Virus record (IMG/VR): IMGVR_UViG_3300046501_000132
Location: 1-64,000 of that record
From: a virus
DNA: 64,000 nucleotides
Reading direction: 5' to 3' (one strand)
Shown here: positions 1 to 64,000 of the stretch, piece by piece
Numbering within the stretch: the first letter of the stretch is position 1
How the letters are laid out: each line of letters begins with the position of its first letter
The notes under the pieces: model-generated
What the model was told of the DNA's origin: nothing
Databases searched by the model: none
What the model saw: only the letters and a program-made list of their open reading frames with translations
Position numbers and translations under genes: made by a program

Positions 1-283
1 TATTTGTCATGGTCAGGAAATAGACCTTACAGCCATTTTTGAATCGAATCATATCCTTCAGAACCTGATCAACTTCCGTATACAGATCCAGAGAATCAAG
101 AATCTCGCGGAACAACTCACGCGGATGGCCGCTTTCTGGAGCATAGATGTAGGCCAGGGTTCCATTCGGCAGTAGCTCAGCGCTTTGAGCCATGAGAACC
201 AACTCAGCGGTGGAAACACCCACGGAACGTCCTGTCTTGCGTCCCTCAATCACATCATGAAGCTGATCAATATCAATATTCAT
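1..283 (-). CDS. hypothetical protein, runs off the window edge (MNIDIDQLHDVIEGRKTGRS...IRFKNGCKVYF)
   Basis: Manual translation from ATG at 283, open to position 1; start overlaps the stop of the upstream gene; absent from ORF track because it is truncated. Confidence 0.6.
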   Translation of the reverse strand, partial: MNIDIDQLHDVIEGRKTGRSVGVSTAELVLMAQSAELLPNGTLAYIYAPESGHPRELFREILDSLDLYTEVDQVLKDMIRFKNGCKVYFLTMTN

Positions 284-548
284 AATCAAACAATCTATTC
301 TTGTTAGCTAATTCGACAAGTACATCCCCGTGACAGGCTTGAGGACTACACCAACAACCCAGCGTCTTTCCGCGAATCTCAGGAAGGGAATCCAGAAGAT
401 GAGGCTGTGTCTGTATCCACTTCCTGAACTTGGCGATTACTTCTTGCCGAGTCCCATCCTTTCCAATTTCAAAAGGATTGCCCCATTTGCTCGGTCTACC
501 AATATAGACGTCAAATGGGGCTTTCTTACAATGTACTACTTGGCTCAT
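273..548 (-). CDS. DUF4326-family protein
   Basis: YIGRPSKWGNPF and GKTLGCWCSPQACHGDVL motifs typical of the family. Confidence 0.85.
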   Translation of the reverse strand: MSQVVHCKKAPFDVYIGRPSKWGNPFEIGKDGTRQEVIAKFRKWIQTQPHLLDSLPEIRGKTLGCWCSPQACHGDVLVELANKNRLFDYEY

Positions 549-873
549 TAATATTAGGTTTGCGCCGGGTCATAATCTCCACCAACTGCTTTCCCACCAT
601 ATCGCACATCCCCTTCGGCCAACGATCAAGGTTGGCCCGTTCGTCAACCTTGATCGTTTCTCCCTTAAATTCAAACACGATTTCTTCGTGCTTCAATTCT
701 CCCCGACGCACACGGACCCGGAATTCATTCACCAGTTCTCCATTTCCAACAAAGCAAGACAACCGATCAACGAGTTGGAAACGATCCAGAATCTTATTCA
801 CATGGCTAGCAACCCGGTTATCCGGAACTACAACCCCATTATCGCCATCGAATACAACCGTTAGCAGTTTCAT
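526..873 (-). CDS. hypothetical protein
   Basis: ORF tightly packed in minus-strand operon. Confidence 0.65.
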   Translation of the reverse strand: MKLLTVVFDGDNGVVVPDNRVASHVNKILDRFQLVDRLSCFVGNGELVNEFRVRVRRGELKHEEIVFEFKGETIKVDERANLDRWPKGMCDMVGKQLVEIMTRRKPNINEPSSTL

Positions 874-874
874 T

Positions 875-1354
875 TCACTTAACCAGCTTCAGAACTTCAA
901 TGATCTTGGATGCGTTGTCGATCAAGTTTTGTAGAGTGATTTCACTCGGGCTGTTCAGCGCGTCTTGAAGCAGCCACTTCACACAATGATCGCGGGCTTC
1001 CTTCTCGGTGGCGAACTTGTAGACGCCAACACGATATACCAGATCACGCTCAATCGTGTAAGGACCAACACGCGGGGTGTCGTCGTCTTCCACAACTTCA
1101 ACAAATTCGTTCTCATCTTGAACAAGATCCAGAGCGCCATGGGGCCAACCGAAGGTATCGTTTTCCAAGAATCGAATACCAGCGTGATTCACTTCACCCA
1201 CGGTGAATACTTGAGGCTTGCCGACATATTGCACCATATCGTCAATACCACCCGCATCGAACCAAAGGTTAGCCCAACCTTCTTCCTTATCCACTCGCCG
1301 CGCCACGCGGACCTTTTCACCAACTACAAACTTATGAGTCATTTCACTTTCCAA
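875..1354 (-). CDS. hypothetical protein
   Basis: ORF packed in operon; start may be the Met at 1339. Confidence 0.65.
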   Translation of the reverse strand: MESEMTHKFVVGEKVRVARRVDKEEGWANLWFDAGGIDDMVQYVGKPQVFTVGEVNHAGIRFLENDTFGWPHGALDLVQDENEFVEVVEDDDTPRVGPYTIERDLVYRVGVYKFATEKEARDHCVKWLLQDALNSPSEITLQNLIDNASKIIEVLKLVK

Positions 1355-1538
1355 ATTGGTTTTGGGTCAGGGCATCAATAGCCCAAACCACACCAGCCAC
1401 CAGCAGCAAAAATACGGCAACTCCATAGGAACCGCCGAGAATTGCACCGAACGCACCGCCTACAAATAGAGCCCACATTTTACTTACCCAGACTTTCGAA
1501 AACCTTCTTGGCCAGCTTTCCGTCATAGCGCTGAGCAA
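1344..1538 (-). CDS. small membrane protein (start probably MWALFV at 1478)
   Basis: Two hydrophobic segments; fills the gap between neighbours. Confidence 0.5.
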   Translation of the reverse strand: MLSAMTESWPRRFSKVWVSKMWALFVGGAFGAILGGSYGVAVFLLLVAGVVWAIDALTQNQFGK

Positions 1539-1899
1539 AGTTTGTCTTCAGGTGAGCCATCCAATCCTTCAGAGCCTTCGGCTGGAGTTCTTGTAGAATC
1601 GCAACCAGGGCTTCTTCAGCCAGCTGTGCCGGACGCAGACTTTCAAGAATTTCCTTCTCGCGTTCCTTCAGAGCGACTACATCAGCTTCGACCTTGCCCT
1701 TGATGTGTTCAAGGGTTTCAACGACACCATCCAGGTGCTTCTTCACAACCTTCTGTACCGTTTCATCGGTCGGCGGTGTGGTGTTCGTACCAACCGGGTT
1801 CACATCAGAAAACAGATTGGTCATCACGCTATGCAGAAACTTATCCCCGCTCTTCAGCGCCTGGGTTCGCATTTCCTTGATCTTTTCAAACAGTTCCAT
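1480..1899 (-). CDS. GatB/YqeY-domain protein
   Basis: ALKSGDK...DETVQKVVKK...EKEILESLRPAQL...DGKLAKKV pattern of YqeY; SD GAGGA and early promoter upstream. Confidence 0.75.
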   Translation of the reverse strand: MELFEKIKEMRTQALKSGDKFLHSVMTNLFSDVNPVGTNTTPPTDETVQKVVKKHLDGVVETLEHIKGKVEADVVALKEREKEILESLRPAQLAEEALVAILQELQPKALKDWMAHLKTNFAQRYDGKLAKKVFESLGK

Positions 1900-1928
1900 T
1901 TTAATCCTCTCGTTTTACATCTATAGCT

Positions 1929-1957
1929 ATTATACCCGACTATGTAAGCCGGGTCTA
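1929..1957 (-). promoter_or_regulatory. sigma70-like early promoter TAGACC-N17-TATAAT
   Basis: -10 at 1929-1934, -35 at 1952-1957. Confidence 0.6.
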
Positions 1958-1964
1958 TGCTTCA

Positions 1965-2135
1965 TTACTGAATCGCGTTTCTCAAATCTTGGACAAGACG
2001 ACAATATTCAACCGCGTTATACTTACTAACAACCAGCTGTCCCATATCGCTTGGATATACCGCATCCTTTTCAAAATCAAGGAAATCTTCTACAATAGAA
2101 CGTAGAACTGCAAGTTCAACATGTGCTGGGGCCAT
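1965..2135 (-). CDS. 56-aa hypothetical protein (MAPAHVELAVLRS...)
   Basis: Manual translation; start overlaps stop of upstream gene. Confidence 0.55.
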   Translation of the reverse strand: MAPAHVELAVLRSIVEDFLDFEKDAVYPSDMGQLVVSKYNAVEYCRLVQDLRNAIQ

Positions 2136-2698
2136 TAGTCAATGTCCTGGTGAATTAGTCTCTCAATATATTCAAGCATCTTTTCCGGGGCGCTGTTATC
2201 TGCTACGATCTCAACAAATGGAACTTGCAATTCCTGGAGCATCGTCAGAGCCTTATCGTCCAAGTCCTTAGCCTGTTCTTCCGTCTGGGTACGTCCAATC
2301 GGGACATACTTCTTCGTTCGCTTCAGGTAGAAGTTAATATTATTGTACTTGTTATGATAAGCAAGTACGATCTTTCTGAAATCTGCATCCGGGATATGAT
2401 AGTCATCTTTGCGATACAAGATGGAATTCAAAATCGCTCCATCTGTAATAGCAAAGTCTACCTGCCCCACTAACATCCTCAACCGGCGATCTTGCTCATC
2501 AAGTACATGAGTCTGTTGACTCAAACGTTCCCAATCTTTCTCGTAGGTGAGTTCTTTCGCATACTCGCGCACGAGTTCAACGTTATAATATCGGCGCTTC
2601 ATCAGCGAGTACAGCCCCGCTGCGTTTGTCGACTTGCCGGCTCCAGGTCCGGCGAACAGATCAATTACAATCAAGCTGGCGTCTCCGAGATTTCCCAC
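2135..2698 (-). CDS. P-loop ATPase/kinase, NadR-type AAA_28-like
   Basis: Walker A GPGAGKST, EYAKE, ITDG and GRTQTEEQA motifs. Confidence 0.75.
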   Translation of the reverse strand: MGNLGDASLIVIDLFAGPGAGKSTNAAGLYSLMKRRYYNVELVREYAKELTYEKDWERLSQQTHVLDEQDRRLRMLVGQVDFAITDGAILNSILYRKDDYHIPDADFRKIVLAYHNKYNNINFYLKRTKKYVPIGRTQTEEQAKDLDDKALTMLQELQVPFVEIVADNSAPEKMLEYIERLIHQDID

Positions 2699-3153
2699 TT
2701 CATCACGACCCAGTTTCCACGAAGTCTGTTCTGTCGAATGCGCATCTCAGCTTTGGCCTTGGAGCTATACAATGCTGGGCAAGAAGAACGAAGACGACGA
2801 TTCGTGTGATATGATCCGGTGTCCAAATTCTTAATCACATAGAACACCGGCTCGGAAACTTCAATGTCCAGATTCACATCCTCTCTTTTAACCATACGGC
2901 TGCAGCAGGCTCCGATGTTCTCATCGTAGTATTCGATGAAGAAGTGTCTATCAAATTCTAGCAGAATGAAGCAAGTCTTCATGTAGCTGCCGGCATAGGA
3001 CGAGAACACAAACTCCCCCATTTTCTCGCCCTTGTCGTAGGATCGCTTGTAGTTATCCATCTCAGAGTGCAGGCGATCAATAAATCGCTTTGCCTGTTCA
3101 GACGTCAAAGCGTATCGTATAGCCTGTTCGGCCGTCATTGCGTTGTGGCTCAT
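2671..3153 (-). CDS. hypothetical protein
   Basis: Packed ORF. Confidence 0.6.
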   Translation of the reverse strand: MSHNAMTAEQAIRYALTSEQAKRFIDRLHSEMDNYKRSYDKGEKMGEFVFSSYAGSYMKTCFILLEFDRHFFIEYYDENIGACCSRMVKREDVNLDIEVSEPVFYVIKNLDTGSYHTNRRLRSSCPALYSSKAKAEMRIRQNRLRGNWVVMKWEISETPA

Positions 3154-3332
3154 TCAAAAATTTCTTGGTTCAAAAGGTGGTCAATATTAGGCTTCGTCTC
3201 ACCATGCGCAAAAATAAGAAGATCGTAGGCCGCTGCGAATACATACGGCTTCAGATCATCTTGTCCCTCTTTGATTGTGAATCCGTTCCGCATGAAAATC
3301 TCGCGGATATCATCCTTGGATACCGGCCTCAT
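3150..3332 (-). CDS. hypothetical protein
   Basis: ATGA overlaps with both neighbours. Confidence 0.6.
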   Translation of the reverse strand: MRPVSKDDIREIFMRNGFTIKEGQDDLKPYVFAAAYDLLIFAHGETKPNIDHLLNQEIFE

Positions 3333-3478
3333 ACTACATCGACTCCATTTTCAAAAGTATCCAACGATTCCAAGCAGGTTAGCAAGGTATGAGGACAGAT
3401 ATAATCCAAATTATATTGATCCGTATCGCCGGGACGCGCGTAATAATCTCTGCTGGGAATAAGAATCGTCTTATTCAT
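3329..3478 (-). CDS. small hypothetical protein (MNKTILIPSRD...)
   Basis: Packed ORF; start uncertain. Confidence 0.45.
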   Translation of the reverse strand: MNKTILIPSRDYYARPGDTDQYNLDYICPHTLLTCLESLDTFENGVDVV

Positions 3479-3525
3479 AGTAGATTTTTCAATAATGTCC
3501 TTTAGCGTGGAGACACTAATCGCAC

Positions 3526-3873
3526 TCAGCATATCACCGTCCCTGGAGGAACCGGAATCTTGCCGGTATCAAGCCACTGTCCAGGATAGTGTGGCATAAA
3601 TGGAGTCGGCGCTGGTGATGGCATCACAGGGAATTTCTTGTACATTTCTAGCAGGTCATCCAGGGTTGATGATTTCTTGACAACGGTCTTGTCTTCTTCA
3701 TTGACCTTCTTATCTTCCCAAACCGAATTATCATCAAGTCCAGGAGTGACCTTTTGATAGACAAGCTTCAGATGGTCAACGATCATCTTCCACTGGTCAG
3801 CAGTCGGTGTCTTACCATTTTCTAGTTCAACCCAACCTTGTAGCCAACGAGTAAATTCTTGTTCCGTCATCAC
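3526..3873 (-). CDS. hypothetical phage protein (WLQGWVEL...PTADQWKMIVDHL motif)
   Basis: Packed ORF. Confidence 0.7.
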   Translation of the reverse strand: MMTEQEFTRWLQGWVELENGKTPTADQWKMIVDHLKLVYQKVTPGLDDNSVWEDKKVNEEDKTVVKKSSTLDDLLEMYKKFPVMPSPAPTPFMPHYPGQWLDTGKIPVPPGTVIC

Positions 3874-4469
3874 AGACCCTTCAACAATTCAATTACAACT
3901 TCTTTATGTTTAACTAAACTCATCACGAGTTTGGTAGCGTCACTCACGTCAACAGCACCGTTGCTCTCGATTAGGTCTTGGAGTTTCATCACAGACAAAT
4001 ATTTTTGTAGATCATCTTGAGTCTTGAAGAACTTACCATCCACATAGTAATGAACTTCACGTTCTTGGAATTTGAACACATTGGATGCTTCAATCGTCTT
4101 GATCTGACCGCTGGCGATTTCCCGCTCCAGCCATTCCGCGAATTCTTTCAGAGTCAAAGCGAATGGATGTACTGTTTCCAGAAATTCATTATTGATATCG
4201 ACAGCAAAAGATCGCGCACCCCATGTGGCTCTGAATGTACTTTTACCGAACCAACCGTGGCGGCGTCCGCGTTCTAGATAATTCTCGATTGCTAGCTTGG
4301 CATCCGCGATTCCGTCTTTGTCTTTAAAGACCCAAACGTAAAATCCTTCCTTAATGTCAAACGTCACAACCACATTAGCAACGGTGGGTTCCCTATCAAA
4401 TCCTTCATCGCGGGATGCAACCAGGGCTTCGCTGACAACGGCATTATAGATATCATTAACAGTCTTCAT
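3870..4469 (-). CDS. hypothetical protein
   Basis: Packed ORF. Confidence 0.7.
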   Translation of the reverse strand: MKTVNDIYNAVVSEALVASRDEGFDREPTVANVVVTFDIKEGFYVWVFKDKDGIADAKLAIENYLERGRRHGWFGKSTFRATWGARSFAVDINNEFLETVHPFALTLKEFAEWLEREIASGQIKTIEASNVFKFQEREVHYYVDGKFFKTQDDLQKYLSVMKLQDLIESNGAVDVSDATKLVMSLVKHKEVVIELLKGL

Positions 4470-4759
4470 TATTCTTCCTTTTGTTTAACTACATTGATCC
4501 GATCAAGACGGTCGATGAACCGCCGCATGTAATAGAAAATCGACAATATCACTAGTCCGGTATTCGCAACTGGGATAAGCCCCAACAGGAATCCACATGC
4601 GATATGGGCATAGGTCATGCTATACCTCAGAGGCAACGCAGACAAAGCATCACTAGAGTCGCGCTTACGCATTGCCGTCTCAAATGGCAATAGAATTGCA
4701 CAGAGAACTGCGCTGATCAGGTAGAAAATCTCAATTACAATAATAAGGTCCATCTTCAC
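4469..4759 (-). CDS. membrane protein
   Basis: Two hydrophobic helices; SD AGGAG. Confidence 0.65.
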   Translation of the reverse strand: MKMDLIIVIEIFYLISAVLCAILLPFETAMRKRDSSDALSALPLRYSMTYAHIACGFLLGLIPVANTGLVILSIFYYMRRFIDRLDRINVVKQKEE

Positions 4760-4773
4760 TCCTATTAACGAAA

Positions 4774-4814
4774 AACATCCATAGTATTATACTATGGATG
4801 TTCTCGAAAGTCTA
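4774..4814 (-). promoter_or_regulatory. early promoter (TAGACT-N17-TATAAT) whose -10 box lies inside a terminator-like palindrome
   Basis: Inverted repeat 4774-4786/4790-4802 with T-run on minus strand; -10 at 4786-4791; -35 at 4809-4814. Confidence 0.65.
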
Positions 4815-4818
4815 CTAC

Positions 4819-5271
4819 TCAGTATGAATTCAGTGCCTCTTTCAGTTCCAGATACATACGGTTGTACTTCTGGAGGCGCTTGAAATCCTTTTCCGTCAAG
4901 CCCTTGAGCCGACGAATATCTGAGTTGTGTTGAAGATCACACAACTTAACTCGGATGGAATCAGGAGAAGATTTGACCCTCTCCATATATTCCTCATAGG
5001 TTTCTCCGGGGAACTTCGTGAGATTGCGGATACCCTCAATAACACGGTCGGTGAAACCCAGTTCCTTCAGTTCAGCAAACGTGGTTCCAGTATCCTCAAC
5101 AAGATCGTGACCCACCGCGATGCAGTTCAGTTCCTCATCATCGGTCCTCAGCTTGTGCATCACAGCAAGAGTATGGAGGATATAGGGCTTCCCAGCCTTA
5201 TCATACTGACCTGCGTGACGGGTCACAGCCAGAACCAGCATCTTGCTGAGTTGTTCGCCTTGTTTTAGCAT
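4819..5271 (-). CDS. stand-alone RelA/SpoT-type HD-domain protein (small alarmone hydrolase/MESH1-like)
   Basis: HAGQYDKAGKPYILH, GHDLVEDT and VKLCDLQHN motifs. Confidence 0.8.
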   Translation of the reverse strand: MLKQGEQLSKMLVLAVTRHAGQYDKAGKPYILHTLAVMHKLRTDDEELNCIAVGHDLVEDTGTTFAELKELGFTDRVIEGIRNLTKFPGETYEEYMERVKSSPDSIRVKLCDLQHNSDIRRLKGLTEKDFKRLQKYNRMYLELKEALNSY

Positions 5272-5281
5272 ACCTTATCCT

Positions 5282-5671
5282 TTATAGTTGCTTTTCGATC
5301 AGATCGGCAATTTGTTCGAACGGCATATGTTCAAAATCGTTCAAACTCATCAGCGATTGTCGTCGTCCTTTGTGGACGACCGACAACGAATCTTTAATAT
5401 TCGCCCACCGCTTTACTTCTTCCGGCAGCCCATACTTCTCGCCCAGATACCGAGTGGGATCAGTTTGAGTCTCGGCAATATTAGGATTCATCACAGCGTG
5501 GACGTTGCAAAGCACCCCAAGAACACACATGCTTCCATCCACATCGCGGAGCATTCCTTGACTTTGCTCAATCTCACCGCTTCGCAGCTGACGAATCCAT
5601 TCTTTCTTGACGGAGGGTTTCATCTTTCCTCCAACCGTATTTTGAATCGTCTTATTAACGCTGGTTGCCAT
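5282..5671 (-). CDS. hypothetical phage protein
   Basis: LRSG...Q...MCVLGVLC...LNDFEHMPFEQIADLIE pattern. Confidence 0.7.
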   Translation of the reverse strand: MATSVNKTIQNTVGGKMKPSVKKEWIRQLRSGEIEQSQGMLRDVDGSMCVLGVLCNVHAVMNPNIAETQTDPTRYLGEKYGLPEEVKRWANIKDSLSVVHKGRRQSLMSLNDFEHMPFEQIADLIEKQL

Positions 5672-5672
5672 A

Positions 5673-6869
5673 TCAACCCTTCTTCAGCAGATAGCTGTTG
5701 GAAATCGCCTTAAATGAGAATTCCGAAGGATATGAACCATCGCTGTTCGACTTGAACACAACACCTTCACGCTTCACACCTTGGTTCATACCCGGACCTT
5801 CCGCATAATCCAAAATCTTCTGAACCACGTCTCGCATCGTCTCTGGAGTCATCTCACCAAATTGATTGGAAAGATCCATCGCCTGATCCAGCACCGGAAC
5901 GTATTCCAGGCCCAGTTCGAAAGCAATAGCACGAGCCATCGACGGACGCATATACTTCTGGGCATCAATATCGAAGACATCATACACGTAGAATTGGAAG
6001 TCTTCCACCTTCTCATAATTCTCTTGAATCGAAGGGCCGATGAGTTCGCCTTGAACGGCTACGTTCATATTCAGCTTCCTCAGATTCTCCAGAATTCCTT
6101 CCTTCTTCACGAAATTGCTGAAGTGGTTGCTGTGGTTTGGATCCAGTTGGATGTTCCGCGAGCACAGGCCGTCCAGATACTCCGGAGCCTTGTTATAGCC
6201 GAACATCTTACCAATCTTATACACCAGCTTCTTCAGAGCGCCCATCTTGCGCAGTTGACGAGTCTCGATGTCCTTCCAAGCGTAATCAAAGTGATCCGAA
6301 CGGTCGTTGATGTGGAATACTGTCATCGAAGACCCATCAAGCTTGATCGTAACTTCAAAAGTCTCGTTCTTGTGCTTGGGCAGTTCATTGATGTAGTTCT
6401 GCACACGTTCCTGGTCCGTCTTACGGATGAACGATGGGAACGGTTTGGCACCAGCGGTCTTACCTCCCATACCACCACCGCCGTTACCTTGCGATTCCGA
6501 CAGACTCTCCCACTTTTCAATCTTCAGCAGTTCGGTAACGTCATCACCTTCTTGCGGATTTTTGATCTCAGGAAATTCCTTCAGCGGCAGAGTCAGACCT
6601 TGAGAAATCTGCTTACGCAGCTTGATCGTCTTCAGACGCATACCGCGCTTGTCACCCCAGTTGATGAATCGTTCTTCAAACGATGCAAAACGTGGGTCTT
6701 CCGCGTTTAGAAACGAGTCGATCTCAAAATAGATGCAAAGATCACCCACATTATAGTTACCCTTCTGAGTGACCACGGTCCAACCAAGAACATCCACCGC
6801 TTCGATCAGATCAGCGCCGGGAATCGGACGGATGTTTTGAATCTTTTGAATTGTTGCAAGTTTTCTCAT
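5673..6869 (-). CDS. RNA ligase, DRB0094 (Rnl5) family with N-terminal OB domain
   Basis: MRKLATIQKI...YFEIDS...ISQGL N-domain; motif I KLDGSS; QGELIG; REGVVFK; FKAISNSYL. Confidence 0.9.
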   Translation of the reverse strand: MRKLATIQKIQNIRPIPGADLIEAVDVLGWTVVTQKGNYNVGDLCIYFEIDSFLNAEDPRFASFEERFINWGDKRGMRLKTIKLRKQISQGLTLPLKEFPEIKNPQEGDDVTELLKIEKWESLSESQGNGGGGMGGKTAGAKPFPSFIRKTDQERVQNYINELPKHKNETFEVTIKLDGSSMTVFHINDRSDHFDYAWKDIETRQLRKMGALKKLVYKIGKMFGYNKAPEYLDGLCSRNIQLDPNHSNHFSNFVKKEGILENLRKLNMNVAVQGELIGPSIQENYEKVEDFQFYVYDVFDIDAQKYMRPSMARAIAFELGLEYVPVLDQAMDLSNQFGEMTPETMRDVVQKILDYAEGPGMNQGVKREGVVFKSNSDGSYPSEFSFKAISNSYLLKKG

Positions 6870-7030
6870 TCTTCTTCCTTAATATTATCAATCCATTCAT
6901 CAAGGTGCTCTCGGACTTCCTCAAGAGTATCCACCGGAGGTGAGATCACAACAGCCCGAAAGGCGGGGCCGCTGTGGGATAGCTTGATGACCTTACGCCA
7001 ACGCTCGGCGTCTTTCTGGTCGTCAGTCAT
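6866..7030 (-). CDS. 54-aa hypothetical protein (MTDDQKDAERWRK...)
   Basis: Manual translation; ATGA overlaps on both sides. Confidence 0.55.
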   Translation of the reverse strand: MTDDQKDAERWRKVIKLSHSGPAFRAVVISPPVDTLEEVREHLDEWIDNIKEEE

Positions 7031-7242
7031 AGGTTAGTACGACCTTTCTTGACTGCTTCCCGGACACGCCACATCGGATCATACTTGTCCATAAGTTTCT
7101 CCAGAATGGCGATTAGAATATACAAGCCAAGCTCGATATATACAGGAATGAATACCAGCCACCAAGACCAGTCGATTGTCCCAACCAACTTCAGAACAAC
7201 GAAGATGATCAGGAAAATATTAAGCAGACTCAGATTCTTCAT
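7027..7242 (-). CDS. small membrane protein
   Basis: LKLVGTIDWSWWLVFIP motif common in phage membrane proteins. Confidence 0.7.
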   Translation of the reverse strand: MKNLSLLNIFLIIFVVLKLVGTIDWSWWLVFIPVYIELGLYILIAILEKLMDKYDPMWRVREAVKKGRTNL

Positions 7243-7630
7243 CTTTCACTTTCGGTTGTACTTCTTCAACAATCGGACCAGGCGGCGGAAGTTCCGTAAC
7301 AACTTGGGCAAACAATTGATTCAATCGGTCGGTATAAACAAAGTCAAAGCTAGCAAACTTGCCGTGGCCTTTCAGCTTCAGAGTGATGTTTTCGCCCTTG
7401 AAAAGATCAAAACCTTGATACTTAGACATCAGACCGCGCAGGAGTTGCTTGATCTGAACCACAAGCATCGAATTCATGACGGTGCCGCTGTCATAGATTC
7501 GCTTCTTGATCATCTTGAGTTCGAGCAGCAGTTGCTTCGCTGCTTGCAGTTCAAGTTCTTCAAGAGTCGGTTCGAATTCTTCAATGTCGATGGATTCGGC
7601 AACATCGGCCATTACTTGAGCTTGAGACAT
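7220..7630 (-). CDS. hypothetical protein
   Basis: Packed ORF. Confidence 0.65.
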   Translation of the reverse strand: MSQAQVMADVAESIDIEEFEPTLEELELQAAKQLLLELKMIKKRIYDSGTVMNSMLVVQIKQLLRGLMSKYQGFDLFKGENITLKLKGHGKFASFDFVYTDRLNQLFAQVVTELPPPGPIVEEVQPKVKDEESESA

Positions 7631-8010
7631 ACTTCCTTCAGTTCCTGCAGCTTGGTAATTTGTTGATCAATGGTATCTGGGGTGATGTTAAAAACATCGA
7701 AATATACAGTGATGTCTTTGTACATTTGAGCCAGAACCTCACGACGATTCTTGAATCTGGTGAAGCCGTCCATCACATATTCTTTAACGATGGTCTCTTG
7801 GATCTTCACCGAACCAAGGAGACTCGGCTTCAACCAACTGTCTCGGAAATATAGCTGTTTGTCGTCTTCAAATTTGACTCGGAATGCATCTTGTGTGATG
7901 CCGATGATTTCACCTTCCTTACCAAGATACGACTCCAGCTCAATCCGATAAATCGGATCGCCTGGGTGAATAGTTGCCACCCGCACAATACTACCTACAC
8001 TAAAACTCAT
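7612..8010 (-). CDS. hypothetical protein with SH3/KOW-like N-terminus
   Basis: VGSIVRV...GKEGEIIGI...FRVKFED. Confidence 0.6.
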   Translation of the reverse strand: MSFSVGSIVRVATIHPGDPIYRIELESYLGKEGEIIGITQDAFRVKFEDDKQLYFRDSWLKPSLLGSVKIQETIVKEYVMDGFTRFKNRREVLAQMYKDITVYFDVFNITPDTIDQQITKLQELKEVCLKLK

Positions 8011-8036
8011 ACTACTTTCCTTCGCTCCATAGAAAA

Positions 8037-8079
8037 AGGTCCATAGTAGAATTCTACTATGGACCTCGTATGAAGTAAA
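8037..8079 (-). promoter_or_regulatory. early promoter (TTTACT-N17-TAGAAT) overlapping a perfect 30-bp palindrome/terminator
   Basis: aggtccatagtagaattctactatggacct at 8037-8066 followed by T-run on minus strand; -35 at 8074-8079. Confidence 0.7.
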
Positions 8080-8094
8080 ATGAGTACTATGAGA

Positions 8095-9378
8095 TTAGAT
8101 CGTGACCGATTGTATCACATATGTTCCGATACTAGTCGGCTTCTTGTTATAAGAAGCAAGTGTCTCATCAAACGAATACATCGGTTCGTCGTCAACATTC
8201 TGTAGATCAACCTTGACACCGTCAATCTCACCGAACTTCGGATGAACCAAGTAGATATTCTGTGAGGCACGACCAGATAGATTCAAGGCTCGTTCCGAAT
8301 ATGCATTACTGCCAGGCAGACCTGATGACCGAGCGTATAGGTCAGAGACTTGAGCACAATGTATGTGACCCATCAACACATAGGAGACTAGTGTGCCTCG
8401 TATTGCGTATCTGGCTTTGAGCTTCTCGATTTCGGATTCAGGATTTCTAGCAATACCTTTGTGTAGATTCCCATGAACAAGTAGAATATTGTTGCCATTG
8501 ACATTTACAACTGCCTCAACCGGATTTTGAACCGGAATAAAGTTCACGCCTGCCGATCCCTTGAACAAGTAAGTCAGCATATTATGAATCACGATATCAT
8601 ACGAATCTCCCGCTAGGAAATCCGAATAGTGGATATGTTCACCAACGCGAGATTCATTACCAGTGACCGAAGCAACTGTCACGTTAAACTCGGTATTCAG
8701 ATCACGGATGATTTGCTGAATGATATCAACAGCCAAGAACACGGCGCGGCTGCGGTTAGTTGCAGCGTTCGTGATTTCATCCAAGCGACGGTCGCTATTC
8801 AGCAAGTCACCTGTTAGGAACAAGGCTACTTCCTTGACTCCGTTAGCTCTGAAGATCGGCTTGGCCTTACGGATCAACTTATGAAGACGTTTAGATGCGA
8901 TTTCGAAGTTGAACGAGTTATCAGCAATATCATCAATCAGTTCATTGAAGTGAACGTCGCTTAGTTGAACAACGCCAACCGGATTGACTCCACCCACATT
9001 ATGGGTATGTAGTGTCGTGTTGAACTTGTTGTTGACCAACACATTCTTCATTTCCTCGTGTAGAATCAGAATTGTGTTATCAACACGCGAGTGCTCGCGG
9101 AAAGACTTACGTTCCAGACGTTGAGTGTCCTGAAGACGAAAGACCTTCTTGGCCAGCTTAATGTTCTCATCGACCAATTCAGCATCATCAATGCCTTCTA
9201 CGTCATTAGAGCATTCTACGTTGGTAGGGATGCCCGAGACTTGGGCTAGGATGCGGCTGACTGTTGAACGGGATACCCCCACGGTGCGAGCGATTGCAGA
9301 CTTGCTCTCACCATTTTCTCCCATATCAACGATCTGTTGAACCTCATCCGATGATAGTTTGGTTCTTAGGTTACTCAT
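8095..9378 (-). CDS. HTH plus calcineurin-like metallophosphoesterase
   Basis: N-terminal HTH (SKSAIARTVGVSRSTVSR); SDVH, GDLL, GNES, VHG and GHIH motifs. Confidence 0.8.
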   Translation of the reverse strand: MSNLRTKLSSDEVQQIVDMGENGESKSAIARTVGVSRSTVSRILAQVSGIPTNVECSNDVEGIDDAELVDENIKLAKKVFRLQDTQRLERKSFREHSRVDNTILILHEEMKNVLVNNKFNTTLHTHNVGGVNPVGVVQLSDVHFNELIDDIADNSFNFEIASKRLHKLIRKAKPIFRANGVKEVALFLTGDLLNSDRRLDEITNAATNRSRAVFLAVDIIQQIIRDLNTEFNVTVASVTGNESRVGEHIHYSDFLAGDSYDIVIHNMLTYLFKGSAGVNFIPVQNPVEAVVNVNGNNILLVHGNLHKGIARNPESEIEKLKARYAIRGTLVSYVLMGHIHCAQVSDLYARSSGLPGSNAYSERALNLSGRASQNIYLVHPKFGEIDGVKVDLQNVDDEPMYSFDETLASYNKKPTSIGTYVIQSVTI

Positions 9379-9931
9379 TTCGCTTCCTTTTCTTCATAGT
9401 TTCACGAATCTTCTGCTTGGTCTCTTCAGACCTCTTTTTACCACGCATTGACTCGCTGATTTTCTGTTTTGATTCAGCGGAATGAGTTGTACCCAAACGA
9501 CCCGCATGATTCGACGACATCTTCAACTTTGTTTCCTCAGAGTGCTTAAATCCTAAAGTTCCAATATGGTTCTCTCGCATCTTTGCTTTCGTCTCATCGG
9601 ACATTGGGCCAAATCGTCTATATGCACCTTGTCCGGCTTCCATATCGACATATGCCTTGTTGAGACAAAGAGGATCGTCAATGTACTCTCTGATCAATGT
9701 TTGTTCATGCGTAAAAGCATCTTCCCTAGCGGATTGACCATCGAACTCTTTAATAACCTCAGCAATGAAGTTATCAAATCCCATTTCCTTCACTACCTTA
9801 GAGGAAGAACGGTATTTATGACCAATGTCTTGATTCGCAGGTAATATATTACCCATCCGGTATCCAATATAGAATTGTCCTGTTTCTTTGTGGGTTAATC
9901 TATACACATATGGCCGCGCTTCCTCAGTCAT
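9371..9931 (-). mobile_element. free-standing GIY-YIG (Seg-like) homing endonuclease with NUMOD3 repeats
   Basis: YVY...FYIGYR...YRSSS...E...LNK catalytic domain; repeated HSEETKxKMS. Confidence 0.85.
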
Positions 9932-10957
9932 TTAACAACCCTTTAGCTTATTGAACATTAGCTTGGCTTTGAGACCTTGATAAGTGTTCTGTTTGATAAG
10001 ATTTTCTATGTCATATGTATTTAAGCCGCCATCAGTGACTGCTTCGTTGATGTCTTTAAACTCAAACTCTTTCGGGAAAAGAACCACCTTCACTCCAGAA
10101 TCAATAGCCTTCTGGATATGTCGACACACGTCTTTATTCCGATACTGGGAGTCATAGATATACACATCACCTTCGATCTTCGTCAAGTCCGCATCCGCAG
10201 ACGCTAGACAGTTTTCGATAAACATTGAATCAATCGGCCCCTCACATACCCTGACTTCCCGGCTGCGGTCCACCCTATCCATCCCAAACACTTTTTTGAC
10301 TGAGTCATTTTGTTTTACGGTGATGTAGCGCATTTTGTTAGCAGGATCCAGAGAACGACCTTGATAGCAAAGCAGTTCACCGAACTCCGTGTAGAATGGA
10401 ATGATGAGGCGGGCATCTTCAGGCATCTTCTTTGCATATTCGGCATCTTTAAATGAAGCCGTCACCGCTTGGAAGTTGTCGGTATACATCAGGTAATCAA
10501 GATACTTGTCTGGAATTTGACGTTTCTTGACGTACTGGACGCAAGGATGATCTTCTGGCAGCTCAGATAGCTTCACCGCGCCGCTCATATCAACGGTATC
10601 TAGAAGTGGCTCAACCACGCTGCTTGTCTCAGTCTTTTCTTCCTGAAACATCTGACGTGGTTCTCTACCAAACTTATCTCGGAATTTCTCTAACCGATAC
10701 TCAGCGAACAGTGTGGGATCAAATCCTTTTAGAAAGTTATGAAAGCTCATACTAAAACCACAATTTTTACATTCTACATTGTAGTTATATGTACCATACT
10801 TCATGTCCTGGTAGATATAAAAACGTGTTCGTGTTCCCTTCTTACCGTCCCCGCAATATGGACAGCGACATAGAGCGACTGTAGGACGAATCCACTTGAA
10901 TCGCTCAAGACGGCTTGATAGGTAATTCAAAAACTGCTTGTCAATCAAGCCACTCAT
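9932..10957 (-). CDS. gp61: DNA primase, T4 gp61-like
   Basis: CPYCGD zinc finger, IIPF...QGR, EGPIDSMF, KDINE. Confidence 0.93.
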   Translation of the reverse strand: MSGLIDKQFLNYLSSRLERFKWIRPTVALCRCPYCGDGKKGTRTRFYIYQDMKYGTYNYNVECKNCGFSMSFHNFLKGFDPTLFAEYRLEKFRDKFGREPRQMFQEEKTETSSVVEPLLDTVDMSGAVKLSELPEDHPCVQYVKKRQIPDKYLDYLMYTDNFQAVTASFKDAEYAKKMPEDARLIIPFYTEFGELLCYQGRSLDPANKMRYITVKQNDSVKKVFGMDRVDRSREVRVCEGPIDSMFIENCLASADADLTKIEGDVYIYDSQYRNKDVCRHIQKAIDSGVKVVLFPKEFEFKDINEAVTDGGLNTYDIENLIKQNTYQGLKAKLMFNKLKGC

Positions 10958-10963
10958 TTTACT

Positions 10964-11194
10964 TCACTCGTAGATAACAAACCACTTAAACGATTCCATA
11001 AAGGATTCTTCATCCATCTGGTTTGTGAACAACCAATGGAACCAACCATCCTTCTCAGGACCGATACTGATGATACTAAGATCAGACAACTTCTTTCTCA
11101 GAAGGTTATAGGTCGGATTCTCGGTGTTGTGTTCAGCCTTGAATAGCTGAATACACTCTCCGGGAGTCTTATATGAGATCACAATGATACTCAT
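10964..11194 (-). CDS. hypothetical protein
   Basis: Packed between gp46 and gp61. Confidence 0.6.
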   Translation of the reverse strand: MSIIVISYKTPGECIQLFKAEHNTENPTYNLLRKKLSDLSIISIGPEKDGWFHWLFTNQMDEESFMESFKWFVIYE

Positions 11195-12912
11195 TAAACC
11201 TCCACCGTCATATCGTTCTTGAGAGCGTATTTAATCGTCCGATCAAAATACTCATCGAACTCCGCTGCTCGCTGCGAGATAACTGTTAGGTTTGTCTCTT
11301 GACCGATGATCTGCCACATTTCCATGAACTCATCAACTCCAGACGCAGAAAGGTTTTCCAGAATCTCATCTAGAATCAAGACGTTGCAATCCACAGAAGC
11401 CTTATTCTTAGCGATTTCACGCCAAGCTAGAAGTACAGCAAGATCAATTCGGCGTAGCTGGCCTGTGGAGAGATTTCCTAGGGTCTGGCCTTTGCGGTCA
11501 GGGGCGAACATCGACACGTTGAACTCTGAGTCGATGTTGATCTGGACATATAGATTCAGCCGGTCTAGTATACCGTTTACTGTCTGGTTCAGATATGGAA
11601 CATACTGAGCGACGATACTGGCCTTGATCCCGTCATCCTTCAGAACCTGAAGCAACTGAAGATGTTCACTTTCCTGTCCAGACAGATCGTTGAGTTCCTT
11701 CGTCTTAGCAACAAGCGAATCACCTAGTGTGTTACATTCGCCTTGCTCCACAGCAATCATATCGTCTTCGTTGGAATCAACCAACTTAGATTCAATAGAC
11801 CGAATCGAAGACTCAACAGACGCCAGCTGCGCTTCCATCTGCATCTTGAGACCAATCACCTTCGTCGCCTCAGCGGATAGCTCACCATTACGATCCACCA
11901 CTGCCTGATGCTTTAAACGCTCATCCTCCAGTTTTCGTAGAGGCTCCACTAGCTTACCAGCTTCCGTCTCCGCAGCGTCTCTAATCGCTGATTTATGCGC
12001 TTCCTGAACCTCCTGCTTACACGTAGGACATTCATGCAGATCAGCGATCTTATCCGCAGACTTTTTGATCTCATCAACCTTATAGTTGAACCGAGAGATC
12101 ATAGTCTTGACTTTCTCAAGAGCAGGAAGCGCCTCAGGCTGTCGTTGGGAGTCGATCACTTCGATCTTCTCCATAGCCTTGTTAATCAGGCCCACCAGGC
12201 CGTTCTGCTTAGTCTTGAGTTGTTGAAGTTCATCGCCGGTTTCCGCTAGGCGTTGACGCTTCTTCTCTTGAAGAATCTCTACCGTGCGCTGACGACCAGA
12301 TAACTTAGACTCAATGATGCCGATGTCGTAGTTGACCTGTTCGATCTTCTTGCGGATTTCCTTGACTCTATCCTTCGTCCGAGTGTTCATGGACGAGATA
12401 ACAACCAAATCAAGCATCTGCTCAACGAAATCCCGACGATCTTGGGTCTTCATCTGAACGAAGGGCACAAATCGGTTCACCCCCAGAGCCACGATATTAC
12501 AGAAAGATCGTTTATCCATCCCAATCACAGTCTGGAGATATTTCTGGTGATCGCCGTTGGCCGCTTCGTTCTCAACCAGCTTACCATCTTTATAGATTTC
12601 AAAGATGGAAGGCTTATAACCACGCCGAACCAGATATGGAATGCCCAGTGCCTCAAACTCTAGTTCTGTGATACAATCCTTACCAGACTTAGAATTGACT
12701 AGACCACCGATCTTACAATCAGGGCTGTAAGGTTCTCCGAATAGTGCAAAGAACAGAGCCCAGATAGCCAGAGTGGACTTTCCGCTGCCATTGTCTGTTG
12801 AAGCAATCAACGTAGTCAACGAACCAAGGTAGTCCAGTTCTAAAGGCATATTACCTACTGAACGAAAGTTCTTGGCTCGTACCTTCTTGAAAATTACCTT
12901 ATTGCCCGCCAT
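11194..12912 (-). CDS. gp46: recombination endonuclease ATPase subunit (Rad50/SbcC-like)
   Basis: NGSGKS Walker A, CPTC zinc hook, LSTGQ signature, LILDE Walker B. Confidence 0.95.
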   Translation of the reverse strand: MAGNKVIFKKVRAKNFRSVGNMPLELDYLGSLTTLIASTDNGSGKSTLAIWALFFALFGEPYSPDCKIGGLVNSKSGKDCITELEFEALGIPYLVRRGYKPSIFEIYKDGKLVENEAANGDHQKYLQTVIGMDKRSFCNIVALGVNRFVPFVQMKTQDRRDFVEQMLDLVVISSMNTRTKDRVKEIRKKIEQVNYDIGIIESKLSGRQRTVEILQEKKRQRLAETGDELQQLKTKQNGLVGLINKAMEKIEVIDSQRQPEALPALEKVKTMISRFNYKVDEIKKSADKIADLHECPTCKQEVQEAHKSAIRDAAETEAGKLVEPLRKLEDERLKHQAVVDRNGELSAEATKVIGLKMQMEAQLASVESSIRSIESKLVDSNEDDMIAVEQGECNTLGDSLVAKTKELNDLSGQESEHLQLLQVLKDDGIKASIVAQYVPYLNQTVNGILDRLNLYVQINIDSEFNVSMFAPDRKGQTLGNLSTGQLRRIDLAVLLAWREIAKNKASVDCNVLILDEILENLSASGVDEFMEMWQIIGQETNLTVISQRAAEFDEYFDRTIKYALKNDMTVEV

Positions 12913-13981
12913 TCAGCACCTCAATATAAATCTGCTTCGCTAGACTCTTCACGCTGTCCTTATTAAATTCATCACCTTGCTTGTCGATAAAGGCGTTCAT
13001 AGCAGATAGAGTGTCCAACGACAACACTTCTTCACTAATCTCAACCTTTTCGATCTCAACCAGAGTTGTATCGATGATCTTATAGTCAATCATCCCAGAC
13101 TTCGTAAGCAATTCTAGGAATTTCTTATAATGCTTCGCTTCGGGCTTTTCTTTCACCAGAATCTTAGCAATCGTTCCTCGATAGTTGATAAAGGAATTAT
13201 CATTATATTGTTCTTCTGGATCATACTCAATCACTGAGAACAACGTCATGAATTCATCATTGCGATGTAGAGCTAACTCATCTGTTTCAGTGTCCAAAGT
13301 CCAGAACCCTCGATTAGTTCCGTCTTGAACGTCACCCCAAGTGATGTGGTATGGCGTACCAACCATCGTCACGTTAAGACTTTGAGATACCGTGTGGAAG
13401 TGACCGCTGATGACTCTCTTGAATTTTCTGAAGTTCTGAGGATCAAGACCATGTTCGCAAGCAACTCCTGGGATCATCGGCATGCCCATCATCTCAAAGT
13501 GTCCGAACACATAATCGGCGTCAGATGATAGGACATCAGTCAAAAGACGTTCCTGATTATTCTTGTTCAACCAAGGAACTAGAGCAACCTTCTTTCCTTC
13601 GAAGTCAACGTATTCGACTCTGTCGGTGACGATTCTGAATTCCAAACAGCGGTCGATACTATTAACCTTCAAAAGATCCAAAGAACATATGGCGTTGGAA
13701 TCACGATAGTACATATCATGATTACCGCCGTATGCGATCCACTCTTCAATATCAAAATACTTGAGCATGTCTGGAAACTTGTTGATGATGAAGTCCATGA
13801 CATTCAACTTCATATTCTGACGAGTATCGAACATATCTCCAGTCTGGATGATCTTCGTGATTCCCAGAGCTTGAATCTTCTTCAGAGCATTCTCAAGCCA
13901 GGCAATTTGAAAGTCAAGGAAGTCCTGATTTCCACCTTTGACCCCAAAATGCATGTCGCCAATAATAGCAACTTTACTCAT
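12899..13981 (-). CDS. gp47: recombination endonuclease nuclease subunit (Mre11/SbcD-like)
   Basis: GDMHFG, GDMFD, GNHD and SGHFH motifs; adjacent to gp46. Confidence 0.95.
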   Translation of the reverse strand: MSKVAIIGDMHFGVKGGNQDFLDFQIAWLENALKKIQALGITKIIQTGDMFDTRQNMKLNVMDFIINKFPDMLKYFDIEEWIAYGGNHDMYYRDSNAICSLDLLKVNSIDRCLEFRIVTDRVEYVDFEGKKVALVPWLNKNNQERLLTDVLSSDADYVFGHFEMMGMPMIPGVACEHGLDPQNFRKFKRVISGHFHTVSQSLNVTMVGTPYHITWGDVQDGTNRGFWTLDTETDELALHRNDEFMTLFSVIEYDPEEQYNDNSFINYRGTIAKILVKEKPEAKHYKKFLELLTKSGMIDYKIIDTTLVEIEKVEISEEVLSLDTLSAMNAFIDKQGDEFNKDSVKSLAKQIYIEVLNGGQ

Positions 13982-14139
13982 ACTAGCTTCTTCACCTCAT
14001 ACTTATGATATGGGTGTAGGACATTCAATTCACGACAAGCCTCAGTCGCTAGATCCAGATCACCAACCATCTTAGGTGGTCTCACATCCCAGTCAAGGAC
14101 CATAATCATTTGATGTTCCAAGCCTAGAACCACATACAT
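13978..14139 (-). CDS. 53-aa hypothetical protein (MYVVLGLEHQ...)
   Basis: Manual translation; fills the gp55-gp47 gap with ATGA overlap. Confidence 0.5.
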   Translation of the reverse strand: MYVVLGLEHQMIMVLDWDVRPPKMVGDLDLATEACRELNVLHPYHKYEVKKLV

Positions 14140-14143
14140 TTCA

Positions 14144-14866
14144 TCACTCAAATTCAATCTCCACGTCTTGATCCAAGTCTACTTCTTCGGGCACTTCTTC
14201 AGTCGAAGAACCAATATCAAACATAAAGCCATCAAAAGCAACTTTCTTCTCCTTGGGCTTACGGAAGGAGTCCAACCCATTCTTTTCTTCGTATTCGCGT
14301 GCTTTGGTGATAAAATCAGAACCAAGCACACCAACCGATAGACCGCCCTCATCACCATCCGAACCACCGGAAGCCGATTCCAAGTCTTCATCTTGGAATG
14401 CGTCCATACCACCCATCAACTCGAAGGACTTATACTTCAGATACTGCTCGCGCTTCTCAGCGTCAATACGGTGAGTGAAGGAACGCCAGATAATCATATT
14501 AATATATCCGAACGCACTAACCTTACCTTTCTTCTGTGACTTCTTCTCGGGGTTGAAGTTATGGATATACTTCACACAATGTAGAATCGCATCTGACTTC
14601 ATTTCATCAAGATACGAATAGCCTGAGAAGTTGTGGCGCTTACCAAGGGCTTCGGCCATATCAAAAATCGCTTCGCCTACCGCCTCGGGCAGCTTCGGAC
14701 GTTCCTTGCCTGCTGCAATATCAGCATCAAATACTTTCTTCCACTCAGACAAAATGCCGGTGAGGTGCTCATCATCAATGTAATGTCGAGGGGCACGAAC
14801 CACTGGCTTTTCTACTTCAACGAGAGTTAGACTCTCAACTTCATCATCTTCAATTAGTTCTGGCAT
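14144..14866 (-). CDS. gp55: late-transcription sigma factor
   Basis: HYID...NFSGYSYLDEMKSDAI...NFNPEK...AFGYI...KREQYLKYK, acidic C-terminal tail. Confidence 0.9.
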   Translation of the reverse strand: MPELIEDDEVESLTLVEVEKPVVRAPRHYIDDEHLTGILSEWKKVFDADIAAGKERPKLPEAVGEAIFDMAEALGKRHNFSGYSYLDEMKSDAILHCVKYIHNFNPEKKSQKKGKVSAFGYINMIIWRSFTHRIDAEKREQYLKYKSFELMGGMDAFQDEDLESASGGSDGDEGGLSVGVLGSDFITKAREYEEKNGLDSFRKPKEKKVAFDGFMFDIGSSTEEVPEEVDLDQDVEIEFE

Positions 14867-14871
14867 AACTT

Positions 14872-15363
14872 TTAAAACTTGATCACAGGAACCATCTTAA
14901 TGTCATAGGTGTCAGAAACCATCGTTCGGTTGATGTTTCTGCTACCAAGACCCGCATATTCATCAGCAAGCTCATTTCCGAAAGTACCGGCGTGACCCTT
15001 GACCCAGTTGATGGTCGCATTGCCGTGTTCATCCCAAGCGTTGAATAACGGGACTAACAGGTCAGGGTTCTTGATGCCTTCGTAATTTGAACGTTTCCAC
15101 TTGTGTCGCCAATCATTAATCGACTTGACAACATACTGGGAATCTGATCTGATTTGGATGTCCCAGTCTTTCTTATCCCGGAACATCATCATTGTGTAGA
15201 GCACGCCGTAAATTTCACCACGATTATTCGAGGACGGCGCGGGCAGGTGCCCATAGCGAATGTACTTCTTATTACCCATTAGAAAGACTGCAGACCATCC
15301 ACCAACACAATTAGGTTTCCCGTTGTCGATAGATGAACCATCAGTCCAAACATCAATCTTCAT
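14872..15363 (-). CDS. rnhA: ribonuclease HI
   Basis: WTDGS, NNRGE, SDSQY, KNPDL, WVKGHAG..GNELAD. Confidence 0.92.
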   Translation of the reverse strand: MKIDVWTDGSSIDNGKPNCVGGWSAVFLMGNKKYIRYGHLPAPSSNNRGEIYGVLYTMMMFRDKKDWDIQIRSDSQYVVKSINDWRHKWKRSNYEGIKNPDLLVPLFNAWDEHGNATINWVKGHAGTFGNELADEYAGLGSRNINRTMVSDTYDIKMVPVIKF

Positions 15364-15392
15364 ACTGCTCTGGTTCGTTTAACATAGGGTCT

Positions 15393-15421
15393 ATTATAGT
15401 ATGAGATATGGGGAAAGTAAA
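15393..15421 (-). promoter_or_regulatory. early promoter TTTACT-N17-TATAAT for the rnh-gp55-gp47 operon
   Basis: -10 at 15393-15398, -35 at 15416-15421. Confidence 0.75.
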
Positions 15422-15473
15422 GTGATAGATATGTCTTTCTATGGAATGATCATAAATTATTTTATGAAAGTGG

Positions 15474-15502
15474 TTTACTTTTCGCATATAACCAGTTATA
15501 AT
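15474..15502 (+). promoter_or_regulatory. early promoter TTTACT-N17-TATAAT pointing into an ORF-less region
   Basis: -35 at 15474-15479, -10 at 15497-15502. Confidence 0.75.
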
Positions 15503-15507
15503 ATCCG

Positions 15508-15836
15508 CCTGTAGTAGAGGATTGTCTGGACGGTAAACAGACGGTGGCGGACAATCCTAACCGGGCAACCACGGATCGAATAAAGCCCAAACCCCGCAAT
15601 CTAAGCGCAATGCTTGCATAGTCCTGGGGATTCGACTGAAGACACCCTTTCAGCGTAAGAGGACATAGCTTTCATCGGGCGGTGTAGCAACCGATGAGCC
15701 TGGCCGGCTCCGCGTACTGGACGGTTAGGAAGATGAGCCACCCACTTAATTGTGGGGGCTATCTTTCGCCTATACCTCACCACCCTGGGTAAATAGAAGA
15801 AATAAGAAACCCCTCAAGATTTCTCCTGAGGGGTTT
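15508..15836 (+). ncRNA. candidate ~330-nt structured non-coding RNA
   Basis: Own promoter and terminator; no plus-strand ORF in the track; multiple stems (15518-26/15550-58, 15555-63/15722-30, catcgg/ccgatg, aagat..cccac/gtggg..atctt). Confidence 0.55.
15807..15836. terminator. bidirectional intrinsic terminator
   Basis: aaacccctca/tgaggggttt stem between convergent transcripts. Confidence 0.75.
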
Positions 15837-15856
15837 GATATTATAGTAGATATGTG

Positions 15857-18193
15857 TTACTGCCTATCCCCTGTCAGTAACCAAGCATTAGTAGCTATCT
15901 TAATGATTGATACCGGGGAATACTGAACCCTAGTATTTGTAGTGCCTGCTGAATATAGGGTGACTCCTGATCCAGCTGATACTGTAACCTGCCCAGCTCC
16001 CATTTGTACGATGTTAATACAAGCACCGACTTGAAATGCAGCGCTCGCATTCGGAGGAATGGTTACATTGATAGCTGAAGCATTGTCCATTAGTAACCAA
16101 CCTTTATAAGTCGGTTTAGGTGCGTGAGACAAAGCTAATGTGACTGCTGTGGAAGTCGATGTCGTTACAGCATCTAATATTGGTATACTCTCTCCACTAA
16201 TCGTCTTTTGCCACTTGGCCGTATCTACATACGGCGGCGTCGTGGAAAGGTATGGAGTAGTTCCCAACAAATTGAAGATAGCAGTTGAGGATTCAGGGAA
16301 TGCTAGAACAGATGCATCAACTACGTTATTATCAACGATGTATTGATATCCGTTGAGCAAAGCGTGTAGTCCATCATCCGTCCAACCTGGAGCCTTCCAC
16401 TTACCGGAGTCTCTTGCGGATTCAAGAGCATCGGCAATTTCAAAGTACCCTGCCCATCCCGCAGGCATTGCTCTAACCGCTGCGTTATACAATAGTCTTT
16501 GAGCATTTGACGAATGTGACGTTTGATTATTCGTTGTTGCCCAAGAGTCTGTTGAAGTAGTCACTGGAGGTAGAGTTGTGCCATACCATTCCTTGCCTGG
16601 GAAGAATCCTCGGCAAGTATTCATATCATTAATAGCGGCTGATGCTGTGTTGCCGTTACGAATGTCATTAGTTCCCAAACCACAAATGACGTGAGTCAAA
16701 TATGGTAGTAGTGAACCAAAACCAGAGCCATCTTGAACAAGATTCTCTGCAGTCTTGCCGTAATTACCAGACACTGAGAATGCAATATTTTGTTCAAACA
16801 GGCTAGGCGTAATGATACCGTTTTCGGTGGTTCCCGGAATACCGCCATAGTTATTGAAACCGGCAGTCATAGAGCCGCCGACTGCAAACACCGAAGGTTT
16901 ATTGGTTTGACCAATAATGGCGCAAGGTCCATAAATATGCTCATTGAACATATTAGGAATTGTTCCGCCCATAGTTCTATTGGTCAATGTGATGCCGTAT
17001 TCAAGAGCTTCACCCATACCCGCGTCTCCGCCGTTGGTGATACGGGCATACATCAGTCCATTTGGGTGGCGTAGGAAACTACGAACCCAGAAGCCTACAC
17101 CGTCTGGAATTGCAACAGAAACACTATCAGAAGTGAGAGTTAATCCATTAGGAATCGTACCATCCGCTGAACCTCCGAATAAAACTTGAGTGAACACTCC
17201 AGCCGGATATTCAATAGACGCACTAATGGTACAATCTGCTCCTGTCGCCTCATTAAAACTGATAAAGTTGGGGAACATCAACTTCAGGCTAGAGATAGAC
17301 TCAGTGGCCTTGTGATATGTGCGACTATTAGATTGTCTATTTGACGTATAGAAGTAGAATGGGAAGATGCCGTGGGTGGCTACCAATCCTTCATAGTCCC
17401 CACCAGAAGCTGCTGTGTTTGCAAACACATACGATCCAGATGGGTATATTGTCCCCGCTGTCCAATCTCCGGCAATCCCATTTGGGCCAGTGGCTCCTGC
17501 TAGTCCAGTAGGGCCAGTTGGCCCTTGGTCTCCAACAATTCCTTTATCTCCAACTGGTCCTTTATCTCCGGTGGGGCCGGTTAGCCCTTGAATTCCTTGG
17601 TCTCCAGTTATACCCTTATCTCCAACTGGTCCTTTATCTCCAGTTGCTCCAGTTGGACCTGTTGCTCCGGTGATACCTTGAATACCTTGGTCTCCTGTCG
17701 GACCCTTATCGCCGGTGGGCCCTTTATCCCCAACAATACCTTTATCTCCGGTTGTTCCTGTTGGACCTTGATTGCCGACCGGACCTTGTCCTCCAACTGG
17801 TCCTACATCGCCAGTGGCGCCTTTATCCCCAGTCGGTCCTGTTGGACCTTGAATACCTTGGTCACCTACTGGTCCTTTATCCCCAGTCGGTCCTGTTGGA
17901 CCTTGAGGGCCAGGTTCGCCAATATTACCGGCATCGCCTTTAGGGCCGGTTGCTCCTGTTGGGCCCGTATCTCCCTTGGGGCCTTGTGGTCCCTGAATAC
18001 CTTGGATGCCTGGTACTCCTGGGTCGCCTTTCGGCCCTTGTACGCCATTGCTCAAATCAGGTAGATCCGAAAGATCAAGATAACTACCTGACTTAGCAAC
18101 TTCATGCAGGCTGTTATGTTTCTGATTAAGAGTCTTGACGTCAGCCGCAATTAATGCTGATAGTTGCTTCAACTGCTGGATGATATCTGCCAT
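15857..18193 (-). CDS. collagen-repeat fibre protein with SGNH/GDSL hydrolase domain
   Basis: Long G-X-Y tract; GGSMTAG, GLGTNDI and DDGLH SGNH blocks. Confidence 0.8.
17470..18045 (-). repeat. collagen G-X-Y coding repeat ([15 protein letters not shown]-type units)
   Basis: 9-nt periodic sequence within the fibre gene. Confidence 0.9.
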
Positions 18194-18202
18194 CTTAAAT
18201 CC

Positions 18203-19087
18203 TTATACTTTACTGTCCTCGTAAATCGAAACAAGATCAACTTCCTCGTCTGGAATAACAACCTGACCTAGTAGGGCCGCTGTCTTCTTCACAACTTTGG
18301 TATCTACCCCATTAAATCTAAAATCCAATGATCCTAGAATATTACCATCTACTAGAGTAGACGGTGGTACGAAAGACACGCTGAACGTGTGTACATCAGG
18401 GCTGCTAATTCTGTTGATGACAACCTTTTCAAGAACTACTGTAGACAACCCATCATCAACGTCACCAACCAAACGATTACTCACCTGGATCTTAACGCTC
18501 ACTTTACTTTGTGTGCTGGCCGACACCACGATCATAACATCGCCAGCAATAGTACCTTTATATCCATCAACCTGAATATTATATTGATAGGTTCCGCGTA
18601 GAACCTGTGACGAAGCTGTGGCTGCCGCAACTGGTAGTTGAAATTGAACTAGAGCGACTGTTTCGTCAGTTTGAGTTTCATCCGCTTTAATTTGTAGATA
18701 GTTCCATGGGTCAGGTAGAACATCACGCAAGTCATATAGGTCTTGGTAACTTACCTTTGTATATACACCAGCTGAATCCTTACGATAGAGCCCGACCTTG
18801 GCGGGGACGTCACCCCAGACTCTAACTAGCAATCCAATTGCGATAGTTGCATCGGCTGCAATCATATCGTTGTATAGGCGATGATCAATTACCTTCTGAA
18901 CGTACTGGAAACGCTTTAAGTCCTTGATAGTACCCAGGAGGGTTTTAACCGTCCGGTTACTATCAAGATAGACCGTATCGTCCTCAGCACCATTTAGGAA
19001 AGTCTTGAAAGTTGCGTTTTGCTGCGCTAGTTCTTCAACCAGCGCCGCGTACTTTTGATCAAGAGTTAGGCTTGTCATTAGTTTCAT
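18203..19087 (-). CDS. hypothetical, probably virion-associated protein
   Basis: Late cassette context; beta-rich C-terminal half. Confidence 0.65.
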   Translation of the reverse strand: MKLMTSLTLDQKYAALVEELAQQNATFKTFLNGAEDDTVYLDSNRTVKTLLGTIKDLKRFQYVQKVIDHRLYNDMIAADATIAIGLLVRVWGDVPAKVGLYRKDSAGVYTKVSYQDLYDLRDVLPDPWNYLQIKADETQTDETVALVQFQLPVAAATASSQVLRGTYQYNIQVDGYKGTIAGDVMIVVSASTQSKVSVKIQVSNRLVGDVDDGLSTVVLEKVVINRISSPDVHTFSVSFVPPSTLVDGNILGSLDFRFNGVDTKVVKKTAALLGQVVIPDEEVDLVSIYEDSKV

Positions 19088-19424
19088 CCTCCTTGGCGCG
19101 TAGATCAGCAGGGGTGACTCTGTTAAGCAAGTTCTTAACTAGAGTTGTGATATACGCATTAAAGATGTCCAGAAGCGGGAAGACGCAGAAGCCGGACATT
19201 AGTAGCAACCCGTCATGATATTGTTGAAGACTGGTTGGGATCATAGATCCAACCACTTGACCCACGAAGAAAGATAGCAGAACACAAGTGCAGAAGGATA
19301 GGATAGAGAAAGGCTTGTCCCCCTTGTACAGTTGGTATAATGCTTGAGCCGCGCCCCCGAAAGAAGCCAGAACCCCTGCGGCCGCTAGGTCAGAGATTCT
19401 GTCTATAAAGTTGGAAACTGCCAT
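19059..19424 (-). CDS. putative holin (3 TM)
   Basis: GVLASFGGAAQALY...LLSFFVGQVVG...LLMSGFCVFPLLD membrane segments. Confidence 0.55.
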   Translation of the reverse strand: MAVSNFIDRISDLAAAGVLASFGGAAQALYQLYKGDKPFSILSFCTCVLLSFFVGQVVGSMIPTSLQQYHDGLLLMSGFCVFPLLDIFNAYITTLVKNLLNRVTPADLRAKEDETNDKPNS

Positions 19425-19436
19425 GGTCAGTCCTTG

Positions 19437-19739
19437 TTATTGTTTATTAGTTGTATCGTGTTTTATATGATCTAGCACAAAATATGCTAGCAACAGCTGG
19501 AACATTGAAGTACCGAAGTACAAATATTCTGTTAGTTTCTGACCAGACAAGAAAATGACGCTAGTCTCTAATATAGAAATGCAATCTTTAGCGATGTTTA
19601 GACCGCAAAGAAGCAGAATCGTGATTGCGGTTACTTCTCTCTTGGATAGCCCTGCGTCTTTCAAAGATAGGAATGCACGAATACTTTGATATGCAAGGAA
19701 TATCCAAAATGCAACACTTATTATGTTAAGTACAGTCAT
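19437..19739 (-). CDS. membrane protein (3 TM)
   Basis: Hydrophobic; downstream of late promoter at 19812-19818. Confidence 0.6.
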   Translation of the reverse strand: MTVLNIISVAFWIFLAYQSIRAFLSLKDAGLSKREVTAITILLLCGLNIAKDCISILETSVIFLSGQKLTEYLYFGTSMFQLLLAYFVLDHIKHDTTNKQ

Positions 19740-19811
19740 TTGGAGATTTTAGGTGGTTGGTGTGTTGAAAGACGAATCCCCACGTAAAAGGACAAAATGA
19801 GGAGTCTCTAA

Positions 19812-19840
19812 TATTTAGGTTTGAAAGTCACAGTTAAATA
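19812..19840. promoter_or_regulatory. divergent late promoters (CTAAATA minus at 19812-18; TTAAATA plus at 19834-40)
   Basis: Same motif precedes most structural genes. Confidence 0.6.
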
Positions 19841-19874
19841 ATAAGTATATTGGACCGTCCAACAAGGAAAGAAG

Positions 19875-21653
19875 ATGTCACAGACATACACCTCTAATGA
19901 TTTTAATGATATCATGGACTCTCTGGTTCTGTTTATGCGGAACCAAGATGAATTTCGTGATATGAATTTTGACGGAAGCGCCATTCGTGAACTATTGCGT
20001 GTTCTAGCATTCAACGCTCAACAACAGGCGTTTCAAAATAATTTTGTGTACAACGAACTTCAACTAGACACCGCCCAGCTACGTCAAAACGTGGCTTCTA
20101 TTGCGTCGCGTCTAGGATACACTCCGTCTTCGAAAACTGCTGCGAAGATGAAGGTCAATCTAACTGTAACACCTGCTGACCCGGATACTGCACCGGCCTC
20201 TTTGGTATTGGATAGAAACACTCAGTTCTATGCAACTAAGGATGGACAGACGTATATCTTCAGCGCTGATGATGCATATTCCACGGCACTGGCTGGCGGT
20301 AAGTATTTGTTCACTAACGTGACTCTACTTCAAGGTATCTGGGCGATCAACGGCTTTATGGTGCAAACTCAATATGGTACCGAAAGTTATGTGATCCCTA
20401 ATGGCGATGTGGATACGAGCACTCTTGAAATCGCGGTTCGTGTAGCGGAAACATCCGCTACGCAAGATACATATACTCAATATCAGACTGCGTATGACCT
20501 AGGCCCAGAAGCTCAACTGTTCTTCCTGCGTGAGAACCGTGATGGCCTATATGAATTCAAGTTTGGTGATAATAAGTTCTCCAAGCGTCTAGATTACGGA
20601 AATGTGATCACTGCTCGGTATCTCGTAACTTCTGGATCTGCTGGCAATAGTATCACGGGCCTATCACCAGTTGCCTCCATTGGCGGGTTCTATGATATCA
20701 CTATTGACCAAGTGGATACTCGCTCGTATGGCGGCGCTGATCAAGAAAGTATTGATTCCATCCGCTCATTGGCTCCCATCGCATTTGCCGCGTCGGGTAA
20801 CGCAGTGACTCCTGGCGACTACGTTGGTTTAGCCAAACGTCTGTTTGCTGAAACCTCCGATGCTATCTGCTGGGGTGGTGAAGACAATATTCCTCCGCGT
20901 TATGGATATGTATTCTTGTCTGTGATCCCGAAGAATAGTGATGTTCTCACCGATGAGCAGAAGGAAGCCTTGGTGGCTATCTTGAAGAAGTATAACGTTG
21001 GTTCTGTAACTCCTGTGATTGTTGATCCGGTTTACACTTACGTCAACGTAAATTCTACAGTCAAATATCGGACTAGTGCTTTGACTATTTCAACAGACGC
21101 ACTAAAGGCGAAGGTTGGTGATTACTGTCGCGCGTTTAGTAAAGACAAGATGGAAAAGTTTGGTGGATCGTTGGAAATGTCCAACCTGGGCGATTTCATC
21201 AATTCTATCGACACGGCAATTACTGGTAACAACACTCAAGTTTCTTATGAGAAACGGTTCGTGCCGACTCTGAATGTATCTGGATCTTATGTGCTTCCGT
21301 TCTCTCACAAGCTAGAGCCAGGGACTGTGAACATCACAGGATTCAAGGTGGCAGATACGGATTCGAGCGGATACATCTATTCAATGTATGATGAAGATGG
21401 TGTCTTGAAGTTAAAGAAGACTCACGCAACTGTGGTTGGCTTGACTAAGATTCTATATTCTGATGTTGGTAGGGTTGATTACGATACTGGTTTGGTTACC
21501 GTGAGTAATTTCAAACCTAATCTATTGACTGATGTATACATTACCGTTTCAGCGTCTTGTAGCCTAGCCGATGATCAATCTTTGGTTGGTGTGAAGAACT
21601 CGATTCTGAAGTTCAACACGATCAATGTTACTCCGTTGGCGGTGAAGAAATGA
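19875..21653 (+). CDS. gp6: baseplate wedge subunit
   Basis: DMNFDGSA, NELQLDTAQLRQNV, FGDNKF, AVTPGDY, WGGEDNIPPRYGYVF. Confidence 0.93.
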   Translation: MSQTYTSNDFNDIMDSLVLFMRNQDEFRDMNFDGSAIRELLRVLAFNAQQQAFQNNFVYNELQLDTAQLRQNVASIASRLGYTPSSKTAAKMKVNLTVTPADPDTAPASLVLDRNTQFYATKDGQTYIFSADDAYSTALAGGKYLFTNVTLLQGIWAINGFMVQTQYGTESYVIPNGDVDTSTLEIAVRVAETSATQDTYTQYQTAYDLGPEAQLFFLRENRDGLYEFKFGDNKFSKRLDYGNVITARYLVTSGSAGNSITGLSPVASIGGFYDITIDQVDTRSYGGADQESIDSIRSLAPIAFAASGNAVTPGDYVGLAKRLFAETSDAICWGGEDNIPPRYGYVFLSVIPKNSDVLTDEQKEALVAILKKYNVGSVTPVIVDPVYTYVNVNSTVKYRTSALTISTDALKAKVGDYCRAFSKDKMEKFGGSLEMSNLGDFINSIDTAITGNNTQVSYEKRFVPTLNVSGSYVLPFSHKLEPGTVNITGFKVADTDSSGYIYSMYDEDGVLKLKKTHATVVGLTKILYSDVGRVDYDTGLVTVSNFKPNLLTDVYITVSASCSLADDQSLVGVKNSILKFNTINVTPLAVKK

Positions 21654-22453
21654 TGATTGTGGACAAGCGTATCTCTGATCTATTGCCGGCTCACTACCGA
21701 CAATATGCTCCGAGATTCATTACGTTTCTTGAGAAGTATTATGAGTGGTTGTATCGTACCTCCGGGATGAGCGATAGTGAAATTGCTGACCTGAGAAACG
21801 ATACATCTTGGTTGGAGAAGGATATTGATCGGTTTATCGCTTCCGGAAAGTTGCGGTATTTCGATTCATCCACTGACCCTAATGTACTTGATGCGGCCCT
21901 AATCGACATCGCCTCAACCGATAACTCTGGCACTCAAGCGAAGATGCTACCAGATGCTTTCGTTATGGAAGACATCTTTGATGGCTATCGGACGGCAGAT
22001 GGCCTGGACTTTGCGGATAAGGACGAATCTAATATTGAGTTGAGCACCGTTGAGGATAATATTCTGGATGGTTGGTTCAACTCAATGGGATTCGACCGAG
22101 TTAAGCGCAGTAGGATTAAGGCTCTGGAATTAGTTGACCAGGTTCTGATGCTATCCCTATTGAAGCATATCTATGCGATCAAGGGGACAGAAGCATCTAT
22201 GAAGCTGTTCTTTGACTTGTTCTTCGATGAAGAGGTTGAAATCTTCCAACCGAAGCCATTGATCAACGTGATTGATGACAATATGATTGTTGATGGGCTG
22301 ACTCTGATTCGGGATGATGAACTATATCAAGAGTATTCATATATGATCTATGTCGCAAACGAACCTGATTATTACAAGGATGTTTTCGACACTATCTATT
22401 TGAAACTTATTCATCCTAGTGGGTTTAGAGTCGAATTGAAACAAGTGACTTAA
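21650..22453 (+). CDS. baseplate wedge subunit, gp7-like (short)
   Basis: KGTEASMKLFF, YQEYSY and HPSGF motifs; follows gp6. Confidence 0.75.
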   Translation: MMIVDKRISDLLPAHYRQYAPRFITFLEKYYEWLYRTSGMSDSEIADLRNDTSWLEKDIDRFIASGKLRYFDSSTDPNVLDAALIDIASTDNSGTQAKMLPDAFVMEDIFDGYRTADGLDFADKDESNIELSTVEDNILDGWFNSMGFDRVKRSRIKALELVDQVLMLSLLKHIYAIKGTEASMKLFFDLFFDEEVEIFQPKPLINVIDDNMIVDGLTLIRDDELYQEYSYMIYVANEPDYYKDVFDTIYLKLIHPSGFRVELKQVT

Positions 22454-22530
22454 ATACTAAGTAGGACAACAAGGCGTCTCCGTTCTGGGGGCGCCTTAAT
22501 TTTTAACTCATGGAAATGAAGTGAGAAGAC

Positions 22531-24699
22531 ATGACAGAATTCAATAATCGGTTCAAAGTTAAGAAGGGACTTGACGTTGCTGGACAGTCTACCCTAACCG
22601 GCGATCTTGATGTAACTGGAAATACCGCCCTAACTGGGAATCTGGATGTAACAGGCCCCATCACAACTCCGACTCTAGCCGACACTGAGAACTCTACCAA
22701 AGTCGCTACCACTGCGTTTGTTCGGACTGCCATCGCTAACTTGATTGCATCATCCCCTGCTACGCTAGATACTCTAAACGAGATTGCAGCTGCTTTGGGT
22801 AATGACCCGAACTTCGCAGCAACTATGACCAACAGCTTGGCATTGAAGGCTCCGCTGGCGTCTCCTGCTCTGACTGGCACTCCGACTGCTCCGACTGCGT
22901 CAACATCAGATAATACAACACAGATTGCCACAACGGCATTTGTGAAGAACCAGGCATATGCCACTCTTGCATCGCCTGCTCTGACCGGAAATCCAACCGC
23001 ACCAACAGCAGCGCCGGATACAAACACAACTCAGATCGCAACGGCCGCATTCGTGTTGGCACAAGGGTCAGCTACGACCCCGTTGATGGATGGAGCTGCG
23101 GTCATTGGTACATCCACACGATGGGCGCGGGCAGATCACGTCCACCCCACGGACACCTCTAGAGCGCCCCTAGCATCGCCCGCGCTAACGGGAGTACCTA
23201 CGGCCCCTACAGCGACCTTCGGCACCTCTAGCACTCAGCTAGCCACCACTGCGTTCGTTCAGGCGGCGATGGCTGCTACTGGTGTTGGCTCAGACGCAGC
23301 GGCGATTCCAGGAACGACGACAGCTTCCATTGATGATCAGACGGTCCCCACAGGAACCTATTACGTTACCACTACGAACACAGGAACTAAACCAGGTGGT
23401 GATACCGCTGGTTTCTTGATTGTTGCTCGCACGGGCGTATTAGCCCATCAGTTGTATATTGATGATACGACATCTAAGGTATGGTCTCGTGCTTATAGCA
23501 CTAGCTGGACTGCTTGGCGTGAAGTTGCTTATACAGACTCTCCTGCTCTGACGGGGACTCCGACTGCCCCAACCGCATCCCCTAATACGAACACGACTCA
23601 AGTAGCAACGACTGCTTATGCAGACGCGATTGCGGCTTTGAAGGCTAACATCGCCAACCCTTCGTTCACTGGCACTGCTTCTTTCGGCGGGACGTTGGGT
23701 GTGACCGGAGCAGCGACATTCAGTAACACAGTAACCATTACCGGCAACACAACGGTTGGTGGTGGTCTTGCTTCTGATGATTTTGTTACTATCGCATTCG
23801 CTGATGATAGCAACCTGGTGACTACAGCGAACCAGACTGGCGCTATCAAGATTAAGTTGCCTGTGCTCTATACCACAACTCAGTTGTCTTTCACATTGAG
23901 CGTAAATGAGGGTTCATCAGACTCTGCATTCCAAATGCGTATTAGCGGTCACAACAGAGTGTCGGATAACTCTTGGCAATTTGCTACTGCGACGTTGATT
24001 GGTAATCCTGGAAGTAAGACTCCTGCGATTCGATATGGTAATGATGGTACAACTGCCTGTATCTGGATTGGTGAATTAGCGGATGTTTGGACGGTTCCTC
24101 AAATTGAAGTATCGAACATTCATTTGGGTAATAGTGGTCTATCAGCAACATGGTTGAGTGGCTGGGCAATCTCATTCGCTACGACATTCGATACGGTCAA
24201 GACGGGGCCTGTAACTCCGTTCAAGACGGCTGGTTTAGCAAGTCCTGCCTTCACTGGCACTCCTGCAGCCCCGACTGCAAACGCAGACACGAACACGACT
24301 CAGATCGCAACCACGGCTTTCGTCATTGGTCAGGCTTCCTCGACACTACCTTTGATCAACGCGGTTGCAGCGGCTATCGGAACAAGCCTGAAGTATGCTA
24401 GGGCTGATCACGTACACCCTACTGATACGACTCGTGCTCCAGTGGCTTCTCCGATCTTCACTGGAAATCCTACTGCTCCGACTCCTGCTGATTCGGATAA
24501 CAGCACTTCTTTGGCCACTACTGCATTTGTACAGACTAGGCTGGGGTTTTACGCTCCGTTGAACTCTCCTGCTCTGACCGGAACTCCGACTGCTCCAACT
24601 GCGACTATCGGTGATGCGACGACGAAGATTGCTAATACATCATTTACTCAACAGACGGCGGATAACTCAGCAATCGTTTATTCGATTGTGTTCGGTTAA
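22531..24699 (+). CDS. tail fibre protein with ASPALTGTPTAPTA..TQIATTAFV repeats
   Basis: LDTLNEIAAALGNDPNFA (P2 gpH-like) and about 8 internal repeats; two RADHVHPTDT motifs. Confidence 0.85.
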   Translation: MTEFNNRFKVKKGLDVAGQSTLTGDLDVTGNTALTGNLDVTGPITTPTLADTENSTKVATTAFVRTAIANLIASSPATLDTLNEIAAALGNDPNFAATMTNSLALKAPLASPALTGTPTAPTASTSDNTTQIATTAFVKNQAYATLASPALTGNPTAPTAAPDTNTTQIATAAFVLAQGSATTPLMDGAAVIGTSTRWARADHVHPTDTSRAPLASPALTGVPTAPTATFGTSSTQLATTAFVQAAMAATGVGSDAAAIPGTTTASIDDQTVPTGTYYVTTTNTGTKPGGDTAGFLIVARTGVLAHQLYIDDTTSKVWSRAYSTSWTAWREVAYTDSPALTGTPTAPTASPNTNTTQVATTAYADAIAALKANIANPSFTGTASFGGTLGVTGAATFSNTVTITGNTTVGGGLASDDFVTIAFADDSNLVTTANQTGAIKIKLPVLYTTTQLSFTLSVNEGSSDSAFQMRISGHNRVSDNSWQFATATLIGNPGSKTPAIRYGNDGTTACIWIGELADVWTVPQIEVSNIHLGNSGLSATWLSGWAISFATTFDTVKTGPVTPFKTAGLASPAFTGTPAAPTANADTNTTQIATTAFVIGQASSTLPLINAVAAAIGTSLKYARADHVHPTDTTRAPVASPIFTGNPTAPTPADSDNSTSLATTAFVQTRLGFYAPLNSPALTGTPTAPTATIGDATTKIANTSFTQQTADNSAIVYSIVFG

Positions 24700-24756
24700 A
24701 TAAATGTAATCAAAGGAGAGGTAGAAACCTCTCCAACAACTTATTTGGAGTATTAA

Positions 24757-25095
24757 ATGGCCAACGTTCTTAACTCAGTATTGGTTACCGGAATTACAAA
24801 TAACGGTGGCTCTGGTGGTTATGCATATACAGTTCCTGCATCCACTCTGGCTACTTTAATCGGTCTAAGCATTGCAAATAATAGCACAACCAGCGCGATC
24901 ACAGTTAATGTACGAATTCTGCGTGGAGCAACAACTGTAAATTGGGTTCCTCCTGGCGCATACATCCCTGTTGGTGGTTCGATGCAGTGTATTGGTATTG
25001 AAGGCAAGATGGTTTTGAAAGCTGGAGATATTGTTCAGGTTATCCCTTCTGCCTCGTCCGTTGACACTATTGCATCTATGTTGGAGCAAAGCTAA
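24757..25095 (+). CDS. virion structural protein (fibre-associated)
   Basis: Beta-rich; SD GGAG; late promoter at 24696. Confidence 0.65.
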   Translation: MANVLNSVLVTGITNNGGSGGYAYTVPASTLATLIGLSIANNSTTSAITVNVRILRGATTVNWVPPGAYIPVGGSMQCIGIEGKMVLKAGDIVQVIPSASSVDTIASMLEQS

Positions 25096-25877
25096 TGTCA
25101 TATCTTGGTAATGGCGCTGGTCGCCAAATCATTATGCCTGGGCAGATTGCTTCTGGGGCTGTAGGGTATGCTCAACAAGACTCTGCTGCACAAGTTGCTT
25201 TGACGGCAGGTGGGATGCGTAATCTTCTTATCAACCCTCTGTTCATCATAAACCAGCGGACCTATGCAGGAGGCAATGTCTCAGGAGCCAATACATACAC
25301 TTGGGATCGTTGGCGAGTGGTTACAAGCGGACAAGCTGCACCTGTATCCGGCTTCGTGATGACGGCACCTGCTGGTGGTGTAGAGCAAGTGGTGGAGGGT
25401 CTGAGCATCATTGGTGGGCAATACGTCCTATCTTGGACAGGCACTGCGACAGCGAGCTACAACGGCACGTCCATCACGTCTGGCACACCATTCTCACTAA
25501 CAGCAGGCGCCAACTGTACGATTAGATTCACTGGCGGTACAGTATCGTTTCCGCAGCTTGAACGAGGCACTGTTGTGACTGTATTCGATCAACGCGCCGT
25601 TGTTGTCGAACAAGCTATGTGTCTAAGGTACTTCCGAGTTATCAAATGGCAATGTGGGAGTGTAGCTACAGCGGCCAATCAAGACATATACTCATCCGTC
25701 AACTTCGACCCGATGCGTAGCACTGCAACCGTTACGTTGGCATCTGGAACATACGTGAATAGTACAACTCCAGGTCCGTATGCTGTCACAAATCGAGTGT
25801 TTACTGACTTCGCACGCTCTGGTGGGGCTGGAGTCGTATTCGCTGAATACACAGCGTCGCTCTCTGCTGAACTATAA
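25095..25877 (+). CDS. tail-fibre-associated protein, paralog 1
   Basis: RNLLINPLFIINQR...EQAMCLRYF...SAEL. Confidence 0.7.
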   Translation: MSYLGNGAGRQIIMPGQIASGAVGYAQQDSAAQVALTAGGMRNLLINPLFIINQRTYAGGNVSGANTYTWDRWRVVTSGQAAPVSGFVMTAPAGGVEQVVEGLSIIGGQYVLSWTGTATASYNGTSITSGTPFSLTAGANCTIRFTGGTVSFPQLERGTVVTVFDQRAVVVEQAMCLRYFRVIKWQCGSVATAANQDIYSSVNFDPMRSTATVTLASGTYVNSTTPGPYAVTNRVFTDFARSGGAGVVFAEYTASLSAEL

Positions 25878-25888
25878 GGGAAAAATAA

Positions 25889-27196
25889 ATGTCATATCTA
25901 GGTAATCAACCGCAACTATCTACAATGCGTACGGTGGTTGAAGATATTGCGTACGCAAACCAACCTGAAATTCCAGTACCTGGTGGCTTCACTCCAACTA
26001 TGGTGGATGTGATTCGGAATGGATCCACACTTGTACGTGGTGTTGATTATGATGACACCAACGGGATTTCAATCAAGCCCACAACACCGTTCGTCGCAGG
26101 CGAGTCATTTAAGGTCATTGCATGGACTCCTAATCAGACTGTCCTTAATGCTGTGGGACAAATGGCTCCATACCGCAATAAACTAATTAATGGAAACTTC
26201 GACATCTGGCAACGAGGTACGTCATTGTCAGCTGGGACTGGAGCGCCACTTCTAGCTGACCGCTGGATTGATGGAGCTGGAGGCACAACCGTTGCGCCAT
26301 CACGTCAAACCTTTACTCTTGGACAGACTGATGTACCTGGAGAGCCAAGCTATTTCCACCGGAGTGTTGTGGCCAGTTCCGCTGGCGCTAATAACTTTGC
26401 ACAGCTAGTTCAACGCATCGAGAGTGCCAGAACACTAGCGGGGCAGTATGCAACTGTATCTTTCTGGATCAAAGCAGACTCTGTAAAGACAGTGGCTGTG
26501 GAGTTCTCACGAAGCTATGGGACAGGCGGTTCACCATCCGCTGCTGAGACTGGTATCGGCGCGAGTAAGTTTGCAGTCACTTCTACATGGCAAAAAATCA
26601 CAACAAGCGTTCTTATCCCGAGTATTTCAGGAAAGACTTTAGGAACGAATGGGGATGATTATCTCGCCCTTAATTTGTGGTTTGATGCAGGGAGCACCTA
26701 TAACACTCGTACCAACAGCCTAGGTCAACAGTCAGGTACGTTTGATGTTGCACAAATTCAAGTTGAGGCAGGAACATACGCAACTCAGTTTGAATATAGA
26801 CCGCCTTCGATAGAGCTACAAATGTGTCAGCGATATTACATGCGATGGAAAAGTGATGGGTCATCACCGTTACAACTAGCGGTCACATCAGGGGCCACAA
26901 ACTCGGCCATTATTATTCTTCCATTGCTGGTGCAAATGCGCGCGACTCCAAGTATGCTAACAAGCGGTGTTGTTGGGGCTAATTACTCAGGGGCAGCCGG
27001 TCCTACCGCCACGCAGTGGACTATGGGATCTGTGGGAGTTGTATATCATAGCGTATCGTCTGGGACTATGAGTGTTGGACTTATCAATCAATCTAATTTC
27101 TGTGCCCTTTCTGCGTCAGGTATGACTCTATCTAGTATTCCAAATTTCGCTGTACTTGGAAGCAGTATGTGGGTTGACGCTTCGGCAGAACTATAA
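25889..27196 (+). CDS. tail-fibre-associated protein, paralog 2 (carbohydrate-binding-like)
   Basis: RNKLINGNFDIWQRG...ELQMCQRYY...SAEL. Confidence 0.75.
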   Translation: MSYLGNQPQLSTMRTVVEDIAYANQPEIPVPGGFTPTMVDVIRNGSTLVRGVDYDDTNGISIKPTTPFVAGESFKVIAWTPNQTVLNAVGQMAPYRNKLINGNFDIWQRGTSLSAGTGAPLLADRWIDGAGGTTVAPSRQTFTLGQTDVPGEPSYFHRSVVASSAGANNFAQLVQRIESARTLAGQYATVSFWIKADSVKTVAVEFSRSYGTGGSPSAAETGIGASKFAVTSTWQKITTSVLIPSISGKTLGTNGDDYLALNLWFDAGSTYNTRTNSLGQQSGTFDVAQIQVEAGTYATQFEYRPPSIELQMCQRYYMRWKSDGSSPLQLAVTSGATNSAIIILPLLVQMRATPSMLTSGVVGANYSGAAGPTATQWTMGSVGVVYHSVSSGTMSVGLINQSNFCALSASGMTLSSIPNFAVLGSSMWVDASAEL

Positions 27197-27205
27197 AGGA
27201 TAATT

Positions 27206-28186
27206 ATGTCTACAGCACAAAATTTGGCAAGTCTAGGCCAACTATTCAGTACGCAATCTCTGATGTTCCGTAACAAGATCATCAACGGCAACTTCGACAT
27301 CTGGCAACGTGGTGGTTCACTTAGTAATGCAGTTAACAACGCATATCTAGCAGACCGTTGGTATAACGGCGCGAGCGGTACATCTACCTCTATTTCTGCC
27401 CAAGCGTTTGTAGTTGGACAAACTGATGTTCCGAATGGTCCTAGGTATTTTCATCGCGTGGGCGTATCTTCTGTGGCTGGGGCCGGTAACTACTCATACC
27501 TTTCACAAGCCATTGAAGGTGTTGCGCAATTCTCTGGACAGACTGTAACCCTGACATTCTGGGCTAAAGCTGACGCCGCTAAAAATATCGCAATTGAGTT
27601 TATTCAAAACTTCGGCGCCGGTGGCAGTGCAGCAGTCCTTGGACTCGGTTCTCAACTTATCCCGCTGACTACTGTCTGGAAGAAGTTCAAAGTCCAAGTG
27701 GCATTACCCAGTATCTCAGGTAAGACGCTGGGGACAGCGAATACAGATAGTCTCCAGTTCATCTTCTGGATGGATGCTGGCTCCAGCGTGGCCGCTCGTA
27801 CTGCAAGTCTAGGTCAACAGTCCGGCACCTTCGACTTCTCTCAAGTTCAGATTGAAGTTGGTACGGTGGATAGTCTGTTTGAAGTTCGCCCACCTGGTCT
27901 AGAGTTGTTGCTTTGCCAACGTTACTTCTGTAGCGGCACTGATCTGGTGAACACTTCAACGTATGCAGCTAACAGCGCGTTGACCTCTCCTGTCACATTC
28001 CCGGTAATAATGCGGATTGTACCAACGGTGGTCGTTACACCATCGGCTTTCTCCGGGGTGGGGTATACTTCCAATCTTGGCAACCACCCCAGCACCCGCC
28101 AATTGATGATGGAATTTAATAGTCCCAATGGGGCCAACAACACTGGTGTCGGCACGCTTACTTGGTCGGCTAGTGCGGAATTCTAA
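27206..28186 (+). CDS. tail-fibre-associated protein, paralog 3
   Basis: RNKIINGNFDIWQRG...ELLLCQRYF...SAEF. Confidence 0.75.
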   Translation: MSTAQNLASLGQLFSTQSLMFRNKIINGNFDIWQRGGSLSNAVNNAYLADRWYNGASGTSTSISAQAFVVGQTDVPNGPRYFHRVGVSSVAGAGNYSYLSQAIEGVAQFSGQTVTLTFWAKADAAKNIAIEFIQNFGAGGSAAVLGLGSQLIPLTTVWKKFKVQVALPSISGKTLGTANTDSLQFIFWMDAGSSVAARTASLGQQSGTFDFSQVQIEVGTVDSLFEVRPPGLELLLCQRYFCSGTDLVNTSTYAANSALTSPVTFPVIMRIVPTVVVTPSAFSGVGYTSNLGNHPSTRQLMMEFNSPNGANNTGVGTLTWSASAEF

Positions 28187-28215
28187 ATAAGCGTATTGAT
28201 GAAGGACACTAGCAA

Positions 28216-28797
28216 ATGTATCAAGAAATTAAAGACCAAAAATCTGGGTTGGTTGTTGGAATTCTTAGAATGTCCGACGGTGCTTACATCCCTCTTTCGG
28301 ACGGAAATGTTGATTATCAAGCATATCAGACTTGGTATGATTATGGTAATCGTCCTGATCCAGATATAAATTTTTCATCAGATGCTGTAAAGGATCGTAA
28401 GTGGAGTGATATCAAGATTCAACGCGATAGTCGTAAGGCTGGAGGTGTTCAAGTGGGGTACTACTGGTTCCACACCGATGATACAAGCCGGATTCAATGG
28501 CTTGGTATTAAGGACACTGCTCGTGATATGCAAGTTAGTGGTTCTCCGGACACAACCATTATCCCGATGTTGGGACAGAATCTTCTATGGAAGACGATGT
28601 CCGGTCAGTTCGTTCCGGTAACAATCAAGACTGCATATCAGGTAAATCAAGCTGTTAAGGATATGGATGCTGCTCTTTTCGCTCTTGCTGAAAAAAAGCG
28701 TCAAGAACTTATCGCTTCATCGACTCCTGAAGACTACGACACGTCTGTTGGTTGGCCTTTAACTTATACAGAAGCAACGCATCACATCGCTGCTTAA
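28216..28797 (+). CDS. tail fibre assembly protein (DUF4376-like)
   Basis: IKIQRD...WFHTDDTSRIQ...WKTMSGQFV. Confidence 0.75.
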   Translation: MYQEIKDQKSGLVVGILRMSDGAYIPLSDGNVDYQAYQTWYDYGNRPDPDINFSSDAVKDRKWSDIKIQRDSRKAGGVQVGYYWFHTDDTSRIQWLGIKDTARDMQVSGSPDTTIIPMLGQNLLWKTMSGQFVPVTIKTAYQVNQAVKDMDAALFALAEKKRQELIASSTPEDYDTSVGWPLTYTEATHHIAA

Positions 28798-28801
28798 TGG
28801 G

Positions 28802-28828
28802 AATGGAGAACTTCGGTTCTCCATTTTT
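28802..28828 (+). terminator. intrinsic terminator
   Basis: aatggagaac-ttcg-gttctccatt plus T-run. Confidence 0.8.
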
Positions 28829-28889
28829 TGCTTATCTACTAAATAAAAGTATGACGAAGTATAAATTCACCATCCTCCTAGGATAAGAT

Positions 28890-31800
28890 ATGCAAAAGAC
28901 AAATACGAATATTTCTCCAATCTTCGATGACTTCGATGAGAGCAAGAACTACCACCGTATCCTGTTCAACGCTGGTAAGGCTGTACAAGCCCGAGAATTG
29001 ACTCAAGCTCAAACCATTCTACAGTCTCAGATTGAGAGACTAGGAAAGCACCTATTTACAGAAGGTGCGATGGTTGTTCCGGGCGGTATCAAGGCAATCG
29101 AAGCGCAGGACTACGCGAAGATCACGATGAATTCGGGTTCGGCTTACGCAGATTTCGCAGGCACGGAAAATCTATATGCCAAGGGTAATACCTCTGGTGT
29201 GATTTTCAAGGTCGCTAAGACGTTTGACGCAACTAGCACAGATCCAGTTTCTCTATTCATGGACCTAATCACCCCTGGTACTAACCAAGAGAAAAAGTTT
29301 GGGATTGGGGAAACCATCACTCTATTCTTCTACAACTCAAGTCAAGTTGAACAACCTCTTGCTCTAGCGGCGGTTGATGAATTGGGTCAAGGTCAATGGG
29401 TTAAGGTTCAAAGCGGTATCTATTTCGTGCGCGGTATGTTCGTTCGCACCGATTCTCAAGACTTTGTGGTGTCGAAATATACAACTGACACCACACTGAA
29501 GGTCGGTTTCAAGGTCACTGAAACTATCGTGACTGCGGATGATGACGTATCACTATACTCTAACGCCAATGGATTCCCGAATGAGAATGCTGCCGGCGCA
29601 TCGCGTCTAAAGATCGTCTTGACTCTGGCTGGTATCGGTGTTGATGTGGTTGATAGCGACTTCATTGAAATCGCTCGTTTCGACCAAGGTGGTCTATCAG
29701 ATAAGATCGACTACACCAGCTACTCTATCATTGAGCAAGCCATCGCCCAACGGACTTACGAGACCAACGGCGATTACGTGGTGAATGATTTCGGTGTGGA
29801 CGTTAAGGAACATTTGAAGTCTGGTAACAACGGCGGTGTCTATGAATCTGCTAATGGCGGTGATGAGACTAAGCTAGTTGCGGCTATGAAGCCTGGTATC
29901 GGTTACGTGAAGGGTTATCGCGTAGAGAATATCGGTATTCAAAACGTTGTGGTTGATAAGGCGCGTGATACTGCGTTTTTGAACAACGCGGCGTACACTG
30001 CTGACTATGGTCAATATCTAGTATTGACCAACGTTAAGTCTCTACCGGACATCGACATTAAGAAGCAACTATTGCTTCTAGACGCAACAACGGCTCAAGT
30101 CGGTACGGCGCGTGTTCGCGCGATCCGTCGTGATGGCTCGAACTATCGCTTATATATTTTCGATGTGAAGATGAATAGCGCCAAGTTTATCACTGACGTC
30201 CGCTCGGTAAAGTATACAGATTCTTCTAGCTTGTTTACTGGCGACATCGTGGACAACCCTGCCGTGCTGTACAGCACGAATACTAGCACGCTTCTATTCA
30301 AGCTGCCGGTGCCTTCGGTGAAGTCTCTATTCCAAGCTGGTGTGGGTGGTGATACGTCTTACACGGTACTGCGTACGTTCAACCTCACGACTAACTCATC
30401 TGGTCAAGTATCGGCTTCAGTAGGAGCCAATGAGTTCTTCGGTGCTGTTGATGGAATTAACTACTTCATCGCCCTAACAGGCGCAGCTTCGGTTGGTACT
30501 CAGTTCGATCCGACCACTAGCATCACGCTAGGCGGTACGATTGTCGGAACGACGATGAATATTAATCTGGGGGTTGGTTTTGCTAGCCAAGCGATTAAGG
30601 TTATTGCTCCGGTATTGAAGAGCCAGACGACTCAGAAGACCAAGACTCTGTTGACTGTGACGGATGAAGTTATCGCTTTCCCGGATACGAATCAACAAGC
30701 GTTCAGCAAGGCTGACATCTATGATGTGATATCGGTTAAGGATAATACGACTGATGCTGATATCACGTCGCTGTTCACGTTTGATAATGGTCAGAAGGAC
30801 AACTGGTATGAAAACGGTAAGCTGAAGACTGCAGATGGCAACCTAATTATCCGCACTGTTAAGGTGACGTATCGTTACTTTGCCCATTCTGCTGGTGACT
30901 ACTTCTCGGTTGACTCCTACAGCGGTTTGACTCGTAATCAGATTTCGACCTATGGTGGTAACAACCTAGCCGATTATATCGACTTCCGCCCACTAAAGGA
31001 TGCCGCCGGTAACTTCACTTCTTCAACCGTATTCGGTGAAGTGATTAAGCCTGGTGATACCATCCGCGCAGACATTACGTACTACTTGCCTCGTACCGAC
31101 ATCATCGTCGTGAATGCTGATGGCGAGTTCAAGTCTGTTCGTGGTATTCCTAGCCTAAGCCCTATTGCTCCTGAGGTGCCTACAGATTCGATGAAGTTGT
31201 ATGAGCTATATCTATCTGCTTACACAGCCAAGGTTTCTGAGGTCGGTGTGAAGTCTGTGGATAATCGCCGCTATACGATGCGTGACATCGGTAAGCTGGA
31301 GGCTCGTATCGCTAATGTTGAGTACTACACCACTCTATCGGCTCTAGAATCGCAGACGAATAAGACTGAGGTGCTAGACCCCGTTACAGGAAATAATCGC
31401 TTTAAGAACGGTTTCGCAGTGGATGGCTTTACTGACTTCCGCATGGCTGATCCTCTAAACCAGGATTGGGCGGCTGCGATGGACCTAGATAACAACTGGC
31501 TGCGTCCTATGTTTGTTGAAAACGGCGTGGACTTCGCGGTTAGTGCAACTAGCGGTGCTGGAAAGAAGACTCGTGTGTTCATGCCGAATTACACGGAAGT
31601 GAAGGCAGTGTCTCAGCCTTATGCGACGACGACTATCAACATCAACCCATACGCAGTATTTTCGTGGATGGGTACGGTGCGGTTGACTCCTGATCGTGAT
31701 TACTGGAAGGATGTTAAGTATCTTGATCCTATCATCGTAAACAACACTCTGGATTACACCGGCGGTGCTGTAGCGCAAACCTTCTGGGGTTCTTGGCAAA

Positions 31801-33686
31801 AGACGACATACGATATGCTGGGCGGTCACAAGCGTTGGAGAACCGATCAGTATGTTCAGTATCAATATCAAACAACTATCAATAGCGAGACATTTAGCTC
31901 GTCTACTGATAATTACGTGTCTTCATACTTGGAGCCATATATGCGGTCTATCGTCATCACAATTGACTGTGTTGGCTTCCGACCGTTCACGCGCTTGTAC
32001 CCGTTCTTTGACGGTGTGAATATCTCTCAAGACTGCGCTCCGCAAGGAGGTAACTATGGGGATGCTCTATACACTAATGCGAATGGCGCATTGACTGGTT
32101 ACTTCCTAGTGCCGTGTCGCGCTGACCGTAAGTTCAAGGTTGGTACTTCGGTATTGAAGCTTACGGATGACCCATCTAACACTGATGATCCGAATGTGTT
32201 GACCTCTAGCGGTTCGACAACGTTCTCGTCTGGTGGCGTTTCCGAAACGCGTCAAGTAACGGTGACTAACACTACGGTGTTGACTGCCTCTACGACGCAA
32301 ACTGGTGGAGTGAACTACATTGACCCGATTGCTCAGACGTTCTTGATGCCATCGACTGGCGGATCATTCGCCACTAAGGTTGCGGTTTACTTCTCTACGA
32401 AGGATGCAAACGTTCCAGTGACTCTACAGTTGCGCACGGCTACTTCTGGCCTGCCTTCTTCTACTGTTATTGCGACGGTGACGCTAAACCCAAGTTCGGT
32501 GAATGTATCGGCTGATGGTTCTGTGCCAACTTACTTCGTGTTTGAAGACCCGATCTATCTGCAACAAGGATCGGAATATGCGCTAGTGCTACTAGCAGAT
32601 ACCCAATCGTATAACGTATATATCGCTCGTCAAGGACAAAACGTTATCGGTTCGAATATGGCTCTATCTAAGCAAGCATACACTGGTGTGTTCTTGACGT
32701 CTTCGAATAGTTCTACTTGGAACCCGGATCAGACTGCGGATTTGAAGTTTGATATTTATCGTGCTAGCTTCGCAACCGGCACGAGCAGCGTAACGTTCGA
32801 CAGTCTCGCTCCTGTGGCGATTCCGCTACCGTTCAACGCTGTTGCAACAACAAGCGGGTCTAATAACCTAGTGGTAACTTTAGAGTCCCACGGTTTGAAG
32901 GCTGGTGATAAGGTAACTCTGAATGGTTTGGTGACCGGAAACGGCATCACTGCGGTTTCGATCAACGGAATCCAAAAGACTGTTCTGACGTCCGACATCG
33001 ACACGTTTACAATTCAAGGATCGGCAGCTGCTACTGCAACCGGAACCATCGGTGGTACTGCAATGACAGCTCTTGCGAACTATCCGTTTAACGTGTTTGT
33101 GGGTAACGTAACAACGTTTGTTCCGGATGGTTCGGAAATCACTTGGGAATATCAGTATGCTTCTCAAGCGACTCGCGTGAAGTCGGGTTGGATTAAGTTC
33201 AACCCTATGGCTGATAACTTCGTACCCGCTGAAGGTGTTGCAAGACAAGCTGGCGATGTTCAACTACGTGCTACTTTCAACGTGGTGGCCGATAACTTGG
33301 CTCCGTGTATCGAAAGCTCAGGTATCAACGCGATTCTAGTAACCAACCGAGTGGATACAACTAAGAAGGTATTCAACTATGTGTCTACGGACATTAAGTT
33401 CAATAACCCGACTACGCAGGCTCGTTTCTACATTGGTGCTAAACTACCTGGATCTGCTGGTATGAAGCTCTATTTGAAGGAAATCGACTCTGCCGACCAA
33501 GACGTTCAAGCGACGGCCTGGGTTGAGTTGAATCCGGTATCTCCGGTGACGAACAGCGAAAGCTTTATCGAGTATGAATATCACTTGAGTGGAAACTTCG
33601 TTGGTTATAAGATTAAGATTGAGTTGACTGGGGACAACAATAACCCACCTGCTCTGTCTGATATCCGGACGCTAGCATTTGCTTAA
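28890..33686 (+). CDS. large virion protein, VrlC/DUF4815-like
   Basis: DDFDESKNYHRILF..AVQARELTQ, RYTMRDIGKLE, RFKNGFAVD, NINPY, DPIAQTF. Confidence 0.85.
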   Translation: MQKTNTNISPIFDDFDESKNYHRILFNAGKAVQARELTQAQTILQSQIERLGKHLFTEGAMVVPGGIKAIEAQDYAKITMNSGSAYADFAGTENLYAKGNTSGVIFKVAKTFDATSTDPVSLFMDLITPGTNQEKKFGIGETITLFFYNSSQVEQPLALAAVDELGQGQWVKVQSGIYFVRGMFVRTDSQDFVVSKYTTDTTLKVGFKVTETIVTADDDVSLYSNANGFPNENAAGASRLKIVLTLAGIGVDVVDSDFIEIARFDQGGLSDKIDYTSYSIIEQAIAQRTYETNGDYVVNDFGVDVKEHLKSGNNGGVYESANGGDETKLVAAMKPGIGYVKGYRVENIGIQNVVVDKARDTAFLNNAAYTADYGQYLVLTNVKSLPDIDIKKQLLLLDATTAQVGTARVRAIRRDGSNYRLYIFDVKMNSAKFITDVRSVKYTDSSSLFTGDIVDNPAVLYSTNTSTLLFKLPVPSVKSLFQAGVGGDTSYTVLRTFNLTTNSSGQVSASVGANEFFGAVDGINYFIALTGAASVGTQFDPTTSITLGGTIVGTTMNINLGVGFASQAIKVIAPVLKSQTTQKTKTLLTVTDEVIAFPDTNQQAFSKADIYDVISVKDNTTDADITSLFTFDNGQKDNWYENGKLKTADGNLIIRTVKVTYRYFAHSAGDYFSVDSYSGLTRNQISTYGGNNLADYIDFRPLKDAAGNFTSSTVFGEVIKPGDTIRADITYYLPRTDIIVVNADGEFKSVRGIPSLSPIAPEVPTDSMKLYELYLSAYTAKVSEVGVKSVDNRRYTMRDIGKLEARIANVEYYTTLSALESQTNKTEVLDPVTGNNRFKNGFAVDGFTDFRMADPLNQDWAAAMDLDNNWLRPMFVENGVDFAVSATSGAGKKTRVFMPNYTEVKAVSQPYATTTININPYAVFSWMGTVRLTPDRDYWKDVKYLDPIIVNNTLDYTGGAVAQTFWGSWQKTTYDMLGGHKRWRTDQYVQYQYQTTINSETFSSSTDNYVSSYLEPYMRSIVITIDCVGFRPFTRLYPFFDGVNISQDCAPQGGNYGDALYTNANGALTGYFLVPCRADRKFKVGTSVLKLTDDPSNTDDPNVLTSSGSTTFSSGGVSETRQVTVTNTTVLTASTTQTGGVNYIDPIAQTFLMPSTGGSFATKVAVYFSTKDANVPVTLQLRTATSGLPSSTVIATVTLNPSSVNVSADGSVPTYFVFEDPIYLQQGSEYALVLLADTQSYNVYIARQGQNVIGSNMALSKQAYTGVFLTSSNSSTWNPDQTADLKFDIYRASFATGTSSVTFDSLAPVAIPLPFNAVATTSGSNNLVVTLESHGLKAGDKVTLNGLVTGNGITAVSINGIQKTVLTSDIDTFTIQGSAAATATGTIGGTAMTALANYPFNVFVGNVTTFVPDGSEITWEYQYASQATRVKSGWIKFNPMADNFVPAEGVARQAGDVQLRATFNVVADNLAPCIESSGINAILVTNRVDTTKKVFNYVSTDIKFNNPTTQARFYIGAKLPGSAGMKLYLKEIDSADQDVQATAWVELNPVSPVTNSESFIEYEYHLSGNFVGYKIKIELTGDNNNPPALSDIRTLAFA

Positions 33687-33741
33687 TAAGTAAGAAAGAG
33701 GGGCTGAGGAAACTCAGCCCCAATTTCCACAGGAGATTTGA

Positions 33742-33960
33742 ATGCAACGAGTTAAAGACCAACCGCACCTAGTACGTACTGAAGCCAACGTTATCGAAAA
33801 TATTGATCAAGAGGCTTATCAGGCTTACATGGCCAGGCGCCGCGCGGTTAGTGACACGAAGACTAGGTTGGATAAACTAGAACAAGATACAACCGATATT
33901 AAGGAAACGCTTAATGCTATTCTTCAGTATCTAAAGAACAATAAGGACGATGGCAAATGA
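33742..33960 (+). CDS. small coiled-coil protein preceding gp13
   Basis: SD AGGAG; ATGA overlap with gp13. Confidence 0.7.
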   Translation: MQRVKDQPHLVRTEANVIENIDQEAYQAYMARRRAVSDTKTRLDKLEQDTTDIKETLNAILQYLKNNKDDGK

Positions 33961-34727
33961 AGAGAGTTCAATCACGTGCTGAACTAAAGCACAAAATTCT
34001 ATTGGAGCTGGGTCACCCATATATCAATGTAAACCTATCGGATGAACATCTTGATATGGCGATTGATACGGCCTTGCGTCACTTCTTCAAGTACAGCCCT
34101 TACGGCTCGTATGAGAATCACTACATCTACACTATCACCGCTCAAGACGTTACTCAAGGATTCATCAGCATTCCTCGGACGATTGATGCTGTGGTTGAGG
34201 TGCTGCCAAGCGGAACTTCTCTAAGTGATCTGAGCTTTGCTACTGCGGAATATCAGATGTCTCGTGAGACGTTTATGGCCGCTCAACGCTTCAACAACGT
34301 TTCCCTAGTGGATTTCGTTACGATGAAGCAACGTCTATATCACACACAACTGATCGTATCACCTCCGAAGAACTTTGAGTTTGTGAGATATCAACGTCGG
34401 TTGATTCCTTCGTTCGGTCTAATTGAAGGTCATGTTCTTGCACTACGCGTGTATGAGAATGTTGATCCTGAGGCGGCTGATGTAGGTATTGATCCATCTG
34501 ACGTGATTCCGGCTACTGATCTTTGGGATGATGAAGTCCTCAAGGAACTGGCTGTGGCTGAGTGTAAGGTTATCTGGGGTAATATTCTGAAGAAGTTTGG
34601 TCAGGTTGTTCTACCAGGCGGTGTTACGCTAGACGGACAGAAGATTTTTGATGAAGGCAAGGCTGAGTTCGATAGAATCACAGACCATATGTTATATCAA
34701 AATCCTGTTGACTTCTTCATGGGGTGA
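33957..34727 (+). CDS. gp13: neck protein
   Basis: LGHPYINVNL, WGNILKKF..LPGGVTLDG. Confidence 0.9.
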   Translation: MKRVQSRAELKHKILLELGHPYINVNLSDEHLDMAIDTALRHFFKYSPYGSYENHYIYTITAQDVTQGFISIPRTIDAVVEVLPSGTSLSDLSFATAEYQMSRETFMAAQRFNNVSLVDFVTMKQRLYHTQLIVSPPKNFEFVRYQRRLIPSFGLIEGHVLALRVYENVDPEAADVGIDPSDVIPATDLWDDEVLKELAVAECKVIWGNILKKFGQVVLPGGVTLDGQKIFDEGKAEFDRITDHMLYQNPVDFFMG

Positions 34728-34978
34728 TTATGAGTTATCGTTCAATTTTCAGCGGTCCTGAGATCGACCTGATCCTAGCTTCGATTAAGAACAAGTTGGA
34801 CAAGTCTGGTTCCTACACAGTGGCGAATCTACCGACTGACGCTTCAGAGGGCACGATTGCTTTCGCAACTAATGGTCGAAAGGTTGGTCAAGGTGCTGGA
34901 GCAGGAACCGGAGTTCCAGTGTATTTCAGCGCAGGCGCTTGGAGAGTATTCTCAACCGACTCCCCCGTGGCAGTCTAA
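34724..34978 (+). CDS. small virion protein
   Basis: YTVANLP...GAGTGVPVYFSAGAWR. Confidence 0.6.
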   Translation: MIMSYRSIFSGPEIDLILASIKNKLDKSGSYTVANLPTDASEGTIAFATNGRKVGQGAGAGTGVPVYFSAGAWRVFSTDSPVAV

Positions 34979-35006
34979 ATAACTAATATATATTTGGAGA
35001 TTCAGC

Positions 35007-35657
35007 ATGGCGATGAATTTGATGGGCGATTTTAAGAGGCCCAATGAGCAAGACTTGATTGCTGACCTCGTGGAAGAGGCAATCGAGCAGCGCGGGGTTC
35101 CTGTCCGTTATATCCTACGCGATATGCTGAACCCGGATGAACTATTTGGTGAGTCGTCAATGTCCCAGTTCAAGGACGCATACGACTTGCCTATGTTCCT
35201 AGAGTCCGTGGAACACTTTAACGGAAACGGTGATGTGTTTGATGAATTCGGATTTGGGAAAGTCGATGCGACTATCTTCCAAGTTGGTTCACGTAGATTC
35301 CGTTTGGAACTTGCTGAGTCTGGAATTGACCGTCCTCGTGAAGGTGATTTGATCTATATGGGGATGTCTGATTCCCTATGGACTATCACTAAGGTGAAGA
35401 TGGATCTGAAGTATTACCAAGTCGGTAAGAACTATTCATATCGTTTGGTTTGTAAGCTATTCAACTACAGTCACGAGGAAATTGAGAATCCGGAAAGCGA
35501 TTTCAACGAACTCACCACTGTGGGTGATCTAGACGATGAAGGTATTAAGAAGCTGTTGGGTATTGCCCCAGCTCGTAAACAAGATGAATCGGAAGCGATC
35601 CAGGACGTTATTCAGTCCAGCATTCCGGTTCAAGACGATGAGACATTCGGTTTCTAA
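35007..35657 (+). CDS. gp14: neck protein
   Basis: EQDLIADLVEEAI, LFGE, RPREGDLIY, FNYSHE. Confidence 0.9.
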   Translation: MAMNLMGDFKRPNEQDLIADLVEEAIEQRGVPVRYILRDMLNPDELFGESSMSQFKDAYDLPMFLESVEHFNGNGDVFDEFGFGKVDATIFQVGSRRFRLELAESGIDRPREGDLIYMGMSDSLWTITKVKMDLKYYQVGKNYSYRLVCKLFNYSHEEIENPESDFNELTTVGDLDDEGIKKLLGIAPARKQDESEAIQDVIQSSIPVQDDETFGF

Positions 35658-35665
35658 GGAACGAT

Positions 35666-36445
35666 ATGAGCGCACTATTTGGATTGGATAATTACTTCTA
35701 CCACGGCTCCATCCGCCGTTATGTCGCCCTGTTCGGTTCCTTATTCAAGGATGTATATATTCGTCGCGTCGCGGATGATGGTTCTAAAGAAGAATTCATC
35801 AAGGTGCCTATCCGCTACGGTAATGGTAATATGTACTTGAAGGCTCCACAGGATGCCTCCCGCGAGATTAAACAGATCGGCCGGATTCTCCCTGCGATGG
35901 CTTTCAAGCTAGATAATTTCTACAAGGACGTTAGCCGCAAGACTAACCCGATGAACCGTATCCAGAATCCGACTTTCAACGCGGCTGGAAAGCGAAACTA
36001 TCAGTTTAACAGGGTGCCTTACAGCTTTCTATTTGAACTAGAGATCAGAACAAAGAACACGGATGATATGACTCAAATCGTTGAGCAAATCGTCCCGGCA
36101 TTCGATGGCAACCTATCTGTGACTATCCAAGATACCACAGGTGTGGACGTAGAACAAGACATCATCATTTCTGTACAAGAAGTAACGATGGAAGACAACT
36201 TCGATGACGAACAGCAAGAACGTTTGATCGAATGGAAAATTGTATTTGAACTAAAGGGTTTCATCTATAAGCGAACCCTGACTGGTATTGTTGTTAACGA
36301 AGTGGATATCCAATGGGGTGATTCGTTCGATAACATTACTGACCAATTGTCGGTGACGGATCAAGGTACGATCACTGAAGAGCAAGGTGTACTTTCCAAA
36401 CTGACGGAGGTAGTGGATGGTATTGCATCCGCCCCTGCAGACTAA
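35666..36445 (+). CDS. gp15: tail sheath stabiliser/terminator
   Basis: YFYHGSIRRYVALFGSLF, KVPIRYG, QIVEQIVPAF. Confidence 0.92.
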   Translation: MSALFGLDNYFYHGSIRRYVALFGSLFKDVYIRRVADDGSKEEFIKVPIRYGNGNMYLKAPQDASREIKQIGRILPAMAFKLDNFYKDVSRKTNPMNRIQNPTFNAAGKRNYQFNRVPYSFLFELEIRTKNTDDMTQIVEQIVPAFDGNLSVTIQDTTGVDVEQDIIISVQEVTMEDNFDDEQQERLIEWKIVFELKGFIYKRTLTGIVVNEVDIQWGDSFDNITDQLSVTDQGTITEEQGVLSKLTEVVDGIASAPAD

Positions 36446-36463
36446 CAATAATAAGGGAATAAA

Positions 36464-37030
36464 ATGAGTACAATGTCTGAAAGATTGAAAGAGACTCTAG
36501 GGATGCTAGAGAACAAGGGGATTGAGATTAAGAATGTCCCCTCATTTGAAGATGCGGAATCTGATGAAGTGGTTGGCGCTCGTGGCGGCGCCATTATTCC
36601 ATTCGTCCCCAAAGAGATCGCAACATCAATTCCTGAGACTGAAAACTCAGACATTCGTGATGACTATATTACTTCTCGTAATATCACCCACACGTTGATC
36701 GATATGGCCGGCAGCGCGCTACAGGGCGCCCTGGATGTAGCAATCGAAACGCAGCATCCGAAGGCTTACACAGTCTTCAATGAACTCGCTACGACGATGC
36801 GCGGACTATCCAAGGACTTACTTGAGATGCAGAAGATTTACAAAGAAATCTCTGCTGAGAAGAAAGCCGCTCAAGAGGCTGCAAAGAAGGTTGGTGGTGT
36901 GACTAACAACCTTAACATCACGACACACAGCGCCTCTCTGGCAGATGTGTTGAAGATGATTAAGGATGGTGTTGATCCTAACACGATTGATCTAAATTCA
37001 ATTCCAGCTGAGGTGATTGATAATGAGTAA
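36464..37030 (+). CDS. gp16: terminase small subunit
   Basis: DDYITSR..HPKAYTVF; position before gp17. Confidence 0.85.
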   Translation: MSTMSERLKETLGMLENKGIEIKNVPSFEDAESDEVVGARGGAIIPFVPKEIATSIPETENSDIRDDYITSRNITHTLIDMAGSALQGALDVAIETQHPKAYTVFNELATTMRGLSKDLLEMQKIYKEISAEKKAAQEAAKKVGGVTNNLNITTHSASLADVLKMIKDGVDPNTIDLNSIPAEVIDNE

Positions 37031-38840
37031 GAAAGACGTTCAATTTGCTCCATATAAAGATGGAGGCGGTCACACCTTTCCGCTCCCAGACATCTTCCTA
37101 CCTTATCGGGACACCTATAATGGCAACATTCTGATCAAGAAGGCTTTCGTGAAATCTGAACTAACTGTTCAGCACATTCTGGAAGCCGCTCGTTGCGAAG
37201 CCGATCCAATCTACTTCATCGAGAACTATTGCCGTATTATTTCTCTGGATGAGGGCATCATCCCATTCCGTCTGTTCAAGTATCAGAAGGAAATGATCAA
37301 GATGTACGCGGAAAACCGTTTTAGTCTAACGCTGACCGCGCGTCAGATGGGTAAGACGGCAGCGATGGCAGCGTTTATCTTATGGTTCGCCATCTTCCAT
37401 CCGACTAAGACAATTGCTGTGTTGGCTAATAAGGGTGAACAGGCTCAGGAAATCATGGACCGTATTCGGATGGCCTTTGAATACTTGCCTTTCTTCCTAC
37501 AACACGGTGTGAAGGTTTATAATAAGCGTCGTATTGAATTTGATAACGGATCGGTCATCTTCTCTGCCGCCACGTCTGCCTCTGGTATTCGTGGTCGCTC
37601 TGTTGACCTTTGTTACATCGATGAGGCTGCGTTTATTGAAAACGATTTGACTTTCTACGAATCCACATATCCGGTTATTACGTCTGGTAGCGCGTCGCGC
37701 GTTATTATGACCACGACGCCTCGTGGTGCTCGTGGGATGTTCTATATGCTTTGGCGGGATTCGTTAGCCAATCGCAACTTCTACACTCGATTGGAAGTCT
37801 TATGGGATGCACATCCAAAGCGGGATGAGAAGTGGAAGGAAGAAACGATTGCTAATATTGGTTACTCTCGTTTCGCACAGGAATTTGCTTGTAAGTTCCA
37901 AGGTTCGTCAGGCACCTTAATCCCAACCGAAGTTCTGGAACGGATGGAGTGGATGAATCCTCTTGAAGAAGATGAACACCTGAAGGTATATCTGAAATAT
38001 CAGCACAAGTATGTTCAAGTTGCTGATCCGGAAGATGAGAAGGGCGAACGGATGATCACCGTTCCAGTTCCGCTAACCGCTGAGGATAAACCAAGACGTT
38101 ATATTGCAATTGCTGACCCGGCCGCAGGTTTGGGTCTAGACTACTCTGTTTGTACCGTATTGGATGTTACCGAATATCCATATCGTATTGTAGCCAAGTA
38201 CAGAAACAACAATATTAGTCCGTTATTGTTCCCGCATACCATTCTAAATATATGTATGTCCTATGGTAATTGTCCAGCACTCGTTGAATCTAACAACGAC
38301 GTGGGTGGTCAGGTTACTTACATCTTGTATTACGAATTGGAATATGAGAATGTTATCTTGACGTCAAACTCTGAGCGCGCAATCGGCGGCTTGCGTGAAG
38401 GCGGTAAGGGTAATCAGGCACTACCTGGCGTGCGGACTACCAAGAAGGTTAAATCCATCGGTTGCTCTAACCTCAAGACTCTACTCGAAAATGAGTATTT
38501 GGTTATTGAGGACCAAGAGACCATCGAGGAATTGGGAACATTCATTGCTAAGGGCGCAAGCTACGAGGCGGATGAAGAGTGCCATGACGATACCGTTATG
38601 CCTTTGGTATTGTTCTCTTGGTTCATCAAATCTGAGCTATTCAATGAATACTGCGGTAGCGATATTGTTGTTGATCTATATCAGAGAAACGTCAATAAAG
38701 CGATGGAACAAATCCTGCCATTCGGCTTCATCGAAAGAGCAAACGAGGAAGTTCAAGAGTACCAAGATGTTGTGGGTGGATACTCTATGAACGTAACCGA
38801 GAATAAGGTGATGACGTTTGATGAATGGATGAACACGTAG
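37017..38840 (+). CDS. gp17: terminase large subunit (ends in TAG)
   Basis: RQMGKT Walker A, YIDEAAF Walker B, TTPRG, HDDTVM. Confidence 0.96.
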   Translation: MIMSKKDVQFAPYKDGGGHTFPLPDIFLPYRDTYNGNILIKKAFVKSELTVQHILEAARCEADPIYFIENYCRIISLDEGIIPFRLFKYQKEMIKMYAENRFSLTLTARQMGKTAAMAAFILWFAIFHPTKTIAVLANKGEQAQEIMDRIRMAFEYLPFFLQHGVKVYNKRRIEFDNGSVIFSAATSASGIRGRSVDLCYIDEAAFIENDLTFYESTYPVITSGSASRVIMTTTPRGARGMFYMLWRDSLANRNFYTRLEVLWDAHPKRDEKWKEETIANIGYSRFAQEFACKFQGSSGTLIPTEVLERMEWMNPLEEDEHLKVYLKYQHKYVQVADPEDEKGERMITVPVPLTAEDKPRRYIAIADPAAGLGLDYSVCTVLDVTEYPYRIVAKYRNNNISPLLFPHTILNICMSYGNCPALVESNNDVGGQVTYILYYELEYENVILTSNSERAIGGLREGGKGNQALPGVRTTKKVKSIGCSNLKTLLENEYLVIEDQETIEELGTFIAKGASYEADEECHDDTVMPLVLFSWFIKSELFNEYCGSDIVVDLYQRNVNKAMEQILPFGFIERANEEVQEYQDVVGGYSMNVTENKVMTFDEWMNT

Positions 38841-38889
38841 TCATCTAAATATTACTAGGTTACACATTAACACTGATAAAGGAAAGATA

Positions 38890-40743
38890 ATGCTATTCTT
38901 GTCACCAGCCGTCCTTACTTCTGAGGACGATCAAACCCTATATACCCTGCAGGTGGCCAATAAAGTTGGCGCTATTGCAGGTGCTTTCCAATGGGGTCCG
39001 GTGGACACGCCGACCCTAATTACAAATGGCGAAAAGGAATTCACCACGAAGTTCGGTATTCCAGATAACGCAACATACAAGTATGTGATGCCGCTGCTTG
39101 ACTTCTTCAGCTACATGAACACTGCTTATGTAGTTCGTCAAGTTGGTACAACTGCGCGGAATGCTTTCCCCACTGGACAAACTGCTCAGCTAATCAAGAA
39201 CGACGATGCATTTGAACACGCTTCGCTAACTGGCGCTGACTTCATTGCTAAGTTCCCTGGTACGGCTGGTAACGGCCTATCGGTTGTTCTATTGAGCAAT
39301 TCCACGTTCGTTGGACACGAGCTAGCCAACCGCTTCACTTATGCTCCGCTAGCAGAAGAATATAACATCGCCGTTGTGGACACGACTGGTTATTGGACCG
39401 GAACTGCTGCTCGCAAGCAAAAGGAACGTCTAGTTGTTACTGGTACTGCCTCGGGTACGTCTTTGACTATCTTCGGCGTTCCTGTGACAGTTGCTGCTTC
39501 GGATACGGCTGCTCAAGTGGCTGCTAAGATCGGAGCAACTGCCGGTTTCCTAGCACTATTCGATACCGTGACCGTTTCTGGTAATATCGTTACCTACACA
39601 GAAAAGGTTGCTGGGTACTCTGCTGTCACCCCCGCCCCAGCAACGCAAGTTGGTTTGTCTTTCACGACCGACATCGTTGACCCAGGTAGCCTAGGCGGTG
39701 TGCTAGAAACGTATGAGTTGATGGAAGGCGTGACTACTGCTCGCTTTGCGGATGGCACTGTGAAATACTTTGCTGATGCGATCAACCAAGGTTCTAAGTA
39801 CATTCGCGTTGCTGATAAGAGTATTGCTCTATCTGCACGTACTGTGACTCTAACAGGCGGTGTGGATGACCAAACTGTTACGGTTTCTACTGGTTTCCAA
39901 CTATTGAGCAACCGTGAAGCCTACGACATTCAGTTCCTTATCGCTCCTGACGTAACCGAAGCCGAACAAAAGGCAATCATCGACGTGGCTGAAACCCGTG
40001 GTGACTGCATGCCGTTCGTGGCTCCGCGTATGGCTGACGTTGTGAACAACAAGGGTGGTGAAGTTGCTGCTGTTCGTGACTGGCGTCTGAATCGTCTAAA
40101 CAAGGATTCTAACTACGGTTTCGCAGTGGATAACTGGGGTTATATGTACGATAAGTACAACGATGTATACCGCTGGATTCCTGCAACGGGTGGCACGGCT
40201 GGTATCTTCGGTCGCACATTCGTTAACCAAGACCCGTGGATTTCTCCTGCCGGTCTGAATCGTGGTAAGTATAAGAACTACACTAAGATGGCTTGGTCTG
40301 CATCTGAAGAAGATCGCAATGCTTTGTACCCTTACGGTATCAATAGCATCGTTACCTTCCCTGCTGAGGGTATCGTTCTATTCGGTGATAAGACGCTAAC
40401 TCAACGTCCATCGGCATTCAGCCGCGTGAACGTGCGTTGGGCCTTCATCGTTGCGAAGCAATCTGTGGCTGCTATGGCTCGTTACTACTTGTTCGAAATT
40501 AACGATGAGCAAACTCGTTCGCAATTCGTGAACGCCGCTCGTCCGTTCCTTCGTAACATGATGAACCGCCGCGCCTTTGAGGACTTCCGCGTTATCTGTA
40601 ACGAGACGAACAACGATGGTGAAACACGACTACAGAACAAGATGGTGGTTCAGCTTCTATTGAAGCCGACATACTCTATCAACTGGGTGGTGCTAAACCT
40701 ATCTGCAATTCGTCCGGACGTGGCCTTCACCGAAAGCGAATAA
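38890..40743 (+). CDS. gp18: tail sheath protein
   Basis: FQWGP, YDKYNDVYRWIP, SPAG..RG, FGDKT, FEIND. Confidence 0.95.
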   Translation: MLFLSPAVLTSEDDQTLYTLQVANKVGAIAGAFQWGPVDTPTLITNGEKEFTTKFGIPDNATYKYVMPLLDFFSYMNTAYVVRQVGTTARNAFPTGQTAQLIKNDDAFEHASLTGADFIAKFPGTAGNGLSVVLLSNSTFVGHELANRFTYAPLAEEYNIAVVDTTGYWTGTAARKQKERLVVTGTASGTSLTIFGVPVTVAASDTAAQVAAKIGATAGFLALFDTVTVSGNIVTYTEKVAGYSAVTPAPATQVGLSFTTDIVDPGSLGGVLETYELMEGVTTARFADGTVKYFADAINQGSKYIRVADKSIALSARTVTLTGGVDDQTVTVSTGFQLLSNREAYDIQFLIAPDVTEAEQKAIIDVAETRGDCMPFVAPRMADVVNNKGGEVAAVRDWRLNRLNKDSNYGFAVDNWGYMYDKYNDVYRWIPATGGTAGIFGRTFVNQDPWISPAGLNRGKYKNYTKMAWSASEEDRNALYPYGINSIVTFPAEGIVLFGDKTLTQRPSAFSRVNVRWAFIVAKQSVAAMARYYLFEINDEQTRSQFVNAARPFLRNMMNRRAFEDFRVICNETNNDGETRLQNKMVVQLLLKPTYSINWVVLNLSAIRPDVAFTESE

Positions 40744-40788
40744 TTGAACGAAGGGGAGAAATCCCCTTCAACTAAATAAGGATTAAAC

Positions 40789-41316
40789 ATGCAGATTTCT
40801 CAATTGCGCCAAGCTGTAAAGTCTGGTCTAGTTCGTTCGAACCGTTGGCGTGTCACAGTCAACTTCCCTGGCTATGCCGGTTCGGGCGCTGACGGACAAC
40901 AAGCTTCTTTGCTAGCACGTACCACTAATACCCCTCCTTCTCAGGTCGGTGTTATTGATCTTACTTGGGGTGGTCGTAATCTACCGATCCCTGGGGATCG
41001 TACCTATGAAGAATTCACTGTGACGTTTATCGGCGTCAACGATATGAATGTGTACAACGCATTCCTACGTTGGTCTGAAAACATCAATGGTTCTGATTCT
41101 AACAAGGGTCTGACTGACCTTGATCTGATCATGAACGATATCCAACTTGAACTGTTGGACGTAAATGATACCGTGACGAAGACTTACCTGCTACACGACG
41201 CATGGCCCGCTACGGTCGGCCAGATGTCGATGGACTCTGGTGAAATGGATGGTTACTCGCAATACGATGTAACTTTCCGCTATGTGTCTTACACACAGCC
41301 GAACATCACGCTATAA
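40789..41316 (+). CDS. gp19: tail tube protein
   Basis: PGDRTYEEFTVTF, AWPATVG; follows gp18. Confidence 0.9.
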   Translation: MQISQLRQAVKSGLVRSNRWRVTVNFPGYAGSGADGQQASLLARTTNTPPSQVGVIDLTWGGRNLPIPGDRTYEEFTVTFIGVNDMNVYNAFLRWSENINGSDSNKGLTDLDLIMNDIQLELLDVNDTVTKTYLLHDAWPATVGQMSMDSGEMDGYSQYDVTFRYVSYTQPNITL

Positions 41317-41386
41317 TGCATTAGTATGACGGGAGGGACTTTGTGGTCCCTCCTAAATACTAGTAACAAGTTTAACAAGGGCAATT

Positions 41387-43054
41387 ATGGCTAAATCATC
41401 ATTTCGCAATTCATTCGCTCGTCTGTTCCTAGGGGCAGAAGTTGAGAATCCGGAACGCGAAGAAGAACAAAAAATCATCGAACGTCAGACACTGGTAGCG
41501 GTCGACAACGATGATGCAGCCGATCTTGTTGATGTAAGTCATTACTATGCTTCTGGTTACACCAACCAACTTGATCTACGGAATCAAGCAGAAGTCATTA
41601 ATGAATATCGCTCTATGTCCGTTCACTCTGAAGTGGACAAGGCAATTGACGATATCATCAACGAAGCTGTTATGTCCGATGCTGATGAGTATCCCGTAGA
41701 AATCAAAATTAAGGAATCTGAAAACGTTTCTGATGAGACGAAAGATAAGATCACCAAAGAGTTTGATTCTTTGATGCGGATGCTTAATTTTGATCTTCGC
41801 TCTTACGAAATTTACAAGCAATTCTATGTGGATGGTAGACTCTACTACCACAAGATCATCGACCCGGATAAGCCTAAGAAGGGTATCTTGAAGTTGGTGA
41901 ATCTCGATCCACGTGCTATCAAGAAGATTAAGGAAATTCAGACCGAGACTGATCCGGCAACTAAGATTGACCGCATTACTGCCTCGCGCTCTTACTTCCT
42001 ATATGACCCAACATTTGCTAACGCTTCCAGTTCTGGAAACGGGAACCGTCTGAGTCTCGGATCGCGCGTGCACCAAGCTCTCGAAATGAGCCTAGATTCG
42101 GTCGCATTCGTTCACAGCGGTATTATCTCGGGTGACTCTGGAAACGTTATCCTAGGCCATCTAGAAAAGGCTAGGAAGCCCCTTAATAACCTGCGTATGC
42201 TAGAGGATGCAGCGGTGATCTACCGGATTACACGCGCGCCTGAACGTCGTATTTTCTATGTGGACGTTGGCTCACTGCCTAAGAAGGGTGCTGAAGAATA
42301 CATGATGAGTCTGATCAATAAATATCGGACTAAATTGGTGTATGATGGTAACACAGGTAAAGTAAAGGGCAATTCTCATCAAGTGTCTATGATGGAAGAC
42401 TACTGGCTGCCTCGTCGTGAGGGCGGTCGTGGTACAGAAATCACCACTCTACCTGCCGGTGAGAACCTGAACCAAATTGAGGACTTGCGTTATTTCCAAA
42501 AGCGTCTTTTGGAAAGCCTGAATGTCCCTAAGTCAAGACTAGAAAATGAAGCGACCATTTCGATTGGTAACCGTGCTACGGAAATCAACCGGGATGAAAT
42601 CAAGTTCAATAAGTTTGTACAGCGCCTACGTCGCCGTTTCAACAACTTATTCATTGATCTACTTCGCACTCAGCTAATCTTGAAGGGCATCACAACTGCT
42701 GATGATTGGGATGAATTCGTTCTACCTCTGCTAACCTTCGAATATGCTTCTGACACATTTGTGAAGGAAGAACAAGAAGCCCAGATCATGGAGAACCGCC
42801 TAGCGGCTCTTGATCAGGCTGATCCGTATGTCGGCAAGTATTTCTCAAAGAAAACTGTTCAACGTAAGATTTTGCGTATGAGTGAGTCAGAAATTGAGGA
42901 TGAACAAAAGCTGATCGACAGTGAAGTGAAGGATGGACACTACATGGACCCCGAAGACCAACGCGACTTCGATGCAGGCATCCATGACAATCAAATCGAC
43001 GCTCAAGTGAAATTGGCCAAGGCGACTCGTCCGCCTGCGCCTCCACGGAAATAA
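41387..43054 (+). CDS. gp20: portal vertex protein
   Basis: YRITRAPERRIFYVDVG, EDYWLPRREGGRGTEITTLP. Confidence 0.97.
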   Translation: MAKSSFRNSFARLFLGAEVENPEREEEQKIIERQTLVAVDNDDAADLVDVSHYYASGYTNQLDLRNQAEVINEYRSMSVHSEVDKAIDDIINEAVMSDADEYPVEIKIKESENVSDETKDKITKEFDSLMRMLNFDLRSYEIYKQFYVDGRLYYHKIIDPDKPKKGILKLVNLDPRAIKKIKEIQTETDPATKIDRITASRSYFLYDPTFANASSSGNGNRLSLGSRVHQALEMSLDSVAFVHSGIISGDSGNVILGHLEKARKPLNNLRMLEDAAVIYRITRAPERRIFYVDVGSLPKKGAEEYMMSLINKYRTKLVYDGNTGKVKGNSHQVSMMEDYWLPRREGGRGTEITTLPAGENLNQIEDLRYFQKRLLESLNVPKSRLENEATISIGNRATEINRDEIKFNKFVQRLRRRFNNLFIDLLRTQLILKGITTADDWDEFVLPLLTFEYASDTFVKEEQEAQIMENRLAALDQADPYVGKYFSKKTVQRKILRMSESEIEDEQKLIDSEVKDGHYMDPEDQRDFDAGIHDNQIDAQVKLAKATRPPAPPRK

Positions 43055-43062
43055 GGACTCAA

Positions 43063-43227
43063 ATGGAAAAGCAAGACATTATCAAATCGTTTCTCTCTAC
43101 AGAAACAACTAAGGTAGATGAAGCTAAGGCGGCGCTGCGCGCCCTGTTGGATGCTCGCGCTGCCCAGTTCCGCGCAGATACGACTAAGTTTGTAGCCAAT
43201 TCTCTCTTTGAATCAAAAGGGGAATAA
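43063..43227 (+). CDS. small prohead core protein, gp67-like (54 aa, MEKQDIIKSF...SLFESKGE)
   Basis: Manual translation; SD AAGGA; position between gp20 and gp21. Confidence 0.65.
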   Translation: MEKQDIIKSFLSTETTKVDEAKAALRALLDARAAQFRADTTKFVANSLFESKGE

Positions 43228-43230
43228 GCC

Positions 43231-43848
43231 ATGATGCTACTGCGCGAATGGGCGCCTAATATGGAAACCTTGACCGAGAATACAGAGTCCGGAAAGGTTC
43301 TATATTTGGAAGGTCCGATGATCATGACCGAAGCGAAAAACCGCAATGGTCGTATCTATGAAAAGGCTATGATGGAAGCGTCTGTAGAATCTTACATGCG
43401 TGACTATGTACAAGCTAACCGTGCTGTGGGTGAATTGAACCACCCCACGTATCCGTTCCCTAATATCAAAGAAGCTGCTGTTTATATTGAATCTCTTCAA
43501 TGGCAGGGCAACAATGTTATTGGTAAAGCACGCGTACTAAATAATATTCACGGACAACAAATTAAATCGCTGGTCGAAGCCGGATTCAAGATGGGCATGT
43601 CGACACGCGGTCTTGGTAATGTAGTTGAACGTTCCGGGACTAAATTTGTTAAAGATTATATGCTGAACGCCATTGATGCGGTGGATATGCCTTCGGGACA
43701 AATCTGCTACATGAACGCTCTACGCGAATCCACAGAGTGGGTCCAAGAAGGCGGTATTTGGGTTGAGAAGGCAAATCAAGAAAAGGCTATGGCTGTGTTC
43801 TTGGAACTGTTCGAACAATACATCCACGATCTAAAGAAGGCTAAATAA
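43231..43848 (+). CDS. gp21: prohead protease
   Basis: KNRNGRIY, GELNHP, GMSTRGLG, DAVDMPS. Confidence 0.93.
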   Translation: MMLLREWAPNMETLTENTESGKVLYLEGPMIMTEAKNRNGRIYEKAMMEASVESYMRDYVQANRAVGELNHPTYPFPNIKEAAVYIESLQWQGNNVIGKARVLNNIHGQQIKSLVEAGFKMGMSTRGLGNVVERSGTKFVKDYMLNAIDAVDMPSGQICYMNALRESTEWVQEGGIWVEKANQEKAMAVFLELFEQYIHDLKKAK

Positions 43849-43849
43849 A

Positions 43850-44305
43850 ATGGGTACATTTGCTAATCTGATGCTGGAAAATGCTGATGAGAAAAAGCGT
43901 CTAGCCTATGCTCATGCGATGGCTCAACACACCAGCGAAAAAGAAGGTGTTGTTCAGCACGTCAACAAGCATAAAGAAACCGGGAAGCATTACGTCAGCG
44001 ATTGGTATGACCATGAAGAAACCGTTGCTAGTTATAGCAAGGGTAAGCTACGTGAATCCACCGAAGTCAATGATATTAGAGAGCGTTCTGAATACGCTGC
44101 TAATCAGCACCTAGCTGCGGCTGCTGGTAAGGCCCATGAACCTGCTAAGGTTGGTGACACAATTCACTACACTAACGATGCTGGACATAAGCAAAAGGAA
44201 ACTGTTGCTCGTGATCTAGGCAATAAGCGTTATGGGGTGATCACCAAGGACGGAAGCAAGTTTTCTGTTCATCACAACCAAATCCATCAGATCGACAGAA
44301 GCTGA
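43850..44305 (+). CDS. putative internal head protein
   Basis: N-terminal MGTFANLMLE resembles a T4 capsid-targeting sequence; lies between gp21 and gp22. Confidence 0.55.
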   Translation: MGTFANLMLENADEKKRLAYAHAMAQHTSEKEGVVQHVNKHKETGKHYVSDWYDHEETVASYSKGKLRESTEVNDIRERSEYAANQHLAAAAGKAHEPAKVGDTIHYTNDAGHKQKETVARDLGNKRYGVITKDGSKFSVHHNQIHQIDRS

Positions 44306-44351
44306 TAGAGCCAATCTAAATAGATATAACCGATATTAAGGAACCACTGAA

Positions 44352-45224
44352 ATGGAACTACTTAAAGCACTATTCGAAAACGCTGAACTACCTACCGACT
44401 TCAAGGAAAAGACAACTACTCTTTTCGAAGCCGCTGTGGATGAGCGTGTTAAGGTTGAACTAGCCACCCTACAAGAATCTTTCGATGTTAAGCTAACAGA
44501 AGCCAAGGAAACTTTCGCTGCTGAAGCTGTTGCTAAGATTGATGCTGTTGTGGAAGCCACCGTCCTAGAATGGGCCAAGGAAAATGCAGTTGCTCTTGAT
44601 TCTGAAGTCAAGGGTCAAATCGCTGAATCTTTCCTACAAGGTCTAAAGGGCGTGTTTGAAAAGGCTGATATTGAACTCAGCGGTGATACGGCGGGTAAGG
44701 AACTAGTTAAGCTACAAGAACAAAATGCTGAACTTGCTAAGCAAGCAGAAGCCGATAAGGCCGCTCTGGTTGAAGCACAGACTCAGCTAGTACAAATTAA
44801 GATCAAGGATATTATCGAACAAGTTACCGAAGGTCTTGCAGATACTCAGGCTCACCGCGTTGCTAAGCTATGCGAAGCCTTTGATTTCAAGTCTGAAGAT
44901 GACTTCCGCGCTAAGGCCGCTCTAGTGGTTGAAGCTGTTGGCGGCATCAAGGGTACTCAGAATGCTGATGGTACGACTATCGCTGTGACTTCTAGCACTG
45001 GTGTTGTTTCCGACAAGGTTACTCCTACCGGCACTGAGAATGAAGACGGCGAACTAGTAACCAAGCCAACAGGCGCGGCTGTTCCTTCTGCTGAAGGTGA
45101 CAATGGAACCCCGAAGGAAAACAAGGGTGACCCGGTACGCGAAGCCTATGAACTAAATCGTGATACGTATGCTCCGCATTTCGAATCCGATCTAGTGGCT
45201 GAAGCTCTGAAGCTGTTCAAGTAA
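44352..45224 (+). CDS. gp22: prohead core scaffold protein
   Basis: FKEKTTTLFEAAV, EWAKEN, AESFLQGLKGVF. Confidence 0.9.
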   Translation: MELLKALFENAELPTDFKEKTTTLFEAAVDERVKVELATLQESFDVKLTEAKETFAAEAVAKIDAVVEATVLEWAKENAVALDSEVKGQIAESFLQGLKGVFEKADIELSGDTAGKELVKLQEQNAELAKQAEADKAALVEAQTQLVQIKIKDIIEQVTEGLADTQAHRVAKLCEAFDFKSEDDFRAKAALVVEAVGGIKGTQNADGTTIAVTSSTGVVSDKVTPTGTENEDGELVTKPTGAAVPSAEGDNGTPKENKGDPVREAYELNRDTYAPHFESDLVAEALKLFK

Positions 45225-45234
45225 TATCTACAGT

Positions 45235-45430
45235 CTAAATAGTTTTGTAGCGAACGGGAAGTTAGGTTCGCACGGGGAGTGAACCTCCCCGCCTATTTGA
45301 GATTCAATCTAACTAAATAGATAGTAGATAGGAATCAAAAGGGAGCGCAAACCTCCCTTTCACAAATTCTTAATTGAGTAATGACTCGATTGGAACCAGA
45401 GGATGGCGTTTGCAAAACATCTTCTAAATA
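45235..45430 (+). promoter_or_regulatory. three tandem CTAAATA late promoters with interspersed hairpins upstream of the major capsid gene
   Basis: CTAAATA at 45235, 45313 and 45424. Confidence 0.7.
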
Positions 45431-45462
45431 TAGTTGTTAGTTAAAACTTTAAGGAAATTCAA

Positions 45463-46758
45463 ATGGCAATCGTCACTGAAGAAATGCTAAACAAGTGGAA
45501 GCCTGTTCTTGAATCTAAGGATTCTCAGACTGCCGCCGAACTTAATCAAACCAAGATTCAAGCCCGTCTTTTGGAAAACCAAGAGAAGTGGTGCCGCGAT
45601 AACCAGCAATTCCTTTTGGAAACTGCTGCTTCTAGCAACGCTACCGGCGCTGCTGTTGCCACTTGGTCTCCGGTTCTAATCAAGATGGCCAAGCGTCTAC
45701 CTCCAATGCTAATCAGCATGGAGTTCTTCGGCGTGCAACCGCTACACACTCCTGACGGCCTAGTGTTCGCTATGCGTTCGCGCTATGGTTCGCAAACTGG
45801 TACTGAAGCTCTGTTCAACGAAGCTAACTCTGCATTCTCTGGTGCGGGTACGCAAGCTGGTACTGTTGCTGGTCTTCCGCAAGACTACGTGACTACTGGC
45901 GACCCGGCTGTTGCTTCTAGCGCTGGTACTGGTATGTCTACTGCTGAAGCTGAAGCTCTTGGTTCTACCAAGACTTGGGCTAAGATGGCTGTTAGCATCG
46001 AAAAGACGACTGTGTCTGCAAAGGCACGTGGTCTATACGCTGACTACACCCACGAACTACGTCAAGACATGCAAGCTGTTCACGGTCAAGACGTGGATTC
46101 GATCCTAAGCGAAATGCTAGTGACCGAAATCCAAGCTGAAATGAACCGCGAGTTCATCCGTACGATGCTTATCGCTGCCAAGTACGGCGCGACTGGCGCT
46201 ACCAAGGCTGGTGTGTTCGACGTTACCGCCGACACCGATGGCCGCTGGATGCTAGAGCGTTGGAAGGGTCTATTGTTCCAAATCGAACTAGACGCTAACG
46301 CTATCGCTATCGACACTAAGCGTGGTAAGGGTAATCGTCTGCTAGTTTCTCCGAACGTCGCTTCTGCCCTAGCTATGGCTGGTGTGCTAGAATACAACCC
46401 GAACCTAGCTACTTCGGTTAAGGTTGACCCGACTGCTTCTACCTTTGCTGGCGTGCTAGCAAACGGTATGCGCGTGCACATCGACCCGTATGCTGACCGT
46501 GAATTCTACTCGGTTGCTTACAAGGGTGCGAACGAAATGGACGCTGGTATTTTCTACAGCCCTTACACTCCGCTTGAAATGTACCGTACCGTTGGTGAAG
46601 ACAACTTCAACCCACGTATGGGCTTCAAGACCCGTTACGCTATCTCGGCTAACCCGTTCTACAAGCTAGACGCTGCTGGCACTCCTGCCACTGGTGGTGG
46701 TCTTGGTCAAGGCGAAAACGGCTTCTTCCGTAAGGCAGTTGTGAAGAACCTATACTAA
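45463..46758 (+). CDS. gp23: major capsid protein
   Basis: GVQP..P.GLVFAMRSRY, ELRQDMQAVHG, RGKGN, FYSPY, GFKTRY. Confidence 0.97.
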   Translation: MAIVTEEMLNKWKPVLESKDSQTAAELNQTKIQARLLENQEKWCRDNQQFLLETAASSNATGAAVATWSPVLIKMAKRLPPMLISMEFFGVQPLHTPDGLVFAMRSRYGSQTGTEALFNEANSAFSGAGTQAGTVAGLPQDYVTTGDPAVASSAGTGMSTAEAEALGSTKTWAKMAVSIEKTTVSAKARGLYADYTHELRQDMQAVHGQDVDSILSEMLVTEIQAEMNREFIRTMLIAAKYGATGATKAGVFDVTADTDGRWMLERWKGLLFQIELDANAIAIDTKRGKGNRLLVSPNVASALAMAGVLEYNPNLATSVKVDPTASTFAGVLANGMRVHIDPYADREFYSVAYKGANEMDAGIFYSPYTPLEMYRTVGEDNFNPRMGFKTRYAISANPFYKLDAAGTPATGGGLGQGENGFFRKAVVKNLY

Positions 46759-46792
46759 TCAAATGGGCTTCGGCCCTTTGATGTAAAGTATG

Positions 46793-46820
46793 AAAGCCTT
46801 GAGAGAAATCTCAAGGCTTT
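46793..46820 (+). terminator. hairpin/terminator after gp23
   Basis: aaagccttgaga-gaaa-tctcaaggcttt. Confidence 0.7.
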
Positions 46821-46852
46821 CTGTTTAATCGAATCTCACTAAAGGAACTAAA

Positions 46853-47164
46853 ATGTCTAAGAGACTCAATCCCCTACTACAAGCTGTTACTACTGTATCT
46901 GCTGGTGCCGGCCTAAGCGTTATTGGTCGTTTGAATGTTCGTACTTACCAAGGCGTTGTTGCTGGTACAGGTACTTTCACTGCGACTGTTAAGATTCAAG
47001 GTTCTAACGACAATGTTAACTGGATCGACCTAACCAGCCTATCTTTGAGCAACACTACATTGACTGCTGGATATACATCCACCGACTCGTATGCATATGT
47101 TCGCGGTAACGTGACTGCTGTAACGGGTACTATCACTGGTATTGATCTAACGTTCTGTGCCTAA
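46853..47164 (+). CDS. small beta-rich virion protein (possible capsid decoration)
   Basis: SD AAGGA; VKIQGSNDNVNW and YAYVR motifs; follows gp23. Confidence 0.65.
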   Translation: MSKRLNPLLQAVTTVSAGAGLSVIGRLNVRTYQGVVAGTGTFTATVKIQGSNDNVNWIDLTSLSLSNTTLTAGYTSTDSYAYVRGNVTAVTGTITGIDLTFCA

Positions 47165-47167
47165 AGC

Positions 47168-47200
47168 AAAAAGCCTCCGGAGAAATCCGGAGGCTTTTTT
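47168..47200. terminator. bidirectional intrinsic terminator
   Basis: aaaaagcctccgga-gaaa-tccggaggcttttt between convergent modules. Confidence 0.9.
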
Positions 47201-47243
47201 GTTACATCGATAGATAAAGATAGGAAGTAAAAGAACCTGCTTC

Positions 47244-48698
47244 CTAGGTACGGGCGCGGTTGCGAACTTCGTCAAACGTTGGGATATATTCCCGTTCGCC
47301 ATCACAGTAGTACATCTTCCATCCATCCGTATCGCGGAAGACGCTGAACCCGTTGCCCGCCACAGTTTCAATCTGACCGTTCACCAATGCAGTATGGGCC
47401 AGGCCGGACAGCGACTTCTTACTGGAGTCAGTCTTGGGTTCCTTCAGGAGATTTACCCAACCCAGTTCCTCATCGTAGCGGGCAGTTGCCTTCATCGAGA
47501 ATGAGAACTCATCGCGGCCAGGACCATGAGTCATACCACCGCCCATACCAAAGGTCAGGTTATCCATCGAGTAATCAGCAGCCAGCAGATTGTCGATGAT
47601 CTGGGGAATACTGATGTGGTTGATACCATCGCCTTGGATAACCCGGAACGAGGGATGCAGAACCTTATACCCTGCGTCGTTCTTGGTCGAACCAACCTTC
47701 TCATCGATCAGACGGATGATTTCAATCGGCTTGGTAAGCGGGTTGCCGGAATCCGGGCGAGCAACCATCACGCCGCCAGAGGCAATAATACGGTCCCTCA
47801 GCTTACCACACAGATATTCACCGACGAAACGCTCATCGTCATAGGTGTCAATCACCACAGACTGGAGAGGAATACCGATACCTCGCTTGGTACGCGCCAC
47901 AGCTTCTTCCAGACGTTCAACCGACATTACAGCAGCGCCCCAGTCATCCTTATTGGCCGCATCTGAGTGTGAGCACATCACACTATGTTCCGTAGCATCA
48001 ACCGAACTAAACACCGGCTTGAACGTCCGGTAGATAGCCTTGATATAGGCGTTGGCTTGCAGGCAGTCAGAACCGGAGAACAGGAATCCGTGGGCGATTG
48101 CCGCAATGATTGCCGAATCGTTACCATCCGCGCCGCGATCACCGAAGTTGTGCAGCTTATACTCCAGCATGCTCATATCGGCCCCAGATTCTTGCATTGC
48201 CGCTTGAATCTTCTTGTAGCAGTAGCGGCTCATCGTGGCTACTGTGGTCATCTTCCACATGATACGCTGCACGACGGTTTCCACGTAGGACACAAGCCAG
48301 AAGAAACGTTCATCCGAGTTTACGATACCCAGGATCGGAGTATTGGGTTTCACCACCGTGCCTTCTTCCACGCCGAACACCTCCAGCGGTAGACGGCCAT
48401 CATACTCATTGGTGATGATTTCCCAGTCAGCTCGGTTGAACTCATAACCATATTGGTTGACTTCAACTTCAGCTTCATCGATCATTTCCTGAGTGATACG
48501 CACGTTTGCCAGAACAGCGGCAACCAGGGAAGCGCCAGCAGACACGATGCGATCGGTATACGACGAAGCCTTGCGCGGCACCACAGTTGAATAGATGAGC
48601 TTCGTGCCCTCGGGATATTCTGCGAAGTGGTGCAATTTATAGCTATCACAAGCGAGGATAAAGTTGCCCGGAACCAGATCATTAACGGATACAGTCAT
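47244..48698 (-). CDS. nadV: nicotinamide phosphoribosyltransferase (ends in TAG)
   Basis: DSYKLHH, LHNFGDRG, ATEHS, VIDTYD, RPDSG, IQGDG, FGMGG. Confidence 0.92.
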   Translation of the reverse strand: MTVSVNDLVPGNFILACDSYKLHHFAEYPEGTKLIYSTVVPRKASSYTDRIVSAGASLVAAVLANVRITQEMIDEAEVEVNQYGYEFNRADWEIITNEYDGRLPLEVFGVEEGTVVKPNTPILGIVNSDERFFWLVSYVETVVQRIMWKMTTVATMSRYCYKKIQAAMQESGADMSMLEYKLHNFGDRGADGNDSAIIAAIAHGFLFSGSDCLQANAYIKAIYRTFKPVFSSVDATEHSVMCSHSDAANKDDWGAAVMSVERLEEAVARTKRGIGIPLQSVVIDTYDDERFVGEYLCGKLRDRIIASGGVMVARPDSGNPLTKPIEIIRLIDEKVGSTKNDAGYKVLHPSFRVIQGDGINHISIPQIIDNLLAADYSMDNLTFGMGGGMTHGPGRDEFSFSMKATARYDEELGWVNLLKEPKTDSSKKSLSGLAHTALVNGQIETVAGNGFSVFRDTDGWKMYYCDGEREYIPTFDEVRNRART

Positions 48699-48723
48699 TT
48701 GTTTCTCTTTTCTCTTTGGTAGA

Positions 48724-49779
48724 TTACTTCAACATTTCCTTGACCATAAAAACGTGGTCATCGTAACTTTCGGTCTGGATATCATCCAGGGCATTGATCT
48801 TGACCCAACGGTGACCAACCGCATCATCAGCCGGGTAGACCTCCGGACGCTCATCGAACATCGCGGTAACATCATACAACACTGCAAGAGTCGCACGCGG
48901 AATACCCAACGAACGGCTAGGGTCATCAAACAGCTTCTCTTTGACTTTACACTTCGCCAGCACGTCAGGCGGAATGTTCAGTCGGGCTTCTTCGTACAAC
49001 TCGCGCTCGGCGGCTTGAGCAAATGTCTCGTTTCGATTCTTGAACCCACCTGCCAGCGCCAGACAACCCTTACCAGGAGCCGCGCCGCGAACGATGAACA
49101 GAATCTCATCTTGCCAACGGACAATTGCGTCACCGCAATTGAAGGTCAGGGTTTCCGGGAAAGGATAGTCCTTGAACCGTTCAGTTTCCCGTTGGTAGAA
49201 GTGCCATTCCTTCTGGAGATTACTATCAATCAACTGTCGATCCATGAAGTCGGCAGTTTCCCGACTGATGAAACCTTGTTCGATGAACCGCAGAAGGAAA
49301 ACATCCGTCTGAAGACCTTCAAACCAAGCTTCCCGCAACCGAGTCGCGCAGAAGTCGGATTCATCGACTTCGGTCAGCGATTGCTTCCACTCCGGGAACA
49401 ACTTGTAGTAGAATGTAGATGCGTCCTTGTCGCAACCATACACCGTCACATCACTCGGATGATCAACATACGGGTGCACCAGTTGCTTCGCACGATCAGC
49501 CCAAGCATCGTTGTCATATGGCTCATCAATCAGCGGGCGATACACGATTCGGACATCACTCAAAATCCGACCATCGACATACGCGGATTGGACATTCGCT
49601 TCGATCATATCCACCGTTTCGTAATACGTGAACGGATTCTTGATTGAAACGCGACGATTGCTCGAACCGATCAGGATCATCACCCGGTCATTCTCACTCG
49701 CGGCCCGGATGATATGATCCATGTGGAACTTGTGAAACCCACGGAACCGTCCGATCACAACACCAACTTTACTTCCCAT
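48724..49779 (-). CDS. natV: bifunctional NMN adenylyltransferase / Nudix hydrolase (NadM-Nudix)
   Basis: GRFRGFHKFH, KNPFT; Nudix box GG..NRNETFAQAAERELYEEA. Confidence 0.9.
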   Translation of the reverse strand: MGSKVGVVIGRFRGFHKFHMDHIIRAASENDRVMILIGSSNRRVSIKNPFTYYETVDMIEANVQSAYVDGRILSDVRIVYRPLIDEPYDNDAWADRAKQLVHPYVDHPSDVTVYGCDKDASTFYYKLFPEWKQSLTEVDESDFCATRLREAWFEGLQTDVFLLRFIEQGFISRETADFMDRQLIDSNLQKEWHFYQRETERFKDYPFPETLTFNCGDAIVRWQDEILFIVRGAAPGKGCLALAGGFKNRNETFAQAAERELYEEARLNIPPDVLAKCKVKEKLFDDPSRSLGIPRATLAVLYDVTAMFDERPEVYPADDAVGHRWVKINALDDIQTESYDDHVFMVKEMLK

Positions 49780-49965
49780 TCACTTCTCCACCGGCAAGTG
49801 ATAATTACAAGCCAAGTTACCTTCTTTGTTAATCACACCCGGCACTACAGTGAAGTAAGTTTGCCGGTACGGATGGTCCTTCGCGGTGGTTCGATAGCAG
49901 TTGGAACAAACATCCTGCTTCTTACCTTGATGATACATTCCATCACACTTCGTTATGTCGGACAT
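49780..49965 (-). CDS. small Cys-containing hypothetical protein
   Basis: MSDITKC...CSNCYR; SD GGAG; promoter upstream. Confidence 0.65.
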   Translation of the reverse strand: MSDITKCDGMYHQGKKQDVCSNCYRTTAKDHPYRQTYFTVVPGVINKEGNLACNYHLPVEK

Positions 49966-49993
49966 TATTATTCTCCAGTCGCATAATACATCT

Positions 49994-50022
49994 ATTATAC
50001 CCGCATTTACATCGTAGGTAAA
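49994..50022 (-). promoter_or_regulatory. early promoter TTTACC-N17-TATAAT for the NAD salvage operon
   Basis: -10 at 49994-49999, -35 at 50017-50022. Confidence 0.75.
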
Positions 50023-50028
50023 GAAAAT

Positions 50029-50052
50029 GCCCCTCAGATTTCTCTGAGGGGC
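50029..50052 (-). terminator. terminator of the tRNA array
   Basis: gcccctcaga-gaaa-tctgaggggc then ATTTT. Confidence 0.8.
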
Positions 50053-50068
50053 TATGAACTACTATGTA

Positions 50069-50161
50069 TGGCGGTATGAGGTAGGATTTGAACCCACGCG
50101 GGAGCTTTCACTCCGTTGGTTTTGGAGACCAATGCCATCGACCGGACTAGGCGACTCACCC
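50069..50161 (-). tRNA. tRNA with CCA (Trp) anticodon on a class II, Ser-like body
   Basis: ttggt-CT CCA AA-accaa; long variable arm; G73; encoded CCA. Confidence 0.75.
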
Positions 50162-50170
50162 TTTGAAACT

Positions 50171-50245
50171 TGGTACTGCGTGCGGGAATTGAACCCGCCT
50201 TACCGGGTTGAAAACCCGATGTCCTAACCGATAGACGAACGCAGT
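50171..50245 (-). tRNA. tRNA-Glu(TTC)
   Basis: Cloverleaf, encoded CCA. Confidence 0.9.
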
Positions 50246-50250
50246 ATATT

Positions 50251-50346
50251 TGGCCCACATCCTAGGATTCGAACCTAGATTTAACCCAATCGGAATCGAA
50301 CCGATTAGCCTCCGCGCGCTGTGAGGCTGCCGTCCAGCTGATGTGG
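50251..50346 (-). ncRNA. tRNA-like RNA with two T-arms
   Basis: Acceptor ccacatc/gatgtgg+GCCA; T-arms aatcgg-TTCGATT-ccgatt and ctagg-TTCGAAT-cctag. Confidence 0.65.
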
Positions 50347-50355
50347 TATGAAATC

Positions 50356-50433
50356 TGGTGGACCAGGTCGGATTCGAACCGACAACCCTCTGCTTGCAAA
50401 GCAGTTGCTCTACCCAATTGGAGCTACAAGCCC
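50356..50433 (-). tRNA. tRNA-Ala(TGC)
   Basis: G3:U70 pair, cloverleaf, CCA. Confidence 0.92.
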
Positions 50434-50472
50434 ATATCCCGTTTATTTAACGTGTACCGGGGAACACAAACT

Positions 50473-50566
50473 TGGCGGAGACTGTGAGGCTTGAACTCAC
50501 ACACCCATTTCTGAGCCTTCGACTTTCAAGGTCGCTGCCGCTAGGCCACACTCGGCTAAAGTCTCC
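50473..50566 (-). tRNA. tRNA-Ser(TGA)
   Basis: Long variable arm, G73, CCA. Confidence 0.88.
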
Positions 50567-50675
50567 ATATTATTTGAAGGGTGGGAGCATACCCCACTTG
50601 CGCCTCTTATCGATTTACAGGCTCTGACGCACTCAACGCTGACTAGCCGTCTGCTTTCGGCATTTCCTTCAAATT

Positions 50676-50751
50676 TGGCAGCCCCACTAGGGATCGAACC
50701 TAGAATCCAGGAGTCAAAGTCCTGTGTTATAACCAGTTTAACTATAGAGCA
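50676..50751 (-). tRNA. tRNA-Gln(TTG)
   Basis: cagga-CT TTG AC-tcctg, CCA. Confidence 0.88.
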
Positions 50752-50762
50752 ATTGATCTTAC

Positions 50763-51011
50763 TTACATCTTTGCGAGAATCTCGTATTCCCGAATAAGAA
50801 ACACGGTTTCGCCATCCACCACTGTCCGCTTGGCCTCAGCCCAATTCGGAACAATTACATCATCAATCTCGATGAGTCCGGCGCTTACTTCATCACCAAC
50901 AGCGATTACCTTACCATAAGTGGCAGTGTTAGTGCTCGTGATGATAAGAGTGGTACTTTGCGCTTCAACCTTTACTTCGGTAAAGGCAACATTATCAAAA
51001 AGTGGCTTCAT
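50763..51011 (-). CDS. groES: GroES-like co-chaperonin
   Basis: MKPLFDNV...GKVIAVG...VVDGETVFLIREYEILA. Confidence 0.8.
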   Translation of the reverse strand: MKPLFDNVAFTEVKVEAQSTTLIITSTNTATYGKVIAVGDEVSAGLIEIDDVIVPNWAEAKRTVVDGETVFLIREYEILAKM

Positions 51012-51032
51012 TTATGTTCCATTTAAAATTCT

Positions 51033-51109
51033 TGGTGCCCCCGGAGAGATTTGAACTCCCGACCCTCCGCTTACAAGGCGGACGCTCTGGCCAGCTGAGC
51101 TACAAGGGC
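51033..51109 (-). tRNA. tRNA-Thr(TGT)
   Basis: Cloverleaf, CCA. Confidence 0.92.
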
Positions 51110-51164
51110 ATAGACCGATTTTTAACGTTGCTACGGTCGTCAACGCTTCCCATCCCTGAGAATT

Positions 51165-51249
51165 TGGTGCGAGCGGAGAGACTTGAACTCTCAATCCCGA
51201 AGGCCACGGCTTCTAAGACCGTTGCGTATGCCAATTCCGCCACGCTCGC
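51165..51249 (-). tRNA. tRNA-Leu(TAG)
   Basis: Long variable arm, A73, CCA. Confidence 0.92.
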
Positions 51250-51347
51250 AAATATAGGAGGGAACCAGTAACTTCGGGGAACTGGCGCCGCGATCATCCC
51301 TCTCAGCGGTCTTCATTTGCAAGTCCAATGGTGGCCAGGCAAATTCT

Positions 51348-51698
51348 TTACAACGGGAATTTCTTCCCAGCGCTAATCAACGCTTTCTTCTTGATCTTGA
51401 AGCTCGTACTTTCTTGTCCACCAAACATCTTACAGTTGGCGATTATCTCAGCCCAAGCAGTAAAATATAAGGATGGAGCTAGAGGATGTTTCCAAAGATT
51501 AACAATATCATCACCCTTCAGTGTATGGAACTCCATATCCTTTAAGATGAGTATTGCCGTCTCAAGATCGTCCGGCCAGATCGTAAAGTATTGAGCACAA
51601 GAATACTTAGCGTGATCAGGAAAACGTTGCTTACCATCTTCTCCCACGACTCTAGCTAGATGCTTACCGCAATCGTGGTAAATATGATACTGCTTCAA
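51348..51698 (-). CDS. hypothetical protein (HD-like, HIYHDCGK)
   Basis: TTG start with SD AAGGA. Confidence 0.6.
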   Translation of the reverse strand: MKQYHIYHDCGKHLARVVGEDGKQRFPDHAKYSCAQYFTIWPDDLETAILILKDMEFHTLKGDDIVNLWKHPLAPSLYFTAWAEIIANCKMFGGQESTSFKIKKKALISAGKKFPL

Positions 51699-51740
51699 AT
51701 CCTTAATGTAATGTTTAGTCCGTTCATATATCTCTCCGAT

Positions 51741-51905
51741 CTACGGAGGAAGATCAATGATTTGCTCACCACCCTCAAGCTGATTAATCAACTCTTGGTA
51801 CGCCTCGTGAACCGCGTTTCCGTGATCCAACATATTCATCGTTTCGAACTGGTAGCAATTACTCATCGCTTCTTTCAGTTCGTATAGAGATTTAGCTAGC
51901 TGCAT
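51741..51905 (-). CDS. small hypothetical protein (MQLAKSLYE...; ends in TAG)
   Basis: Start moved to ATG 51905 to avoid long overlap with the Pth2-like gene. Confidence 0.5.
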   Translation of the reverse strand: MQLAKSLYELKEAMSNCYQFETMNMLDHGNAVHEAYQELINQLEGGEQIIDLPP

Positions 51906-52239
51906 TTGGACCCTTCCAGAGTTTATACTTACTGAACGTCTTACGTTGCTCAGCCGTGATCGGTTCAGTTGCGAAAGAAGTGAATCCATAATCCCAATCA
52001 GGCTCATAGAAGGCTTCACATCGAATCCCACGATCAATAGTACGTTTCATTGCTACCTCCAACTTTTCCTTATTAGGAATTTGGAGCATAATCAACGAGG
52101 AAGGTTCATTTGACTTTCTATCAAATGAATGACCGGCTTCTAGCGCGGCGTGACAAGCCTGAACGATCTGCTGTTCAATCGGCAAGTCGGTACGGATGAA
52201 AACATACACCCAAGTCTTTTCAGCGTTCTACGATTTCAT
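51892..52239 (-). CDS. Pth2-like peptidyl-tRNA hydrolase with in-frame TAG at codon 4 (52228-52230)
   Basis: YVFIRTDL..QIVQACHAA..LIMLQI..FYEPD..TSFATEP Pth2 pattern; ATG AAA TCG TAG AAC GCT GAA AAG ACT TGG GTG TAT in frame. Confidence 0.72.
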
Positions 52240-52279
52240 TTCTATCTCACTTTGTTTAACTACATTAAAACCAAATATA

Positions 52280-52355
52280 TGGTGGCTCGTACCGGGATCG
52301 AACCGGTGACCAGCGGATTTAGAATCCACCGCTCTACCAACTGAGCTAACGAGCC
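52280..52355 (-). tRNA. amber suppressor tRNA (anticodon CTA), Phe/Lys-like body
   Basis: 76-nt canonical cloverleaf; gtgga-TT CTA AA-tccgc; anticodon at 52320-52322; A73, CCA. Confidence 0.9.
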
Positions 52356-52365
52356 ATTATATATT

Positions 52366-52451
52366 TGGTACCTCGGGTGGGATTCGAACCCACACTCCCT
52401 TTCGGGAAGGGGATTTTGAATCCCCCGCGTCTACCGTTCCGCCACCAAGGC
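52366..52451 (-). tRNA. tRNA-Leu(CAA)
   Basis: Long variable arm, CCA. Confidence 0.92.
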
Positions 52452-52453
52452 AA

Positions 52454-52532
52454 TGGTCTGGGTGGTAGGATTTGAACCTACGACCTCCTAGTTCCAAACC
52501 AGGCCGTCTGACCAGACTGACATTACACCCAG
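52454..52532 (-). tRNA. tRNA-Pro(TGG)
   Basis: C1-G72, cloverleaf, CCA. Confidence 0.9.
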
Positions 52533-52541
52533 ATAAAACTT

Positions 52542-52621
52542 TGATCCTCTTTGTGGGCATCGAACCCACGTCTCCAGCGCATCAACGCCCCGGTATGCTA
52601 TCCATCTACACCATCAGAGGA
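52542..52621 (-). ncRNA. pseudo-tRNA / tRNA-like RNA with irregular anticodon arm and no CCA
   Basis: Acceptor tcctct/agagga; T-arm gtggg-TTCGATG-cccac; D-like arm. Confidence 0.55.
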
Positions 52622-52629
52622 TTAAAACT

Positions 52630-52705
52630 TGGCCCCGCCCTCAGGTTACGATCCTGACCCTCAAGCTTTTCAAGCATGCGCTTCCACCAGGTTAGCTTGA
52701 GCGGG
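52630..52705 (-). tRNA. tRNA-Phe(GAA), non-canonical T-loop
   Basis: TT GAA AA loop; T-loop ATCGTAA; G73; CCA. Confidence 0.75.
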
Positions 52706-52712
52706 ATAAAAC

Positions 52713-52785
52713 TGGATGCGGGCGCAGGTAACGATCCTGCTTCCATCAAGGCTTATGAGACCTGAGTCCACCACTGGAACCCGCA
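52713..52785 (-). tRNA. tRNA with CAT anticodon (Met/fMet/Ile2 unresolved), truncated D-arm
   Basis: CT CAT AA loop; T-loop ATCGTTA; CCA. Confidence 0.7.
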
Positions 52786-52793
52786 TTTGAAAC

Positions 52794-52869
52794 TGGTACA
52801 GACTGTAGGGATCGAACCTACGACAGCCATCTTGTAAGGATGGAACTCTACCAACTGAGCTAAGTCTGC
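52794..52869 (-). tRNA. tRNA-Val(TAC)
   Basis: Cloverleaf, CCA. Confidence 0.92.
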
Positions 52870-52878
52870 ATTAAAACT

Positions 52879-52955
52879 TGGTGGATGTACTAGGACTTGA
52901 ACCTAGAACCTTCCGGGTAAGAGCCGGATACTCTATCCAATTGAGTTACACATCC
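52879..52955 (-). tRNA. tRNA-Lys(CTT)
   Basis: tccgg-CT CTT AC-ccgga, CCA. Confidence 0.9.
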
Positions 52956-53170
52956 ATATTACGATTGAGACACCCAGGCCCTTGTTGTAGTGGTAGGGGC
53001 TTAACCTACCGGCAATAGAGTCCAGACTTTGCCGCAATACATTCTCGGGCATCTCAAAACCTTAAATTCCTGGTTGATCTTGCGACTAAACGCCACTCCC
53101 ATCTTGAACCGGACCAACCACCGGTACAGAGTGTCATCATATCCTAGTCGTCACTAGGACAAAGAATCTT

Positions 53171-53407
53171 GCCAATAATTTTGCTAACTGCCTCAGACCG
53201 CCACAACATCGGTCTTCATTATCCGGAAATTTTCGCGCGTCCGGTGGTGCAATTGCTTGCTTTGATGTATGCTACTTGGGGCCTACTTATCGTCTCTCCA
53301 GAGATACGCGGGAATCGAACCCGTCAATTTTCTCAAATCTCTGACTCTGCAGAAGTCTCGGAAAAGGATTTGGTACCTTGCTAGTAACAGTTAGCAAAAT
53401 TATTGGC
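53171..53407 (-). ncRNA. candidate RNA closed by a perfect 20-bp inverted repeat, with an internal T-arm
   Basis: IR 53171-53190/53388-53407; cggg-TTCGATT-cccg at 53309-53323. Confidence 0.5.
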
Positions 53408-53482
53408 TCCGCATCTGAGTAACGATCTCAGCTAATCTCTGATTAACAGTCAGGTCCGTGCACCATGCTCGAATTCTGCGGA
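53404..53482 (-). tRNA. tRNA-Asn(GTT), non-canonical D- and T-arms
   Basis: CT GTT AA loop; G73; T-loop ATCGTTA; CCA. Confidence 0.75.
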
Positions 53483-53500
53483 ACAGCACAAAACTACTTA

Positions 53501-53575
53501 GGGGTGACTAGTCGGACTTGAACCGACACTTACCTGACTCACAATCAGGTTCTCTACCGATTGAGATATAGCCAC
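53501..53575 (-). tRNA. tRNA-His(GTG), full CCA not encoded
   Basis: cctga-TT GTG AG-tcagg; C73. Confidence 0.85.
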
Positions 53576-53599
53576 ACCTAAGCACTCTTGTAGAATTAC

Positions 53600-53716
53600 T
53601 TAGGGAACATCTTTTTCTTGTACTTCGCGCCTCAACAGCCACTCCACCAACCCACGACTGATAAAGGCAAACAACAACCAAATACCTAGGAACCAACAAG
53701 CTTCAGTCTTTTCCAT
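53600..53716 (-). CDS. 38-aa membrane peptide (MEKTEACWFLGIWLLFAF...)
   Basis: Manual translation; overlaps end of upstream ORF. Confidence 0.4.
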   Translation of the reverse strand: MEKTEACWFLGIWLLFAFISRGLVEWLLRREVQEKDVP

Positions 53717-53891
53717 TCATTCGGTCAAACCACTCTTTCGTACACTGAGGATATTGTCTCAGAAACTCAGCGTTAGATTGTTTATACAACTTCTCAACTA
53801 GCTTGCTATCTTTCTTCTCAACCTTCGCGTCATAGACAGCGGTGCCTTTGGCAAACTCGATGTCTCTGACCCAAACCGACCTACTAGCCAT
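53703..53891 (-). CDS. small hypothetical protein (MASRSVWVRD...)
   Basis: Start moved to ATG 53891, outside the tRNA. Confidence 0.6.
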   Translation of the reverse strand: MASRSVWVRDIEFAKGTAVYDAKVEKKDSKLVEKLYKQSNAEFLRQYPQCTKEWFDRMNGKD

Positions 53892-53903
53892 CTTTCTAAT
53901 CCT

Positions 53904-53980
53904 TGGTTGGAGCACTGGGATTTGAACCCAGAACTTTCCGGGTAAAAGCCGGATACTCTATCCAGTTGAGTTATACTCCA
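53904..53980 (-). tRNA. tRNA-Lys(TTT)
   Basis: tccgg-CT TTT AC-ccgga, CCA. Confidence 0.9.
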
Positions 53981-53986
53981 TTTAAC

Positions 53987-54063
53987 TGGAGCGGGTGACA
54001 GGATTCGAACCTGCGACGAACTGCTTGGAAGGCAGACACTCTACCGAGCTGAGTTACACCCGC
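53987..54063 (-). tRNA. tRNA-Gly(TCC)
   Basis: U73, cloverleaf, CCA. Confidence 0.92.
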
Positions 54064-54070
54064 ATAAAAC

Positions 54071-54148
54071 TGGCGTCCCCACCGGGGGTCAAACCCGGTT
54101 CTCGTCCTTGAAAGGGACGGGTTCTAATCTACCGTAAACTACAGGGAC
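54071..54148 (-). tRNA. tRNA-Glu(TTC), second copy
   Basis: cgtcc-CT TTC AA-ggacg, CCA. Confidence 0.85.
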
Positions 54149-54157
54149 TTAAAACTT

Positions 54158-54234
54158 TGGCGACACGTAGGGGATTCGAACCCCTGACCTTCGGATAGAC
54201 AATCCACTGCTCTACCAGCCTGAGCTAACGTGCC
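54158..54234 (-). tRNA. tRNA-Asp(GTC)
   Basis: TT GTC TA loop (U37), G73, CCA. Confidence 0.88.
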
Positions 54235-54277
54235 GTATTTCTTTCTCGCTTCGTATTACTACTTAGTCGATGTAATA

Positions 54278-54306
54278 ATTATAACCCCGACTATGTGATA
54301 AGTAAA
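54278..54306 (-). promoter_or_regulatory. internal promoter of the tRNA array, TTTACT-N17-TATAAT
   Basis: -10 at 54278-54283, -35 at 54301-54306. Confidence 0.75.
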
Positions 54307-54313
54307 ATGAATC

Positions 54314-54388
54314 TGGAGTGGGTAACTGGATTCTAACCAGTGTAGCAAGGTTTTGCAGACCTGCACCTAAACACTCGGACACACCCAC
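54314..54388 (-). tRNA. tRNA-Cys(GCA)
   Basis: CT GCA AA loop, U73, CCA. Confidence 0.85.
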
Positions 54389-54491
54389 ATAAATGATAGG
54401 CCGGTGGGGTGTCAGCAATAACCCTTACCCAAGGGTCCGTGTTTCCCATCCTCCGTTTACTTTCCTTACCTATCGGGACTTGCATGCAACT

Positions 54492-54579
54492 TGGCGGAAG
54501 ATGAAGGATTCGAACCTTCGTGCCGTTTCCAACGCGCTCCTTAGCAGGGAGGCCCAATAAGCCACTCTGGCAATCTTCC
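54492..54579 (-). tRNA. tRNA-Ser(GCT)
   Basis: Long variable arm, G73, CCA. Confidence 0.9.
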
Positions 54580-54580
54580 T

Positions 54581-54745
54581 TTACTCACTATGAAACTTAT
54601 CAACCATTCGATTGAATTTCTTCTTGAATGATCGCATCACACGCTTGCGGGATTTCCTTGGAGGACAACAGCATCGGCAATGCCAACCACCGCCTCCAAT
54701 ACAAGCGTGTACCATTTTCATAAAACAGCCTTTCTCTTTCATCAT
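54581..54745 (-). CDS. 54-aa Cys-rich basic protein (…IGGGGWHCRCCCPPRKSRKR…)
   Basis: Manual translation; SD GGAG; below ORF-track cutoff. Confidence 0.6.
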   Translation of the reverse strand: MMKEKGCFMKMVHACIGGGGWHCRCCCPPRKSRKRVMRSFKKKFNRMVDKFHSE

Positions 54746-54794
54746 GATCTCCATTTGGTGTTATACCTAATGTCGCATCATAATCTCCTAATCT

Positions 54795-54882
54795 TGGAGG
54801 AAAGTCAGGGATTCGAACCCTGGAACCCTTTCGGGTTTCTTGCTTTCTAGACAAGTGCAATCGACCGCTCTGCCAACCTTCC
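54795..54882 (-). tRNA. tRNA-Ser(AGA), A34 anticodon
   Basis: cttgt-CT AGA AA-gcaag; long variable arm; CCA. Confidence 0.85.
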
Positions 54883-54932
54883 AAAACCCAAACGCATCCT
54901 CTACCGCGAAGAATTGCCCAGGTGTTATAATC

Positions 54933-55007
54933 TGGTACCGGGTAGTGGATTCGAACCACTGACCTAACGATTATCGATCGTTTGCACTACCGCTGTGCTA
55001 ACCCGGT
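54933..55007 (-). tRNA. tRNA-Ile(GAT) with C33
   Basis: aacga-TC GAT AA-tcgtt, CCA. Confidence 0.88.
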
Positions 55008-55009
55008 AT

Positions 55010-55126
55010 TGGCGAATACGTATGGAATTGAACCAATCTGTGGAACGTGATCACCTGGAAGGACAGACGCCTGTTTTGTCACTTCCCCACATTTCTCTAT
55101 GATCCTAGACCCTCGTCACATATTCG
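55010..55126 (-). ncRNA. 117-nt tRNA-like RNA with greatly extended anticodon arm
   Basis: cgaatatg/cgtattcg+CCA; T-arm tgg-TTCAATT-cca; long tgtgggg/ttccaca arm. Confidence 0.6.
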
Positions 55127-55132
55127 TAAAAC

Positions 55133-55208
55133 TGGTAGTAATGGACGGATTCGAACCGCCGACCAATTCCGTATGAAGGAACTGCTCTACCAACTGAGCT
55201 ACATTACC
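55133..55208 (-). tRNA. tRNA-Met(CAT), elongator-type
   Basis: TT CAT AC loop, A73, CCA. Confidence 0.9.
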
Positions 55209-55332
55209 ATAGAAGTGACCCAAGTTTTAGGATAATAGACACCGCTTCTACCATCGTCGTTCTATCATTTTATCTCCATAACAACAATAGACACTTTGGC
55301 GATGGTCAAGGCCAGTCACTTATATTTACATC

Positions 55333-55421
55333 TGGTGGGGACGGTAGGACTCGAACCTACAGCGTTTCTTATGTCACAGATTTACAGTCTGCTGCCTTCG
55401 ACCAATTCGGCACACATCCCC
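55333..55421 (-). tRNA. tRNA-Tyr(GTA)
   Basis: CT GTA AA loop, long variable arm, CCA. Confidence 0.9.
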
Positions 55422-55432
55422 AATAAAACTAC

Positions 55433-55621
55433 TTAGTTGCCCTTCCGAGCAACTGGAGCCTTGTCATCCGGACCACGACGCTTCGCGGTGTACAGACGCT
55501 TGGAAGCATCCTTACCGTGAAGAGGCTTGGTCTTTGCCGGACCACTACCACCGCCCTTACGAACAGCGGAGATTTGCTTTGCTGCTGCATTCTTCTTTGC
55601 AGCCTTGCTTTGACGAGACAT
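55433..55621 (-). CDS. small highly basic protein
   Basis: K/R/A/G-rich 62 aa; SD AAGGA. Confidence 0.65.
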   Translation of the reverse strand: MSRQSKAAKKNAAAKQISAVRKGGGSGPAKTKPLHGKDASKRLYTAKRRGPDDKAPVARKGN

Positions 55622-55694
55622 CCTTTAAATCCTTTTCAATGATTTTAACCGTTAGGCTTGAGAAGGAATCTGTTCACAAATTCCTTCCTCAGCC

Positions 55695-56018
55695 GAATTC
55701 CCAGCACGCCAGCCCAGAGCACACATCGGGGTCAATTCAATGATCACCCACTACACTATTATCTGGGATTTGAAGAATCTCTAAGACTTGATGATTTGAG
55801 TTTTGAAAATCTTAAACTTTAAACATCTGATCTTTCAACCTTCAGCTTTAACCTTTGAGCTTTGATGTCTGTTGCGGGCATCCTAGCCCGCAATATTGTC
55901 TTTTCGATAAGAATTCGAAATACAATGCACCTTAGCATGGTTTTGGCTCTCGCAGTTTTTACGTCCTAGCGAGAAGTGGACGCCGAAAGTTTTGACGCGT
56001 TCGACGTACCAGGAATTC
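55695..56018 (-). ncRNA. candidate ~324-nt structured RNA with 7-8-nt repeat tract, 3' of the coiled-coil gene
   Basis: 16-bp closing helix with G-U pairs; internal hairpins; repeat tract 55769-55867. Confidence 0.65.
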
Positions 56019-56036
56019 AGATTACTACAAAACTAC

Positions 56037-56672
56037 TTAGTCGGCAATTTCGATCTCAGTGCGAGCATTCGACTCCGACAGAACAAAATCAACTTCCGTC
56101 ACGAAGTCCGAGAACTTCGTTTGTAGTTCCTTGATCTTGTCTGCAATCTTAACCGGATCCAGCAACTTCGCTTCCGACTCACCCTTAACCGCCTGAGCGA
56201 TCAGGTTGTATTGATCTTCGTTGACCTTGCCCTTGTCATTACCATAGGCGGCCATCACACGCTTTTCGATGTCAGCTTCAACACGAGTGTTTTGCTGGTT
56301 CACCGCATTCGTCGCCTGGTTGTAATGAGCAACCAGAGTGTTGATGAAGTGCTGGGTATAACCAATCGAACCCTTACGCTCGATAGCCTCAGCAACAGTC
56401 ATTTCCGTACCGCTGATGTTCACCTTGGTGGAACCGTTCGATACGATGATGGCTCGCTTAATGGCATCACGCCGAGCAATGAGAGCCTCAACTTGTTGGA
56501 ACGACGCTGTGATTGCCGATTCGATCTGTTCCTTGGTCACCGCCGAGTTCAGCGGGACTTCCTTCTTGCCGCGTACTGCAGCGACATACGTACCACCCAC
56601 GATAGCGGAGTTGATACGTGAATCCAGGGTCTTCAGTTCGGCCAGGCCGCGCGTTACCGTAATCTTTGTCAT
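56037..56672 (-). CDS. coiled-coil protein, DIP1984/DUF6847-like
   Basis: RGLAELKTLDSRI...SNGSTKV.I.G..MTVAEAI...EVDFVLSESNARTEIE pattern; family assignment from memory. Confidence 0.6.
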   Translation of the reverse strand: MTKITVTRGLAELKTLDSRINSAIVGGTYVAAVRGKKEVPLNSAVTKEQIESAITASFQQVEALIARRDAIKRAIIVSNGSTKVNISGTEMTVAEAIERKGSIGYTQHFINTLVAHYNQATNAVNQQNTRVEADIEKRVMAAYGNDKGKVNEDQYNLIAQAVKGESEAKLLDPVKIADKIKELQTKFSDFVTEVDFVLSESNARTEIEIAD

Positions 56673-56711
56673 ACTTTCCTTTCTCTCTTTTCGTAAAATT
56701 ACTTAGTCTGA

Positions 56712-57272
56712 TTATTTCCGGCGAGAAAATCCGCCGAAAGAAGAACTTTTGGAAGCTGAAGGCTTGTCCAACGACAGCTTCTTCGGGGTGGATGGTGCGA
56801 TCGGTGAAGGTGCTGCCGGAATAACCTTGGAAGCCGATACCGGAACAGACTTCATTTGTGTCGGAGCCGTGGCAACAACTGGTGCAGGTTTCGGCGTTTC
56901 CTTCACATACTGCTTGACGATCACAGTCTTGTTGACCACCGTCGGACGGTTGTAATACCGATCCTGACCATAACGACGATCATCATAGTAGCGCGGTTGG
57001 TTGTTGTTACTTGCCGATCCCAGGGCATAACCCAGGGCCGCACCAGCCAGGGCGCCGGTCATCGTATCGCCAGAATGGCTCTGGGCCGGGGCTTGATTGA
57101 TGATCACCGGAGCGGGTGTAGTAGCCACAGGGGCGGAAGCGACCTGGGTCTGAGCCTGAGCAGCTTGAGCTGCAAACACACCCGGAGGAACAGGGTTGGA
57201 TACCTGTTTATCCTCACCACAACCGGCCAGGAAAGCCAGCGATACCGCCACTACAAGCAGAGTCTTCTTCAT
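56712..57272 (-). CDS. lipoprotein with glycine zipper and low-complexity tail
   Basis: Signal peptide with lipobox LAGC; GALAGAALGYALG. Confidence 0.75.
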   Translation of the reverse strand: MKKTLLVVAVSLAFLAGCGEDKQVSNPVPPGVFAAQAAQAQTQVASAPVATTPAPVIINQAPAQSHSGDTMTGALAGAALGYALGSASNNNQPRYYDDRRYGQDRYYNRPTVVNKTVIVKQYVKETPKPAPVVATAPTQMKSVPVSASKVIPAAPSPIAPSTPKKLSLDKPSASKSSSFGGFSRRK

Positions 57273-57298
57273 TTTCTTACAAAGGTTGAGTTTTGAAA

Positions 57299-57529
57299 TT
57301 ACTTCTTAGTGTGTTCCACGATACCGATCAACACCGCCATACGTCCTTTAATGCCATGCAGATTCTTGATCGAGCCGGATTCAAACAACACACCATTACT
57401 ATAGAACGAGGCATCAACCATCTTGATAACATCCGCTGCGACAGATTCAATCAAACTCAGGACATCCAGACTAACATTAGTCGGAATATCTTTGTTCACA
57501 TTCAACATCACTTCTCCAAAAGCTATCAT
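57299..57529 (-). CDS. hypothetical protein
   Basis: Packed ORF. Confidence 0.55.
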   Translation of the reverse strand: MIAFGEVMLNVNKDIPTNVSLDVLSLIESVAADVIKMVDASFYSNGVLFESGSIKNLHGIKGRMAVLIGIVEHTKK

Positions 57530-57547
57530 ACATCATACATCATACCA

Positions 57548-58078
57548 TTAATTCGGTAGATTGAACTGTGCTGAAGCAATCAGCTTATTTAGACACACCA
57601 AGGTCTTGGGTGTGATGTAATGATCTGACGCAAATTCTTCAATGTCGAAGTCGATCATCCGTTCACGATCATACGAACGCTTGATGCGCATAATATATGC
57701 CAAATTCGGATTACTATCCGAAATGAACTTAACTTCGGACTGACTCCAATTAGGAATCCACTTACCGTAGTTGTCCTGATAGTATTCATCAGGCAATTCC
57801 TTCACCTTCTGAACATACCCACGAGCTTGCTTCAGGATTTCGAAGACGTCATCGCCAATAATCACTCCCTCTTTGGAGGCATCCAAGACCAGAGTTTGAT
57901 CAGACTGAGACATCCAGAACCAGAACTTGAATTCAAGAGAAGTCTGGTCAACTCGACTGATACCAAAGCTGCGACGCATTTCAATCCGAGGATTTTGTCC
58001 CTTGGCGTAAATCTTTGCCGCTTCGAAGGCCATCGTTCCGATGTATTCTCCGACCGATACTTTGAAATCTTCAAGCAC
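57548..58078 (-). CDS. hypothetical protein
   Basis: Packed ORF, GTG start with SD GGAG. Confidence 0.65.
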   Translation of the reverse strand: MLEDFKVSVGEYIGTMAFEAAKIYAKGQNPRIEMRRSFGISRVDQTSLEFKFWFWMSQSDQTLVLDASKEGVIIGDDVFEILKQARGYVQKVKELPDEYYQDNYGKWIPNWSQSEVKFISDSNPNLAYIMRIKRSYDRERMIDFDIEEFASDHYITPKTLVCLNKLIASAQFNLPN

Positions 58079-58082
58079 GCTA

Positions 58083-58562
58083 TTACTCCCAGTTGACGTC
58101 TTGGGTCGACGCCATTGCTTCGATCTTCATCACGACAAACTTCTTCTGCTTGTCGATAGCAGCCAGGCGCGCCGCTTCAGCCTTTGCGCTATCCTTAGTC
58201 GGATGACGTGCCGGAGCAGACGACATCGAGAACATGCCACCAATCTTGGTAATCGAACCAACGATCCAATCACCAGTCTGAACAACACCACCAACGCTTG
58301 TCTTCATAGGACTATTCACTCTCACAGCGGCTTTTGCCCGCTCAACATTTACAATTCGCTTCAGCTCATCAACCGTGATGAACTTCGTTTTGCCGTTGTT
58401 ATACAACCTATAACCGATTCGGTATTGATCGTCAATATTGTGTTTCCGAATCTTACCAGCACGGGAGTAGTGATATGAAATCACCTCAATATCATCCAAA
58501 CTCTTACCAACGCTGATCTCATACTGAGGAAACCCGTAAATCGGGTACTTATCACTATCCAT
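58083..58562 (-). CDS. hypothetical protein (NUMOD4-like N-terminus possible)
   Basis: Start moved to ATG 58562 (SD AAGGA) because the track start lies inside tRNA-Arg; PIYGFPQYEIS. Confidence 0.65.
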   Translation of the reverse strand: MDSDKYPIYGFPQYEISVGKSLDDIEVISYHYSRAGKIRKHNIDDQYRIGYRLYNNGKTKFITVDELKRIVNVERAKAAVRVNSPMKTSVGGVVQTGDWIVGSITKIGGMFSMSSAPARHPTKDSAKAEAARLAAIDKQKKFVVMKIEAMASTQDVNWE

Positions 58563-58574
58563 CAAATAATCCTT

Positions 58575-58650
58575 TGGCGCAACGAGAGGGATTCGAACCC
58601 CCGACAAACGGGGTAGAAGCCCGCTGCTCTATCCACTGAGCTACCGTCGC
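58575..58650 (-). tRNA. tRNA-Arg(TCT)
   Basis: gcggg-CT TCT AC-cccgt; A20; CCA. Confidence 0.9.
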
Positions 58651-58683
58651 ATTTCGATTCTTCTCTAACTCAGCATAACATCT

Positions 58684-58711
58684 ATTATACCGAGTCCTAT
58701 GTAAAAGTAAA
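58684..58711 (-). promoter_or_regulatory. promoter TTTACT-N16-TATAAT heading the tRNA region
   Basis: -10 at 58684-58689, -35 at 58706-58711. Confidence 0.65.
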
Positions 58712-58899
58712 GCGATGTACTATGAATTATAATGTCGCTTCGAAATACAGATGATCAAAGTCCATCACTTGACCACAATCATCACGCACGGAAACAGTTG
58801 TATCGTCGGTGTGGATGATGATATATTGCCGACCACGAGTCAAATGCGGAGGATGATTAACTACGGGACTGACTTTGGTGCAACCTTCGAAAATCGCCA

Positions 58900-59364
58900 T
58901 CACTCATACTCCACTAACGTTATTTGTATGCTTGGGCTAGCACTATTAATAATTCCTGCAATAGTTGCCCAATCGCCACGAGCAAGACCTGCACCGATTT
59001 TAGGAATTCCCAAAATGAAAGGTTCAGGACTAAATGTTCTAACATCTTCATTAATCTTTACGAAAGCACTTTTAATGGAATCGTAAAGACGCTTTCGATC
59101 TTCACGCCCAGGTCTGAATTGAGTGTAGGCGTTATAGATCCAACCGAAGTCGGTTTCACAAACTGAAAATTCTCCAAGCTTTCCGGCTTCGCCATAGGGA
59201 GACTTTTCATCCTCCCGAAGCGCCTCAGGAAACTCTTGTGCAATCGACGCTGCAACTCCAGCGCCCATCGTATGGAAGCAGTTACACCCGTGGGCAATCC
59301 CATGGAACTGTCCCTGCTTGAACATCGTGATCAGGTTTCCCTTGGTCGTCTTAACTATCGGCAT
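58900..59364 (-). CDS. macrodomain (Appr-1-p processing / ADP-ribosyl hydrolase) protein
   Basis: HGCNCFHTMGAGVA, NAYTQ, PKIGAGLARGDW. Confidence 0.88.
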   Translation of the reverse strand: MPIVKTTKGNLITMFKQGQFHGIAHGCNCFHTMGAGVAASIAQEFPEALREDEKSPYGEAGKLGEFSVCETDFGWIYNAYTQFRPGREDRKRLYDSIKSAFVKINEDVRTFSPEPFILGIPKIGAGLARGDWATIAGIINSASPSIQITLVEYE

Positions 59365-59415
59365 CTAAATCTCCATTACAGCTATTATACCGAAATACAT
59401 AGCTAATAGGAATGA

Positions 59416-60174
59416 TTAACAGAAGTCGAACACTGAAGATGTGGTGGACTTCTTCGCTTCATTCTTCGCTCGGAATTCTTTGATCTTATCGGCCAGCAAC
59501 TGCATATAATCTCTACGGTCACGCACGAATACCTGTGCATCCTTCGCATTCTCAACCGAGATAATGATTACCAACTTCTCTGCCTTCAGACCATATAGTT
59601 CCTCCAGCATAATGGAGTAACAGGTTGCCTGTAGGAAATAGTTTGTGATCCACTTCGCCAGCTTCTCTTTAGTCGCTGTCTTGAAGTCAATGATTGCCAG
59701 TTCGCCTTTATACTTCGCAATGCAGTCAACTCGCCCGGCTAACTGCATCACCTTAGACCACAACGGGAGTTCCAACGCGTGAATATCATCCACGTGCATT
59801 CTTAGAACCCGTTCGATCTGTCGGTACATAAATTTGTAATCACCAGCGTGTGCATCATCTGGGCGATTCTTCAATAGATATTCAAGTGCCAAGTGGACAC
59901 CAGTACCGCGATTCGCGCAACGCTCCGACTCAGCATTTGCCTTATCAACCCCACCCAACTTCTCAGCCCAACGTTCAAACCAATCGCTGTCTTCCTCGAA
60001 TGAGCCCAAGAAAGTGGTGACGGACGGATACCTACTTCCGTCCGGGGTTACATACAACCGTCCCGTTGGACTGTCGATGTTGTAACAATCGTACTCAGTC
60101 AAAAAACACTGCCGAAATGTCTTATCGGCAGTGTTTTTGCGTTGCTTTAGTATATCAAACGACGGCATTACCAC
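59416..60174 (-). CDS. PD-(D/E)XK exonuclease
   Basis: RYPSVTT, RGTGVH, AGRVDCI..IIDFKT, YFLQATCY. Confidence 0.88.
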   Translation of the reverse strand: MVMPSFDILKQRKNTADKTFRQCFLTEYDCYNIDSPTGRLYVTPDGSRYPSVTTFLGSFEEDSDWFERWAEKLGGVDKANAESERCANRGTGVHLALEYLLKNRPDDAHAGDYKFMYRQIERVLRMHVDDIHALELPLWSKVMQLAGRVDCIAKYKGELAIIDFKTATKEKLAKWITNYFLQATCYSIMLEELYGLKAEKLVIIISVENAKDAQVFVRDRRDYMQLLADKIKEFRAKNEAKKSTTSSVFDFC

Positions 60175-60718
60175 GTCGCTTTTGGATGATCTCCATCACT
60201 TCATCGAAGTGGAATGGCATCATATCCTTTTGCGGACGAGCATCAATTCCCACATCAACACGATTCTGGATAGTACGACACTCGTGGTGATCGTCCCCAT
60301 GAATGTGTCCATGCAGGTGAATCGTACCGCGATGCATTTGATCCCAACTTTCGATAGGATAGTGCATCATTACAATCCGGTGATCTCCTACCTTGATAGT
60401 TCCGTAGGTCTTGATCGAAGCAAAGTAGTAGGTCAGGCGACCTTCCATGATGTTTCGACCATCGTGATTGCCAGCCTTGAGGTGAATATCACCATTCAAC
60501 CGAGTTAGAACATTCTCAGTCTGAGTCGTGGTTCCGAAACTAAAATCGCCAAGGTGGTGAACCGTATCACCTGGCTTAATACGACTGTTCCAGTTTTCGA
60601 TCATCAGTTCCGTCATTTCAACCTCATCCTTCCCTTGGCGGGTGGTTGGGCAGAACTTCAGAATGTTCTTATGATAGAAGTGGGTATCACTAGTAAACCA
60701 AATATTAGGTTGACTCAT
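60155..60718 (-). CDS. calcineurin-like metallophosphoesterase
   Basis: SDTHFYH, LGDF, GNHD, HYP and HGHIH motifs; start taken at MSQPNIW. Confidence 0.88.
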   Translation of the reverse strand: MSQPNIWFTSDTHFYHKNILKFCPTTRQGKDEVEMTELMIENWNSRIKPGDTVHHLGDFSFGTTTQTENVLTRLNGDIHLKAGNHDGRNIMEGRLTYYFASIKTYGTIKVGDHRIVMMHYPIESWDQMHRGTIHLHGHIHGDDHHECRTIQNRVDVGIDARPQKDMMPFHFDEVMEIIQKRRGNAVV

Positions 60719-61637
60719 TCTCTTTTTCCAAATATGTTTTGATCTCACTGATCCTAGTCTGTTCATCCATCAGCAGGAACTTGTCCTTGATGGTGTATAG
60801 ATAATCAATCAGTGGATAGTATTCTTCTTCAAACTGTTGACGTGCAGTGTAGCGGTTGTCCGACAACACACCCTTCAATAGTTTAGTCTCCCCGGCACGA
60901 GCCAGGAACTTCGTCACCTTGTAATACGGCGACTTGATCTTGAGAGCCTTACCATCGCCATAGACCATATATCCTTCATGAGTGCACATCTGAGCCATCT
61001 TGACGATGTCAGAGAAACGCATATTATAGGTGGATTCTGGGCGCTTACAACCAAATACATTAGCTGCATGATCCAATACTGACTCAAAAGCTTCAGCGAT
61101 AAACCCATCTTCATGATAAGTGCATGCCCCGATCAACCAAGCCCCTAGTTCTTCCTCGATGATGTGAGGGTCGGTTTCATCACAGATCTCAAAGATGAAA
61201 GTACTGTTGGGGAAAGACTTGATCCAATTCTCATACTGAGCAACGTGCTTCTCGATCAGATCAACAAAATCGCTATCCAGACTTCCAGTGGTCGAATAGA
61301 TAATCTTGTCCGAGATTTCAGGACGATAGGTTGCGCAGCCCATGAAGCCATTGATCTTCCTAACAGCCAAACACAGCTCATCCCGGTCAATGATGGTTCC
61401 GTTCTCCATGTAATTAAACACCTTGGTGAAGGGCTTCACCACCACATTATAGTCCGCATCAACCACCAGACCGCGAGCATACTTGATCATATCATGCTCG
61501 TTCCACAACGCATCATAGAATACGTTTGCAGAATACTTCAGCACATACAACCCAGGCCAGCGTACCGACTCACGCCGTTTCACCAGCTTGGGATTTTCTT
61601 CAACGAACTTCTTCAGTTCAGTGGGGTTGATATGCAC
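60705..61637 (-). CDS. RNA ligase 1 (T4 Rnl1/RnlA-like)
   Basis: ARGLV, KVFNY, KINGF (motif I), FIFE, EGYMV, KIKSPYY. Confidence 0.82.
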   Translation of the reverse strand: MHINPTELKKFVEENPKLVKRRESVRWPGLYVLKYSANVFYDALWNEHDMIKYARGLVVDADYNVVVKPFTKVFNYMENGTIIDRDELCLAVRKINGFMGCATYRPEISDKIIYSTTGSLDSDFVDLIEKHVAQYENWIKSFPNSTFIFEICDETDPHIIEEELGAWLIGACTYHEDGFIAEAFESVLDHAANVFGCKRPESTYNMRFSDIVKMAQMCTHEGYMVYGDGKALKIKSPYYKVTKFLARAGETKLLKGVLSDNRYTARQQFEEEYYPLIDYLYTIKDKFLLMDEQTRISEIKTYLEKENEST

Positions 61638-62097
61638 GCAACTTCTCCATGAACGAGTCGTGAGACTCCATCTTATTATACATACGTTCCATCACTTCAG
61701 CAGGAACGTTGTGGATACTTCCGTAATTGACTTCCTTCAGAGTCGAATAAACAACGATGTTAGTCGTGCCCAGGCGCTTGGCGAAATCCACATAGGGCTT
61801 CGCATCTGCAAAAGTCAGGTTGGTATTAGCAACCACCACATCACGATCCTGAACCAAAAAGGCTTCAGCCGTTTGAAGACACCAACGATGAGCGCGAGAC
61901 AGATGCTCCATCTCAAAGTTATAGGTGCGCTCGGGGTTGCGATACCAATACATATCCGCTTCAATCAGCAGGGATTCATCTGCCTTGAAATCCCGAGCCA
62001 GCGTGGACTTGCCGGACCCAGGAAGTCCACGCACAATCACCAAGGTGTTTTTGACAACACGTGGCGCGCAAATACTCACTTCAAAACCGAGACTCAA
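61618..62097 (-). CDS. P-loop polynucleotide-kinase-like protein (AAA_33)
   Basis: RGLPGSGKST, EADMY, VVVANTN, HNVP. Confidence 0.82.
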   Translation of the reverse strand: MSLGFEVSICAPRVVKNTLVIVRGLPGSGKSTLARDFKADESLLIEADMYWYRNPERTYNFEMEHLSRAHRWCLQTAEAFLVQDRDVVVANTNLTFADAKPYVDFAKRLGTTNIVVYSTLKEVNYGSIHNVPAEVMERMYNKMESHDSFMEKLRAYQPH

Positions 62098-62489
62098 AAT
62101 TTTACTTCCTTATAGATTTTGAAATCGTCCCGCAGTTCCTTCAGGATTTCCCTAATAGGAGTGTCGCAAGATTCATTCAGAGAAAACACACCCTGCGTAC
62201 AACGCCCATCAGAGGACTTGAACGCAAGCCATTTGTCTATTACCCCGCCGCTCAAACTTTCATGATGAAATTCTTCTACTCGCTTGGTAAGACGGTCATC
62301 ACGCCAGAATAGAACCAACCTTGGATCTTTATCCAGTTTGGCGTTTAGCCTGTCGATGAAAGCCTTGGCGGCTTCCCAACGGGCTAGTTCACGTTTAGTA
62401 TATGGCTTGTGCTCGTAGATCATTTTATTGTTTAAATCGAGTACCGCATTGAGGGCATTCACAAATACGTCTAGACAACCTACCGGCAC
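62094..62489 (-). CDS. hypothetical protein
   Basis: Packed ORF; start uncertain. Confidence 0.55.
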   Translation of the reverse strand: MPVGCLDVFVNALNAVLDLNNKMIYEHKPYTKRELARWEAAKAFIDRLNAKLDKDPRLVLFWRDDRLTKRVEEFHHESLSGGVIDKWLAFKSSDGRCTQGVFSLNESCDTPIREILKELRDDFKIYKEVKF

Positions 62490-62636
62490 GACGAATGTGC
62501 AACGGCGTATCTCTTAGATAACTAAGGGCTTTATCGAAGTCGCCTCAAACTCAGTCAAAACTATCTTACAGTCCATTATACTTTCGTTGGTCTCCGCCCG
62601 TAGGCGGTAAACCATTTCAGCAGTAATTGCAGGCAT

Positions 62637-63080
62637 TTATAGACCCAGCATCATCTTCCGATAGTCGATCGCATTCTTGATATCGAAACCGCGTTGACGG
62701 AGTTGACCCTTAGCATCCTCAAGGAACTTCACCGTGCGCTCGGTTTCCTTCACAATAGTTCGCATCTCAACCACAAGCGGGTCGATGTTCATATGGCTGG
62801 GAATATCGGTCTTCAGAATCGCCTCGGTTAGAGGCTCTTTCTTGTAGACTTCTGACGACTCTTTACCTGCGTAGTAACGCTGACGCTTGTGTTCGAGCTT
62901 GTGAAGCGCTGTGTATAATTCACCGAGCTTCCGAGACTTGAGGATGTAAATTCGGTTAATACTCGTGAAGATTTTCGAGTTTCGAAGGGCTTCCCCGTCA
63001 AGATCATCAGGGTTGATAGCCAGAAGGCGATCAACTTCGCCCTCAATTTCTTCATACGTTGCTTCCTTGTGGTCCATCAT
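62637..63080 (-). CDS. uvsY: recombination mediator protein
   Basis: RYYAGK...RGFDIKNAIDYRK signature. Confidence 0.88.
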   Translation of the reverse strand: MMDHKEATYEEIEGEVDRLLAINPDDLDGEALRNSKIFTSINRIYILKSRKLGELYTALHKLEHKRQRYYAGKESSEVYKKEPLTEAILKTDIPSHMNIDPLVVEMRTIVKETERTVKFLEDAKGQLRQRGFDIKNAIDYRKMMLGL

Positions 63081-63963
63081 TTTCCTTCAGTTTCACCTGG
63101 GCGATGATACTCTTGATCTTCGCGTTCAGGTCTTGGTTATCGAGTTCATAGTGAGTCCGGTGATCACCCAGAATCCCGGTGTAGCGGCGATAGCTGACAT
63201 GTGGTAGGAAAGTTTGGATGATCAGGTCATCCAGTTCCTTCTCCAGCTTCTCGCGCTCAGTCGCACCCTTCTTGGCGAAAGACAGTACGTTGGTCTCACG
63301 CTCCGATTCCAGACGCGCCTTGACGAATTCTAGACCCTTGGTTGTCAGCTTCGCAACGTTCGATTCACGCACACCCCTGTTATCGCTGATAACCGGGCGA
63401 GTACCATAGCATTGTTCCTTGAACCACTTCTTCCAGAACAGAGCGTTGTTGCTGACATAGCGCCCGGCATAGCCTTGTGCTACCAGCCAATCCGAAAGAG
63501 CACCAGCTGTCATATTCAGAGTCTTGGCTGCTTCCTTGATGCCAAGTAGAGTCGGAAGCGCAGCCGGCACATCCATATTTCGGAATACGGGAACGGCAGT
63601 ATTTTGCTTTGCAGACTTCACTGATTTCTTACGCGGCGTGGTCTTCTTCGAATGGTGTGCTGTCGGCTGGGATTGAGCGAGAGCAAGTACTTGATCAGTG
63701 ACTTGCTTTGCCCAGTTAGCAAACGGGGTCACGTTGATGTTGGATGCGTCACGACCAATCTTACCAAGCGTCTTCGCGCTAAGATAGATACCATCGAACA
63801 GATTAACCTCACGGTTCTTGCCCTTGGTGTGGTGACGAAGCGAGGCGGTGCGCGAATAGCCAGTGGCCGGCACACAGTCGATCAGGTTGAAAAGCACTTG
63901 ACCATTTTCGTAGGCACCACGAATCGTATGGCCGTTGTAGGTACGTTGGAAACGATTGCTCAT
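63052..63963 (-). CDS. Bro-N / antirepressor (ANT, KilA-C-like) DNA-binding protein
   Basis: GHTIRG..NGQVLFNLID N-domain; IKEAAKTL...KLTTKGLEFV. Confidence 0.7.
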   Translation of the reverse strand: MSNRFQRTYNGHTIRGAYENGQVLFNLIDCVPATGYSRTASLRHHTKGKNREVNLFDGIYLSAKTLGKIGRDASNINVTPFANWAKQVTDQVLALAQSQPTAHHSKKTTPRKKSVKSAKQNTAVPVFRNMDVPAALPTLLGIKEAAKTLNMTAGALSDWLVAQGYAGRYVSNNALFWKKWFKEQCYGTRPVISDNRGVRESNVAKLTTKGLEFVKARLESERETNVLSFAKKGATEREKLEKELDDLIIQTFLPHVSYRRYTGILGDHRTHYELDNQDLNAKIKSIIAQVKLKENDGPQGSNV

Positions 63964-64000
63964 TTAGAAATTTCCATTCTATGTTAGGAAAGTCGTATTC

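Follow-up and report, generated by a model that had tools for sequence, protein, structure and literature searches.

The segment described here lies in the 170.7-kb genome of a T4-like soil phage, with rnh on one side and a gene for a tail-fibre-like protein on the other; the window mentioned below is the whole stretch of 64,000 nt that was analysed. It had been proposed from the sequence alone that two back-to-back TTTACT-N17-TATAAT promoters fire from this interval, and a promoter scan found both, one at 15474-15502 (+) and the other at 15421-15393 (-), with agreement to the consensus at 10 of 12 positions in each. Promoters of the class T[AT][GT]ACT-N17-TATAAT occur four times in the window against 0.04 expected (100-fold enrichment). 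The minus-strand site is an exact member of this enriched class and 15474-15502 is its only plus-strand member in the window. A promoter of the same kind stands at an equal upstream distance in six of the seven other family members, the sequence of L020 being cut off upstream. Transcription is predicted to start near 15509, and the transcript and both of its ends are likewise deduced from the following features of the locus:

15393-15421, minus strand: divergent early-type promoter TTTACT-N17-TATAAT (promoter scan), serving the operon of rnh, a gp55-like gene and gp47; outside the RNA
15474-15502, plus strand: promoter of the putative RNA gene, sigma-70-like and of the T4 early type (-35 TTTACT at 15474-79, 17-nt spacer, -10 TATAAT at 15497-15502)
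15509-15836, plus strand: predicted non-coding RNA, paralogue type 1 ('c1'), made of a conserved body (15509-15806) and the terminator hairpin
15807-15836, both strands: G+C-rich hairpin common to the RNA gene (+) and to the convergent gene for a 778-aa tail-fibre-like protein (-)

As had been remarked, the segment is richer in G+C than its flank, the transcript reaching 0.53 versus 0.27 in the promoter spacer region and 0.48 in the genome, and its folding energy is low for its composition (MFE z-score -3.28). The hairpin at 15807-15836 had been read as a bidirectional terminator. This stands for the minus strand, the only one on which the terminator scan calls it; on the plus strand the U tract is weak, yet an equivalent hairpin is kept directly downstream of all five type-1 and type-3 copies. 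In the type-2 copy of a related phage the hairpin sits further downstream.

Paralogues, orthologues and fold

The RNA is kept in three diverged copies by this phage, and its family is only partly catalogued. With the covariance model R1, exactly three paralogues were found in the genome, at 15.5, 64.5 and 153.8 kb (262-284 bits), the type-1 copy scoring 262 bits over 15505-15809. All three types have orthologues in two related uncultured phages; R1 detected two copies in a related phage that is 74% complete, and types 1, 2 and 3 are all present on contigs of one other metagenome. Synteny upstream of rnh, which had been suggested as a check, is retained in a second phage, where the type-1 copy lies between rnh (protein 75% identical) and a GDSL tail-fibre-like gene. 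The eight sequences of the T4-like branch are 50-78% identical, and approximately 60-70 nt are invariant across copies, most of them unpaired and located in loops and joiners.

The RNA is absent from the relatives found via RNase H (L001-L004, 32-39% identity), from the nearest isolate, Ralstonia phage RSP15 (gp47 39.8%), and from phage T4. Additionally, blastn against 50,697 phage records returned no match for the type-1 RNA, nor for a true member of Betaproteobacteria-1 (RF02932), the Rfam family discussed below. The first two pattern designs were too strict or gave chance matches in coding DNA. Among the candidates discarded as members, L011-L014 are visibly high-G+C coding DNA with chance pattern matches and no match to the RNA model, which L015, L016, L019 and L021-L024 did not match either.

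The architecture common to the eight sequences comprises nine helices and three tertiary pairings. In the type-1 copy the elements are placed as follows:

15518-15558 (+): P1 hairpin, formed by 15518-28 and 15548-58, with the 19-nt loop L1 at its end
15529-47 (+): loop L1, GACGGUAAACAGACGGUGG, with the family signature UGGNCGGUA..CAGACGG
15544-15572 (+): L1-L2 kiss, GUGG 15544-47 with CCAC 15569-72
15563-15588 (+): P2 hairpin with loop L2, GGGC 15563-66 with GCCC 15585-88
15576-15635 (+): L2 pseudoknot, UCGAAU 15576-81 with AUUCGA 15630-35
15592-15664 (+): core H-type pseudoknot, P3 interleaved with P5 and enclosing hairpins P4 and P6
15592-95 with 15626-29 (+): P3 of the core pseudoknot, CCCC with GGGG
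15621-25 with 15660-64 (+): P5 of the core pseudoknot, GUCCU with AGGAC
15604-07 with 15611-14 (+): P4, hairpin enclosed in the core knot
15636-41 with 15648-53 (+): P6, hairpin enclosed in the core knot
15593-15603, 15633-38 and 15652-59 (+): invariant joiners of the core knot, CCCGCAAUCUA, CGACUG and AGCGUAAG respectively
15672-15697 (+): P7 hairpin, UCAUCGG with CCGAUGA, loop ending in YAA
15706-15712 (+): invariant GGCUCCG, which in the wider family precedes the first 'twin box' copy
15727-15771 (+): P9 composite hairpin, AGG/CCU, AAGAU/AUCUU, AGCC/GGCU and CCCAC/GUGGG
15756-63 (+): invariant GGGCYAUC inside P9
15778-15781 (+): invariant CACC in the 3' tail (UCACC[A] throughout the family)

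Covariation in the related phages speaks clearly for this fold. In the first seven sequences 96% of the cells are paired, compared with 36-41% when the partners are slid, and double changes are found in 34 of 53 pairs; none of 500 shuffles reached the observed values. The three pseudoknot and kiss helices, examined in an alignment made by a model without them, are 100% paired versus 29-45% when slid, and RNAalifold independently recovers P1, P3, P4, P6, P7 and the L2 pseudoknot. At the level of single helices, P1 has changes on both sides in seven of nine pairs (alignment A3), P2 has double changes in four of five (A3, where the type-1 copy is off by one column) and P7 in all seven, and the distal stem of P9 is paired in five of five sequences of types 1 and 3, with five different sequences. 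The L2 pseudoknot is fully paired and compensatory in three of six pairs. The L1-L2 kiss, which reads GCAG/CUGU or GUAG/CUAU in types 2 and 3, is also fully paired, with double changes in two of four pairs, in an alignment built without it. In L1, 15 positions are invariant across the five sequences of A2, which represent all three paralogue types.

Most of the stems that had been picked out by eye are thereby kept by compensatory changes, namely aggattgtc/gacaatcct (P1), gtcct/aggac (P5), ctgaag/tttcag (P6), catcgg/ccgatg (P7) and the aagat-agcc-cccac hairpin (P9), and the suspicion that relatives might lack a conserved structure is dispelled by helices and knots kept in eight sequences. The long-range helix tcctaaccg/cggttagga, described as partly competing, is perfect in the type-1 copy only, with two to five of its nine pairs formed in the other seven; it is therefore not a conserved feature, and the proposal of alternative folds loses its sole candidate. 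As partners for the 3' CACC and for GGCUCCG, the candidates L1, GGUGU and a P8 strand do not hold in type 1 or pair by G-U alone. Two RNAalifold helices (174-176/226-228 and 306-309/318-321) clash with covarying helices, show no compensation and were rejected. The order P3-(hairpin)-P5'-P3'-(hairpin)-P5'' bears a likeness to the P3/P7 knot of group I introns; this likeness was taken as no more than a lead, no Intron_gpI hit, exon context or P4-P6 domain having been found.

Betaproteobacteria-1 and the wider phage family

The Rfam search that had been recommended gave no match of the type-1 RNA to any family at gathering score, and searches of 14800-16500 and 15500-15810 at E<=10 returned terminator-like chance matches or nothing. 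Although the string GGGGAUUCGAC is reminiscent of tmRNA, ARAGORN predicted neither a tRNA nor a tmRNA here, and an 18-bit match of copy 3 to PhotoRC-I (gathering score 45) was judged to be due to chance. The candidates of a phage csRNA survey measure only 29-151 nt and could not be mapped to the type-1 RNA (PMC10690425).

The closest catalogued family is RF02932, a 120-nt model with a gathering score of 49.4 bits that is listed as an sRNA of unknown function; the motif is not named in the main text of a survey of 224 motifs (PMC5737381). The type-1 copy does not match this model at E<=10. Copy 3 matches it on P1 and P2 with 21.8 bits (E 0.034), below the gathering score, and the control L045, a true member, scored 103.7 bits. 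The loop of the first RF02932 hairpin, GGUCGG-N-ACGGCAGC, is present exactly in copies 2 and 3, and L1 of the type-1 copy (15529-47) has the variant GGACGG...ACGGUGGC instead. For the second-hairpin loop, CUGUGGG in RF02932, copy 2 has ACUGUGU, copy 3 ACUAUGG and the type-1 copy ACCACGG, the last change being matched by the change in L1. The third hairpin and the 3' CGGGU of RF02932 are skipped in the alignment of copy 3, and the T4-like RNAs have the P3/P4/P5/P6 knot at that place.

In both groups, apart from the variants just given, P1 closes a loop of the type GGUCGG...ACGGCAGC, a second-hairpin loop starting with CUGUGG pairs with a downstream segment, and the RNA is phage-borne; L045 moreover extends beyond the Rfam model and, like the type-1 RNA, goes on to GGCUCCG and UCACC. 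Unlike RF02932, the T4-like RNAs exceed the model about 2.5-fold in length, have a core with the P3/P5 knot, the joiner CCCGCAAUCUA and P7, possess their own promoter and terminator and occur in three copies; in type 1 both kissing loops are altered (GUGG/CCAC). The 5' domain can be regarded as a diverged version of Betaproteobacteria-1.

A second model, R2, was made from 18 non-T4-like IMG/VR phage RNAs only and recovers all three paralogue types without containing any T4-like member. It scored 33.2 bits on copy 2 (E 1e-8), 25.5 bits on copy 3, 44.2 bits on the orthologue L018 and 37 bits on a true RF02932 member, and gave no match in T4 or RSP15. On the type-1 copy it reached 14.2 bits (E 0.005), over 15516-15582 only, and this match was not found again in the whole-genome run. 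The link of type 1 to the wider family is accordingly weak when taken directly (14 bits), and its membership would be carried mainly by the clear paralogy to copies 2 and 3.

The family pattern matches at least 120 IMG/VR stretches, with GGCUCC at the expected distance in half of the 80 examined, and the pairing of L2 about 30 nt downstream of P2 is made by different perfect 5-7-mers in most of 33 other phage RNAs. GGCUCCG (15706-12) and CACC (15778-81) flank the long hairpin and do not vary in any of the eight T4-like members or in A7. Longer uncatalogued phage RNAs of about 290 nt, exemplified by L072, L076 and L037, share P1/L1, P2/L2, the L2 pseudoknot, a P5-like long-range helix, GGCUCCG, the long 3' hairpin and the UCACC tail, and R1 aligns L072 and L076 up to model position 211. 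By its 5' domain and by GGCUCC and UCACC, the RNA belongs to this large phage RNA family, of which RF02932 covers a shorter part.

The longer RNAs also carry a 'twin box', approximately 10 phage-specific nt repeated after GGCUCC and after UCACC, with an identity in the wider family of 0.87 within an RNA versus 0.33 between RNAs. The T4-like branch has at most a remnant of 4-5 nt (3.6/5 within an RNA versus 2.6/5 between), and four of 14 positions match in the type-1 copy. The twin box of L072 has neither a third copy nor a complement in its 98%-complete, 34-kb genome. Unlike the T4-like members, RNAs of the L072/L076/L037 type lie mostly inside operons of small temperate-type phages and are single in the stretch examined.

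Possible roles of the RNA

The segment 15509-15836 (+) is probably a stand-alone non-coding RNA gene of about 300 nt, made early and acting in trans via its folded core. This agrees with one of the two alternatives put forward by the sequence-only reading, a novel trans-acting structured RNA, since the gene runs from promoter to terminator, its complex fold is under strong selection and no Rfam family is matched at gathering level. That it would act in trans through its fold is argued from its architecture. The host RNA polymerase would transcribe the RNA immediately after infection, and the RNA would be released at the 3' hairpin and act in trans as a compact fold. Its invariant core could bind a conserved host or phage macromolecule or a ligand, or could itself be catalytic, and the action would be exerted neither by long base-pairing, nor as a message, nor as a DNA-bound primer. 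Three copies of 50-60% identity may provide dosage without long recombinogenic repeats, and as they share the core they probably do the same job. Neighbours at 27 family loci were varied (ERF, YqaJ, DnaB, DnaT, terminase, methylases), and no dedicated partner gene was found. A bolder and rather improbable extension is that the family is a new large catalytic or self-assembling RNA class used by many phages at the start of infection, in which the twin boxes, one on each side of the 3' hairpin module, would serve as two equivalent sites of a reaction such as cleavage, ligation or strand exchange, and of which the T4-like branch would have a streamlined form in three copies.

Whether the RNA could instead be a cis-acting leader, the fold altering its own polymerase or transcript and thus controlling downstream genes, depends on what follows each copy. 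The type-2 copies of this genome and of L008 run, with no terminator between, directly into an RBS and an 87-aa ORF (MSQFIP...), and therefore at least type 2 can also be a leader; many other phages carry a family member in an operon on the coding strand, for instance before the small and large terminase genes, and the invariant junction nucleotides look like an aptamer core. The modes envisaged for such a leader are processive antitermination like that of HK022 put, a riboswitch or a stabilising 5' domain. However, the type-1 and type-3 copies face a hairpin and then the 3' end of a convergent gene, and therefore have nothing to regulate, in the related phage G001 a terminator takes the place of the ORF after the type-2 copy, and the only candidate alternative pairing is not conserved, which together make a leader unlikely.

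The other alternative raised at the outset was a replication-primer RNA or origin paired with the neighbouring RNase HI, for which T4 oriF and oriG and ColE1 RNA II serve as models: a promoter-derived R-loop would be trimmed by RNase H into a leading-strand primer, and the three copies would be three origins. The resemblance is one of position, the transcript being promoter-driven, non-coding and near replication and recombination genes at places analogous to those of oriF(uvsY), oriG(34) and RNA II. Copy 2, beside uvsW, coincides exactly with the global minimum of cumulative GC skew and with the main coding-strand switch (64.3/64.7 kb), and in the T4 record oriF is 0.9 kb from uvsW; oriG is 2.2 kb from rnh, in the tail-fibre gene 34, its primer RNA opposite gene 34 in the orientation seen here. 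Family members elsewhere are often near DnaT-like, DnaB, ERF and YqaJ genes. R-loops at T4 origins are unwound by UvsW and probably processed by RNase H, and T4-type origins need an A+T-rich unwinding element just 3' of the promoter, R-loop formation not being sequence-specific (PMC3016281).

Against this reading, the first 100 nt of the RNA have a G+C content of 0.54 (type 1), 0.51 (copy 2) and 0.49 (copy 3) versus 0.48 for the genome, that is, there is no A+T-rich unwinding element; intramolecular helices and pseudoknots are under selection; and a hairpin terminator would release the RNA, all unlike the T4 origins. The T4 origins use a MotA middle promoter, whereas the promoter here is sigma-70-like (-35 TTTACT, 17-nt spacing) and early-type by sequence. 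The type-1 copy and copy 3 are away from strand switches, rnh is next to a single one of the three paralogues and to none of the members in other phages, and T4 itself lacks such an RNA. Furthermore, rnh here encodes RNase HI (PF00075) and is not an orthologue of the FEN-type rnh of T4, and therefore the positional analogy with T4 is loose. An origin or primer is thus quite unlikely, although the replication and recombination setting of the family and the position of copy 2 may keep a replication-linked role alive.

That the RNA is a base-pairing regulatory sRNA, with variable loops as seeds against phage or host messages, is very unlikely: it is a stand-alone promoter-terminator unit and the P4, P6, P7 and P9 loops do vary between paralogue types, but these loop sequences are not kept in orthologues, conservation falls on structural junctions instead, the phage genome contains complements of leader and loops only as chance-level 9-10-mers in coding regions with no pattern, and size and knotting are far above those of known seed-type sRNAs. 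Conservation owing to an encoded small protein has a negligible probability, in line with the earlier view that the region lacks a credible ORF, for the longest frame, a minus-strand ORF of 60 aa with a GTG start (15601-15783), is reduced in two orthologues to 43 and 30 aa of unrelated sequence, substitutions fall evenly over codon positions (34/36/24) with no codon periodicity, and an ORF comparison across the copies found no frame common to the paralogues.

To our knowledge, the large intricate RNAs described so far from bacteria and phages are very few (RNase P, group I and II introns, tmRNA, OLE, GOLLD and ROOL), and every one whose function has been solved, as far as we know, revealed new biology. 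A stand-alone RNA acting in trans would join them as part of a widespread phage family with a conservation like that of ribozyme or aptamer cores, which needs no protein neighbour and has been catalogued only as a 120-nt fragment (RF02932). The T4-like branch offers an experimental handle in the form of a clean promoter-to-terminator unit for unmodified host polymerase, and the three paralogues offer another, since the approximately 60-70 nt that they have in common define what matters. The annotation as an origin or primer, attractive but unsupported, is corrected by this analysis. In being large, multi-pseudoknotted and phage-borne, with ribozyme-core-like conservation and without a dedicated protein gene, the RNA resembles GOLLD, ROOL and raiA (PMC5737381; bioRxiv 10.1101/2024.12.08.627333). 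It differs from them in having no sequence or model similarity, in its length of about 300 nt as opposed to 500-800, and in not lying beside the tRNA cluster.

Locus, transcription signals and coding potential

In the window, positions 1-64,000 of an IMG/VR virus record (170,684 bp, estimated to be complete), the RNA under study (copy 1) and its neighbours are arranged as follows.

Features around copy 1
14144-14866, minus: ORF of 240 aa in the gp55 position
14872-15363, minus: rnh, cellular-type RNase HI (PF00075, 163 aa), heading an rnh / gp55-like / gp47 block
15421-15393, minus: promoter TTTACT-N17-TATAAT, back-to-back with the next
15474-15502, plus: promoter TTTACT-N17-TATAAT
15509-15836, plus: copy 1
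15857-18193, minus: 778-aa gene converging on the RNA (collagen repeats, GDSL-lipase-like domain)

Both back-to-back promoters described in an earlier sequence-only reading were recovered by the promoter scan. They belong to a class, T[AT][GT]ACT-N17-TATAAT, found four times in the window versus 0.04 expected, and 15474-15502 is its sole plus-strand member there, as that reading had held; the other exact members (4786-4814, 15393-15421 and 54278-54306) are all on the minus strand, the one at 54.3 kb falling within the tRNA cluster. A promoter of the same class lies at equal distance upstream in six of seven other members, the seventh locus (L020) ending inside the RNA. The transcribed stretch, correctly noted as GC-richer than its flanks, has a G+C of 0.53 versus 0.27 in the promoter spacer region and 0.48 in the genome, and its MFE fold beats shuffled sequences (z = -3.28). 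The hairpin at 15807-15836 had been taken for a bidirectional terminator; it passes terminator criteria on the minus strand only, the plus-strand U tract being weak. A G+C-rich hairpin lies at most about 25 nt downstream in 5/5 copies of paralogue types 1 and 3; the type-2 copies of this genome and of the metagenomic locus L008 lead into a ribosome-binding site and an 87-aa ORF, and that of the related phage G001 has a terminator located further downstream. The transcript of the RNA gene and its ends are predicted from such signals.

The longest frame in copy 1 (60 aa, GTG start, minus strand) was rejected as a gene, the frame being only 43 and 30 aa long in the orthologues and unrelated in sequence. 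No frame is common to the paralogues, and orthologue substitutions are spread evenly across the three codon positions. The earlier statement that no credible ORF is present agrees with this comparison, which indicates that copy 1 is an RNA and not a protein gene.

Regarding the neighbours, collagen-like G-X-Y repeats span about 200 residues of the 778-aa protein and precede a GDSL-lipase/acylhydrolase-like domain; the protein is a probable tail fibre or spike whose head would be deacylating, and a related phage carries a 30%-identical counterpart in the same position. In Pfam the 240-aa ORF matched no family significantly, its one hit, PFU, falling below threshold. By gp47 (39.8%) the nearest isolate is Ralstonia phage RSP15 (Ackermannviridae), which shares the gene order RNase H / late sigma factor / gp47 / gp46 and in which the counterpart of the 240-aa ORF carries a late sigma factor annotation.

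Paralogues, orthologues and fold

When the phage's genome was searched at the DNA level, a core 72% identical to copy 1 came up at 64.5 kb; a more sensitive blastn added the third copy, at 153.8 kb. R1, a covariance model of these T4-like RNAs, returned exactly three copies in the whole genome.

Copies scored with R1
15505-15809, plus: copy 1, 262 bits
64349-64683, minus: copy 2, just past the window end (L007:1330-1664(-)), 284 bits
153647-153958, plus: copy 3, 271 bits

IMG/VR and JGI metagenomes were scanned for motifs and the matches then checked by R1, which yielded orthologues of type 1 (L020, L031), type 2 (L009 and L008, the latter and L017 being one contig) and type 3 (L018), identity being 64-78% within and 49-61% between types. 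Synteny upstream of rnh, proposed earlier as a check, was found in L031, within a 116.8-kb relative. There the RNA is divergent from an rnh whose protein is 75% identical, faces a convergent GDSL tail-fibre-like gene, and has the promoter type and kind of terminal hairpin of copy 1. Copy 2 is divergent from a 92-aa ORF and uvsW, with no terminator before the 87-aa ORF (MSQFIP...), which is conserved in a related phage.

Covariation, the companion check, also supported the fold. In seven sequences and ten helices, including three tertiary pairings, standard pairs filled 96.0% of cells versus 36-41% when partners were slid by 1-3 columns, both sides had changed in 34 of 53 pairs, and 0/500 shuffles attained the observed values. 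In a second test, eight sequences were re-aligned to a model holding nested helices only, so that the three tertiary helices, scored alone, were judged independently of the alignment; pairing stood at 100% versus 29-45% slid, with 7 of 14 pairs compensated.

Helices of copy 1 (plus strand)
15518-28 / 15548-58: P1
15544-47 / 15569-72: kiss between the P1 and P2 loops (L1-L2)
15563-66 / 15585-88: P2
15576-81 / 15630-35: L2 pseudoknot
15592-95 / 15626-29: P3
15604-07 / 15611-14: P4
15621-25 / 15660-64: P5
15636-41 / 15648-53: P6
15672-78 / 15691-97: P7
15727-71: P9

The stems seen in the sequence-only reading correspond to P1, P5, P6, P7 and P9, while its competing long-range helix is present in copy 1 alone. 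RNAalifold, in which pseudoknots cannot be drawn, independently picks P1, the L2 pairing, P3, P4, P6 and P7. Five differing sequences of the distal P9 stem are all fully paired (types 1 and 3), and the kiss is GUGG/CCAC in type 1 versus GCAG/CUGU or GUAG/CUAU in types 2 and 3, an alteration of both partners that is in itself a compensatory event. About 60-70 nucleotides, mainly in loops and joiners, are invariant (L1 UGGNCGGUA..CAGACGG, CCCGCAAUCUA, CGACUG, AGCGYAAG, GGCUCC, GGGCYAUC, CACC). The cyanophage motif PhotoRC-I matches the 3' part of copy 3 (L010:3401-3442, ~153.9 kb; GGCAGGGCC...GCCUUUCC...CACCGUCC) with 18.3 bits versus a gathering score of 45, probably by chance; it hints at a possible alternative small hairpin, GGGC/GCCU, overlapping P9.

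Relation to a wider phage RNA family

The Rfam search suggested earlier gave no match for copy 1. RF02932 (Betaproteobacteria-1) scored 21.8 bits on P1+P2 of copy 3 versus a gathering score of 49.4. A bridging pattern, GGTCGG-N-ACGGCAGC-N-CTGTGG, matched at least 120 IMG/VR stretches, and GGCTCC followed 50-170 nt downstream in 41 of the 80 fetched. Among loci with both elements, L045 is a true RF02932 member (103.7 bits), and L072 and L076 align to R1 up to position 211. Most of 33 distinct members carry a perfect 5-7-nt complement of the L2 loop about 30 nt downstream, its sequence differing phage by phage, and a P5-like long-range helix covaries in the wider family. R2, a model from 18 other phages' RNAs without a T4-like member, scored 33 bits on copy 2, 25.5 on copy 3, 44 on L018, 37 on L045 and 14 on copy 1 (E 0.005, P1-P2 only), with no match in T4 or RSP15. 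Together, the RF02932 score, bridging pattern, shared features and R2 indicate that the copy 1 RNA represents an enlarged and diverged branch of a large family of phage RNAs; by Rfam's own threshold it is a non-member.

In the wider family (L032-L111, e.g., L072:1721-2013, L037:163-462(-), L052:1981-2279(-)), a stretch of some 10 nt that immediately follows GGCUCC is repeated 85-92 nt downstream, there immediately following UCACC. This twin box is phage-specific (identity 0.87 within one RNA versus 0.33 between RNAs) and present just twice in a 98%-complete 34-kb phage genome; neither there nor in the RNA was a complement or pairing partner found. The T4-like branch differs in having at most a 4-5-nt echo of it, not statistically secure.

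Proposed action and comparison with T4 origins

Genes of many kinds flank 27 family loci (ERF, YqaJ, DnaB, DnaT-like, Rad52, terminase, methylases, HNH), and thus a dedicated partner gene is absent; the loci usually fall in the early or replication-recombination region. RNAs acting via three-dimensional shape have four traits that are seen here: the fold is compact and knotted, unpaired nucleotides are invariant, the units stand alone, and three copies have one common core. A free trans-acting folded RNA is therefore the reading we favour, with some reserve. Such an RNA would be produced early in infection and act free in trans through its folded shape, binding a conserved macromolecule or ligand, or else catalysing a reaction.

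The sequence-only reading had offered a trans-acting RNA beside a replication primer or origin transcript, and the latter now appears improbable. Some facts favour it. Copy 2 lies beside uvsW at the main coding-strand switch, where cumulative GC skew reaches its global minimum. In T4, 0.9 kb separate oriF from uvsW and 2.2 kb separate oriG from rnh, the oriG primer RNA being antisense to the tail-fibre gene. RNase H probably trims the R-loops of T4 origins, and UvsW unwinds them (PMC3016281). However, the strand switch is absent at two of the three copies, the RNA is predicted to end at a terminator, and the family is found in phages with quite different replication systems. T4 origins are defined by a promoter and an A+T-rich unwinding element, the R-loop needing no particular sequence (PMC3016281), whereas this RNA is G+C-rich and selection on it favours intramolecular pairing. 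Additionally, T4 rnh encodes a FEN-type RNase H, unlike the cellular-type RNase HI beside copy 1. The observation behind the sequence-only reading is confirmed and its interpretation supported only in part: a genuine RNA gene lies at the locus, a variant of an already catalogued phage RNA family, of which RF02932, an entry without assigned function, covers only a 120-nt part.

What the first reader, a model, noticed from the sequence alone, without database searches (positions are those of the whole stretch)
51892..52355. Amber-suppressor tRNA(CUA) directly upstream of a Pth2-like gene interrupted by UAG at codon 4: a candidate suppressor-gated translation module
Seen in sequence: a canonical 76-nt tRNA (52280-52355, minus) with anticodon loop TT-CTA-AA ends 40 nt before GTGAGATAGAA-ATG AAA TCG TAG AAC GCT GAA AAG ACT TGG GTG TAT GTT TTC ATC CGT ACC GAC. 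The ATG (52239) has a purine-rich SD-like element. It is in frame with the Pth2-like domain, with one TAG (52228-52230) between them. The GTG chosen by the ORF track has no convincing SD and starts inside the first conserved beta strand (xYVFIRTDL). Established: Pth enzymes recycle dropped-off peptidyl-tRNA, and very short ORFs (lambda bar minigenes) promote drop-off. Inference: without suppression the locus is a Met-Lys-Ser minigene; with the adjacent tRNA it yields a full hydrolase. Pth output would then depend on suppressor charging versus RF1 activity. The rest of the window uses the standard code, so this looks like local, programmed readthrough rather than genome-wide recoding.
Basis: partly seen in the sequence, partly recalled or inferred. 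Interest (0 to 1): 0.92.

Follow-up and report, generated by a model that had tools for sequence, protein, structure and literature searches.

The report
Stop-codon lock with its own tRNA
A phage that otherwise uses the normal genetic code keeps a stop codon inside two neighbouring tRNA-handling genes and carries a tRNA that reads that stop; in over a hundred related phage and bacterial loci the block is kept, and where it changes type (another stop or a four-base codon) the tRNA changes to match, so it looks like a dedicated translational switch.

Summary
Observation confirmed and larger than reported. In a 170.7-kb standard-code T4-like phage, an intact tRNA-CUA (52280-52355) precedes a Pth2-fold gene with TAG at codon 4. 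The overlapping next gene, an HD-domain protein like that of CCA/A-adding enzymes, has TAG at codon 55, splitting its predicted metal site. I found no other gated gene. Of 144 sequence clusters, 110 carry an in-frame TAG gate (mostly codon 3-4; purine after it in 136/140), against about 2% background; coding after the TAG is under purifying selection (dN/dS about 0.05). Lock and key covary: TAG with CUA (57 clusters), TGA with UCA (4), +1 sites UAGG/UAGC/CAUU with matching 9-nt-loop tRNAs (5). Twelve cultured phages carry it, including XacN1, whose suppressor target was reported as not found. Melainabacterial contigs have HD plus tRNA alone. The gate is very likely real (0.9). RF1 sensing and minigene drop-off are not supported as its basis, and hydrolase activity is unproven (the GK lysine is missing). 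Best guess (0.5): negative feedback on tRNA 3'-end upkeep. Nothing is shown experimentally. I found no paper on it; this scan noted the amber and four-base forms before on other DNA.

The parts
52280..52355 (-). Suppressor tRNA, anticodon CUA, A36-A37-A38, A73, encoded CCA; Lys/Asn-like body; amino acid unknown
52237..52254 (-). Weak-to-moderate Shine-Dalgarno and ATG 52239
   Evidence: -4.9 kcal/mol against -0.9 for GTG 52209; relatives mostly show GGAG/GAGG before the same ATG
52228..52230 (-). Gate 1: in-frame TAG, codon 4, followed by A
51892..52239 (-). Pth2-fold gene, 115 codons on readthrough; non-canonical subfamily without the GK lysine
   Evidence: (AF2095 Z 14.9, rmsd 1.9, 104 aligned)
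51348..51905 (-). HD-domain gene, 185 codons on readthrough, overlapping the end of the Pth2-like gene by 14 nt (coupling inferred); closest to the HD domain of CCA/A-adding enzymes
   Evidence: (3wfo Z 13.9, rmsd 3.1, 157 aligned)
51741..51743 (-). Gate 2: in-frame TAG, codon 55, between invariant H28 and H77-D78; sense codon (Leu) in some close orthologues
50073..55421 (-). Surrounding cluster of 24 tRNA genes, probably sharing transcripts with the module (inferred from promoter-like site 54278-54306 and terminator-like site 50029-50052; consensus matches only)

Best explanation
A self-contained lock and key. The two genes are translated in full only when the module's private tRNA is matured, charged by some host synthetase and wins against termination at the TAG; two gates in overlapping genes would make HD output depend steeply on suppression. 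The inserted residue does not matter. The products are tRNA acceptor-end enzymes (Pth2 fold: removes blocked acyl groups; CCA-enzyme-like HD: metal hydrolase for damaged 3' ends). Most likely the loop is negative feedback: the private tRNA is kept mostly inactive, because the enzymes themselves discharge or trim it or because it loses the competition for synthetases, and it becomes active when normal tRNAs are blocked or damaged (drop-off, host toxins and defences). That releases the repair enzymes, which restore the pool and shut the gate. Shown by comparison: conserved gates, matching tRNAs, folds, selection. Inferred: charging, readthrough, enzyme activities, direction of feedback. Gate real about 0.9; this mechanism about 0.5.
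For: Gate in 110 of 144 clusters, codon 3 in 88 and codon 4 in 25 of 140 genes, purine at +4 in 136. Codon and anticodon covary with no credible mismatch: TAG/CUA 57, TGA/UCA 4; TGA arose at least twice on the HD tree and genome G014 otherwise stops at TGA. +1 variants with matching four-base anticodons in L073, L216, L217, L285, L319. Gates sit in variable tails or loops and move between genes and fusions in both orders. tRNA bodies vary (N73: A 46, G 18, U 6) while A38 is kept in 70 of 71, so decoding is selected and identity is not. dN 0.048, dS 0.97 after the TAG against L059. Ungated Pth2-like genes can still sit beside a CUA tRNA (L088, L329), which fits an enzyme-substrate link. High-GC melainabacteria with TAG-ended genes carry HD plus tRNA-CUA, where unchecked suppression should be costly. 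HD domains of CCA enzymes remove 2',3'-cyclic phosphate (PMC6961547); Pth reverses toxin acetylation of aminoacyl-tRNA (PMC9241777).
Against: No expression, charging, ribosome or activity data. The Pth2-like subfamily lacks the GK lysine and has Glu for the conserved Asp. The HD match is moderate (Foldseek E 0.01; Z 13.9 for a helical fold) with altered late ligands. Damage that hits all tRNAs alike would shut the gate, the wrong direction. 53 TAG clusters show no suppressor in the fetched flank and LR745206 had none by pattern genome-wide. Loci were found by similarity to a gated query and are not independent.
Confidence: 0.5

Rival explanations
1. Timer or dose limiter without feedback: the enzymes are harmful in excess or too early (for example by discharging fMet-tRNA), and the gate only delays and caps them until the phage tRNA has been processed and charged.
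For: Needs only the conserved lock and key; like the timing model for recoded phages (bioRxiv 10.1101/2021.08.26.457843); weak anticodon stems are common (37 of 71 with a mismatch).
Against: A weak ribosome site would cap output more cheaply; does not explain bacterial chromosomal copies or ungated Pth2-like genes kept beside the tRNA.
Confidence: 0.2
2. Positive loop: the HD and Pth2-like proteins mature, charge or protect the private tRNA, and suppression or frameshifting is itself the output (host sabotage or an all-or-none switch).
For: No shared synthetase identity set across bodies and anticodons; the HD fold also matches tRNA-binding HD domains of GlyRS (Z 11.0); the Pth2-like site is altered.
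Against: No other gated target in this genome; no nucleotidyl- or adenylyl-transfer domain; runaway suppression would be costly in TAG-rich bacteria; four-base tRNAs would have almost no host targets.
Confidence: 0.15
3. One reading: the gate reports RF1 activity, and the unsuppressed minigene causes drop-off that Pth2 then clears.
For: Most gates are TAG at codon 3-4; short ORFs promote drop-off (established knowledge of lambda bar).
Against: TGA, TAA and four-base variants; internal gates such as codon 55 here; HD-only modules; free choice of the codon before the stop.
Confidence: 0.08
4. No programmed decoding: broken genes, downstream starts, assembly error or a relic of code-15 recoding.
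For: GTG 52209 would lose only one strand residue; some relatives are ungated; reads unchecked.
Against: Stops kept while synonymous sites saturate; only 1 of 42 gated Pth2-like clusters has an ATG after the stop; a restart in HD would lose invariant H28; anticodon covariation; standard code elsewhere.
Confidence: 0.05

Closest known systems
Stop-codon-recoded phages (code 15 or 4) with phage suppressor tRNAs; Borges et al., bioRxiv 10.1101/2021.08.26.457843
   Same: Phage tRNA reads a stop in a standard-code host; proposed to gate translation
   Different: There many late and lysis genes are recoded, to Gln or Trp; here two tRNA-enzyme genes, one stop each at a fixed early site, variable tRNA identity, interchangeable with TGA and four-base locks
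prfB (RF2) autoregulatory +1 frameshift (own knowledge)
   Same: A translation factor gene interrupted early by a stop; likely feedback
   Different: Needs a slippery codon and internal SD, no dedicated tRNA; the window's gates are in frame
Streptomyces bldA tRNA and TTA-containing genes (own knowledge)
   Same: One tRNA is the key to genes holding its codon
   Different: bldA reads a rare sense codon in a genome-wide regulon; here a stop or four-base codon in the module's own genes
Pth2 peptidyl-tRNA hydrolases; phage PTH2 noted in PMC7824862
   Same: Fold (TM 0.78 to AF2095), R-x-D, Q-x-x-H and late Thr
   Different: No GK lysine, shortened Asp loop; that review does not mention suppressors or gating
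HD domain of class II CCA/A-adding enzymes
   Same: Best structural and profile match; H...HDxGK...H motif
   Different: Stand-alone, no polymerase domain, altered late ligands, basic C-terminal motif
Laboratory +1 frameshift suppressor tRNAs (sufD, sufJ; own knowledge)
   Same: Enlarged anticodon loop matched to a four-base site (relatives only)
   Different: Natural, conserved and paired with a fixed target gene; 9-nt loops

Membership tests
Code-15 recoded phage | TAG read through in many structural and lysis genes | tested here: not met
   TAG-as-sense raises ORF cover no more than TGA or TAA; only one true-frame internal stop in 17-22 thousand aligned residues against two relatives; 8 other genes end in TAG
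Code-15 recoded phage | Phage-encoded tRNA-CUA | tested here: met
Code-15 recoded phage | TAG decoded as Gln | tested here: inconclusive
   G1-C72, A73 body resembles Lys/Asn tRNAs; database 'Q' at the site is a gene-caller convention; sense orthologues have Leu
Pyrrolysine system | tRNA-Pyl shape and TAG at a catalytic position | tested here: not met
   Canonical 76-nt cloverleaf; TAG in variable tails and loops; ARAGORN's 'Pyl' label only reflects CUA. pyl genes were not searched
Pth2 | Pth2 fold | tested here: met
Pth2 | GK-motif lysine and D-A-G-x-T loop (catalytic role from own knowledge) | tested here: not met
   Gln23 at the lysine position, E79-P80-D81 for the Asp loop; Pfam 21.1 bits under cut-off 23. 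A sister clade (L216-L219) keeps GK
Pth2 | Hydrolysis of peptidyl-tRNA | not testable with these tools
   needs an assay
HD superfamily, CCA-enzyme type | H...HD motif and helical fold | tested here: met
   invariant H28, D78, H98, D123, H127, E153
HD superfamily, CCA-enzyme type | 3'-phosphatase or cyclic phosphodiesterase activity | not testable with these tools
   needs an assay
prfB-type frameshift | Frame change at a slippery codon plus stop | tested here: not met
   Both window gates are in frame; in the +1 relatives the preceding codon varies and a matching tRNA lies beside them

The most novel reading that the evidence does not exclude
A widespread family of private decoding locks: each module carries its own tRNA key (amber, opal or natural four-base anticodon) that alone opens its tRNA-end enzyme genes and serves as a live sensor of tRNA damage, switching on counter-defence in phages and some bacteria.
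Probability: 0.45. Interest if true: 0.95.

Novelty: categorically new. Interest (0 to 1): 0.85.

Why it matters
It gives orphan suppressor tRNAs of standard-code phages a target: the XacN1 paper (PMC5852040) could not find one, and ORF364 there has TAG at codon 3 upstream of the annotated start. It is testable in cultured phages (CBB, GAP32, BF, ME3, Arash, XacN1). It shows one regulatory design running on amber, opal and four-base codons, the last being natural quadruplet decoding. It offers natural suppressor scaffolds and a possible route into stop-codon recoding, and it corrects many split or missing gene calls.

Tried and rejected
Genome-wide recoding: rejected (other stops are antisense shadow ORFs or gene junctions). 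Other gated genes in this genome: none found; the codon-model scan is not exhaustive and the homology scan covers only shared genes. Pyrrolysine or special residue: rejected by position. Assigning the amino acid: failed. Phage release factor in this genome: none by tblastn with L065's protein. Automatic 9-nt-loop scans were noisy or empty; only hand-checked cases are used. L216's tRNA could be an enlarged ordinary Ser(GCU). L179's TGA 'gate' is treated as chance (own SD-led ATG downstream). The tree is the quick version with many open forks. RSP15, the nearest cultured phage by capsid (64.5%), lacks both genes and a suppressor by pattern, a weak control. Pth2 catalytic residues could not be confirmed from a held paper. 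Nine paper searches found no description of the module; subscription papers are not covered. No complex prediction was run.

Full report
Setting. The window is the first 64 kb of a 170,684-bp T4-like phage, nearest cultured relative Ralstonia phage RSP15 by capsid (64.5%). It has 25 tRNA genes and uses the standard code: about 245 genes end in TAA 141, TGA 95, TAG 9, and reading TAG as sense gains no more coding than reading TGA or TAA.

Observation. All coordinates are right. The tRNA is intact. ATG 52239 pairs with the anti-SD at -4.9 kcal/mol, GTG 52209 at -0.9. The GTG argument from fold is weak, as it removes one residue of strand 10-16. Comparing two complete relatives and part of RSP15 with this genome found only that internal stop in a true frame.

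Conservation. Cultured phages CBB, GAP32, fHe-Yen9-04, BF, XbC2, RsoM2USA, ME3, Arash, Xoo-sp13, RAS14, XacN1 and pT24 all have TAG at codon 3 or 4 of the Pth2-like gene or of an HD/Pth2 fusion, and several also inside or at the start of the HD gene. All twelve encode a tRNA-CUA. RaK2 and Hallingskeid are ungated and had none by pattern; uncultured LR745206 is gated with none found. Across 255 loci in 144 clusters at 80% identity, 110 have a TAG gate, 4 TGA, 1 TAA and 29 none within eight codons. Of those 29, ten need +1 from an SD-led ATG and three have a later in-frame stop. The gate is codon 3 in 88 and codon 4 in 25 of 140 genes, and is followed by a purine in 136, the context that favours amber suppression (own knowledge). 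Background in this genome is 4 of 245 genes. After the TAG, dN is 0.048 and dS 0.97 against L059. Database proteins with Q at the site are gene calls with TAG read as Q. The loci were found by similarity and share ancestry, so the counts are not independent events.

Lock and key covary. Where a suppressor is seen, TAG goes with CUA (57 clusters) and TGA with UCA (L082 and L109 beside the gene, L090 and L162 elsewhere in the record). The L082 genome otherwise stops at TGA, and TGA gates need at least two origins on the HD tree. In L073, a complete phage without a CUA or UCA tRNA, the gene needs +1 at UAGG and the adjacent tRNA has a 9-nt loop with CCUA. L216 and L319 pair UAGC with GCUA, L217 and L285 pair CAUU with AAUG, and L219 matches three of four bases. 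Eight melainabacterial contigs have a gated HD gene directly before a tRNA-CUA with no Pth2 nearby; four of five such draft genomes showed no Pth2-like match, and the fifth has an ungated one beside a second tRNA-CUA.

The parts. The first product has the Pth2 fold (pLDDT 91; Z 14.9 to AF2095) but Gln for the GK lysine and a shortened Asp loop, so it is Pth2-like, not a proven hydrolase. The second (pLDDT 97) is closest to the HD domain of the Aquifex A-adding enzyme (Z 13.9); an orthologue matches CCA-enzyme clusters in the Atlas. The E. coli CCA-enzyme HD domain removes 2',3'-cyclic phosphate from damaged tRNA ends (PMC6961547). The suppressor bodies share no identity set, but 70 of 71 keep A38, completing the A36-A37-A38 signal for isopentenylation (own knowledge). 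Selection acts on decoding, not on the residue.

How it likely works. Shown by comparison: a private codon and a private tRNA are kept together on two tRNA-end genes. Inferred: the tRNA is charged by a host synthetase and gives partial readthrough. Because the lock can be amber, opal or a four-base site, what is sensed is the activity of the private tRNA, not RF1. I favour negative feedback (0.5): the tRNA is held down by the enzymes or by competition for synthetases, and works when normal tRNAs are blocked. Rivals are a timer or dose limiter (0.2), a positive loop (0.15), the RF1 and minigene model (0.08) and no programmed decoding (0.05).

Known systems. It works like recoded-phage gating, bldA and prfB but fails their defining tests. 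The XacN1 authors found no target for their amber tRNAs (PMC5852040), probably because they looked past annotated stops while the gate lies before the annotated start. A jumbo-phage review lists PTH2 with no mention of suppressors (PMC7824862). Paper searches found no description. Earlier notes of this scan describe the amber form and the four-base form separately on other DNA; I looked them up after seeing each form myself and count them as leads only.

Verdict. Real, conserved and outside the families tested. Amber suppression itself is known chemistry; I class the finding as categorically new for the interchangeable lock-and-key module. Mechanism and enzyme activities are unproven. Interest 0.85.

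Noticed in passing
L065:7435-8118 (also L066:3560-4243, L147:5-601): Phage release-factor-like gene (PCRF and RF-1 domains) beside RtcB, split by an in-frame TGA near codon 36; L147 (43% identical) has TGA at about the same place. Possible autoregulatory readthrough.
   Followed up: partly
L204-L208, L210, L211, L213, L329: Melainabacteria (Obscuribacterales) contigs with a TAG-gated HD gene directly before a tRNA-CUA among bacterial-looking genes; one genome also has an ungated Pth2-like gene beside a second tRNA-CUA.
   Followed up: partly
L073:3416-3493, L216:2775-2864, L217:3420-3497, L219:3354-3431, L285:1967-2043, L319:1238-1316: tRNAs with 9-nt anticodon loops that ARAGORN calls Arg, Ser, Ile or Asn; the central four bases match the +1 site of the neighbouring gene. 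L216, L217 and L219 are in isolate genomes (Pseudomonas serbica megaplasmid, Bosea, Psychromonas).
   Followed up: partly
L315, L316, L320: Both genes start with ATG, one codon, then TAA: an ochre version; no matching tRNA in 5.5 kb.
   Followed up: no
L061:4421-4497: tRNA beside a TAG-gated gene with an irregular loop (6 or 8 nt) containing CUA.
   Followed up: no
window 52551-52630, 52713-52790, 52956-53500, 54317-54388: Further tRNA-like sequences in the cluster that ARAGORN does not call (one found by Rfam at 54317-54388); some look degenerate.
   Followed up: no
window 47244-49779 (-): NAMPT-like and NadM/Nudix-like NAD salvage pair just downstream of the tRNA cluster, as in RSP15 and L061.
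   Followed up: no
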